Source: Chloroflexota bacterium
Lineage (GTDB): Bacteria; Chloroflexota; Anaerolineae; Aggregatilineales; UBA2796
Reading direction: 5' to 3'
NCBI GenBank assembly: GCA_021325095.1
Contig: JAJPHV010000108.1
Span: forward strand, 1-12,492
Length of the DNA stretch: 12,492 nucleotides
A program made the translations under genes and the position numbers. How positions within the stretch are numbered: position 1 is the stretch's first letter; the number at the start of each line of letters is the position of its first letter. Under the pieces are notes generated by a model, which made no database searches, had not been told where the DNA came from, and saw only the letters and a list, made by a program, of their open reading frames with translations. Of the stretch, positions 1 to 12,492 are shown one piece after another.

Positions 1-73
1 CTGTTCAGGCGGTCGTGCCCAGAACTGGCCGTCATACCAGTACAGACGGCAGTCCAGACTGTAGTGTGGAAGT

Positions 74-424
74 TCAACTTGACTTGATGGCTCGATGTCC
101 TGCCCAAACTGCTCCCGCCACCACGACGGTGATGCGACTGTTGGGGTCAGGTATCTGCACTGCACCAGTTATCCGCTTGCTGGCGTCAGTTCCCCCATCC
201 GAGATAGCGCTCAGTGAAGCAGGAGGGTTGTCAGTGGAAATGACCGGAAGTGTCATGCTCTGCCCCTTGCCGACAATCACTGACTGACCGACGTTAACCA
301 GCGGCACTCGCCCATGGGTAATGAGGACAATACCCGTTGTCGTCAACCCGATTACCATGAGAGCCAGCAGTAAGGCGTAAGTTACCAGCGCTTTCGACAC
401 CGCGAACCTAGCGGTCGTTTTCAT
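74..424 (-). CDS. hypothetical membrane-anchored protein (single N-terminal TM helix, then a Gly/Val-rich, probably beta-rich part); distal gene of the HMA transcript
   Basis: Complete 116-aa ORF. On the coding strand GGGGAGATCCGCC precedes the ATG, giving a Shine-Dalgarno at 7-nt spacing. It starts 18 nt after the HMA gene stop. The N-terminus has a hydrophobic stretch ALVTYALLLALMVIGL. I recognise no family motif. Confidence 0.5.
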   Translation of the reverse strand: MKTTARFAVSKALVTYALLLALMVIGLTTTGIVLITHGRVPLVNVGQSVIVGKGQSMTLPVISTDNPPASLSAISDGGTDASKRITGAVQIPDPNSRITVVVAGAVWAGHRAIKSS

Positions 425-442
425 GGCGGATCTCCCCTTTGC

Positions 443-667
443 CTACAGGACCGCCGTATAACCGGCTTCCCAGATCGCTTTGACAATTTGTTCCGGCGTT
501 ACTGTGCCTGGTTTGACTTCAACACGGGTTTCCCCGTTGCGCCAGTTGTCGATAGTTACCGTTTTTACCCCGTCCAGGGACAGCACTGCCTCCTGGACGT
601 GGTACGCGCAGGTAGGGCAGGTCATCCCCTTGACTTTGAGTACGAGTGGCTGTTGTGAGTTTTCCAT
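443..667 (-). CDS. heavy-metal-associated (HMA) domain metallochaperone, CopZ/MerP-like, without a signal peptide
   Basis: GMTCPTCAYHV matches the GMTCxxC metal-binding loop of the HMA ferredoxin-like fold. The protein is 74 aa if started at MENSQQ, which is preceded by AGAGAGGA at about 10 nt. The longer ORF reaches 754 but the extension has no ribosome binding site. It lies downstream of MerR-type promoter copy P2. Confidence 0.8.
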   Translation of the reverse strand: MENSQQPLVLKVKGMTCPTCAYHVQEAVLSLDGVKTVTIDNWRNGETRVEVKPGTVTPEQIVKAIWEAGYTAVL

Positions 668-793
668 AATGAATTCCATCCTCTCTGGCTCGTAAAGCCT
701 TGTCGTTTGTTTGCGGGTGCTGCATCGCGCGCCTGTCACCGCACCGAATTGCATTGCCAGTGGGCGGCTTCAAGCACGGATATGCCCCGGAGA

Positions 794-827
794 CCATGCT
801 ACATCTTCCAGTCGGTGGAATGTCAAG
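794..827 (-). promoter_or_regulatory. MerR-type promoter/operator copy P2: -35 TTGACA (plus coords 821-826), 19-bp spacer, -10 TAGCAT (796-801); perfect dyad TTCCA-N5-TGGAA (806-820) inside the spacer
   Basis: Read on the minus strand: CTTGACATTCCACCGACTGGAAGATGTAGCATGG. It matches the promoter upstream of merR at 30 of 34 positions. A 19-bp spacer with an internal dyad is the classic MerR-family operator architecture. It sits about 120 nt upstream of the HMA gene start. Confidence 0.6.
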
Positions 828-948
828 CCCTCTGGGGCAAAGTGCATAGGCGAGATCGCCGTCAGCCGAGCGCCCTGGCTGCGCTCTTCACGGCTTCGTT
901 AAGCGTGGGATGGATGTGGATCGATTTGGCAAGGGGTTCTGCCGATGT

Positions 949-2289
949 TTACACCATGTAACTTATATCGGAGGATTCGGCTGGATGGACGAAGATCGTC
1001 TGTTTAATATCCGTCGCTGTGAGATGGTGGCGGATAGCAAGCGCGAACAGATTGATAACTTCGCCCGCATGGGAACCCAGCAGGTGCGCGCCAAGAATGC
1101 GTCCGGTGTCCGCGTCCACCAGCACTTTGAACGCCGTGTGTTTTTCATTAGTCCGGCGCGACGAATACCAGCCCTCTGTTTTCTGGAAGTTGACAGTAAA
1201 CTTAAGATCCTTTTCGCGCGCCTCCTCTTCATTCAGCCCCGTTCTTGCCAGCGCAGGAACGGTAAATACCACACTGGGCGTGCCGGTGTAGTCCGGCGTG
1301 CGTTGGTTGCCTCTAAGCAAATTGCTGGAAACAACATGTCCATCGGCAACGGCCACCGGGGTCAGGGGCATTCCCTTCGTAGCAGCCGCATCCCCAGCGG
1401 CATACACGGCAGGATTGGACACACTTTGAAGATAGTCGTTCACGACAACCCCGCGCGTCGTGTACTCAATGCCGCCTTGCTCAAGGTTGAGGCCCTCAAT
1501 GTCAGGGACACGTCCCGCGCCGTGTACGACGAGGTCCGATGGAAAACTACCTCCGTCGGACGTATGCACCCGCAGTTGGTCATTCTCTTTTTCAATGACG
1601 ACGACCTCCGATTGTAACCGCACGTCAATACCGATACTCCTGGTTGCAGCGACCAACTCTGTCACCAGATCCGCGTCGAAGGCTTCCAGCGGGCGTTTGC
1701 CGCGATGCAGAATCGTCACCTGCGCGCCGGCGCGAGCGGCAATATGGGCAAACTCGAATGAAATATACCCTCCGCCGATGAATACGATGCGCTCTGGCAG
1801 CGTTTCCAGTTCAAGAAAATCGGTACTGGTCGCTACGTATTCCGCGCCGGGAATACCCAGGTCACGGGGCTTCGCGCCCGTCGCAATGGCAATACGTTTC
1901 GCAGTCAGCGTTTCGCCATCGAGCTGGAGGCTGTTCGGGCCAACAAACTGTGCCTCGCCGTGATAGGTTGCGATACCGGAGCCACGGAACGATTTCTCGA
2001 TGTTCGCGGGTGTCGGGTCGGTAAAGGTGCGCTTGAAACGGATCAGGTCTGCCCAGTCAATCCGCATCTCGCCTGCAATCCCATGTCCAGTCATGCGGCG
2101 CTGCCAATCCATCAATTCGGCTGCGCCCACTAGCACTTTCTTCGGGTCGCAGCCGCGCAGAGCGCAAGTGCCGCCATACGGACGCGAATCGACCACAGCC
2201 ACTTCCCAACCACTCGAGCGCACTCGCCGCGCGATGTTTTGCCCGGCCATGCCAACGCCGATCACGACAAGATCAAATTCGTTACTCAT
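949..2289 (-). CDS. class I FAD-dependent pyridine nucleotide-disulfide oxidoreductase (glutathione-reductase/MerA-core family). It lacks the NmerA domain and the C-terminal Cys pair.
   Basis: 446 aa. The N-terminus has the FAD Rossmann motif DLVVIGVGMAGQ. The redox-active disulfide reads GGTCALRGCDPKK (CxxxxC). There is a second GxGxxG (FIGGGYISFE). The C-terminal HPAESSD resembles the His-Glu dyad of the dimerisation domain. It starts 46 nt after the MerT-like gene stop. Confidence 0.85.
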   Translation of the reverse strand: MSNEFDLVVIGVGMAGQNIARRVRSSGWEVAVVDSRPYGGTCALRGCDPKKVLVGAAELMDWQRRMTGHGIAGEMRIDWADLIRFKRTFTDPTPANIEKSFRGSGIATYHGEAQFVGPNSLQLDGETLTAKRIAIATGAKPRDLGIPGAEYVATSTDFLELETLPERIVFIGGGYISFEFAHIAARAGAQVTILHRGKRPLEAFDADLVTELVAATRSIGIDVRLQSEVVVIEKENDQLRVHTSDGGSFPSDLVVHGAGRVPDIEGLNLEQGGIEYTTRGVVVNDYLQSVSNPAVYAAGDAAATKGMPLTPVAVADGHVVSSNLLRGNQRTPDYTGTPSVVFTVPALARTGLNEEEAREKDLKFTVNFQKTEGWYSSRRTNEKHTAFKVLVDADTGRILGAHLLGSHAGEVINLFALAIRHHLTATDIKQTIFVHPAESSDISYMV

Positions 2290-2335
2290 GGTTCAACCTT
2301 TCCCTCCTGTGTCCCAAAGACTGGACGAATAGCGG

Positions 2336-2686
2336 CTATTGCCGGGCGCGATGTGTCACTGACTGACCGAGCGGTTCACAACATTCGCACGACTTTTCCA
2401 GGGGCAAGTGCTCGGCTTTCGGTCGGGGTTCGGTTGGCGTCAGCGACTGACGTTTAGGCTTGCTATCCTGGCTCAACCACACTGACCCCAGCCCAATGCC
2501 TCCAAAGAAAAGGACAGTGGATAAGGCGAACACCAGACCGGTGTTCGCACTCAACCAGGCACCGAACGCCGTACCCGCCGTCAGAGCCAACACAATCGGC
2601 AGGGTGATCGCCAAATGACAGGGGCAGGCTATAATGCCAACGCCCGTGCTGACGTAACCTCGAATAGATCGGATTTTCGTGCTCAT
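2336..2686 (-). CDS. putative mercuric ion transport membrane protein (MerT/MerF-like; intramembrane CPC plus cytoplasmic CECC)
   Basis: 116 aa from MSTKIRS, which is preceded by GAGGAGG at 7 nt. The upstream Met of the longer ORF lacks a ribosome binding site. It has 2-3 predicted TM helices with ACPCH inside the first. The basic C-terminal tail ends in SCECCEP. It lies immediately downstream of merA. Cys pairs in a TM helix and a cytoplasmic tail are the hallmark of MerT/MerF/MerC importers, although this arrangement is non-canonical. Confidence 0.5.
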   Translation of the reverse strand: MSTKIRSIRGYVSTGVGIIACPCHLAITLPIVLALTAGTAFGAWLSANTGLVFALSTVLFFGGIGLGSVWLSQDSKPKRQSLTPTEPRPKAEHLPLEKSCECCEPLGQSVTHRARQ

Positions 2687-2728
2687 CAGGTTTTTCCTCC
2701 TCGACAATTGAAGCGAACAAGCAATCTT

Positions 2729-4420
2729 TCAACCTGCGCAGCACGACAGCATCGCCACATCTTTCTCAAAGGTCTGCGCGGCCAGCTTCAGCCCTTCGAC
2801 CATCGTCAGATACGGGAAGAAGGTATCGATCAAGTCCTGTAACGTCATGCCCGCTTTGATGGCAACCACCGCCGGTTGGACAACCTCCCCTGCATCGGGG
2901 GCCAGCACATGAGCGCCGAGCAGGTGATCCGTCGTCGCGTCAGCGACCAGTTTGATCAAACCGCGTGTGTCGCGGTTAGCCAGGGCGCGCGGAACGTATG
3001 CCAGCGGTAAAACAGAGGTCTTGACCTCATAGCCCGCCTGGCGCGCCTGCTGTTCGGTCAGCCCCACTGCGGCCACTGCCGGATCGGTGAACGTGACTCG
3101 CGGCAGCACGCTCGTATCATAAACACGGCCTGACCCGTTGAGCGCGTTGTCCGCAGCCAGCGTGCCGCTATAGGCGGCCACATACACGAACATATCGCGC
3201 CCGGTCACGTCGCCTGCGGCATAGACGTAGGGATTGGTCGTGCGTAGCTGTTCATCCACAATGATTTCGCCCCGTTTGCCGAGTTTGACCCCGGCTTCTT
3301 CGAGGGCCAGGCCGCGCGTGTTGGGTCGCCGACCCGTCGCCATCAGCAGGGCTTTTGCCTCGAAGACCAGCGTTTCACCAGCGCGTTCAGCCGTGAGGCG
3401 GTAACCGCGTTCATTCCGGTCTACCCGTGAGATGGTCACGCCAGCCTCAACGATCAGCCCTTCTTCGCGCAGGTAGCCGGTCAGCGCTTCGCTGATCTCT
3501 GGCTCTTCAAAGGGGGTGATCACCGGCATCACTTCCAACACCGTGACCTTCGTGCCGAAGCGCGCGTAAGCCTGAGCCAGTTCCAGCCCGACGGCGTTCG
3601 CGCCGACCACAATCATCGAAGCCGGACGCTCGGTCAGGTCCAGCGCCGAGGTGCTGTCCAGATAGCCAGCTTCCTCCAGACCGGGAATGGGGGGAGTCCA
3701 TGGCTTGGCACCGGTAGCGATGATGATCTTGCCAGGCGTGTACACGGTGGGTGTCGCGTTGTTCCCGACGGGCGCAATCTCAACCCGGTTGTCGCCCAGC
3801 AGTTTAGCCCGGCCCTGGAGGTAGGTAATGTCCGGGTAGGCAGCCAGCACATCAATGTATTTGGCCTGGCGAAGCGTCGTGACCAGTTCATCCTTCTGGG
3901 TGATCACAGCCCCCCAATCTCCGGCGGCGCTCAGGCGCACCGCTCCCTGGAATGGGTGATGCCCCGCCAGGTGATGCAGCTCGGCGGCACGGATGATCGT
4001 TTTAGACGGCACACAACCGACATTGACGCAGGTGCCGCCGATGGTGCTGGCTTCGACGAGGGCGACACGCTTACCCAGTTCAGCCCCCTTGATCGCTGCC
4101 GCGAAGCCTGCCGACCCCCCACCGATGACCATCAAATCGTAATCTTGAGAAGCGCTGTCACCATCCTGGCTGGTGGGCTGTAGCTCACGGCGCGCTTTCA
4201 CCGTCGCGCGATAACCCGCCTCTTTGACTGCCGTGACGAGCGCCTCGCTGGGCACGTCGCTGCTGGCCTTCAAGGTCGCTTGTGCTGACTGCCAGCTGGG
4301 TACGTCCACCTCGCTGACGCCAGGAACGCTCTTCAACGCTTTGGTGACGTGAACCGCGCAGCTATCGCAGGTCATCCCGCGCACGTCGAGCGTAATGTGT
4401 TGTACTGTCTCCGTTGTCAT
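2729..4420 (-). CDS. merA: mercuric reductase MerA with an N-terminal HMA (NmerA) domain
   Basis: 563 aa. The N-terminus has GMTCDSCAVHV (HMA). FAD binding is DLMVIGGGSAGFAAA. The redox-active site is GGTCVNVGCVPSK. The C-terminus ends LSCCAG, the vicinal Cys pair diagnostic of MerA. GAGAGGGAAACCA precedes the ATG as a ribosome binding site. Confidence 0.95.
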   Translation of the reverse strand: MTTETVQHITLDVRGMTCDSCAVHVTKALKSVPGVSEVDVPSWQSAQATLKASSDVPSEALVTAVKEAGYRATVKARRELQPTSQDGDSASQDYDLMVIGGGSAGFAAAIKGAELGKRVALVEASTIGGTCVNVGCVPSKTIIRAAELHHLAGHHPFQGAVRLSAAGDWGAVITQKDELVTTLRQAKYIDVLAAYPDITYLQGRAKLLGDNRVEIAPVGNNATPTVYTPGKIIIATGAKPWTPPIPGLEEAGYLDSTSALDLTERPASMIVVGANAVGLELAQAYARFGTKVTVLEVMPVITPFEEPEISEALTGYLREEGLIVEAGVTISRVDRNERGYRLTAERAGETLVFEAKALLMATGRRPNTRGLALEEAGVKLGKRGEIIVDEQLRTTNPYVYAAGDVTGRDMFVYVAAYSGTLAADNALNGSGRVYDTSVLPRVTFTDPAVAAVGLTEQQARQAGYEVKTSVLPLAYVPRALANRDTRGLIKLVADATTDHLLGAHVLAPDAGEVVQPAVVAIKAGMTLQDLIDTFFPYLTMVEGLKLAAQTFEKDVAMLSCCAG

Positions 4421-4529
4421 TGGTTTCCCTCTCTACCTATCCGCAAAATTAGACTGATGCCTTGAGCCAGTGGTCATACCGGCTGTGTCAACCATGTTGA
4501 TAAATGGCTATGCAACACGCTACCTTTCT

Positions 4530-5189
4530 TTACCCGGCATTTTGCATTGCCTGCTGAGGCGTATCCGGCGAAACTGGTGGGTGTACTAGCCTGTACGTCG
4601 CTACGGGGATCGCTTTGCCCTTAAGCGACAGATCGCCGATAAACTGGTACTCATCCGGCTCCAGCAGCTTCTGGATGTCGGCGGTGCAGAGGGCTTGTTT
4701 TCCCTCGGCTAATGCGGCCAGGCGGCTGGCCGTATTGACCGTGTCGCCGATGATGGTCAAGTCCTGTGTGCGCCCAGTCCCTAGCCGGGATAACATGGCC
4801 GTACCTCGCGCCAGTCCGATGCCGAGGGTTGGACAGACTGTCGATGGATAGCACGATTTTATGCGCTCGAACCCCTCAATCAGCGTCAGCGCCGTGTGGT
4901 AGGCGTGTTTCACTTCGCGGCGCGGTTCGGTGGTGTCGCTGAAGGCAGCCAGGATGCCATCGCCCAGGAACTTGAAAATCTCTCCAGCCTGTTGCTGAAT
5001 AATGTCGCTGGCAAGCTGGTAAAACCGATCCAGCAACGTCACAACCTCACGCACCGGCAGTTGCTCGGTCAGGGAGGTGAAGCCCCGCACATCGGCAAAC
5101 ATCACCGTCAGAGGCTGTTCGCGCACGCAGCAATCCACAACAATAGCAGGGTGGTCGCTGCTTAACGGGCGCAGTGCTGACGCGCTCAT
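4530..5189 (-). CDS. stand-alone class III nucleotidyl cyclase (adenylate/guanylate cyclase catalytic domain)
   Basis: 219 aa. VMFADVRGFT carries the first metal Asp and KFLGDGILAAF the second. GDTVNTASRL carries the transition-state Asn and Arg. The C-terminal LKGKAIPVATYRL is the typical end of a cyclase homology domain. A 28-aa N-terminal extension contains VVDCCV. Its start overlaps the stop of the upstream CBM48-like gene as ATGA. Confidence 0.85.
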   Translation of the reverse strand: MSASALRPLSSDHPAIVVDCCVREQPLTVMFADVRGFTSLTEQLPVREVVTLLDRFYQLASDIIQQQAGEIFKFLGDGILAAFSDTTEPRREVKHAYHTALTLIEGFERIKSCYPSTVCPTLGIGLARGTAMLSRLGTGRTQDLTIIGDTVNTASRLAALAEGKQALCTADIQKLLEPDEYQFIGDLSLKGKAIPVATYRLVHPPVSPDTPQQAMQNAG

Positions 5190-5476
5190 GTGTTGACGAC
5201 CGAGTTCTCTGAACCGAACGGGTTAGGGACGTAAGCGTCCGCGTGCCAATCGTTATGCCATTCGGTCTCATTGACCAGGTAGCGGAATTGATGGGCGCAC
5301 TGTGTTGGCAGTGTAAAGGTTGCTGTAAATTTTCCTTCCTTCGTCTGCTTCATCACCTGGGGCTGCCAGTCCGTAAACTCGCCACAAATCCAGGCGTGTT
5401 GTGCCTGCAATTCGCCGGGCAGGACGAAGGGGACCTGACAGCTTTGCCCATCTGAAGCATAGGCTTTCTCGATCAT
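5186..5476 (-). CDS. small CBM48 / AMPK-beta glycogen-binding-domain-like (E-set) protein
   Basis: 96 aa. VPFVLPGELQAQHAWICGEFTDWQ...KFTATFTLPTQCAHQFRYLVNETEWHNDWHA resembles the AMPK-beta GBD / isoamylase N-terminal CBM48 pattern: V-P-x-x-F-x-W, G-x-F-x-x-W, a KF/YKF beta strand and W-x-x-D. A ribosome binding site GGGAAAGGA sits 8 nt before the ATG. It is translationally coupled to the cyclase. Confidence 0.55.
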   Translation of the reverse strand: MIEKAYASDGQSCQVPFVLPGELQAQHAWICGEFTDWQPQVMKQTKEGKFTATFTLPTQCAHQFRYLVNETEWHNDWHADAYVPNPFGSENSVVNT

Positions 5477-5609
5477 CGGCCTGATCCTTTCCCTAACTTG
5501 CAGCAGTGCGTGGCTGTAAATCGGCCATAATGTCTCACTGTGGCTCCTTCAAAGGTGCCCCCCTTGCTGTACTGCTATGTGCAGCGTTTGAGCGACTGCC
5601 ATGCCACTC

Positions 5610-6002
5610 TTACTCAGATGACCAATGCCAACCTGCATTTGTGGGTCTTCGCGCCAGACCCTGCGCGGCATTACACATAGCCTTGAGTTCGTCACGGACT
5701 TGCTCAAGGTCACGAATACGATCCTGAATTTCCCCGATCCGGCGGCCCATCAGGTTCATGACGTAGCGGCAAGGAGGCTCACCGCGTTCTCGAAAAGCTA
5801 CAATTTCGGCAATCTCATCCAGCCCCAGGTCCAGCACATGCACCCGTCGGATGAAGCGCAGCCGTTCCACGTCCGCATCCTCGTATCCCCGGTAGCCATT
5901 TGGGGCACGTTTGGCAGGCGGCAGCAAGCCGATTTCCTCGTAGAAACGGATGGTCTTGCACGGCACGCCTGTCCGGTGACTCAACTCGCTGATTTGAAAC
6001 AT
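5610..6002 (-). CDS. merR: MerR-family metal-responsive transcriptional regulator
   Basis: 130 aa from MFQISELS, preceded by GGAGGTGA at 5 nt. The HTH is ISELSHRTGVPCKTIRFYEEIGLL, followed by a coiled-coil dimerisation helix. Cys sits at the start of the dimerisation helix (EPPCRYV) and at AMCNAAQG. It lies directly downstream of the P1 dyad promoter. Confidence 0.8.
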   Translation of the reverse strand: MFQISELSHRTGVPCKTIRFYEEIGLLPPAKRAPNGYRGYEDADVERLRFIRRVHVLDLGLDEIAEIVAFRERGEPPCRYVMNLMGRRIGEIQDRIRDLEQVRDELKAMCNAAQGLARRPTNAGWHWSSE

Positions 6003-6034
6003 CGCTGTCACCTCCACATCTCGCATTCTTTCAG

Positions 6035-6068
6035 CCATGCTACGACTTCCTGTCGCTGGAATGTCAAG
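6035..6068 (-). promoter_or_regulatory. MerR-type promoter/operator copy P1: -35 TTGACA (6062-6067), 19-bp spacer, -10 TAGCAT (6037-6042), dyad TTCCt-N5-TGGAA
   Basis: Read on the minus strand: CTTGACATTCCAGCGACAGGAAGTCGTAGCATGG. The implied transcription start is about 28 nt upstream of the merR ATG at 6002. The 19-bp spacer is suboptimal for sigma70 and typical of MerR-activated promoters. Confidence 0.6.
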
Positions 6069-6137
6069 AGGGTCTTTTAGCGGTAGTGAAGAAACGCTTC
6101 GATTCAGACCAGACTGAAAGAAGCGGCCTTTGTATAC

Positions 6138-6356
6138 TCAATCCTCCTGGTGAAGTGTCTCACGGTCGGCTTTGGGTACTTGTTCACCGATCCAGTCTGC
6201 CACGGGCGACTGCAAGCTGCCGCCGCAAGCTGGACAGCGTGGCTCAGTATCGGCACAGTATGCGCCACAGGCCACACACTGCAACTCACCTTCGTACATG
6301 GCCCGTACCAGTTCGATGATCGCCTGATAATCGCCCCCCATACGACAACACATCAT
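6138..6356 (-). CDS. small Cys-rich zinc-ribbon protein
   Basis: 72 aa from MMCCRMGG, preceded by AAAAGGAAGGGA as a ribosome binding site. It contains C-x2-C-x3-C-x6-C-x2-C (CVACGAYCADTEPRCPACGG) plus an N-terminal MMCC. That is 8 Cys in 72 aa. Confidence 0.45.
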   Translation of the reverse strand: MMCCRMGGDYQAIIELVRAMYEGELQCVACGAYCADTEPRCPACGGSLQSPVADWIGEQVPKADRETLHQED

Positions 6357-6539
6357 TCCCTTCCTTTTCGACCCATTGGCTTTCGCCTGTCGCACGTCGA
6401 TTCTTGCTTTCCAGTTTCTTTGTCCAGTAGCTTTGATGTGGCTTTCAGTCTCATCCTCATGGGCGATCCGTTATCGATAGACAAAGACAACCTTTTGCCA
6501 CACAGGATTTTGGGGATCGCCTTCATTGTCATAAGTTGG

Positions 6540-6791
6540 TCAGGTTTGTCCTGAGCTAATCGCGATGAGGGCATCGAGGATTGCGAGAAGCTCTGTTCGG
6601 CAATTCGGTACACAGGCCCGGCACTTGTGAAAAGCCGGTGCCCACTGATCTAGAGAGGCGTCGGTCTCGCTCAACAACTCGGTGAAAAACTCCAACAGGG
6701 CAAAACATTCTGCCGCTGTCAAGGATGTTGGTTCTTCCCTGGTCAATTCGACCAACAATTCCCATAGCTCACGACTCATCTCGCTTAACAC
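6540..6791 (-). CDS. hypothetical small acidic helical protein with a H-x-C-x2-C-x3-C motif
   Basis: About 79-83 aa. The start is GTG at 6791 or ATG at 6779, and the ribosome binding site is weak. The sequence includes ELWELLVELTREE, LLEFFTELLSETD and FHKCRACVPNC. No family is recognised. It is the first gene downstream of the C7-centred palindrome. Confidence 0.35.
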   Translation of the reverse strand: MLSEMSRELWELLVELTREEPTSLTAAECFALLEFFTELLSETDASLDQWAPAFHKCRACVPNCRTELLAILDALIAISSGQT

Positions 6792-6847
6792 CCCAGTAGA
6801 GGCAACCTCCTACAGCTTGCGCCTCGTGAAGCTGCAATCCCGGCTAT

Positions 6848-6872
6848 TATCCCTATCCCCCCCATAGGGATA
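6848..6872. promoter_or_regulatory. candidate CsoR-type operator: perfect 9-bp inverted repeat TATCCCTAT-C7-ATAGGGATA
   Basis: TATCCCTAT at 6848-6856 and ATAGGGATA at 6864-6872 are exact reverse complements around a CCCCCCC centre. Known CsoR operators are pseudo-palindromes built around a G/C tract. The site lies in the divergent intergenic region between csoR and the 83-aa ORF. A second dyad AGGGG-N7-CCCCT lies at 6930-6946. Confidence 0.45.
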
Positions 6873-6962
6873 TAGTCATTGTATCATACGGCTAATCCCT
6901 TGTCAACTAAGTTTGAGGAATTATCTGCCAGGGGTAAATATCCCCTAGCCCCGGATATGGAT

Positions 6963-6991
6963 TTGACTTTGACGTTACCGAAATTTATAAT
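6963..6991 (+). promoter_or_regulatory. sigma70 consensus promoter of csoR (-35 TTGACT 6963-6968, 17-bp spacer, -10 TATAAT 6986-6991)
   Basis: Near-perfect hexamers at ideal spacing. The predicted transcription start is about 6998. AAAGGA at 7017-7022 is a Shine-Dalgarno 8 nt before the ATG at 7031. Confidence 0.65.
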
Positions 6992-7030
6992 CGGAGTTAA
7001 TTGCCAACTCAGTGATAAAGGATTCCGCAA

Positions 7031-7348
7031 ATGACGAATACAACGCCTGACCTTGGTGAGCAGACAACCACCTACCTCGATCCTGAACTGGTCGGAAATC
7101 TGCAAGATCGCCTTAGCCGAATCGCTGGTCACGTTAGCGCGGTTTCGCGGATGCTGGGTGAGCAAAAAGACTGTGATCAAATCCTGATCCAGATGGCCGC
7201 CATTAAAGCGGCCATGAATCAGGTGATCATCAAGACTCTGGAAGGACATATTTCGATCTGTATTCAGACACAAACGGCTGAAGGACAGAACAGTGAAGCA
7301 CTGGAAAGCTTAATGAAAGCCTTGAATGTTGTGCTAAAAAATTCCTAA
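7031..7348 (+). CDS. csoR: CsoR/RcnR-family (DUF156) metal-sensing transcriptional repressor
   Basis: 105 aa. LQDRLSRIAGHVSAVSRML...KDCDQILIQMAAIKAAMNQVIIKTLEGHISIC matches the CsoR helical bundle. The Cu(I)-ligand positions Cys (KDC), His and Cys (EGHISIC, H-x3-C) are all present. A consensus promoter and ribosome binding site lie upstream. Confidence 0.9.
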   Translation: MTNTTPDLGEQTTTYLDPELVGNLQDRLSRIAGHVSAVSRMLGEQKDCDQILIQMAAIKAAMNQVIIKTLEGHISICIQTQTAEGQNSEALESLMKALNVVLKNS

Positions 7349-7508
7349 GCTCGTGTTTCGCAGTTGGAGCATTCCCCTTCAGTAGACAGTTCGCAGCCAG
7401 GTAGTGCCGCAATAGATAGAAGCCATTTGATAAAGCGTGAAGCAAGGTGATCGCCTCATATAGCCGGTGCAAGACGTTTCAACAGGCGGTGAATGGACGC
7501 CAGATAAA

Positions 7509-7781
7509 TCATGCTTTCACTACGGTCGGTGAAGAACGCAAAGTCTTTGCTGAGGCGCCGAGCCAGGCCAACGAGCACTCCACCAGCCAGCGCCAGGGGA
7601 TGACTTCAAAGCCCTGGAGGTCATCGCTGCGCAGGGTAATATCGACAATGATCGTCTTGAACTTCTGGGCGAGCCAGTCGACAAACTCGCCGCGATAGCC
7701 GCCATCGGCCCACAGCCGCTTCAGAGGCTTGAACACGACTTTGGGCAAGGCCTTGAGCAGTTCAATGCTGAGATCACTTGC
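7509..7781 (-). mobile_element. 3' fragment of an IS5-family (IS427/IS903-like DDE) transposase gene, truncated at the 5' side; pseudogene remnant
   Basis: LWADGGYRGEFVDWLAQ...LRSDDLQGFEVIPWRWLVECSLAWLG matches the C-terminal DDE region of IS5-family transposases (xADxGY, RW(V/I)VE, AWL). The frame is closed by a TAG at 7782-7784 on the minus strand. Sequence further upstream is not transposase-like in any frame. Confidence 0.6.
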
Positions 7782-7942
7782 CTAGTCACTCGGATTCTGC
7801 GACACTTGGCTTCACTCCTGGTAGGTTCTCTGCGTAAAGTTCGCACTTTCCAGTCTACCCAACAGGACTTTTTTCTCGCCTTCTTTTTCAAATGGCTTCG
7901 AAGAGGTATTGGAGCTAGACGCTGTTCACGAACCTGGAAAGG

Positions 7943-8377
7943 ATGTATATGCCGCTGGTGACACGATGGGCCATTCGGGCCGCTATGGTTTACCTGTTGC
8001 TAGGGCTGCTGACCGGAACCCTCTACTGGGCGAATCTACAATGGGCATTGTGGCCGCCGCTGGCCGCGTTAAGCCCAACCTATCTGCATTTGCTGGTGAT
8101 CGGCTGGCTGACCCAGCTTGTTTTCGGCGTCATCTACTGGATGTTCCCGATCATCAACAAAGCCAACATGCGCGGCGACCCCCGGCTGGCATGGAGCGTG
8201 TTGCTCCTGCTCAATGCGGGCATGATCCTGCGCCTGATCTGCGAACCCTGGCGCGCCAGCGCTCCCAATGACCTGAACGGCCTGGGGCTGGTCGTGTCGG
8301 CCATATTGCTCACGCTGGCTGGCTACCTGTTCGTGGTCGTTTGCTGGCCGCGTGTGCGTGAGAGAGCAGGAAGCTGA
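7943..8377 (+). CDS. 4-TM integral membrane protein, paralog A (conserved H-x2-LLV-x-GWL-x-QL-x2-GV-x-YW-x2-P motif)
   Basis: 144 aa. Four hydrophobic helices. The ATG at 7943 or 7949 is preceded by GGAAAGGA. A paralog follows 3 nt later. Confidence 0.6.
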   Translation: MYMPLVTRWAIRAAMVYLLLGLLTGTLYWANLQWALWPPLAALSPTYLHLLVIGWLTQLVFGVIYWMFPIINKANMRGDPRLAWSVLLLLNAGMILRLICEPWRASAPNDLNGLGLVVSAILLTLAGYLFVVVCWPRVRERAGS

Positions 8378-8380
8378 CCA

Positions 8381-8836
8381 ATGCCCCTCTTGAGTCGCTG
8401 TTTCATCCGCTCTGCGCTGGTTTGCCTGGCAATTGGTTTCACGTTGGGCGGGCTGATGCTCTCGGCGAAGGGTGGCGCTGTCGATGCGCGGGTCTGGGCC
8501 TGGCTGCCCATGCACATCGCTTTGCTGGTCAATGGCTGGCTCGTTCAGCTTTCACTGGGCGTCATGTACTGGATCTTGCCGCGTATTCATCTGGGGGATC
8601 GCGGGCGGCCCGCCTGGGCGTGGAGCGGGTTCGTCTGCCTGCAAGTTGGCCTGCTGCTGGCGCTCGTTTCCGGGGCCAGCCTGTGGATTGCAGAGGCAGC
8701 CAACCTGTTTGCACCGGCGATGGTGTTACAGGCGGCAGGCATCGTCCTGTTTGCCGTCCATGCCTGGCCGCGCATCCGCCCCGCGATTGTGCGCGCCGCG
8801 CAGGGCGCAGGTGACAGAACAGTTTCAAACTCCTGA
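8381..8836 (+). CDS. 4-TM integral membrane protein, paralog B, translationally coupled to paralog A
   Basis: 151 aa. It shares HIALLVNGWLVQLSLGVMYWILP and AWAWS with paralog A (HLLVIGWLTQLVFGVIYWMFP and LAWS). AGGAAG lies at the end of gene A. Confidence 0.6.
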   Translation: MPLLSRCFIRSALVCLAIGFTLGGLMLSAKGGAVDARVWAWLPMHIALLVNGWLVQLSLGVMYWILPRIHLGDRGRPAWAWSGFVCLQVGLLLALVSGASLWIAEAANLFAPAMVLQAAGIVLFAVHAWPRIRPAIVRAAQGAGDRTVSNS

Positions 8837-8847
8837 TTCGCAAACGA

Positions 8848-8876
8848 AGTGCCCGGCGTGCGCAATGCCGGGCACT
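8848..8876. terminator. bidirectional hairpin between convergent genes (10-bp perfect stem AGTGCCCGGC / GCCGGGCACT, 9-nt loop)
   Basis: The hairpin lies 12 nt after the paralog B stop and about 44 nt after the flotillin stop. Flanking T stretches are weak on both strands, so intrinsic termination is only moderately supported. Confidence 0.45.
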
Positions 8877-8919
8877 GTTGTGCGTGATTGGTTGGGACAG
8901 GTGGGAGAGCCGTTCGCCC

Positions 8920-10962
8920 CTAACTCTGTTTGTCGCCGCTCTCGGCCACGTCCATCGCACCGACCACATTCTGACCATTGCCAGACTTGTTGGCGATCTG
9001 GTCAAGGATGCTCTGGCGGATGCGTTCGACCTCGGTACTGGGCCTGCTCTGAGCGCCCGCCTTCCCGTCAACGGTCAACTTCTCGGACAGCAGCATCGCC
9101 ATCAGCGCCTCGAACGCGCTGTAGCTGCCGCCATTGCCACTGCCGTTGCCGCCGGTGATCACCATCTTCGGCACGATGTCGATACCGGATTTCTCGACGG
9201 CAGCGCTGAAGCGATCCAACGCCTGTTGGAGCACCTGGAACTGCGGCCCGCCGTAAGCGCGTACCTGTTCCTCGACGGCCAGGGCGCGGGCAATCCCGAT
9301 ACGGGCTTCGCGCTCGGCGTCCGCTTCGGCCAGCGCTTTGATCTTGGCCGCTTCTTGCAGCGAGCGCTGGTAGGAAGCCTTACCTTCGTTGCTCTGGATA
9401 GTGATGCTGATCTGCGATTCGGTCAGCGATTGCTGCTGCCGGGCGATGGCTTCGGCCTCGCGGAGTTCACGCTCTTTGGCAGCGGCAGCTTCCTTGCGGC
9501 TGTACGTTTCGATCTGTTCGACGGCGATCTGGCGATCCCGGAGCTGGGCCAGGATTTGCTCGATCTTCTGATCCGAGGCCGAGGACGCGGGCGTGCCAAT
9601 CAGCACTTCTTCCAGTTCCAGGTTGTAATGTGCAAAGCGATCCTTCATCTCCCGCGATGATTGATCTTGAATCTGGCTGCGTTCCTGGATCAACTGGATA
9701 AGGGTGCGCGTCTGCCCGATGTTCTTGAAGTACGCCGCCACCATCGGGTCAAGGGTCTGGTCAACCAGGCGCTTGATGTCGCCAAAGCGCTGGATGACCA
9801 GCGGCGCTTTGCGGTAGTCGATGTGAATGACCACCGAAAGCGGCAGAAGCGGCTCAAAAGCATCCTTCGTGATCAGTTCCACTGCCGACAGGTTTTCGTC
9901 GAAGCGATGCGCGCCGACCTCGTCCTTGTTCCACTTCAAGATGATGTTGGTAGTCGGCACCAGAATGACTTTCCCCGCATAGGTGTTGAAGGCATACTTG
10001 CCGGGCATCAGCGGCGTACTCCAAACACCCTTGAAGCCTTTCTCCACCATTTCGCCGTGCTTGTAATCTTCGCCGGAGATGTCGCCGCCTCGTCCGCCTG
10101 TGTACGACACAATGACCCCGACGAAACCGACGTCGATCACTGTCTTGGGAATCATCTCGACGGTGCCGAACAGCCGATTGATGAAATACGTGCCCTCGAC
10201 GAGCACCTGCAACTGGCGACCACGCCGGCCACCCGCTGCCAGGAACTTCTCCGGGTCCTGGAAATTGTTGTGATACGTACTGGGGTCCTTCGGGTCGTCG
10301 CCTACTGTCGGGGCGATGATGTCATCCTGGGAAAGGGATGGGCCGTCGTGTACGGTTACGATTCCGACCAGATCGTCTGCACCTTTGATGACGACAGGCC
10401 GGAAGCCCTCGCGCTCCTGGATCAGGGCGGCCATCCGTTTGAAAGTGGCTTCTTCCTCACGACTGATCGGCAGGTAGTAGTTGCCTGCTTCGGTCAACAC
10501 CACGAACTGCGCCAGGTTGATGGCATATGTACCTTCACGCAGGATTTCACGCTGCGGGCCGCGCTGCCCACCGTGTTTCAGAAAGCCTTCCACGTCCTGG
10601 AAGGTCTTGCCTTCGGGGATGACCGCACCGAGGGTCTGTGTCGGGCGCATCGGCATACCGTCGCGCGCGAAGACGTACCCGATCTGGCCCTGCGGAATCG
10701 TGACCAATGGCGCAAGATGAACACGATACTGGAAGGGCATCAGAAAATGGACGCCACCGCGCAGAACATTCGGTTGAAAACCGGCCTCTTTGTTGAGCGC
10801 AATGAACCCGTCCTTGACGGAACCCTTGCCCGAAAAGACCTTTTCCACGATGCCGATACGATTGTTGGGGACGATGCGGATGACCCTGGTCAACAGAAAG
10901 TACAGCACGACGATTATGGCGACCAGCAGGAGAACTGTAACGGCAAGCTGTAGCTGCGGCAT
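8920..10962 (-). CDS. flotillin-family SPFH (band 7) membrane scaffold protein
   Basis: 680 aa. It has an N-terminal TM hairpin, an SPFH-like core (RIVPNNRIGIVEKVFSGKG) and a long Glu/Ala-rich coiled coil (EAAAAKERELREAEAIARQQ, ALAEADAEREARIG) typical of the flotillin domain. GAGGAG sits 7 nt before the ATG. Confidence 0.9.
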   Translation of the reverse strand: MPQLQLAVTVLLLVAIIVVLYFLLTRVIRIVPNNRIGIVEKVFSGKGSVKDGFIALNKEAGFQPNVLRGGVHFLMPFQYRVHLAPLVTIPQGQIGYVFARDGMPMRPTQTLGAVIPEGKTFQDVEGFLKHGGQRGPQREILREGTYAINLAQFVVLTEAGNYYLPISREEEATFKRMAALIQEREGFRPVVIKGADDLVGIVTVHDGPSLSQDDIIAPTVGDDPKDPSTYHNNFQDPEKFLAAGGRRGRQLQVLVEGTYFINRLFGTVEMIPKTVIDVGFVGVIVSYTGGRGGDISGEDYKHGEMVEKGFKGVWSTPLMPGKYAFNTYAGKVILVPTTNIILKWNKDEVGAHRFDENLSAVELITKDAFEPLLPLSVVIHIDYRKAPLVIQRFGDIKRLVDQTLDPMVAAYFKNIGQTRTLIQLIQERSQIQDQSSREMKDRFAHYNLELEEVLIGTPASSASDQKIEQILAQLRDRQIAVEQIETYSRKEAAAAKERELREAEAIARQQQSLTESQISITIQSNEGKASYQRSLQEAAKIKALAEADAEREARIGIARALAVEEQVRAYGGPQFQVLQQALDRFSAAVEKSGIDIVPKMVITGGNGSGNGGSYSAFEALMAMLLSEKLTVDGKAGAQSRPSTEVERIRQSILDQIANKSGNGQNVVGAMDVAESGDKQS

Positions 10963-11151
10963 ACTTTACTCCTCACAATCGGGCTGAACGCAAACGAAGC
11001 GATGCCTCACCTCTGCGGAATCTGCAATCAGTCCTAGCAATTAGGATACACCTGTTTGCCCTAGAGGGGTGAAGACATCAATCTGATAGTCCGCTGACAG
11101 TCCAGCGGTCAGCGTTGTGAGGAGAGCAAGACCAGAACAGAAAATTGACCA

Positions 11152-11179
11152 TTGGAATGTGCCAGGACTATGCTATAAT
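11152..11179 (+). promoter_or_regulatory. candidate tRNA promoter: -35 TTGGAA (11152-11157), 16-bp spacer, extended -10 TGcTATAAT (11171-11179)
   Basis: The -10 hexamer is perfect with an upstream TG, and the -35 is weak. The transcription start would fall about 5-10 nt before tRNA position 1. Confidence 0.4.
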
Positions 11180-11189
11180 CCGTTCTCCT

Positions 11190-11265
11190 GAACCCGTAGC
11201 TCAATCGGTAGAGCAGCGGACTTTTAATCCGTTGGTTGAGAGTTCGAGTCTCTCCGGGTTCACCA
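11190..11265 (+). tRNA. tRNA-Lys (anticodon UUU), with genome-encoded CCA
   Basis: Manual cloverleaf: acceptor GAACCCG/CGGGTTC; D-arm GCTC-AATCGGTA-GAGC; anticodon stem GCGGA/TCCGT with loop CTTTTAA; 5-nt variable loop; T-arm GAGAG-TTCGAGT-CTCTC; discriminator A then CCA. Confidence 0.93.
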
Positions 11266-11267
11266 CC

Positions 11268-11309
11268 CACAAACCGCATGGAGATGCGGTTTGTGCTTTT
11301 CTTGCGTTT
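11268..11309 (+). terminator. rho-independent terminator after the tRNA: 12-bp stem CACAAACCGCAT / ATGCGGTTTGTG, GGAG loop, then CTTTTCTTGCGTTT
   Basis: A perfect 12-bp stem followed by a T-rich tract immediately 3' of the tRNA. Confidence 0.7.
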
Positions 11310-11599
11310 AGGCCAACGGACATGCAGTCTTTTGTTCCTGTGCCGATCTCCCGGAAGATCAACGCTGAGTGAGCGGCGGCTCTCGCAGGCCAGCATATGC
11401 CTGCGGAACCCCTTCGAGTGGGACTGACCGCTGGAACCAGTCGCCATCTTCGGGATAGATCAGGCTGAGTACCCCCACCTCGATCTCCTCCTCGCCGTCG
11501 TCGCTGGCGATGATCCCGACAAGCTGGCCGGGGTAAGCCCGTGCCAGGCCTATCAAGACGGCGACGATCTCCTCCGGGTTGATGGTGATGATCTTGACG

Positions 11600-12335
11600 C
11601 TCCTCCTCCTCACTCGAAAATACGTCTGTGAGCGGGCTGAATCGCTCGTGGCGCTCAGACAACTCCCGCCCGCCGAACACCGCGTAGAATGACGCAGTGG
11701 TGTTCACATTACTGTGGCCCATGAGCTGTGACACTTCGGGCAGGCTGGCTCCCTTGCGCAGCATCTCGCGGGCAAAGCCGTGCCGGAAGCTGTGAGGGTT
11801 GGCACGGCCCGTCACCCCGGCCTTGCGCTTCAGGCGCTTCAGGATGTGCTTCAGGCCGTTGACGGTCAGGGGCCGCGCGTAGCTTCGGGGAAGCAGTGAG
11901 CAAAAGACCGTTGTGGCCTGTGGTGGGCGGACGGCCAGCCAGTCCGCTAGGGAGGCCTCGGTGCGGGCCGTGAAGGGCACGCTGCGCAGCCGGTCGCCCT
12001 TCTCCGTGACGACGGCCCGCCGGTGGGCAAAGTCGATGGCGTCCAGGGTCAGCGAAACCAGCCCCCGGCTCGGCAGCCGGTATCGACAAAGACAGCCAGC
12101 ATGGCCCGGTTTCGCTTGCCGAGAGGAGTGTCATCCGTCGCGGCGAACAGTTTGCGGAGATCGTCCAGATCGACGGCCTTTGGCTGTGGCTGGGAGCGGC
12201 GCGGCAGACGGATGCACTGCATGGGGTTCGTGGCCGAGGCGAGGTTGTGCTCGGCCCAAGCCCAGTTGAAGAAGCGTTTCAGGGCGCGGATGCGACCCCG
12301 GATGGTCTCAACGGCCAGTCCGCCTGACGTTTCGG
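11600..12335 (-). pseudogene. tyrosine recombinase / phage-type integrase, degraded: frameshift near 12060, no in-frame stop after the catalytic Tyr, N-terminus replaced
   Basis: The segment 12335-12049 encodes LAVETIRGRIRALKRFFNWA...GKRNRAMLAVFVDTGCRAGG, with the core-binding domain and box I Arg. The next frame continues as LVSLTLDAIDF...ANPHSFRHGFAREMLRKGASL...LMGHSNVNTTASFYAVF, giving the HxxR, His and Tyr catalytic residues. The frame switch lies in a C5 run at 12063-12067. The frame then stays open through the tRNA gene to 11201. The 3' end of the annotated span is only estimated. Confidence 0.7.
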
Positions 12336-12492
12336 GTCGATGATGGCGGCACTGGGCTGCGCGTCTCGGCCCAGCGGAATACGTAACTTTTCGCGCAGGA
12401 CGGTATTGATGCGCTCCCCAATCCCCGCTCGTCGCCACTGCCGATAATAGTCATGCACCGTCTTGTACGGTGGAAAATCATGCGGCAACAAA
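12336..12492 (-). mobile_element. 5' fragment of an IS5-family (IS427-group) transposase gene, partial at the window edge and joined directly to the integrase remnant
   Basis: LPHDFPPYKTVHDYYRQWRRAGIGERINTVLREKL...AQPSAAIID matches the conserved OrfA region of IS427-group transposases, where the usual form is LPxDFPPWxTVYxxFRRWrxdGtWe ... PSAgiIDSQSVKT. Similarity ends after IID, exactly where integrase-like coding begins in another frame. Confidence 0.55.

Follow-up and report, generated by a model that had tools for sequence, protein, structure and literature searches.

The question raised by this locus is whether a 34-nt sequence occurring twice on one Chloroflexota contig marks two promoter/operators of a single mercury regulon, and whether the MerR-family protein encoded beside the first copy controls both. 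The window is the whole stretch analyzed, 12,492 nt. On the minus strand, 6068..6035 reads CTTGACATTCCAGCGACAGGAAGTCGTAGCATGG (site 1) and 827..794 reads CTTGACATTCCACCGACTGGAAGATGTAGCATGG (site 2). Direct reading bore out the proposal that the two are identical at 30 of 34 positions, and the likeness ends at the edges of the 34-mer; a repeat search of the window placed both in one family (D2, 88% identity). Because the flanks are unrelated, the sites do not form a transposed block. Both contain TTGACA and TAGCAT hexamers 19 bp apart, as the sequence-only reading had described, whereas two further parts of its motif did not hold generally: the perfect TTCCA-N5-TGGAA dyad is present at site 2 only, the spacer of site 1 reading TTCCA-GCGAC-AGGAA (that is, TTCC-N7-GGAA), and the trailing GG varies among relatives, L164 having TAGCATAGG. 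The window has two exact copies of the dyad, one at site 2 and the other within an SPFH gene (10588-10602), against 0.01 expected; a degenerate pattern fitting both sites with up to three mismatches found sites 1 and 2 and no other place, against 0.00 expected from 200 dinucleotide shuffles. Transcription is predicted to start at approximately 6030 and 789, respectively.

Table 1. Features of the mer-type locus, in coordinates of the window.
Feature	Coordinates	Strand	Basis or remarks
Site 1 promoter/operator	6035..6068	minus	-35 TTGACA 6067..6062; 19-nt spacer 6061..6043; -10 TAGCAT 6042..6037
Site 2 promoter/operator	794..827	minus	-35 TTGACA 826..821; 19-nt spacer 820..802; -10 TAGCAT 801..796
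MerR-family regulator, 130 aa	5610..6002	minus	Pfam MerR_1, MerR, MerR-DNA-bind (PF13411, PF00376, PF09278)
Frameshift scar	5612..5660	minus	1-nt insertion vs full-length relatives; DNA alignment and three-frame translation
CBM48/AMPK-CBM-like protein, 96 aa	5186..5476	minus	PF16561, 30.7 bits
Class III nucleotide cyclase domain protein, 219 aa	4530..5189	minus	PF00211, 63.5 bits
MerA mercuric reductase, 563 aa	2729..4420	minus	TIGR02053, 562.5 bits (cutoff 454)
MerE-like small membrane protein, 116 aa, CPC motif	2336..2686	minus	PF05052, 29.6 bits; NF010310, 36.3 bits, under cutoff
Glutathione-reductase-like (GR-like) pyridine-nucleotide disulfide oxidoreductase, 446 aa	949..2289	minus	Profile matches
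HMA/CopZ-like metallochaperone, 78 aa	443..679	minus	PF00403; 78-aa gene call in L001
Membrane protein, 116 aa	74..424	minus	18 nt after HMA gene; no family match
CsoR-family gene	7031..7348		Adjacent to regulon

At about 20 other Chloroflexota loci, TTGAC[CA], a 19-bp spacer, and TAnnnT recur upstream of MerR homologues, with a 9-3-9 operator dyad, ACCTTCCAG/CTGGAAGGT (consensus ACCTTCCAG-N3-CTGGAAGGT), and a start codon about 50 nt downstream; the 19-bp spacing was found in all homologous promoters examined. A scoring matrix built from 12 promoter sites upstream of MerR homologues in other Chloroflexota, the window sites being left out, gave 38.3 bits for site 2 and 31.3 bits for site 1. No other place in the window or in the 19-kb locus L001 reached 8 bits, and 50 shuffles gave at most 6.3 bits. 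A dyad-symmetric element is centred in the spacer at both sites, with imperfect arms that depart from the family consensus (by direct reading against the 9-3-9 dyad, five of nine arm positions are complementary at site 1 and six of nine at site 2).

The dyad most resembles the CueR/HmrR type of box. Published signals with a 19-bp spacer are ACCTTCCAG-(3)-CTGGAAGG for HmrR and ACCTTCCC-(5)-TGGAAGGT for CueR, while mer-type operators are 7-4-7, TCCGTAC-(4)-GTACGGA, or 9-4-9, ACCGTGTAC-(4)-GTACAGGGT (PMC1526738). Pattern search and direct reading matched the HmrR signal at 14 of 17 positions at each window site, the CueR signal likewise with three mismatches in 17, and the Chloroflexota family consensus fits the ACCTTCC...GGAAGGT box fully. 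A search of the window for mer-type operators returned best matches with 4-5 or more mismatches, none of them at either promoter, and a classical mer operator, to which the window sequence is unrelated, was rejected for both sites.

These similarities raise the possibility of a copper regulon, which we consider improbable. CueR/HmrR regulons of Proteobacteria, for example the E. coli copA and cueO promoters, share with this locus the 19-bp spacer, in which an ACCTTCC...GGAAGGT-type dyad is centred (PMC1526738); the window dyads read as degenerate versions of that box. One regulator serves at least two separate promoters there, their operators being nearly identical, and the targets can include a small HMA chaperone. 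The matrix used here also picks copA/copZ promoters beside proteobacterial homologues (L040, L041, L049, and L055), the second unit of the window opens with a chaperone whose best matches are CopZ-type models, all under cutoff, and a CsoR-family gene adjoins the regulon. The targets, however, are merA, merE-like, cyclase, and reductase genes, with no P-type copper ATPase or multicopper oxidase in the window or L001; merA is bona fide, and the closest full-length relatives of the regulator sit with merB and merA. The regulator itself scores 83.1 bits with the CueR model (TIGR02044, cutoff 147.4), has Cys78 in place of the CueR-type Ser at the N-terminus of the dimerization helix (helix 5), and lacks the C112-x7-C120 loop; PDB alignments agree with this comparison up to residue 115.

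Comparison with related loci disclosed that both sites are conserved. In the orthologous operons of L164/L165, L167/L168, and L174, with regulators 77-84% identical, site 1 is kept at the equivalent position; L164 and L174 have its 31-mer unchanged and L167 shows a single substitution, whereas the flanks, including the upstream one, have diverged. The gene adjoining site 1 shows a dS of 0.46-0.71 against these relatives, and by this measure site 1 is conserved beyond neutral expectation at orthologous positions. Site 2 at its equivalent position is identical in L168 and differs by two bases in L164, where the -35 is weakened to CTGACA. More distant relatives contain 3-5 such promoters per mer cluster, one ahead of an HMA gene. 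L005 has five, preceding a DUF3237 gene, merR_a-merA, merR_b-cyclase-reductase, an HMA fusion, and a membrane protein gene; L175 has three, ahead of merB, merR, and HMA-merA-like genes; and L008 has two, ahead of merR and merA. The operators preceding the HMA genes of L005 and L175 are analogous to site 2, and multi-operator clusters are normal in this group.

The matrix scores, the conserved positions, and the multi-operator relatives together indicate that both sites are, as far as sequence can tell, genuine MerR-family distortion-type promoters. The sequence-only reading was thus sound in assigning the 19-bp spacer and internal dyad to a MerR-family promoter/operator, but the box is not the classical mer one. 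That the repeat arose by chance or is a functionless relic, such as a mobile-element fragment, is extremely unlikely: apart from its shortness (34 nt), nothing speaks for this idea, and it is contradicted by the comparative data (conservation across genomes despite an adjacent-gene dS of about 0.5), by the zero matches expected in shuffles, by the 31 and 38 bits obtained with the independent matrix, and by the unrelated flanks.

The placement proposed for the two sites stood as well. The regulator starts 28 nt downstream of the predicted transcription start of site 1, behind a Shine-Dalgarno sequence, GGAGGTGA, at 6015..6008 that is conserved in the relatives together with the ATG, and site 2 precedes the HMA gene, whose leader of approximately 110 nt (789..680; hairpin z = -2.4) is conserved in L164 and L168. 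Profile matches confirmed the proposed gene content, except that the gene called MerT-like scores as MerE-like. MerA, read directly, has an HMA domain at its N-terminus, CVNVGC as its active site, and a CC pair at its C-terminus. The stop of the CBM48-like gene overlaps the start of the cyclase gene, and its synteny is kept in L164, L167, and L174. In metagenome loci, homologues of the GR-like reductase often adjoin MerR-like, HMA, and MerA genes. The 116-aa protein encoded after the HMA gene has weak similarity (E ~1e-6) to two L005 proteins, also encoded downstream of operators.

The claim of two transcripts is not established by these data. A scan of the minus-strand interval from the reductase gene to site 2 (949-827) turned up no intrinsic terminator, and the fold of this interval is no better than shuffled (z = 0.09); the genes all point the same way, separated by short gaps. 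Farther upstream, at 6906..6878, a strong sigma70-type promoter faces the operon with only a weak hairpin between, and the second unit may extend past the end of the window into redoxin/DsbD genes. One long transcript could run from site 1 or from 6906..6878 through the reductase into the HMA gene, with site 2 as an internal booster. We regard this arrangement as the less likely one; site 2 is a complete and conserved promoter with the better matrix match (38.3 bits), relatives have separate operators before their HMA genes, and the rules of the terminator scan may not fit Chloroflexota.

The regulator departs from the mercury-sensing type at its C-terminus. Its winged helix-turn-helix and long dimerization helix are intact and the metal-binding loop is absent; the AlphaFold model has a helix at 79-117 and a disordered tail at 118-130. 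Alignments show that it keeps only C78 of the family triad, C78 plus Cys-x-Cys (CxC). Of its other cysteines, C15 is specific to loop-less proteins and absent from all CxC-motif proteins, and C110, inside the modeled helix, is not conserved in the clade. Full-length Chloroflexota homologues annotated as heavy metal-responsive (for example P0007, from an Aggregatilineales MAG, and P0033) have C78 and a C-terminal CVCHLI. They are 62-66% identical to the window protein in a multiple alignment (66-70% by local BLASTP) and share with it the recognition helix, the operator type, the -35/-10 elements, and neighboring merB, HMA, merA-like, redoxin, and DsbD-like genes. The window protein, in contrast, carries Cys15, stops after the dimerization helix, and ends in an unrelated 13-residue tail produced by a frameshift. 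In the +1 frame, REDPQMQVGIGHLS can still be read, in agreement with the family PEDVQMRxCVCHLI, and CVC or CIC is likewise readable in the +1 frame of L164, L167, and L174. An old, ancestral 1-nt frameshift removed the C-terminal metal ligands, which makes the protein non-canonical as a Hg(II)-sensing MerR. With a dN/dS of 0.13-0.27, it is nevertheless under purifying selection.

The NCBIfam equivalog models all scored under cutoff with this protein, including MerR (TIGR02051, 83.4 bits, cutoff 150.85), CadR-PbrR (96.1 bits), ZntR (92.5 bits), and MerD (TIGR02054, 35.3 bits, cutoff 103.65; NF033783, 28.1 bits, cutoff 170). In Gram-positive mer operons, merR is the first gene and is co-transcribed with merA. 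The window resembles these operons (Bacillus RC607, pI258-type), with its merR-like gene first and with merA and a small Hg-transporter-like (MerE-like) gene downstream, and the regulator would be of the repressor-activator type at a long-spacer promoter, as is classical MerR (Tn21/Tn501; Bacillus RC607, pI258-type). It differs from classical systems in the added CBM48-like, cyclase, and GR-like reductase genes and in a regulator that has kept one Hg ligand of three. The Hg sites of Bacillus MerR each draw on both subunits, with C79 contributed by one and C114 and C123 by the other (PMC4551924). In the window protein, C78 is the C79 equivalent, the C114 position is occupied by L116, and the C123 segment was lost by the frameshift.

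That a single regulator serves both sites, as first proposed, and that it senses Hg are thus unproven: the Cys-x-Cys was lost, the regulator is still selected, and a related genome has a full-length paralogue. In that genome, GCA_040959955.1, a single island houses a truncated regulator and a full-length CxC one (P0033) as well as three near-identical operators, the third of which precedes the full-length paralogue, so another protein could be the real activator. L005 similarly has both kinds, merR_a with the CxC motif and merR_b without it through truncation. On this alternative view, the sites are real operators, with a full-length Cys-x-Cys paralogue elsewhere in the genome as the metal-responsive activator and the local loop-less protein as a metal-blind repressor or anti-activator, or as a C78-only partner in a heterodimer, which is conceivable since Bacillus Hg sites combine cysteines of both subunits. 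This too is a minority view on our part; neither the window nor the 19 kb of L001 contains a second MerR-family gene, and in every relative it is the truncated gene that stands first in the operon, in the autoregulated position. MerD has a MerR-like helix-turn-helix, lacks the Hg-binding cysteines, and works at the operator that MerR uses. The window regulator resembles it in lacking the CxC ligands; MerD, however, is encoded by a distal gene of proteobacterial operons, and its model score with the window protein is far below cutoff. A MerD-like anti-activator role would be pure inference.

We consider it probable that both sites are functional distortion promoters bound by the product of 6002..5610. 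The sigma70-type hexamers would be too far apart, at 19 bp, for efficient open-complex formation. A dimer of the regulator would bind the CueR/HmrR-like dyad in the spacer, repressing when unliganded and activating by untwisting the spacer. Site 1 would autoregulate the merR-like gene along with the CBM48-like, cyclase, merA, merE-like, and GR-like reductase genes, and site 2 would drive the HMA chaperone and the 116-aa membrane protein, possibly with the redoxin/DsbD genes. The inducer step, in which we infer what the inducer is, is the weak link of this scheme. Since the lineage lost its Cys-x-Cys ligands, any Hg(II) sensing must use other residues or a partner regulator.

Wherever genes downstream of a loop-less regulator were identified, a class III nucleotide cyclase or a CBM48-like gene follows: the cyclase in L005 (merR_b), L164, L167, L168, and L177, and the CBM48-like gene, the only one identified there, in L174. 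A bolder and rather unlikely explanation is that the loop-less lineage, with Cys15 and Cys78, has a new way of sensing Hg(II) or thiol stress, such as a Cys15/Cys78 site or a feed-forward loop that depends on the cyclase, so that the regulon couples mercury detoxification to second-messenger signaling. In a weaker variant, low-level +1 frameshifting in the CVC-retaining relatives could yield both a short protein and a full-length sensor from one gene. The literature searched contained no paper linking a mer operon with adenylate cyclase.

The element is of an ordinary kind, and what is unusual about the locus is its regulator. Being of a textbook kind, the sites alone add little as a regulon prediction, although they provide search motifs for mer-type regulons in Anaerolineae-like genomes, TTGACATTCCAGCGACNGGAAGNNGTAGCAT for this lineage and cTTGACCTTCCAGCGACTGGAAGGTGTATGCT for the wider family. 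The regulator may matter more, as it appears to have kept DNA binding, dimerization, and autoregulation while losing the metal-binding cysteines. A CxC-less MerR-family protein under purifying selection heads the merA operon in several related Chloroflexota and places a nucleotide cyclase under a metal-type promoter, offering a natural test of which parts of MerR serve repression and which serve activation.

Two near-identical promoter/operator copies had been proposed from the sequence alone, one before the MerR-family regulator gene (site 1) and one before the HMA gene (site 2). The two 34-mers share 30 of 34 positions, with the likeness stopping at their borders, and each holds TTGACA, exactly 19 nt and TAGCAT, as described. 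The TTCCA-N5-TGGAA dyad attributed to both is perfect at site 2 alone; site 1 reads TTCC-N7-GGAA, and the trailing GG, named as a further common element, varies among relatives. A degenerate pattern for both sites, allowing up to three mismatches, matched no place in the window but these two, with 0.00 expected from 200 shuffles, and a repeat search returned the sites as a direct repeat of 88%.

Features of the window, in order of position
Feature	Position	Strand	Details
Membrane protein	424..74	-	116 aa
HMA chaperone	679..443	-	after site 2
HMA leader, site 2 to HMA start	680-789	-	110 nt; long hairpin, -42.9 kcal/mol, z = -2.4
Site 2	827..794	-	CTTGACATTCCACCGACTGGAAGATGTAGCATGG
Glutathione-reductase-like oxidoreductase	2289..949	-	
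MerE-like small membrane protein	2686..2336	-	CPC motif
MerA	4420..2729	-	TIGR02053, 562 bits, above cutoff
Class III cyclase	5189..4530	-	
CBM48-like protein	5476..5186	-	
Gap, regulator to CBM48-like gene	5477-5609		133 nt
MerR-family regulator	6002..5610	-	130 aa; Shine-Dalgarno GGAGGTGA at 6015..6008
Site 1	6068..6035	-	CTTGACATTCCAGCGACAGGAAGTCGTAGCATGG
Bulged hairpin	6125..6088	-	CGCUUC.UUCAG...CUGAA..GAAGCG, then GUUUCUUC, U-tract
Small Cys-rich ORF	6356..6138	-	
Small Cys-rich ORF	6791..6540	-	
Palindrome	6871..6847		TATCCCTAT-G7-ATAGGGATA
Sigma70-type promoter	6906..6878	-	TTGACA/TACAAT with TG, 17-bp spacer
Sigma70-type promoter	6963..6991	+	TTGACT/TATAAT, 17-bp spacer
CsoR-family gene	7031..7348	+	
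Tandem membrane proteins	7943-8377, 8381-8836	+	
SPFH/flotillin-like gene	8920..10962	-	
7-5-7 palindrome	10586-10604		CCTTCCA-N5-TGGAAGG
tRNA-Lys(UUU)	11190-11265	+	
Tyrosine-recombinase (phage integrase) gene	11201-12438	-	fragmented

For comparison, we turned to other genomes and examined the DNA upstream of their MerR homologues. About 20 of these regions share the layout TTGAC[CA], 19 bp, TAnnnT some 50 nt ahead of the start codon, and the family dyad is of the 9-3-9 form, ACCTTCCAG-N3-CTGGAAGGT, extending over both the -35 and the spacer. We derived a position matrix from 12 of those sites, none of them taken from the window. It gave site 2 a score of 38.3 bits and site 1 one of 31.3 bits, against a maximum of 6.3 over 50 shuffles. 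Every other position in the window and in L001, a 19-kb locus containing the window sequence, stayed below 8 bits.

Operons of matching gene order, whose regulators are 77-84% identical, were found in GCA_040959955.1 (L164/L165), in two JGI metagenomes (L167/L168) and at locus L174. Site 1 was kept in place in all recovered operons, its 31-mer being identical in L164 and L174 and one base off in L167. Because the adjoining regulator gene shows a dS of 0.46-0.71 between these genomes, the unchanged 31-mer points strongly to constraint. Within the site-1 alignment, the operator, the ~20 nt that adjoin the -35 on its upstream side and the Shine-Dalgarno/ATG do not vary; variation falls in the more distant upstream flank and directly after the -10. 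Site 2 was identical in L168 and two bases off in L164, a conservation that is less discriminating because the 110-nt leader is conserved along with the site-2 region. Some automatic gene calls give a 142-aa regulator that starts at 6038 (ATG, 6036-6038). We rejected this start, which sits within the -10 hexamer (TAGCATGG) and is ATA in L164; the conserved start, with a Shine-Dalgarno sequence, gives the 130-aa protein.

Multi-operator mer clusters are the rule among more distant relatives. At locus L005 there are five, preceding a DUF3237 gene, merR_a-merA, merR_b-cyclase-reductase, an HMA fusion and a membrane protein; L175 carries three (ahead of merB, of merR and of HMA-merA-like) and L008 carries two, ahead of merR and merA respectively. 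Since operators precede HMA genes in these distant relatives, an HMA-gene operator is an old and recurrent feature. The shuffle expectation, the matrix scores and the conservation in relatives together rule out a chance or mobile-element repeat. In every respect that could be tested, both sites agree with the MerR-family long-spacer promoter class to which they had been assigned, and, judging from sequence, we have high confidence that both would be functional promoters of this class.

The DNA signal itself is of a different type. Permina et al. (2006; PMC1526738) gave the MerR signal as TCCGTAC-(4)-GTACGGA in Proteobacteria and ACCGTGTAC-(4)-GTACAGGGT in Firmicutes, the CueR signal as ACCTTCCC-(5)-TGGAAGGT and the HmrR signal as ACCTTCCAG-(3)-CTGGAAGG, the latter two with a 19-bp spacer. 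Compared with the published MerR signals, neither promoter showed any likeness to a mer operator. The consensus from Chloroflexota corresponds to the HmrR/CueR box, with which each window site agrees at 14/17 positions, and the Chloroflexota matrix also catches copA and copZ promoters beside proteobacterial homologues. With a signal that is CueR/HmrR-like, the term 'MerR-type' of the sequence-only reading is therefore right for the mechanism class and not for the DNA signal. The system resembles CueR/HmrR regulons in spacer, in the presence of several promoters per regulator and, with the imperfect match just given, in box, and Gram-positive-type mer operons in having merR as the first gene; class tests placed it outside MerR proper, CueR and MerD.

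As a CueR/HmrR-type dyad, a perfect 7-5-7 palindrome inside the SPFH/flotillin-like gene surpasses both sites. It is coding sequence (KTFQDVEGF) without -35 or -10 hexamers. The chance expectation for exact TTCCA-N5-TGGAA across the window is 0.01 copies; the palindrome may be another binding site, the third, or an accident of codon usage. To test it, we looked for SPFH homologues in the fetched loci and found none.

Five independent assemblies carry the same sequence, and the nearest genomes are Chloroflexota (Anaerolineae and Aggregatilineales). In L001, one of the five, redoxin/AhpC-like, DsbD-like and further genes lie beyond the left edge of the window. MerA shows an HMA domain, a CVNVGC active site and a C-terminal CC pair. 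The gene previously called MerT-like scores as MerE-like instead; a second MerE-like copy, 58% identical over 72 aa, is located downstream, outside the window (L001 16584-16859). Metagenome relatives of the oxidoreductase are mostly 55-68% identical and in other contexts, and in the sole 86% relative (L084) the neighbours differ and site 2 is absent. The homologues at 55-68% (L085-L163, on soil/sediment metagenome contigs) often adjoin MerR-like, HMA and MerA genes, which suggests that the oxidoreductase is a widespread accessory mer gene. The CsoR-family and SPFH genes are separated by a tandem pair of membrane-protein paralogues (39% identity) that give weak COX1/DUF2871-like matches. The tRNA-Lys gene adjoins the tyrosine-recombinase gene, of which the C-terminal part alone scores, and the region resembles the degraded edge of an integrated island with metal-resistance genes.

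The adjacent regulator is below every curated equivalog cutoff (CadR 96, ZntR 92, MerR 83, CueR 83 bits). Full-length relatives, 62-66% identical by multiple alignment and 66-70% by local BLASTP, carry C78 and a C-terminal CVCHLI. The Hg ligands of Bacillus MerR include C114 and C123 (PMC4551924); in an alignment with this protein, the first Cys of CVCHLI pairs with C123, and 'LPED' pairs with 'CPEN', which holds C114. In place of the CVCHLI segment, the window regulator and homologues P0002-P0005 end in AAQGLARRPxNAG..SSE. DNA alignment with full-length relatives revealed a 1-nt insertion directly before the PEDxQM..CVCHL segment (5612-5660, minus strand), and the +1 frame reads QVCVCPLS in L164, QFCVCPLS in L167, QVCICRPG in L174 and QVGIGHLS in the window. 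In the structure modelled with AlphaFold (mean pLDDT 88), a dimerisation helix from 79 to 117 gives way to a disordered tail, without the loop or C-terminal helix. Judging from these features, the regulator is not a canonical sensor.

A recent pseudogene is ruled out by a dN/dS of 0.13-0.27 for regulator codons 1-112 at dS ~0.5-0.7, and an assembly error by the identical gene in ENA, Logan and two NCBI assemblies and by a frameshift common to proteins 77-94% identical. C110 is unsupported as a substitute for the loop cysteine, being missing in P0004 and P0005 and placed inside the dimerisation helix of the model; a CadR alignment, in which C112 is its counterpart, is at odds with the 'CP' motif alignment to Bacillus MerR and CueR. 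A programmed frameshift restoring CxC has a low probability: reading of the site disclosed no slippery or homopolymer sequence, and the window reads GIG. The old Cys-x-Cys codons are legible in the +1 frame of three relatives (CVC, CVC, CIC) despite dS ~0.5-0.7. In the tail of three relatives, over only 42 nt, dN/dS was 0.34-0.39 in the +1 frame, slightly lower than the 0.31-0.73 of frame 0. The regulator is separated from the CBM48-like gene by an unusually long gap, part of which is an untranslated remnant of the ancestral regulator C-terminus.

The regulator also has a cysteine, Cys15 (codon 5958-5960; PCKTIRFYEE), at the start of, or just before, the recognition helix. CxC is absent from 9/9 Cys15 carriers (P0001-P0005, P0021, P0043, P0058, P0062), and Cys15 is absent from all CxC-motif proteins (95 by strict pattern and three by inspection); further proteins among the 120 matches have neither. 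The 113-aa proteins P0043, P0058 and P0062 form a second loop-less group. Of these, P0043 and P0062 were looked up: operator TTGACATTCCAGCGACTGGAA.. lies upstream of both, a cyclase is next downstream of P0043, and a CBM48-like gene is upstream of P0062. Most Cys15 regulators with identified neighbours are followed by a class III cyclase, and one has a CBM48-like gene upstream. The two Cys15 groups were not united in a neighbour-joining tree, a rough tree too weak to decide on a single origin.

These features bear on the proposal that a single regulator controls both promoters. In GCA_040959955.1, a full-length CxC paralogue (P0033) accompanies the truncated regulator, 12 kb downstream in the same island and behind a third near-identical operator, TTGACATTCCAGCGACGGGAAGATGTACCAT; L005 also pairs a full-length with a truncated regulator. 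The window's genome shows no second MerR gene within the 19 kb covered. Given the CxC paralogues in relatives and a view of this genome that spans 19 kb, action of a full-length CxC partner at the sites is a serious rival. For the adjacent regulator, DNA binding and autoregulation are well supported by inference, and Hg(II) responsiveness is not well supported.

The proposed division into two separate transcripts is unproven. No terminator-like structure was detected between the reductase stop (949) and site 2, and none of the intergenic gaps held a convincing terminator. A strong sigma70-type promoter on the minus strand points into the mer operon, divergent from one on the plus strand (both within 6846-6991), in the stretch that separates the CsoR-family gene from two small Cys-rich ORFs. 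The adjacent CsoR-family repressor probably targets the palindrome next after the minus-strand promoter, as a CsoR-type operator. Directly upstream of site 1, the bulged hairpin, not significant against shuffles (z = -1.5), is the sole terminator-like element between that promoter and site 1 and may be a weak terminator shielding the operon from it. An Rfam scan matched the tRNA alone and nothing in leaders or gaps, including the 110-nt HMA leader, which is kept in L164 and L168. Outside the window, ~100 nt before the redoxin/AhpC-like gene are kept in two genomes (L001 14455-14563, L169 10800-10914) behind different upstream genes (membrane protein versus merR2); the stretch has several copies of the motif ATAGAAA and may control the redoxin-DsbD genes separately.

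By itself, the promoter/operator pair is an ordinary member of the long-spacer class. In the literature searched, we found no paper linking a mer operon with an adenylate cyclase and no description of Chloroflexota MerR operators of this type. What sets the system apart within a known kind is the loop-less regulator, often cyclase-linked, heading a merA operon.

Follow-up and report, generated by a model that had tools for sequence, protein, structure and literature searches.

The window, by which we mean the whole 12,492-nt stretch of DNA analysed here, carries an extended mercury-resistance (mer) locus in which two small genes lie between a MerR-family regulator gene and merA (Table 1). The two genes share a strand and overlap, since the TCAT at plus-strand 5186–5189 reads ATGA in the coding sense and joins the stop codon of a CBM48-like gene to the start codon of a cyclase gene. 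From the cyclase stop at 4530 to the merA ATG at 4420 is exactly 109 nt. The initial annotation had described this overlapping pair, its distance to merA and its position downstream of a MerR-type promoter, and all three were borne out. MerA scored 562 bits on TIGR02053 (cut-off 454 bits), and its nearest named relatives are MerA proteins from Chloroflexota MAGs (80% identity). The surroundings are island-like, with a tRNA-Lys gene, a broken tyrosine integrase gene and IS fragments.

Table 1. Genes and putative regulatory elements of the mer locus, by position in the window.
Feature	Position	Strand	Evidence and remarks
HMA metallochaperone gene	443–754		HMA Pfam match; P2 lies upstream of the gene
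P2, second MerR-type promoter	796–826	minus	TTGACA, 19-nt spacer with dyad TTCCACCGACTGGAAG, TAGCAT
Glutathione-reductase (GR)-like pyridine-nucleotide disulfide oxidoreductase, 446 aa	949–2289	minus	Recurrent in these extended mer loci
MerE-like small membrane protein, candidate Hg transporter	2336–2707	minus	Pfam MerE, 29.6 bits (cut-off 22.8)
merA, mercuric reductase	2729–4420	minus	TIGR02053; N-terminal HMA domain, C-terminal CC
TTGACA, then dyad AGCCGGT-N6-ACTGGCT	4465–4491	minus	Within the 109-nt cyclase–merA spacer
Minimal class IIIb-type nucleotidyl cyclase, predicted adenylyl, 219 aa	4530–5189	minus	PF00211
CBM48/AMPK-β-CBM-like ORF, 96 aa	5186–5476	minus	Pfam AMPK1_CBM (PF16561), above gathering score
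MerR-family regulator (MerR2), 130 aa from ATG 6002	5610–6002	minus	Pfam MerR_1, MerR and MerR-DNA-bind
P1, MerR-type promoter/operator	6037–6067	minus	TTGACA (6067–6062), 19-nt spacer with dyad TTCCAGCGACAGGAA, TAGCAT (6042–6037)
Cys-rich ORF, 72 aa	6138–6356	minus	N-terminal MCC and zinc-ribbon-like CxxC...CxxC pattern; directly upstream of P1

The pair belongs to the mer operon in that it lies on the merA strand, behind a MerR-type operator/promoter, with no terminator found between P1 and merA by a terminator scan of the window. The MerR-type promoters were detected only by a dedicated search for 19-nt spacers, and a generic sigma-70 and terminator scan of the locus returned nothing informative. 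One possible internal promoter lies between the cyclase gene and merA. This element (4465–4491) is kept in the window and in two related loci, L006 and L096, and is absent from a third, L009, on alignment. It showed no consensus −10 hexamer, no terminator and no Rfam match, and neither the 109-nt nor the 133-nt spacer yielded a riboswitch or any other RNA in an Rfam scan. The element is a candidate internal promoter/operator, or alternatively may form an RNA hairpin, and its TTGACA and dyad could uncouple merA transcription from the upstream genes.

The regulator gene had been labelled merR, a name that holds for the family and the helix-turn-helix (HTH) but not for the canonical C-terminal Hg-ligand cysteines, which are missing. 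The −10 hexamer of P1 overlaps the ATG of a 142-aa reading frame, which makes ATG 6002 the most likely start of the regulator, in agreement with public gene calls (130 aa). The protein, here called MerR2, has the HTH and the dimerisation helix, and an operator dyad is present in a promoter of the 19–20-bp-spacer type. It does not have the C-terminal Cys-x-Cys-His metal-ligand motif. C78, at the start of the dimerisation helix, is its sole conserved Hg-ligand cysteine, compared to the three expected of a Hg(II)-sensing MerR, and it scored 83 bits on TIGR02051 (cut-off 150.85). At six loci in four lineages (the window, L006, L096, L009, and the second merR of L011 and of L095), the gene directly before that of the cyclase or its partner encodes a MerR paralogue without the Cys loop. 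The C-[VI]-C-H motif is kept by every regulator that is adjacent to merA or comes from a cyclase-free locus (L011, L095, L013, L100, L101), and the operators of the two paralogues are near-identical. As the regulator beside the module lacks the canonical Hg ligands, induction by Hg at the window locus is not assured. MerR2 is comparable in this respect to MerD, a MerR-like co-regulator without Hg ligands. Both are MerR homologues encoded in a mer operon where a MerR operator is shared, and MerR2 likewise lacks the C-terminal cysteine ligands. However, its match to MerD models is weak (35.6 bits, cut-off 103.65), its gene opens the operon where that of MerD is distal, and it keeps the cysteine at the head of the dimerisation helix.

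The 219-aa protein matched PF00211 with 63.5 bits (E 2.4e-17, cut-off 21.9), and belongs to a discrete clade. Across 108,473 cyclase representatives from 1.84e9 (1.84 billion) proteins, 2 representatives scored 353–363 bits and the next scored 211 bits. The clade profile matched OaPAC, bPAC and CyaB at 1.5e-29 to 1e-27, with 106 bits for OaPAC. An AlphaFold2 model (pLDDT 88.7) had CyaC and CyaB as its best Foldseek matches (E 1.6e-17, TM 0.77–0.88, rmsd about 2 Å). The metal-binding D33 and D77 and the transition-state residues N152 and R156 show no variation across 12 clade sequences and 55 wider cyclase sequences, in keeping with the initial description of the catalytic residues as intact. 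K73 and T145, the latter seven residues before N152, occupy what we take to be the specificity-pair positions, presumably equivalent to K938/D1018 of the mammalian enzymes and K1057/T1139 of CyaC. In the wider set of 55, each reaches at least 90% conservation. Within the clade T145 is invariant, and K73 is replaced by Arg in two members (P0008 and P0009). Given the full set of catalytic residues and the Lys/Thr pair, we assign the enzyme to class IIIb with predicted specificity for ATP. Synthesis of cAMP is predicted because D33/D77, N152/R156 and K73/T145 are all intact in a CyaC/CyaB-like fold.

Only about 22 residues precede the catalytic domain, and they include a vicinal cysteine pair, Cys20-Cys21, just N-terminal to strand β1. 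The pair was present in all 11 full-length clade members and in none of 44 outgroup cyclases, the nearest of which have an N-terminal CxxC...CxxC zinc ribbon instead. The cyclase of L096 also has it once its gene start is corrected. A 190-aa gene call for P0007 was rejected as a gene-caller artefact: the upstream frame supplies the rest of the N-terminus, including the cysteine pair and the ATGA overlap. Three further cysteines (C113, C119 and C167) occur in the sub-lineage made up of the window, L006, L096, L009 and L183. In class III cyclases elsewhere, regulatory domains join just N-terminal to strand β1, and the class IIIb cyclases compared here carry N-terminal sensor domains (BLUF, MASE, GAF/PAS and others). 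The window cyclase shares its catalytic fold, its Lys/Thr pair and its Asp/Asp/Asn/Arg residues with CyaC of Spirulina platensis, CyaB of P. aeruginosa, bPAC/OaPAC and mammalian sAC. In contrast to these enzymes, it is encoded in a mer operon, has a clade-specific Cys-Cys and, like many of its clade, is coupled to a separate small partner gene.

The 96-aa partner matched PF16561 with 30.7 bits (E 3.7e-7, gathering score 26.8), which agrees with its original assignment as a CBM48/AMPK-β-type protein. A member of its family (L103) also matched PF02922, CBM_48, with 25.0 bits against 22.4. Searched against the PDB, the family profile found the CBM48 of pullulanase (7.5e-7) and the CBM of AMPK β1 (1.6e-4). 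The AlphaFold2 model, built from a 4-sequence alignment and with a pLDDT of only 60, gave 17 top Foldseek matches, all to AMPK β CBMs (TM 0.46–0.60, E ~1e-2). W37, R65, W73, F87, S89 and N91 align with W100, K126, W133, L146, T148 and N150 of AMPK β1, which we take to be the carbohydrate contacts in the CBM structure. The predicted sugar-binding residues are retained in the 96-aa partner, and W37, R65 and W73 are invariant among 35 family members.

Concerning whether this reading frame has homologues, a point raised at the outset, it is not an orphan. Full-length identity is 41–52% with proteins whose genes neighbour those for GlgP, GlgC and GlgA, and, judged by sequence, the partner is a paralogue recruited from a widespread 96-aa family usually found beside glycogen genes. 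It shares domain family and sugar-contact equivalents with these stand-alone proteins and with the AMPK β CBM. Unlike the glycogen-locus proteins, the mer copies adjoin a cyclase gene in a mer operon, and they form a sub-branch in which 2–3 residues are deleted after W37 and C-x-C is frequent at residues 29–31. In a metagenome scan for CBM48 relatives, the glycogen-locus family, and no mer-linked copies, appeared among the matches listed. Homologues of both genes of the pair gave low dN/dS values (0.14–0.26 for the cyclase and 0.12–0.16 for the CBM48 protein), so that both are real genes, with ratios (0.12–0.26) indicative of purifying selection.

The partner gene varies. It encodes the CBM48 protein in four lineages, is a Cys-rich double zinc-ribbon protein in L009 and L183, and is missing from L011 and L095, whereas L013 and L099 have genes for both proteins. 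Since the partner varies among lineages, the role of the CBM48 protein is not obligatory. The Cys-rich partner (132–143 aa) gave only sub-threshold zinc-ribbon matches. Comparison showed no homology of this partner to either the CBM48 protein or MerR.

What are the genomic neighbours of the cyclase clade elsewhere? The initial annotation had made its case depend on finding the pair with mer genes in other genomes. All nine clade clusters examined were in mer loci (window/L001–L005, L006–8, L096–97, L009–10, L183, L011–12, L095, L013–14 and L099), compared to none of 80 generic cyclase loci (1.03 Mb) with merA or merR nearby. These control loci held ordinary cyclases (≤38% identity) from among the matches listed in a genome-contig scan with the cyclase alignment. 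The pair of 96-aa gene and cyclase gene, with its 4-nt overlap, recurs beside merB in a lineage whose cyclase is 47% and whose CBM48 protein is 59% identical. The position of the cyclase inside the locus differs, being before merA, before merB or before the GR-like gene, and a 4-nt overlap joins the cyclase stop to the start of the GR-like gene in L011 and L095.

The P1 architecture and a nearly identical dyad were found upstream of the regulator in L006, L096 and L009, and also upstream of the canonical merR–merA units of L011 and L095. L013 has a P1-like architecture around a different dyad, TTGTAGTGACTACAAG. The MerR operator that precedes merR–merA is duplicated in L013 and L099, where a copy stands directly upstream of a unit of Cys-rich, CBM48 and cyclase genes, with or without merB. 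The module is absent from mer loci whose MerA is 76–80% identical to that of the window, and is therefore dispensable for Hg resistance. The module-bearing group is a narrow lineage of uncultured Chloroflexota, as far as the named relatives of MerA, the sole source of its taxonomy, indicate. MAGs with the module include GCA_040959955.1, GCA_964639245.1, GCA_034432255.1 and GCA_037024575.1. No gene for a cNMP receptor was seen in the retrieved loci.

With moderate confidence, we interpret the pair as a conserved accessory signalling module of extended mer operons in this Chloroflexota lineage. From sequence we infer a predicted cAMP module embedded in a mercury operon, and likewise its function and any gating by Hg; the arrangement suggests coupling between mercury stress and a cyclic-nucleotide signal. 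The promoter architecture is such that P1 would transcribe the regulator, the CBM48-like gene, the cyclase gene and probably merA, and by analogy with the MerR paradigm it would be induced by Hg(II) or thiol stress. The ATGA overlap would couple translation of the two genes, whose products probably occur at matched levels and work as a unit. The cyclase would be a minimal homodimeric class IIIb enzyme that converts ATP to cAMP. More speculatively, Cys20-Cys21 may gate cyclase activity by binding Hg(II) or by reporting thiol status, and the CBM48 partner may tether the cyclase to glycogen or tune it there, which would link the cAMP output to the supply of carbon and reductant for MerA, an NADPH-dependent enzyme, and for the thiol reductases encoded nearby in the locus.

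In a stronger form of this proposal, which we put forward only tentatively, the enzyme would be a mercury-gated adenylyl cyclase. Hg(II) bound to the Cys20-Cys21 pairs of the dimer would directly switch cAMP synthesis, the CBM48 and/or Cys-rich zinc-ribbon partners would be co-sensors, and the cNMP arm would mobilise glycogen-derived NADPH for MerA and the thiol reductases. If true, metal-thiolate regulation of a class III cyclase would be seen here for the first time, and mercury resistance would gain its first cNMP branch.

Could the module instead be a sensing or regulatory part of the operon rather than an output? Here the cyclase would tune mer expression through the cysteine pair or cAMP, and MerR2, having lost the Hg-binding loop, would rely on the Cys-rich cyclase module or act like MerD at the shared operator. 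The recurrence of a Cys-loop-less paralogue just upstream of the cyclase or its partner at six loci fits this idea, as do the C-[VI]-C-H motif of all merA-adjacent or cyclase-free regulators and the near-identity of the two operators. However, L013 and L099 have the module without a MerR2 paralogue, and we know of no cNMP-binding site in MerR-family proteins of 113–130 aa. We consider a regulatory role unlikely.

Slightly less probable again is that the pair is a passenger with a role of its own, such as glycogen or cAMP control, and is merely linked to a mobile mer island. The island-like region, the close mer loci that lack the module and the affiliation of the wider CBM48 family with glycogen loci would all be expected of a passenger. 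Mere linkage, however, would not outlast 47–65% sequence divergence plus rearrangement, and the cyclase clade was found only in mer loci and sits at varied positions within them. A dedicated MerR operator in L013 and L099 and reading frames that overlap those of mer-locus genes also argue against a passenger. A catalytically silent cyclase-fold protein that binds or buffers cytosolic Hg(II) through its cysteines would account for the conserved pair and for C113, C119 and C167 in the window, L006, L096, L009 and L183, but it is very improbable, as the catalytic and substrate-binding residues, needless for a metal sponge, are invariant over 46–87% identity. Least credible of all is the Pycsar- or CBASS-type two-gene anti-phage module of the initial annotation, in which a cyclic (pyrimidine) nucleotide activates an effector: PycC has a homologous class III-like cyclase domain in a similarly small two-gene layout, and PADLOC PycC profiles do match the cyclase (best 68.5 bits, E 1.4e-19), but this is no better than the generic PF00211 score and far under the 106 bits for class IIIb adenylyl cyclases, no effector gene (TIR, transmembrane or nuclease) lies next to the pair, which has no defence-island context, no CD-NTase (cGAS/DncV-like) was matched as CBASS would need, the partner has no PADLOC match, the Lys/Thr pair indicates adenine, a purine, and the surroundings are in every case mer genes under MerR operators.

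Mer operons are textbook cases of self-contained detoxification, with a sensor, transport and a reductase. A conserved predicted cAMP enzyme within them would mean that some bacteria broadcast mercury or thiol stress cell-wide, beyond metal removal. The Hg-type Cys-Cys and the coupled glycogen-binding-type protein possibly tie heavy-metal defence to energy and reductant reserves. The analysis also brings to light a MerR paralogue without Hg ligands and, in the compact 219-aa enzyme, a candidate metal-responsive cyclase that could be a biosensor part.

The initial annotation had regarded a cNMP-synthesising enzyme in a mer locus as undescribed. Our literature search turned up no account of a mer-operon cyclase, so this part stands, but for second-messenger enzymes at large there is a precedent. 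The urf2/mrp gene of the Tn501/Tn21 (Tn4378/Tn4380) mer operons encodes an EAL c-di-GMP phosphodiesterase that is metal-co-induced with merA, is accessory and is not needed for Hg reduction (PMC6629876). The likeness lies in a nucleotide second-messenger enzyme encoded within a mer operon. The urf2/mrp product, however, degrades c-di-GMP whereas the window cyclase is predicted to make a cNMP, has an unrelated fold (EAL+DUF3330), is encoded at the distal end of proteobacterial transposon operons, and has neither a CBM48 partner nor the cysteine-pair motif. The mer-operon-embedded cyclase module is a real and new variant, with urf2/mrp as its closest precedent, and would be a second, independent case of recruitment of a second-messenger enzyme into a mer operon.

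One further gene of the locus is shared with related mer loci. The 72-aa Cys-rich ORF upstream of P1, for which a Pfam search gave no match, is kept in L096 (72% identity) and in L013 (4702–4920; 39%), where it directly precedes the operator and the unit of Cys-rich, CBM48 and cyclase genes.

The mer genes of the window lie in a long co-directional array on the minus strand, in which both ORFs of the pair score above their Pfam thresholds, as a CBM48-like protein and a class III cyclase respectively. Pfam and base reading agreed with the initial annotation at every coordinate: plus-strand 5186-5189 is TCAT, and therefore the two genes overlap as ATGA, while exactly 109 nt separate the cyclase from merA. 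The closest named relatives of the window MerA, which ends in CCAG, are from Chloroflexota MAGs. The pair also lies, as claimed, downstream of a MerR-type dyad promoter (P1), located upstream of the regulator. Promoters activated by MerR-family proteins are characterised by such a long spacer enclosing a dyad. Because the -10 hexamer of P1 overlaps the ATG of a 142-aa ORF, the regulator most likely starts at ATG 6002, which is preceded by GGAGGTG and is the start used in public gene calls. A generic terminator scan of the interval from P1 to merA was negative, as was an Rfam scan of the window spacers for RNA elements. The sequence shows the gene structure, the CBM48/cyclase coupling and the MerR-type promoter architecture.

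Coordinates of features in the window and in related loci retrieved for comparison (L-numbers)
Feature	Locus and position (nt)	Strand	Remark
Cys-rich ORF, 72 aa	window 6138-6356	-	
P1	window 6037-6067	-	TTGACA (6067-6062), 19-nt spacer with dyad TTCCAGCGACAGGAA, TAGCAT (6042-6037)
MerR-family regulator	window 5610-6002	-	130 aa; no C-[VI]-C-H
CBM48-like ORF, 96 aa	window 5186-5476	-	Pfam AMPK1_CBM 30.7 bits, threshold 26.8
Class III cyclase ORF, 219 aa	window 4530-5189	-	Pfam cyclase domain 63.5 bits, threshold 21.9
Spacer element	window 4465-4491	-	TTGACA, then dyad AGCCGGT-N6-ACTGGCT
merA	window 2729-4420	-	TIGR02053 562 bits, cut-off 454 bits
MerE-like membrane protein	window 2336-2707	-	
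Glutathione-reductase (GR)-like flavoenzyme, 446 aa	window 949-2289	-	within extended mer locus
Second MerR-type promoter	window 826-796	-	TTGACA, 19 nt, TAGCAT; dyad TTCCACCGACTGGAAG
HMA metallochaperone	window 443-754	-	
CsoR/RcnR, COX1-like/DUF2871-like and SPFH/Band-7 genes (jointly)	window 7031-7348 (+), 7943-8836 (+), 8920-10962 (-)		
tRNA-Lys, integrase and transposase features (jointly)	window 11190-11265 (+), 11201-11980 (-), 12049-12438 (-), 7509-7748 (-), 12279-12491 (-)		
Regulators without C-[VI]-C-H	L006 7187-7579; L096 4415-4807; L009 7161-7502; L011 7582-7950		
Regulators with C-[VI]-C-H	L011 4991-5401; L013 599-1015; L100 8544-8957; L101 3499-3939		
72-aa ORF or its segment	L013 4702-4920; L096 4042-4305; L009 6577-6933		
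Double zinc-ribbon-like protein	L013 4955-5386; L099 43-471; L009 7562-7960; L183 40-438		
Extended mer loci	L001 15333-17313; L011 10012-13915; L101 4716-8439		
MalT-like STAND regulator, N-terminus	L099 1663-2490		NCBIfam MalT, E 7e-72

A word-index search of 5.8 billion proteins placed the cyclase in a clade of 12 clusters (46-100% identity, 204-243 aa), with a sharp drop to 33% below. In an exhaustive HMMER search of 1.84 billion representatives, 108,473 of them cyclases, two matched the full clade profile at 353-363 bits; the next match (211 bits) aligned only from profile position 23. Genomic context was retrieved for nine clusters, all of which lie in mer loci. Five contigs carry the window's own sequence, whose gene order is shared by loci at 87% (L006-8) and 82% identity (L096-97). 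At 63-64% (L009, L010, L183) the order is merR, a 132-aa Cys-rich protein, cyclase and merA. At 50-55% (L011, L012, L095) a second merR comes after merB-merR-merA and precedes the cyclase and a GR-like reductase gene; the start of this reductase gene and the cyclase stop overlap by 4 nt. At 47-49% (L013, L014, L099) merR-merA-merF-reductase is followed by genes for the 72-aa, 143-aa Cys-rich and 96-aa CBM48 proteins, the cyclase and merB, the CBM48 gene and cyclase overlapping by 4 nt. A location beside mer genes, whose conservation the initial annotation had proposed to check for the pair, holds for the cyclase in 9/9 examined clusters, and the pair itself recurs in diverged mer loci (L006-8, L096-97 and L013/L014/L099).

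Among 80 listed control loci of ordinary class III cyclases (1.03 Mb) there was no merR, and the sole merA-like match was one 30%-identical flavoenzyme. These data show that linkage of the clade to mer genes is exclusive and repeatedly rearranged across the nine clusters. Pairwise dN/dS values (cyclase 0.14-0.26, CBM48 gene 0.12-0.16, regulator 0.16-0.25, merA 0.05-0.10) show that purifying selection maintains both genes of the pair. The module is accessory, as module-free mer loci exist among close relatives (L100 and L101/102; Chloroflexota, MerA 76-80% identical).

Within the clade, the residues reported initially as intact, namely D33 and D77 (metal ligands) and N152 and R156 (transition state), are all invariant. 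T145 is likewise invariant; ten sequences have Lys at position 73 and two have Arg. By position, K73 (K-x-x-G-D) and T145 (7 residues before the Asn) are assigned as the class IIIb Lys/Thr adenine-specifying pair, by comparison with CyaC, sAC and mammalian C2. The best solved relatives of the clade profile were OaPAC, bPAC and CyaB (E 1.5e-29 to 1e-27), and the confident AlphaFold2 model (pLDDT 88.7) matched S. platensis CyaC and P. aeruginosa CyaB with TM 0.77-0.88 and rmsd about 2 Å. Together, these results show an intact class IIIb active site and fold. Downstream of the cyclase, L099 encodes the N-terminus of a MalT-like regulator, an arrangement that recalls mycobacterial cyclase-ATPase-LuxR fusions such as Rv0386.

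Only ~22 residues precede strand beta1; residues 1-18 are predicted to be disordered, and Cys20-Cys21 sits at the domain boundary. A Cys-Cys pair occupies this position in 11/11 full-length clade sequences and occurs nowhere in any of 44 outgroup (non-mer) cyclases. The gene call for the twelfth clade sequence (P0007) was truncated: reading the frame further upstream in L096 gives ...VVDCCVREQPLTVMFADVRGFT, with the ATGA overlap kept. Many outgroup cyclases of ~265 aa carry an N-terminal CxxC...CxxC zinc ribbon. The second CxxC of the ribbon aligns with the Cys-Cys position, and therefore the mer clade looks like a derivative of ribbon cyclases, in which the ribbon would have been lost and the vicinal dithiol kept or evolved. 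The nearest non-mer relatives of the clade cyclase (~265 aa; P0058, P0089, P0112 and P0032) make up a large family in which a four-Cys ribbon, DPRCxLC...NPxxCxxCFE, lies immediately N-terminal to the catalytic domain. The zinc-ribbon outgroup may be an uncharacterised zinc- or redox-regulated cyclase family. Vicinal Cys pairs are Hg(II) ligands in the MerA C-terminus, MerT and MerC, and we infer that Cys20-Cys21 would sense Hg.

The initial annotation had named a lack of homologues of the CBM48-like ORF as a refuting outcome. A word-index search returned four relatives only, and an alignment-based metagenome scan gave >546 full-length relatives (~96 aa, 41-52% identity) among the matches listed. 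The best 80 loci of these contained no cyclase or mer gene; recurrent neighbours were alpha-glucan phosphorylase (DUF3417+Phosphorylase, 23 loci), GlgC (18 loci) and starch/glycogen synthase (10 loci). A 35-sequence family profile matched type II pullulanase CBM48 (7.5e-7), branching enzymes and the AMPK beta CBM (1.6e-4). The AlphaFold2 model was poor (pLDDT 60); its best Foldseek matches (17/17) were AMPK beta CBMs. In an alignment to AMPK beta2, W37, R65, W73, F87, S89 and N91 correspond to W100, K126, W133, L146, T148 and N150, the sugar contacts of the beta1 CBM structure; W37, R65 and W73 are invariant across the whole 96-aa family. These comparisons show a CBM48 identity with the predicted sugar-binding positions kept and a glycogen-locus family background. 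The mer-linked proteins are thus a sub-branch recruited from a CBM48 family associated with glycogen loci; a short deletion after W37 sets them apart, as does, in many of them, C-x-C at residues 29-31.

Alignments split the MerR paralogues into two types by a C-terminal C-[VI]-C-H. Regulators that adjoin merA or lie in cyclase-free loci (L011, L095, L013, L100, L101) end in this motif and, like canonical MerR, have three thiols, the third being a Cys where the dimerisation helix begins. The motif is missing from those directly upstream of the module (window, L006, L096, L009, and the second merR of L011 and L095), which retain only the dimerisation-helix Cys. The window gene first called merR encodes a MerR-family regulator that lacks C-[VI]-C-H and also falls under every NCBIfam metal-sensor cut-off. 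This module-adjacent regulator may sense Hg, be MerD-like or depend on a partner such as the Cys-rich module.

In L009 and L183 the cyclase, and in L013 and L099 the CBM48 gene, is directly preceded by the gene for a double zinc-ribbon-like protein of 132-143 aa (CCPxC...CPxC...CPxC...CxxCGH; 51% identity, L013 vs L009), a protein with no family assignment that the window does not encode. The 72-aa protein, which starts M(M)CC, has a CxxC...CxxC pattern and no Pfam match, is encoded just upstream of the MerR-type promoter and has counterparts in L096 and L013; L009 encodes a fusion of its N-terminal segment to an HMA domain.

The P1 architecture and a nearly identical dyad precede the regulator in L006, L096 and L009, and also lie upstream of the merR-merA units of L011 and L095. 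In L013, the P1-type architecture contains a dyad of its own, TTGTAGTGACTACAAG; this merR-merA operator (19-nt spacer) recurs directly upstream of the Cys-rich/CBM48/cyclase/merB unit, with a third copy before the HMA gene, and L099 begins with the same promoter. The second window promoter lies upstream of the HMA metallochaperone gene, and therefore at least two units in this locus have the same operator. The element in the cyclase-merA spacer, whose dyad differs from that of P1, is conserved among the window, L006 and L096, whereas L009 lacks it; it may serve merA as an internal promoter or operator.

No paper in the literature searched describes a class III cyclase within a mer operon, and the word 'cyclase' does not occur in a 2021 survey of mer gene diversity (PMC8261052), in keeping with the initial view that a cNMP-synthesising enzyme is undescribed in mer loci. 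The nearest precedent for a second-messenger enzyme there is urf2/mrp, an EAL c-di-GMP phosphodiesterase of Tn501/Tn21-type mer operons of C. metallidurans, which metals induce along with merA and whose function was demonstrated (PMC6629876). The Pycsar- and CBASS-like modules, first offered as an alternative, fail: neither an effector nor a CD-NTase is encoded, and the similarity to PycC is generic.

The feature is real and conserved, and its function is a prediction: a class IIIb cyclase and a CBM48 domain, both of known kinds, that a rare Chloroflexota lineage has recruited as a module into its mer operons. We propose that the pair would be induced by Hg(II), that the predicted class IIIb cyclase would produce cAMP, and that the CBM48 protein and cyclase would form a physical complex. 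More speculatively, Cys20-Cys21 might gate the cyclase by Hg(II) or thiol status, and there might be a link from cAMP and glycogen to the supply of NADPH to MerA and thiol reductases. In E. coli and animals, glycogen metabolism is known to be under cAMP control (PMC9530166).

Extended Chloroflexota mer loci recurrently contain a GR-like flavoenzyme, one or two AhpC/redoxin-like proteins, a DsbD-like membrane protein, HMA proteins and DUF3237, which looks like a thiol/disulfide maintenance set travelling with merA. In the window, the mer array is flanked by genes for a CsoR/RcnR-family metal repressor, two small COX1-like/DUF2871-like membrane proteins and a 680-aa SPFH/Band-7 protein. A tRNA-Lys(UUU) adjoins a tyrosine-integrase gene apparently split into two ORFs, and IS4/5-type transposase fragments are also present, which suggests that a decayed integrative island contains or borders the mer region.

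Follow-up and report, generated by a model that had tools for sequence, protein, structure and literature searches.

Organization of the mer island

The window analysed here, a 12,492-nt stretch of a contig from a Chloroflexota bacterium, contains a mer island that adjoins a tRNA-Lys gene and integrase fragments. On the minus strand, where all of the features described below are found, the gene order is: a 72-aa protein with an MMCC sequence, merR, a CBM48-like gene, a nucleotidyl cyclase gene, merA, a MerE-like gene, a glutathione reductase-like (GR-like) oxidoreductase gene and a gene for an HMA protein. The cyclase gene spans positions 4530..5189 and appears in the list of open reading frames as a 219-aa coding sequence, in which a single catalytic domain follows a short N-terminal extension. 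Its product is a class III nucleotidyl cyclase.

The module is headed by a MerR-family regulator gene (5610..6002). The 130-aa protein is recognized by the Pfam models MerR_1, MerR and MerR-DNA-bind and scores under all NCBIfam equivalog cut-offs. In a subtype alignment it belongs to a shorter form, designated type 2, which lacks the C-terminal CVCH motif carried by the other MerR copies of these islands. In three of four sub-clades, the nearest MerR upstream of the cyclase is of type 2. Upstream of merR lies the gene for the 72-aa protein (6138..6356), which combines the N-terminal MMCC with a C-terminal CxxC...CPxCGG motif resembling a zinc ribbon and has homologues at two other loci (L013 and L011).

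Between merR and the cyclase gene is a 96-aa stand-alone gene (5186..5476) for a beta-sandwich protein of the CBM48/AMPK-beta type, identified with PF16561 (30.7 bits) and by alignment to the carbohydrate-binding module of AMPK beta2. Its stop codon overlaps the start codon of the cyclase gene in the sequence ATGA. The same overlap is present at loci L005, L096, L013 and L098, suggesting that the two genes are translationally coupled. We considered the CBM48-like protein as a dedicated subunit of the cyclase and rejected this idea: the family is broad (1590 representatives) and the gene is missing from one sub-clade (that of P0006 and P0008), so the protein is not obligatory.

The cyclase gene is followed, after a gap of 109 nt and in the same orientation, by merA (2729..4420). 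The encoded mercuric reductase has an NmerA (HMA) domain, ends in ...SCCAG and was assigned with Pfam and with TIGR02053 (562.5 bits; cut-off 454). Next come a gene call for a membrane protein that resembles MerE and contains a CPC motif (2336..2686; PF05052, 29.6 bits), a gene for a 446-aa GR-like pyridine nucleotide-disulfide oxidoreductase (949..2289) that is kept in these mer islands, and a gene call for an HMA-domain metallochaperone in its 78-aa form (443..679; PF00403, 45.9 bits). In the lineage of P0006 and P0008, it is the GR-like gene that overlaps the cyclase stop codon. No gene for a cAMP receptor, a phosphodiesterase or a cNMP-binding protein was found in any of the islands examined.

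Promoter-like elements flanking the cyclase gene

A scan of positions 4300-6400 with the sigma-70 consensus returned no promoter, and the terminator-like sites in the same interval occur at chance level and only inside coding sequences. Promoters of the MerR type emerged only when the search was relaxed to admit spacers of 18-20 bp. One of these, at 6037..6067 and 66 nt upstream of the merR start codon (ATG), combines TTGACA with TAGCAT across a 19-bp spacer that contains an imperfect dyad. The arrangement TTGAC[AC]-19 bp-TAnnnT, with a dyad in the spacer, precedes every merR examined (five loci).

A second conserved element, with TTGACA and a dyad, is found in the spacer between the cyclase gene and merA (4465..4491). 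At loci L005 and L096 the dyad is a perfect 7-bp repeat, AGCCAGT-n6-ACTGGCT. This element may represent a separately regulated merA promoter. The spacer between merR and the CBM48-like gene was examined with Rfam and by folding: nothing was detected in it (folding z-score of -0.29), the tRNA being the sole Rfam match.

Fold and catalytic residues of the cyclase

The cyclase matches Pfam family PF00211 over residues 25-200 with 63.5 bits (cut-off 21.9). A model of the monomer built with AlphaFold2 (AF2) has a pLDDT of 85.9 and a pTM of 0.81. When submitted to Foldseek, the model retrieved many cyclase structures with a probability of 1.00, indicating that the fold of the cyclase homology domain is present. 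The best matches were CyaB (3r5g), CyaC (1wc1), OaPAC and bPAC, with E-values between 1e-17 and 1e-14 (1.8e-17 at best) and TM-scores, normalised to the target, of 0.8-0.9 (maximum 0.89). Sequence searches of the PDB with HMMER gave a similar set: bPAC and OaPAC at E-values of 7e-21 to 1e-19, then Pseudomonas aeruginosa CyaB and S. platensis CyaC.

All six canonical catalytic residues are held by the single chain: D33, K73, D77, T145, N152 and R156. The first metal-binding aspartate, D33, lies in the segment MFADVRGFT (codon 5091..5093) and is the same in all 125 aligned sequences. The segment FKFLGDG contains K73-F-L-G-D77 (4959..4973), that is, the substrate-specifying lysine (codon 4971-4973) and the second metal-binding aspartate. 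Threonine occupies the second specificity position in D143-L-T145 (4755..4763; T145 codon 4755-4757), within LTIIGDTVN. The pair that stabilises the transition state, N152 and R156, is encoded at 4722..4736. D77 and N152 are invariant across the 125 sequences. R156 is present in 123 of them, comprising 17/17 members of the family and 106/108 outgroup sequences. The position of K73 is a lysine in 15/17 family members, the remaining two having arginine, and in 96/108 outgroup sequences, while threonine is found at the position of T145 in the whole family (17/17) and in 105/108 of the nearest non-orthologous homologues.

Class III cyclases that have the full catalytic set in one chain are expected to assemble as head-to-tail homodimers, each with two active sites. 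Since each chain of the present enzyme carries the complete set, the protein is probably a minimal homodimer of this kind.

Substrate specificity

A HMMER alignment to bPAC, gap-free around both motifs, pairs K73 with K197, D143 with D265, T145 with T267 and R156 with R278 (the chain numbering in the bPAC PDB entry carries a +3 offset from the tag). The counterpart of D143-L-T145 is thus D265-H-T267. This alignment bears out the assignment of Lys (in FKFLGDG) and Thr (in LTIIGDTVN) to the two specificity positions, which had been proposed from the sequence alone. The accompanying view that a Lys...Thr pair is non-canonical does not stand. Replacement of the substrate-binding aspartate by threonine is part of what characterizes class IIIb adenylyl cyclases (PMC2613629). 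In bPAC, a proven adenylyl cyclase, K197 and T267 accommodate the substrate and recognize the base (PMC8522238); turning this enzyme into a guanylyl cyclase requires the changes K197E/D265K/T267G (PMC4569695). The prevalence of threonine among the homologues and the class IIIb identity of the top structural matches point in the same direction. The Glu...Cys/Gly pair of guanylyl cyclases is absent, its positions being taken by K73 and T145.

The Lys...Thr pair, as read from these alignments, is therefore the canonical one for class IIIb adenylyl cyclases, and the enzyme is in all likelihood a member of this class. Because the pair is canonical, the expected product is cAMP, made from ATP; we regard this as a strong inference. 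Many class IIIb members respond to CO2 or bicarbonate.

The sequence-only reading had gone on to suggest a pyrimidine cNMP as the product. In its full form, this alternative would make the enzyme a relative of the Pycsar cyclase PycC, with a truly unusual Lys...Thr pair and cCMP or cUMP as its product. The two kinds of enzyme do share the class III cyclase fold, and the PADLOC PycC models match the mer cyclase at up to 68.5 bits. At first sight this match speaks for a Pycsar assignment, but the models are not specific: in a control, generic adenylyl cyclases scored 72-118 bits on them (for instance, 117.7 bits for a Leptospira enzyme). Because ordinary class III cyclases score alike or higher, the PycC match only restates homology of the fold. 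A weak match (E-value 1.4e-7) was also obtained with PDB entry 7r65 (an adenylate/guanylate cyclase according to its deposition), but the sequence matches to class IIIb adenylyl cyclases are stronger by about 14 orders of magnitude in E-value.

Some PycC enzymes retain lysine or arginine at the position of K73 (PMC11224242), and arginine is what two members of the present family have there. However, the mer cyclase appears to lack the specificity residues described for characterised PycC clades (PMC11224242), the direct comparison being with EaPycC. In this CTP-specific enzyme, R142 and Q144 stand at -4 and -2 from the second metal-binding aspartate, D146 (PMC11224242), and the corresponding places in the mer cyclase are held by K73 and L75. 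Moreover, Pycsar systems consist of two genes, a cyclase and an effector activated by the cyclic nucleotide, and this architecture is missing here: the neighbours of the cyclase are mer genes, with no adjoining TIR, transmembrane or cNMP-binding effector gene. The nearest of them are the CBM48-like gene, merR and merA. Those neighbours that were run against PADLOC gave no match, and effector-type Pfam domains were found at none of the loci.

An invariant Cys-Cys pair ahead of the catalytic domain

The presence of the sequence VVDCCV on the N-terminal side of the catalytic core, as pointed out in the sequence-only reading, is confirmed; it corresponds to residues 17-22. The extension that contains it had been put at 28 aa, a length that we revise to about 20-24 aa: residue 25 is the first of the Pfam match, and the AF2 model gives residues 1-19 a pLDDT below 50 and places the start of strand beta1 at residue 23. 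The two cysteines, C20 and C21, are encoded by TGC TGC at 5127..5132 (C20 at 5130-5132, C21 at 5127-5129) and precede beta1 by about two residues. In the model, C20 is at the border of the low-confidence region.

Among 5.8 billion proteins searched, the orthologs form a small and isolated clade. It comprises 12 clusters with identities of 46-100%, all scoring at least 320 bits against the profile, with the next match at 143 bits. A profile search of genome contigs with the family alignment returned, among the matches listed, generic cyclases (best identity 38%) and no ortholog.

The Cys-Cys pair is kept in 12 of the 12 ortholog clusters, in the motif [DN]-C-C-[VL]-[RH]-[EQ]-x-P-L-T, although the base for this comparison is about four independent sub-clades, perhaps of one phylum, and part of the conservation could be due to common descent or to joint transfer of the island. 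One apparent exception (P0003) turned out to be a miscalled start codon, the DNA encoding ...AVVDCCVREQPLTVMFAD. Between lineages, the two cysteines are encoded by different synonymous codons (TGC TGC, TGC TGT and TGT TGT), and C20 and C21 are the sole invariant residues in a stretch, M1-P26, that is otherwise variable. In two lineages, including that of P0006 and P0008, they are also the only cysteines of the protein; the probability that two such residues would be adjacent by chance is about 0.009. A Cys-Cys dipeptide within the 30 residues upstream of the metal-binding aspartate was found in none of 108 and none of 209 related class III cyclases, and the pair is the one feature of the protein that is specific to the clade. 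It is this conservation among orthologs, and not the single sequence, that gives the pair its significance: in one 219-aa protein with five cysteines, a Cys-Cys dipeptide would arise by chance with a probability of about 0.09. At nearly the same register as the cysteine pair, a conserved LGG[ED]x[RK] turn occurs in many of the relatives.

Invariance throughout an ortholog clade that is seen only in mer clusters lends weight to the earlier proposal that the pair could be an Hg(II)-related motif; the lack of conservation among orthologs that the sequence-only reading had named as speaking against it is not observed. Vicinal cysteines at the MerA C-terminus and in MerT and MerF serve as Hg(II) ligands in the hand-off of the metal. 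What the mer cyclase has in common with these proteins is the adjacency of the cysteines and the pathway; the protein context is unrelated and there is no likeness of motif beyond the Cys-Cys itself. Cys-Cys is found again in Hg-handling proteins of the present island: MerA carries it in ...SCCAG and the 72-aa protein in MMCC.

Conserved residence in mer clusters

All orthologs with readable flanks sit in mer clusters, among genes such as merR, merA, merB, merE/F-like genes, HMA genes and redoxin genes. The arrangement around the cyclase gene (cyc) varies. It is merR2-CBM-cyc-merA-merE in P0001, P0002 and P0003, and merR2-CysRich132-cyc-merA-merE in P0004. In P0006 and P0008 the order is merB-merR1-merA-x-merR2-cyc-GRlike-redoxin-HMA, and in P0011 it is merR1-merA-merF-GRlike-72aa-143aa-CBM-cyc-merB. 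P0010 is on a short contig that shows only the module 142-aa-CBM-cyc. A linkage that survives such rearrangement across four sub-clades is good evidence, at the level of gene order, for a functional tie to mer. We consider it very probable that the cyclase gene is a mer accessory gene.

For one lineage, that of an ortholog 86% identical to the cyclase studied here, the host could be typed. The 448-kb contig carrying this ortholog also encodes a housekeeping enzyme, phosphoglucose isomerase (PGI), which shares 91% identity with its counterpart in an 'Anaerolineae bacterium' and 81-84% with PGIs from Aggregatilineales, Phototrophicaceae and Chloroflexota metagenome-assembled genomes. On the basis of these identities, the host of the 86%-identical ortholog is an uncultured, Anaerolineae-like member of the Chloroflexota.

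Possible roles of the cyclase in mercury resistance

Altogether, these data lead us to lean, with some reserve, towards the view that the enzyme is a mer-linked class IIIb adenylyl cyclase whose Cys-Cys pair is a site that senses or handles Hg(II) or thiols. The cyclase gene would be transcribed with merR and merA, or next to them, from the MerR-type promoters. Transcribed in this way, the enzyme would probably be made when the mer genes are switched on. We thus infer, with moderate confidence, that expression of the cyclase is Hg-inducible. As the type 2 MerR lacks the CVCH motif, the response to Hg(II) of the promoter upstream of the cyclase gene is uncertain.

In class III cyclases coupled to a sensor, the signal enters the catalytic dimer just before beta1, through an N-terminal helix or handle. 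The cysteine pair would be a thiolate site at this place, binding Hg(II) either within one chain or across the protomers, or else reporting thiol stress, and would alter the geometry or the activity of the catalytic dimer. Exposure to mercury would then generate a cAMP signal, to be read by a receptor encoded elsewhere. Binding of Hg(II) by the pair, with an effect on activity, is plausible; the Hg-sensing step as such we hold only tentatively, and would stop a little short of calling it probable. The earlier suggestion that the cyclase might exchange Hg with MerA or the HMA protein is likewise conjectural. Doubtful at present is the notion of an adenylyl cyclase gated directly by Hg(II), in which the two Cys-Cys pairs of the homodimer would clamp the metal ahead of beta1 and so switch cAMP synthesis. 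Such a gated cyclase could be the true Hg sensor where the adjacent MerR has lost its C-terminal cysteine motif.

Among the alternatives, the one that fares best makes the protein an ordinary cAMP-producing enzyme that is under mer control at the transcriptional level only. The cysteine pair would then have a general redox function (as a vicinal disulfide), belong to the hinge as a structural feature, or be a protective site from which MerA or cellular thiols strip Hg, keeping the enzyme active under mercury stress. In favour of this view, MerR-type promoters lie upstream of the cyclase gene, and membership in the mer operon is constant though the adjacent genes change. The islands are also rich in proteins of thiol-disulfide chemistry (Redoxin/AhpC-TSA, DsbD-like and GR-like proteins), and the AF2 monomer model lends no support to proximity of the two Cys-Cys pairs. 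Against this, the pair is strictly invariant within a variable, disordered N-terminus and confined to the mer-linked clade, the dipeptide having no counterpart in the 209 relatives. Invariance and restriction to mer together speak for a function related to mercury or thiols and against a purely structural one. Protection and sensing would look alike in the sequence. We judge the ordinary-enzyme alternative unlikely, though by no means negligible.

Alternatively, the cysteine pair could be what remains of the N-terminal Cys4 zinc ribbon of related class IIIb cyclases, binding Zn or nothing at all. A CxxC...CxxC arrangement directly before beta1 occurs in 55 of the 209 related cyclases. In these uncharacterised proteins (P0025, P0032 and P0040, for example) the cysteines form a metal-type motif ahead of a catalytic domain with the same Lys and Thr, and MAFFT pairs C21 of the family with the last cysteine of the ribbon (TCFEKAP versus CCVREQP). 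The zinc-ribbon cyclases have an N-terminal extension of some 70 aa whose four cysteines make up two CxxC knuckles, as opposed to a Cys-Cys on some 20 aa in the mer cyclase, from which the first knuckle is wholly missing; two cysteines per chain cannot by themselves make a Cys4 site, and alignment of a single cysteine may be fortuitous. Nor are the zinc-ribbon forms the closest outgroup by profile score, this place being taken by membrane-anchored forms without a ribbon. Descent from a zinc ribbon thus appears quite improbable. The Pycsar-type alternative, given the class IIIb signature and the gene neighbourhood described above, is very improbable indeed.

Comparison with known systems and implications

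The preferred reading, a class IIIb adenylyl cyclase with a sensing cysteine pair, sets a familiar enzyme in an unfamiliar context. The fold, the six catalytic residues with one full set per chain, and the Lys...Thr pair are common to the mer cyclase and to the class IIIb enzymes CyaB (3R5G), CyaC (1WC0/1WC1), bPAC and OaPAC, with which sequence identity is only about 24-28%. Unlike these solved structures, the mer cyclase has no BLUF, GAF, HAMP or other sensor domain: in their stead it has only the disordered extension, some 20 aa long, with the invariant Cys-Cys at its end. Its location in a mer cluster sets it further apart. A functional parallel is provided by urf2 (mrp) of Tn501/Tn21, a metal-induced accessory gene of the mer operon that encodes an EAL-type c-di-GMP phosphodiesterase (PMC6629876). 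In both cases an enzyme of nucleotide second-messenger metabolism is a mer accessory. However, the urf2 product is proteobacterial, has another fold and no vicinal cysteines at a hinge, and degrades c-di-GMP, whereas the mer cyclase would make cAMP.

What is new in these findings is thus not the enzyme class, which is known, but the Cys-Cys hinge motif, which is invariant, and the consistent confinement of the gene to mer clusters. Our literature searches, whose coverage is incomplete, retrieved no description of a mer-linked adenylate cyclase or of a Cys-Cys hinge motif; novelty is not proven. Even if the cysteine pair is not a sensor, the Lys...Thr pair is corrected to the textbook class IIIb signature and gives no ground for invoking pyrimidine cNMPs.

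If the pair does act as a sensor, it would constitute a new type of input for class III cyclases, in which a soft metal acts by way of a hinge with two cysteines. If activity proves to be gated by Hg(II), the enzyme would be the first class III cyclase gated by a metal-thiolate switch and the first direct link between mer and cAMP signalling; at 219 aa, a metal-gated cyclase would be attractive as a biosensor or a chemogenetic part. In conclusion, the gene arrangement and the conserved cysteines suggest that exposure to mercury is wired to cAMP signalling. Should the Cys-Cys pair sense or handle Hg(II), the mer clusters of the Chloroflexota would not only detoxify mercury but also emit a cAMP signal, in parallel to the second-messenger function of urf2/mrp.

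MerR subtypes and a conserved element in the cyclase-merA spacer

Alignment of the MerR copies encoded in the window and in related mer islands on other contigs (loci designated by L numbers, each cited in its own coordinates) separated them into two subtypes. Members of the short subtype are encoded directly upstream of the cyclase module; they lack the C-terminal CVCH motif, and C78 is their only invariant Cys. To this subtype belong the sole MerR of the window (5610..6002, minus strand), which scores below all NCBIfam equivalog cut-offs, and the copies at L005 9187-9579, L009 7161-7502, L011 7582-7950 and L095 4440-4808. In the second subtype, C78 and CVCH are both kept, and the genes either head merA or sit near merB (L011 4991-5401, L095 1850-2260, L013 599-1015 and L005 20098-20544).

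The spacers between the cyclase gene and merA in the window (4465..4491, minus strand), L005 and L096 share a conserved TTGACA sequence. Directly after it comes a 7-bp dyad whose two arms match perfectly in L005 and L096 (AGCCAGT-n6-ACTGGCT). None of the three spacers shows a convincing -10 element 3' of the dyad. The conserved element may control merA, acting as an operator or promoter distinct from the promoter of merR.

Genes accompanying the cyclase

The mer cluster of the window includes a glycan-binding-type module: a stand-alone CBM48/AMPK-beta-like protein (5186..5476, minus strand), whose gene is probably translationally coupled to that of the cyclase through an ATGA overlap. When aligned with the CBM of AMPK beta2, this module shows several conserved Trp/Asn positions in common (FTDW/FNNW, EW/QW and the C-terminal Asn). 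The family to which it belongs is very broad, with 1590 representatives.

Two further proteins encoded in these islands match no Pfam family. The first, of 72 aa (window 6138..6356, minus strand; homologues at L013 4702-4920 and L011 11622-11831), combines an N-terminal M(M)CC with a zinc-ribbon-like C-terminal CxxC...CPxCGG, and is kept in three sub-clades, the lineages of cyclase orthologs with their own mer gene order. The second, a Cys-rich protein of 132-143 aa, carries the motifs CCPxCxxH ... CPxCDxP ... CxxCGH (L009 7562-7960, L013 4955-5386 and L098 43-471). The window does not encode it; in two sub-clades its gene immediately precedes the one for the cyclase or for the CBM protein.

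Genomic setting and related enzymes

Genes on the flanks of the mer cluster in the window encode a CsoR-type metal-sensitive repressor, two small membrane proteins not assigned to a family and a 680-aa Band_7/YqiK-like protein (7031..7348 and 7943..8836, plus strand; 8920..10962, minus strand). Fragmented tyrosine-recombinase-like ORFs (11201..12438, minus strand) overlap or flank a tRNA-Lys(UUU) gene (11190..11265, plus strand). A transposase-like fragment (7509..7748, minus strand) is located farther inside. Given the tRNA gene and these fragments, the mer cluster resembles a portion of an integrated mobile island.

Related islands, though not the window, encode a 457-aa pyridine nucleotide-disulfide oxidoreductase (L005 13746-15119, L009 11493-12866, L096 from 9189 and L097 from 5460), which gene callers break into pieces of 40 and 399 aa. 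An in-frame TGA falls exactly at the first Cys of its redox motif, GGT[C]xNxGCxPTK, and is followed by conserved hairpins at +11 and +28; the position of the TGA together with these hairpins suggests a selenocysteine enzyme.

Outside the mer-linked clade, many class IIIb cyclases, 260-270 aa in length (P0025, P0032, P0040 and about 50 other homologues), form a group with a conserved N-terminal Cys4 module directly before beta1, which has the pattern PRC[RK]LCxAP[FY]GGxGG ... GPSRKNPxxCxxCFExAPxGG. These proteins appear to represent an uncharacterised zinc-ribbon-cyclase architecture.

Follow-up and report, generated by a model that had tools for sequence, protein, structure and literature searches.

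To our knowledge, the sensors described in the DUF156 (CsoR/RcnR) family respond only to copper, nickel/cobalt, formaldehyde, or persulfide. Type 1 operators of this family have a single uninterrupted G/C tract of 3 to 8 bases (PMC3902906) with AT-rich repeats and serve RcnR, FrmR, and NreA, whereas the characterized CsoR operators are type 2 (PMC3902906, PMC12724321). A type 2 operator is defined by two short G/C tracts 2 to 4 bases apart and AT-rich inverted repeats about 11 bp apart. The NreA operator, TATCCtctcgggggGGATA, combines TATCC/GGATA arms with a G7 tract, and mutation showed the arms to be essential for repression (PMC12724321). In the proteins, the sensing Cys lies at the N-terminal end of helix 2, which is position X of the WXYZ fingerprint (PMC5016687). 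In Mycobacterium tuberculosis CsoR a second-shell Tyr, Tyr35, stands just before this Cys; it is one of two such CsoR residues discussed in PMC4235346.

We analyzed a 12,492-nucleotide stretch of DNA (the window) that is a mobile mer island; it contains an IS remnant, integrase fragments, and a tRNA-Lys. A 251-bp intergenic region separates the gene for a CsoR/RcnR-family protein, referred to here as the regulator, from two divergent small genes. The features considered below are as follows.

7031-7348, plus strand: regulator gene, encoding a CsoR/RcnR-family (DUF156; PF02583) repressor of 105 aa with His34, Asp47, Cys48, His73, and Cys77.
6963-6991, plus strand: predicted regulator promoter, -35 TTGACT (6963-6968), 17-nt spacer, -10 TATAAT (6986-6991).
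6939-6963, unstranded: site 2, a degenerate second operator candidate recognized by conservation and register, TATCCCCTA-GCCCCGG-ATATGGATT.
6930-6946, unstranded: AGGGG-N7-CCCCT dyad, with AGGGG at 6930-6934, then TAAATAT, and CCCCT at 6942-6946.
6878-6906, minus strand: predicted sigma-70-type promoter of the divergent genes, -35 TTGACA (6906-6901), 17-nt spacer, extended -10 TGATACAAT (6886-6878).
6848-6872, unstranded: site 1, a strong operator candidate with perfect 9-bp arms, TATCCCTAT-C7-ATAGGGATA.
6857-6863, unstranded: central C7/G7 tract of site 1, 7 bases long in all relatives (C6T in locus L001).
6540-6779, minus strand: orf79, encoding a small acidic helical protein with Cys25 and C52-x2-C55-x3-C59, the first gene downstream of site 1.
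6138-6395, minus strand: orf85, encoding a zinc-ribbon-like CxxC...CxxC small protein, the second gene downstream of site 1.
5610-6038, minus strand (that of the divergent genes): MerR-family gene, about 800 bp from site 1.
443-754: gene for the sole HMA protein in the window, with its own MerR-type promoter.

Site 1 lies between the regulator gene and the Cys-motif gene orf79. The earlier note had claimed a palindrome with a C7 center here, and the sequence is exactly that: TATCCCTAT (6848-6856), CCCCCCC, and ATAGGGATA (6864-6872), with 9 of 9 arm positions complementary around the 7-nt spacer. Read along the divergent transcript, the site is TATCCCTAT-G7-ATAGGGATA. From its edge it is 69 bp to the likelier start codon of orf79 (ATG 6779), 57 bp to GTG 6791, and 91 bp to the predicted regulator -35, so the distances first estimated (about 60 to 80 bp and about 95 bp) were roughly right. 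The window holds one copy of site 1, and neither arm occurs elsewhere in it, even with one mismatch allowed. The symmetry of site 1 alone is weak evidence and only suggestive, because perfect 9-bp repeats are not rare in 12.5 kb. Perfect inverted repeats of at least 9 bp with a spacer of 0 to 12 nt were found at 4 places in the window, against an expectation of 0.77 in a dinucleotide shuffle; at least one such repeat occurred in 48% of the shuffles. The exact site 1 sequence was present in 0 of 200 shuffles, which means merely that this exact sequence is unexpected. Position and conservation are the strong evidence for site 1 as a candidate operator.

To assess conservation, the window was aligned with four homologous loci whose regulators are 97, 80, 71, and 67% identical to that of the window. 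Mean column identity in the five-locus alignment was 63%, and 21 of the 25 positions of site 1 were invariant. The other invariant blocks were ATCCCCTA of site 2, both -35 hexamers, and the regulator -10. Part of this conservation could reflect shared ancestry, since the loci are related by descent. However, the 63% background identity, together with two unrelated cases described below (L060 and L048), argues against ancestry as the whole explanation. Site 1 stands above chance because it is this invariant against that background and because it recurs beside CsoR-family genes elsewhere. The length of the central tract did not vary among relatives, and there is thus no sign of slipped-strand phase variation.

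Both promoters of the intergenic region are consensus matches only, and the scan that gave these 2 would be expected to give 1.1 in the region by chance. The minus-strand promoter matches the consensus at 11 of 12 positions and has the TG of an extended -10, with a predicted start near 6871; its -35 (TGTCAA) was invariant in the five loci and its -10 partly conserved. The regulator promoter also matches at 11 of 12 positions, and in the five loci TTTGACTT and TA.AAT were invariant at a constant 65 to 69 bp from the ATG. Site 1 starts 5 bp past the predicted extended -10 of the minus-strand promoter, so the divergent transcript would include it at about +1 to +24. The distance from site 1 to the divergent -35 is exactly 28 bp in all five loci. 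This arrangement supports the earlier suggestion that the main target is the divergent small-protein promoter.

The register with the promoter was kept even though the surroundings changed. Flanking sequences differ among the four diverged homologous loci, and the divergent gene is orf79 in the window and L001; it is replaced by genes for a 469-aa membrane protein and an MFS transporter in L002 and by a gene for a different, unannotated product in L004. The spacing between sites 1 and 2 also varies (88, 91, 91, 106, and 108 bp), but neither site shifts relative to its own promoter. DNA looping between the sites was rejected on these grounds, and the roadblock or looping arrangement that the earlier note had offered is unnecessary.

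Site 2 was found in place of the second dyad to which attention had originally been drawn. The AGGGG-N7-CCCCT dyad is present in the sequence, but its significance did not hold up: 3.1 dyads of 5 bp are expected per shuffled intergenic region, and for the left arm L001 has AGGAG, whereas L002, L004, and L005 lack that arm. Only its right arm falls in a conserved element, which is site 2. In all five loci site 2 overlaps the regulator -35 by 1 bp, so the initial statement that neither element overlaps that hexamer does not hold for it. The left half of site 2, ATCCCCTA (6940-6947), does not vary, unlike the right half; at the same position L002 has a clean 8-bp inverted repeat, ATCCCCTA-N7-TAGGGGAT. 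The sequence of site 2 in the window, ATAT-CCCC-TAG-CCCC-GGATAT, has two tracts with 3 bases between them and ATATCC/GGATAT arms 9 bp apart, but both tracts are C on one strand. Site 2 seems closer to a degenerate form of site 1 than to a type 2 operator. With its poorly conserved right arm, it may not be a functional operator.

Operators of the same build were found at other loci. A metagenome-wide pattern scan returned a single match, an identical ATCCCTAT-C7-ATAGGGAT over the -10 of a csoR-copA operon (L060), extending to +1. The search for the same palindrome upstream of cop genes that had been proposed as a check thus gave an identical copy. The regulator of that operon is 27% identical to the window regulator, yet the same 23-bp core lies beside both. 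In L048, a Bacillota locus, a related operator, ATATCCCCAT-G7-ATGGGGATAT, follows the -10 of a csoR-like gene, which is followed by a P-type ATPase gene. Genome loci totaling 323 kb were scanned for TATCCC-N3-(C/G)7-N3-GGGATA with up to 2 arm mismatches and a tract of at least 6, which gave 9 matches compared with 0.13 in shuffles. Most of these strict matches lie from a few to about 11 bp past a TTGACA-17/18-TAnnnT promoter, and the promoters are upstream of merA, csoR-like genes, or a zf_CopZ gene. When register was considered at 11 sites, two of them more lenient matches (L015 and L026), it was kept at these 11 predicted promoters as well as in the five loci. In Chloroflexota operons with regulators 49 to 57% identical to that of the window, similarly built sites follow a predicted -10 and precede merA.

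The regulator matches the family profile, with a PF02583 score of 71.3 bits (cutoff, 22.8; E = 8.9e-20; residues 23 to 99). Of the relatives with a solved structure, InrS is the closest (5fmn; E = 4.5e-13; identity about 38% over 81 residues), and Cys48, His73, and Cys77 align with InrS Cys53, His78, and Cys82. Cys48 was invariant in 12 homologues, and the x-Cys-His-Cys ligand set of Cu(I)-CsoR is present, with Cys48, His73, and Cys77 invariant. The counterpart of InrS His21 is Leu16 by ungapped offset, the alignment itself starting at InrS residue 24, and residues 1 to 33 of the regulator contain no His. The regulator falls below every NCBIfam equivalog cutoff (RcnR, 50.5 versus 138; RicR, 46 versus 175; FrmR, 39.5 versus 133). 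Residue 47 is Asp in the window and Asp or Glu across its clade, whereas copA-linked proteins have Tyr there (Q-Y-C-H-C in L049 to L051 and H-Y-C-H-C in L060). Residue 34 is Gln in proteins with type 2 boxes, which mostly have Tyr47, and the window clade has His34 with Asp/Glu47. Type 2 boxes occur at the loci of distant homologues (L029, L039, and L049 to L054). Across the loci examined, operator type goes with residue 34 (His or Gln), a residue that could be tested as a determinant of specificity.

The nearest named relatives of the regulator come from Chloroflexota MAGs (45 to 62% identity). Among relatives with at least 50% identity, most have merA, merT, or merE-like genes in their loci, and five are directly downstream of merA. 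In some related operons, merT and merA occur alongside zf_CopZ, HMA, and P-type ATPase genes. The regulator belongs to an undescribed branch of the CsoR/RcnR family that is found elsewhere in mercury-resistance operons. The name csoR given to the gene at first, and the expectation of cop genes, went beyond the evidence, given the equivalog scores, the missing Tyr, the lack of a P1B-type ATPase, and the mer island context. No P1B-type ATPase was found by tblastn (query from L006) in the closest loci, L001 to L005; no ATPase domain was found in the long window open reading frames, and copA/copZA are absent from the 12.5 kb.

Taken together, site 1 is very probably an operator at which the neighboring CsoR-family repressor shuts off the divergent promoter. 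The whole arrangement, in which two divergent promoters each have their own CsoR/RcnR-family operator and the repressor is released by metal, we consider about 80% probable on the basis of sequence features, conservation, fixed register, and recurrence at promoters adjacent to CsoR-family genes. One or two tetramers of the apo-repressor on site 1 would block initiation of the orf79-orf85 transcript. This block may also reduce read-through into merR and merA, because no terminator is detectable downstream: between orf79 and merA there were no credible intrinsic terminators, only five weak matches inside open reading frames, a count below chance. Autoregulation through site 2 would be weaker. 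Binding of a soft thiophilic metal by Cys48/His73/Cys77, across the dimer interface, would lower DNA affinity and derepress both promoters. We infer the start sites, the binding by the 105-aa protein, and the allosteric release, the last from knowledge of the family.

The effector is a guess from gene context: Hg(II), possibly together with Cu(I), which we hold at somewhat under an even chance; Cu(I) is equally plausible. The guess of Hg(II) was made because the nearest named relatives are in mer operons in which an operator of this type lies at the merA promoter and because the window itself is a mer island. Separately, we observe that the x-C-H-C fingerprint is that of Cu(I)-CsoR and that an identical palindrome serves a csoR-copA operon, which count against Hg(II). 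The mer genes of the window have MerR-type promoters of their own, and control by Hg(II) through a CsoR-family repressor is therefore not needed here.

The alternative that survives best keeps the operator and changes the sensor. The regulator would be a conventional Cu(I)-sensing CsoR, orf79 and orf85 would have roles in copper handling, and the mer genes would be mere neighbors on a metal-resistance island. The ligand fingerprint, the identical palindrome at the csoR-copA operon of L060, the related operator before the P-type ATPase operon of L048, the zf_CopZ, HMA, and ATPase genes of related operons, and the separate MerR-type promoters of the window mer genes all favor such a regulator. 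However, the Tyr before the sensing Cys is replaced by Asp or Glu throughout the clade, the score against the RicR model is far below its cutoff, and there is no copA within 12.5 kb. Furthermore, the mer-gene neighborhoods of most relatives with at least 50% identity, including the five directly after merA, and the G7-type operators at the merA promoters of L009 (CAZMVJ010000002.1), L015, L020, L024, and L025 count against a copper system. We regard this alternative as a real contender that falls clearly short of even odds.

It is improbable that the palindrome instead acts at the RNA level, where the orf79 mRNA would begin with a hairpin (9-bp stem, G7 loop) affecting stability, processing, or translation. 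The palindrome would be transcribed if the start is near 6871, and the hairpin appears in both the minimum-free-energy and centroid folds, but the leader folds no better than shuffles (z = -1.75; 10 of 200 fold at least as well). Arm substitutions are noncompensatory in L002 (TATCCCCGT/ATAGGGATA) and L005 (TATCCCCAT/ATATGGATA), and no Rfam family matched 6300-7500 at E up to 1. The element also keeps a fixed register with the -10 and -35 and always has a CsoR-family gene alongside, and site 2 is upstream of its own promoter and hence not transcribed from it.

Slightly less probable still is a site for another regulator, such as the MerR-family protein, with the CsoR-family gene adjacent by coincidence. 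The MerR-family gene is close by and on the strand of the divergent genes, and MerR homologues are also near the regulator in L002, L015, and L024. However, the two near-identical MerR-type promoters of the window (6037-6067 and 796-826) have a different dyad, TTGACATTCCAsCGACwGGAAG..TAGCAT, and a 19-nt spacer. In addition, the G7-type palindrome occurs in L009, L025, L048, and L060 with no MerR homologue in reach and always with a PF02583 gene. The REP-like element proposed in the earlier note as an alternative, or a mobile-element end without a regulatory role, would suit a mobile island but is the least credible reading, with one copy in the window, none among 66 fetched loci outside promoter regions beside CsoR-family or mer genes, and one match in the metagenome collection (the csoR-copA promoter) and none in the viral collection.

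For orf79, the likely start is ATG 6779 rather than GTG 6791, in accordance with the JGI annotation of a 79-aa product, and the gene has 96% nucleotide identity to its counterpart in L001, compared with about 80% for the adjacent intergenic DNA. Neither Pfam (E up to 10) nor NCBIfam (E up to 0.1) gave a match for the protein. A word-indexed search returned only the identical protein, and an exhaustive HMMER search returned only three small relatives and two repeat proteins, indicating a tiny family. AlphaFold predicts four helices for it (pLDDT 80), and the model matched no PDB fold at E up to 0.001. A zinc-binding anti-sigma-like (HxxxCxxC) protein was considered and found no support. There is no palindrome upstream of P0013, a relative of orf79 with 51% identity, and the family is thus not generally tied to an operator of the site 1 type. 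The second gene, orf85, is conserved in L001 and L056 to L059, with only weak zinc-ribbon and rubrerythrin-like profile matches. By megablast, the window shared with plasmids just some short pieces of merA and a portion of an SPFH gene, and the HIP1 count (GCGATCGC), a check for cyanobacterial origin, was zero. JGI samples 3300045256 and 3300036768 include the contig.

The operator is of a known type, and the linkage to mer is the novel lead. How the family reads DNA is unresolved in the literature (PMC5016687, PMC3902906), and site 1 adds a clean, comparatively well-supported long type 1 site. We propose, tentatively, that the mer-linked branch with the signature His34-(Asp/Glu)47-Cys48-His73-Cys77 senses Hg(II) through TATsCC-N3-G7-N3-GGsATA at merA promoters. 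In several Chloroflexota contigs, the sole recognizable regulator of merA is a close relative with a site of the same kind at the merA promoter. If the proposal is true, the branch would provide a mercury sensor, and with it a new effector class, in a family known for sensing copper, nickel/cobalt, formaldehyde, and persulfide, and an alternative to MerR as the primary mer regulator in Chloroflexota. ArsR-type regulators of mercury resistance exist, and an Hg(II)-responsive DUF156 protein would be a third regulatory solution beside the MerR and ArsR types. The surveys of mer diversity searched name only MerR and MerD as regulators (PMC8261052), and a search of the available papers for CsoR-family proteins tied to mer regulation found none.

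Among described systems, NreA of the Mesorhizobium nreAXY nickel-tolerance operon is much like the window in its operator, which is type 1 with a G7 tract and TATCC...GGATA arms as in site 1 (PMC12724321). The NreA operator lies over core promoter elements and the regulator is autoregulated (PMC12724321), as is predicted here. However, the NreA site is TATCC-N9-GGATA, 19 bp long and in the -35/-10 spacer of a single promoter, and NreA responds to nickel (PMC12724321). In contrast, the window has TATCCC-N13-GGGATA, 25 bp long with an inner TAT/ATA pair and downstream of the divergent -10, and a second, weak site over the regulator -35, and its regulator differs in fingerprint and gene context. 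Site 1 itself fits type 1, with TAT/ATA directly flanking the C7 tract and 7 bp apart; the extra CCC/GGG in its arms goes beyond the type 1 definition.

In Escherichia coli, rcnR and rcnA are divergent. As is proposed for the window, two type 1 sites lie in one region and the repressor controls its own gene and a cargo gene. The RcnR fingerprint is H-C-H-H (Ni/Co) rather than x-C-H-C, and the window sites, 88 to 108 bp apart across loci and each tied to its own promoter, are unlike the tandem sites of RcnR. The Escherichia coli sites, TACT-G6-N-AGTA, also have arms unlike those of the window (PMC3902906).

The canonical Cu(I)-CsoR proteins share with the regulator the protein family, the Cys-His-Cys ligands, and G/C-tract pseudopalindromes with AT-rich ends at promoters. 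Their type 2 operators, such as ATATACCCCTNAGGGGTATAT of Streptomyces lividans (PMC3902906), have two short opposite-strand tracts, a 3- to 5-nt center, and a TAC/GTA dyad, whereas site 1 has one unbroken 7-nt tract and ATCCC/GGGAT arms, and the window has no copZA. The CsoR-operator architecture that the earlier note had assigned to the palindrome is supported at the level of the CsoR/RcnR family, but the build is type 1 and not the type 2 of characterized CsoR. The nickel sensor InrS of Synechocystis (PMC3320959, PMC4235346) is similar in its EGH motif, its lack of a Tyr before the sensing Cys, and its Cys-His-Cys ligands, and its operator overlaps the Pribnow box. It differs in the His21 ligand (H-C-H-C; PMC4235346), which has no counterpart in the regulator, in Glu98, which aligns with Ser93, and in its nrs rather than mer context.

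The MerR/MerD systems resemble the proposed one in layout. In mer operons, relatives of the regulator often come right behind merA, where proteobacterial operons have merD (PMC8261052, PMC3466566), and in the mer operons of these relatives the operator is at the merA promoter. MerR is a winged-helix protein that activates a long-spacer promoter, whereas the regulator is a DUF156 helical bundle, presumed to be a simple repressor at +1. The window has both, a MerR-family gene with its own MerR-type promoters beside a CsoR-family gene.

The palindrome between the divergent genes is, with a probability that we put at roughly 80%, the operator of the adjacent CsoR/RcnR-family repressor, which would act mainly on the divergent promoter. 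An earlier note on this DNA had made the same proposal, and it holds by position, conservation, and recurrence. A consensus scan predicted two strong divergent promoters around the following features.

6848-6872: site 1, TATCCCTAT-CCCCCCC-ATAGGGATA, a perfect 9-bp inverted repeat flanking a C7 tract
6906-6878 (minus strand): predicted divergent promoter, -35 TTGACA at 6906-6901, 17 nt, extended -10 TGATACAAT at 6886-6878
6939-6963: site 2, the 25-bp frame TATCCCCTA-GCCCCGG-ATATGGATT
6963-6991 (plus strand): predicted promoter of the regulator gene (csoR), -35 TTGACT at 6963-6968, 17 nt, -10 TATAAT at 6986-6991

The divergent open reading frame (orf79) is best read as 79 amino acids from the ATG at 6779 (N terminus MSRELW), because this start is common to L001, a homologous locus, and a 79-amino-acid product was called by JGI. 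Site 1 starts 5 bp 3' of the predicted minus-strand -10 and thus would span the orf79 transcript from about +1 to +24, which would be a classic repressor position.

The C7-centred palindrome was recovered just as the earlier note had described it, with perfect 9-bp arms. It is single-copy in the window, and neither arm was found again even when one mismatch was allowed. Four places in the window carry a perfect inverted repeat of 9 bp or more with a 0- to 12-nt spacer, and dinucleotide shuffles contain a mean of 0.77, with at least one in 48% of shuffles. Symmetry by itself is therefore weak evidence, and the case for an operator rests on position and comparison. The second dyad that had been claimed, AGGGG-TAAATAT-CCCCT, does exist (6930-6946). 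As a functional element it did not stand up: 5-bp dyads of this kind are at chance level (3.1 expected per shuffled intergenic region), and L001 has AGGAG in place of the AGGGG arm, which is missing from L002, L004, and L005.

A protein search yielded few relatives of the regulator. Four diverged loci were informative: L001 (97% regulator identity), L002/L003 (80%), L004 (71%), and L005 (67%), the last two being far more AT-rich. The mean column identity in an alignment of five intergenic regions was 63%. Of the 25 palindrome positions, 21 were invariant in this alignment, and so were the divergent -35 (plus-strand TGTCAA), ATCCCCTA (6940-6947), the csoR -35 (TTTGACTT), and the csoR -10 (TA.AAT). 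The palindrome varied among the loci as TATCCC[TC][AG]T-C6[CT]-ATA[GT]GGATA. The second conserved block appears to be a degenerate copy of site 1; the L002 version reads cleanly as ATCCCCTA-N7-TAGGGGAT, and the right arm of the L005 version, ATATGGAT, is the same as the right arm of site 1 at that locus. The conserved feature is this block and not the AGGGG dyad, and the functional second element would be a degenerate operator overlapping the -35 of the regulator gene.

At all five loci the palindrome is exactly 28 bp from the divergent -35, and the site 2 frame shares 1 bp with the csoR -35, while the spacing between the two sites is 88, 91, 91, 106, and 108 bp. This combination of fixed register and variable spacing suggests that each element is tied to its own promoter. 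Nothing indicates a phased loop between them, and the roadblock or looping arrangement once suggested for this region is unneeded. The product of the divergent gene differs by locus: the window and L001 have orf79, L002 has a 469-amino-acid membrane protein and after it an MFS transporter, and L004 has another, unannotated product. Therefore, the promoter-operator-regulator cassette is conserved and its cargo can be exchanged. In a comparison of the window with L001, orf79 and the regulator gene show 96 to 97.5% DNA identity versus about 80% for the spacer, which indicates that both genes are constrained; the spacer has drifted outside the footprint elements.

The placement in the predicted orf79 leader also raises the possibility that the palindrome functions as an RNA hairpin. 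This is unlikely, because the leader fold has a z of only -1.75, arm changes among loci are not compensated, there were zero Rfam matches, and the register to promoter elements is constant.

The genes beyond orf79 all share one orientation.

Minus strand, after orf79: orf85 (zinc-ribbon-like, 6138-6395), MerR-family gene, AMPK-type CBM protein, class III cyclase
Minus strand, continuing: MerA, MerE-like membrane protein, second pyridine-nucleotide disulfide oxidoreductase, HMA protein

MerA scores above the TIGR02053 equivalog cutoff (562 versus 454). Two near-identical MerR-type promoters (6037-6067 and 796-826, both minus strand) consist of TTGACA, a 19-nt spacer holding the dyad TTCCAsCGACwGGAA, and TAGCAT. 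The first is just 5' of the likely merR start, which is probably the MFQISEL methionine near 6002, and the second is 5' of the HMA gene. This arrangement suggests that a MerR regulon exists apart from the CsoR-family operator. It is likewise unlikely that the palindrome is itself a MerR site, because MerR-type sites are located elsewhere in the window and the palindrome is present at loci whose fetched flanks contain no MerR homologue. No credible terminator was found between orf79 and merA. Because the mer genes have their own promoters, the CsoR-family repressor would directly control orf79 and orf85 here and, at most, modulate read-through into merR and merA.

The orf79 family is very small, comprising 73- to 85-amino-acid helical proteins (relatives P0013, P0016, and P0017) in which an N-terminal (E/D)C is conserved. 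A CxxCxxxC or CxxxC motif is present in P0013 and P0017, two of the three relatives. Repeats in two large proteins, P0014 and P0015, resemble the first 30 residues of orf79. The class III adenylate/guanylate cyclase and AMPK-type CBM genes (4530-5476, minus strand) lie between merR and merA with overlapping stop and start codons, and the pair is kept in L001. Such genes are unusual in a mer operon; a CBM protein is also near an orf79 relative in L061.

The metal genes, together with an IS remnant, integrase fragments, and a tRNA-Lys, make the window look like a mobile metal-resistance island. The tRNA-Lys(UUU) (11190-11295 region) is immediately followed by a perfect 9- to 12-bp inverted repeat (11268-11295), with fragmented tyrosine-recombinase frames on the opposite strand (11201-12438), probably the edge of the integrated island. 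Two paralogous small membrane proteins (7943-8377 and 8381-8836, plus strand; 39 to 40% mutual identity) with weak, sub-threshold similarity to COX1 N-terminal helices and DUF2871 lie 3' of the regulator, the IS remnant (DDE fragment 7509-7748, minus strand) being in between. A perfect 9- to 10-bp inverted repeat between two convergent genes (8848-8876) is likely a terminator.

The earlier note had also raised the question of whether the same palindrome lies 5' of cop genes elsewhere, and one such case was found. A scan for TATCCCNNTCCCCCCNATANGGATA gave one match, L060 on a low-GC contig, in a metagenome collection whose coverage is partial and from which the JGI contigs carrying the palindrome are evidently absent. 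In L060, TTGACA-17-TATACT leads directly into ATCCCTAT-C7-ATAGGGAT; a 90-amino-acid CsoR-family gene follows about 50 bp past the palindrome, and next comes a CPC-motif P1B ATPase that carries a CxxC domain at its N terminus. The palindrome thus appears to serve a textbook csoR-copA promoter, with a regulator only 27% identical to that of the window. A viral-collection scan gave zero matches. A REP-like repeat is not supported, as a single copy in the window, one metagenome match, and no viral match indicate that the palindrome is not a dispersed repeat.

A genome scan with protein alignment gave 49 loci, the nearest (45 to 62% identity) all in Chloroflexota MAGs. The motif TATCCC-N3-(C or G)7-N3-GGGATA, with up to two mismatches in the arms and a tract of 6 or more, matched 9 times in 323 kb of these loci, versus 0.13 in shuffles.

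Promoter-operator layouts at genome loci
L009, L024, L025, L020, L015: TTGACA-17/18-TAnnnT promoter, operator (e.g., TATGCCCAT-G7-ATGGGGATA), merA
L012, L021: same layout, then zf_CopZ-domain gene (Pfam run on L012 only), regulator, merT
L026, L033, L040: same layout, then the regulator gene itself
L048 (Bacillota): ATATCCCCAT-G7-ATGGGGATAT, then regulator, P-type ATPase

Distant homologues (L029, L039, and L049 to L054) have canonical type 2 boxes, e.g., ATACCCC-TAG-GGGGTAT, mostly beside P1B ATPases. When all fetched CsoR-family proteins were aligned, the residue-34 position was His (R-x-x-R-I-x-G-H) at every G7/C7-operator locus, including the distant L048 and L060, and Gln (R-I-E-G-Q) wherever the box is of type 2, ATACCC...GGGTAT. 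Residue 34 is a possible determinant of DNA specificity, confounded by phylogeny.

The regulator (7031-7348, plus strand) is a CsoR/RcnR-family (DUF156) protein (PF02583, E 9e-20). Its clade-invariant residues are His34, Cys48, His73, and Cys77, and the last three match Cys53, His78, and Cys82 of InrS, the closest solved structure (5fmn, E 4.5e-13), in an ungapped alignment. The regulator lacks an equivalent of the InrS ligand His21. It is far under the NCBIfam equivalog cutoffs for RcnR, RicR, and FrmR, and it appears to represent a subfamily with an x-C-H-C ligand set outside these equivalogs. By itself, the fingerprint suggests Cu(I); Hg(II) would also be compatible with a two-Cys site. The copper sensing assumed in the earlier note is not to be taken for granted, as the residue before the Cys, Tyr in copA-linked CsoRs, is Asp or Glu across this clade. 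Cu(I), Hg(II), or both together are the candidate effectors.

Most genome homologues at least 50% identical (L006 to L028) adjoin merA, merT, or merE-like genes, as located by tblastn with window proteins. In L008, L009, L023, L024, and L028 the regulator gene begins about 40 to 120 bp after merA, with the MerA C-terminal CCAG visible in its upstream DNA; this place directly 3' of merA in Chloroflexota MAGs is a merD-like position. Across these five loci and L015, L020, L025, L010, and L016, the gene is either in that position or flanked by merT/merE-like genes on one side and merA on the other. L009 forms a compact operator-merA-regulator unit, and the fetched flanks of L009, L025, L028, L020, and L010 contained no MerR homologue. 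L006 (62% identical) has two HMA proteins, a P-type ATPase, and merA further along. In L012 and L021 the first gene past the operator encodes a 165-amino-acid Cys-rich zf_CopZ-domain protein, and the regulator, a 76-amino-acid protein without a Pfam match, and merT follow. The operons of these three loci appear to mix copper-like and mercury-like genes. The mer association might mark a Hg-responsive branch of the DUF156 family, a suggestion that we make tentatively. No description of this regulator clade and operator type within Chloroflexota mer operons was found in the searchable literature, and their embedding there is the by-product of most interest.

A separate CsoR-family clade (L042 to L046; Thermoanaerobaculia and one Pseudomonadota MAG) has the pattern H-C-A-E-C, with the sensing Cys shifted one position and Glu instead of His. 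In L042, L044, and L045 its gene is flanked by an HMA gene and a 53 to 57%-identical homologue of the second window oxidoreductase (949-2289), a pair that may be a module of its own.

CsoR/RcnR-family operators fall into two types (PMC3902906, PMC12724321), a division traced to Iwig and Chivers 2009 (PMC3902906), and tandem sites are common among them (PMC3902906, PMC12724321). Type 1 operators have one unbroken G/C tract of 3 to 8 bases (PMC3902906). Type 2 operators have two short tracts with 2 to 4 bases between (PMC3902906, PMC12724321). Site 1 fits type 1, with a C7 tract and TAT/ATA 7 bp apart, and goes beyond that definition in its extra outer CCC/GGG. The earlier description of it as having the architecture of CsoR operators is therefore only partly apt: characterised CsoR operators are type 2, although a copA-linked CsoR, as in L060, can use the identical palindrome. 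Among characterised operators, the nearest match is the Mesorhizobium NreA operator, TATCCtctcgggggGGATA, in which the arms are essential by mutation (PMC12724321). Like site 1, it has TATCC/GGATA arms and a seven-base tract, here G7; its arms, however, are 9 bp apart rather than 13 bp, and it sits within the -35/-10 spacer (PMC12724321), whereas site 1 lies past the divergent -10.
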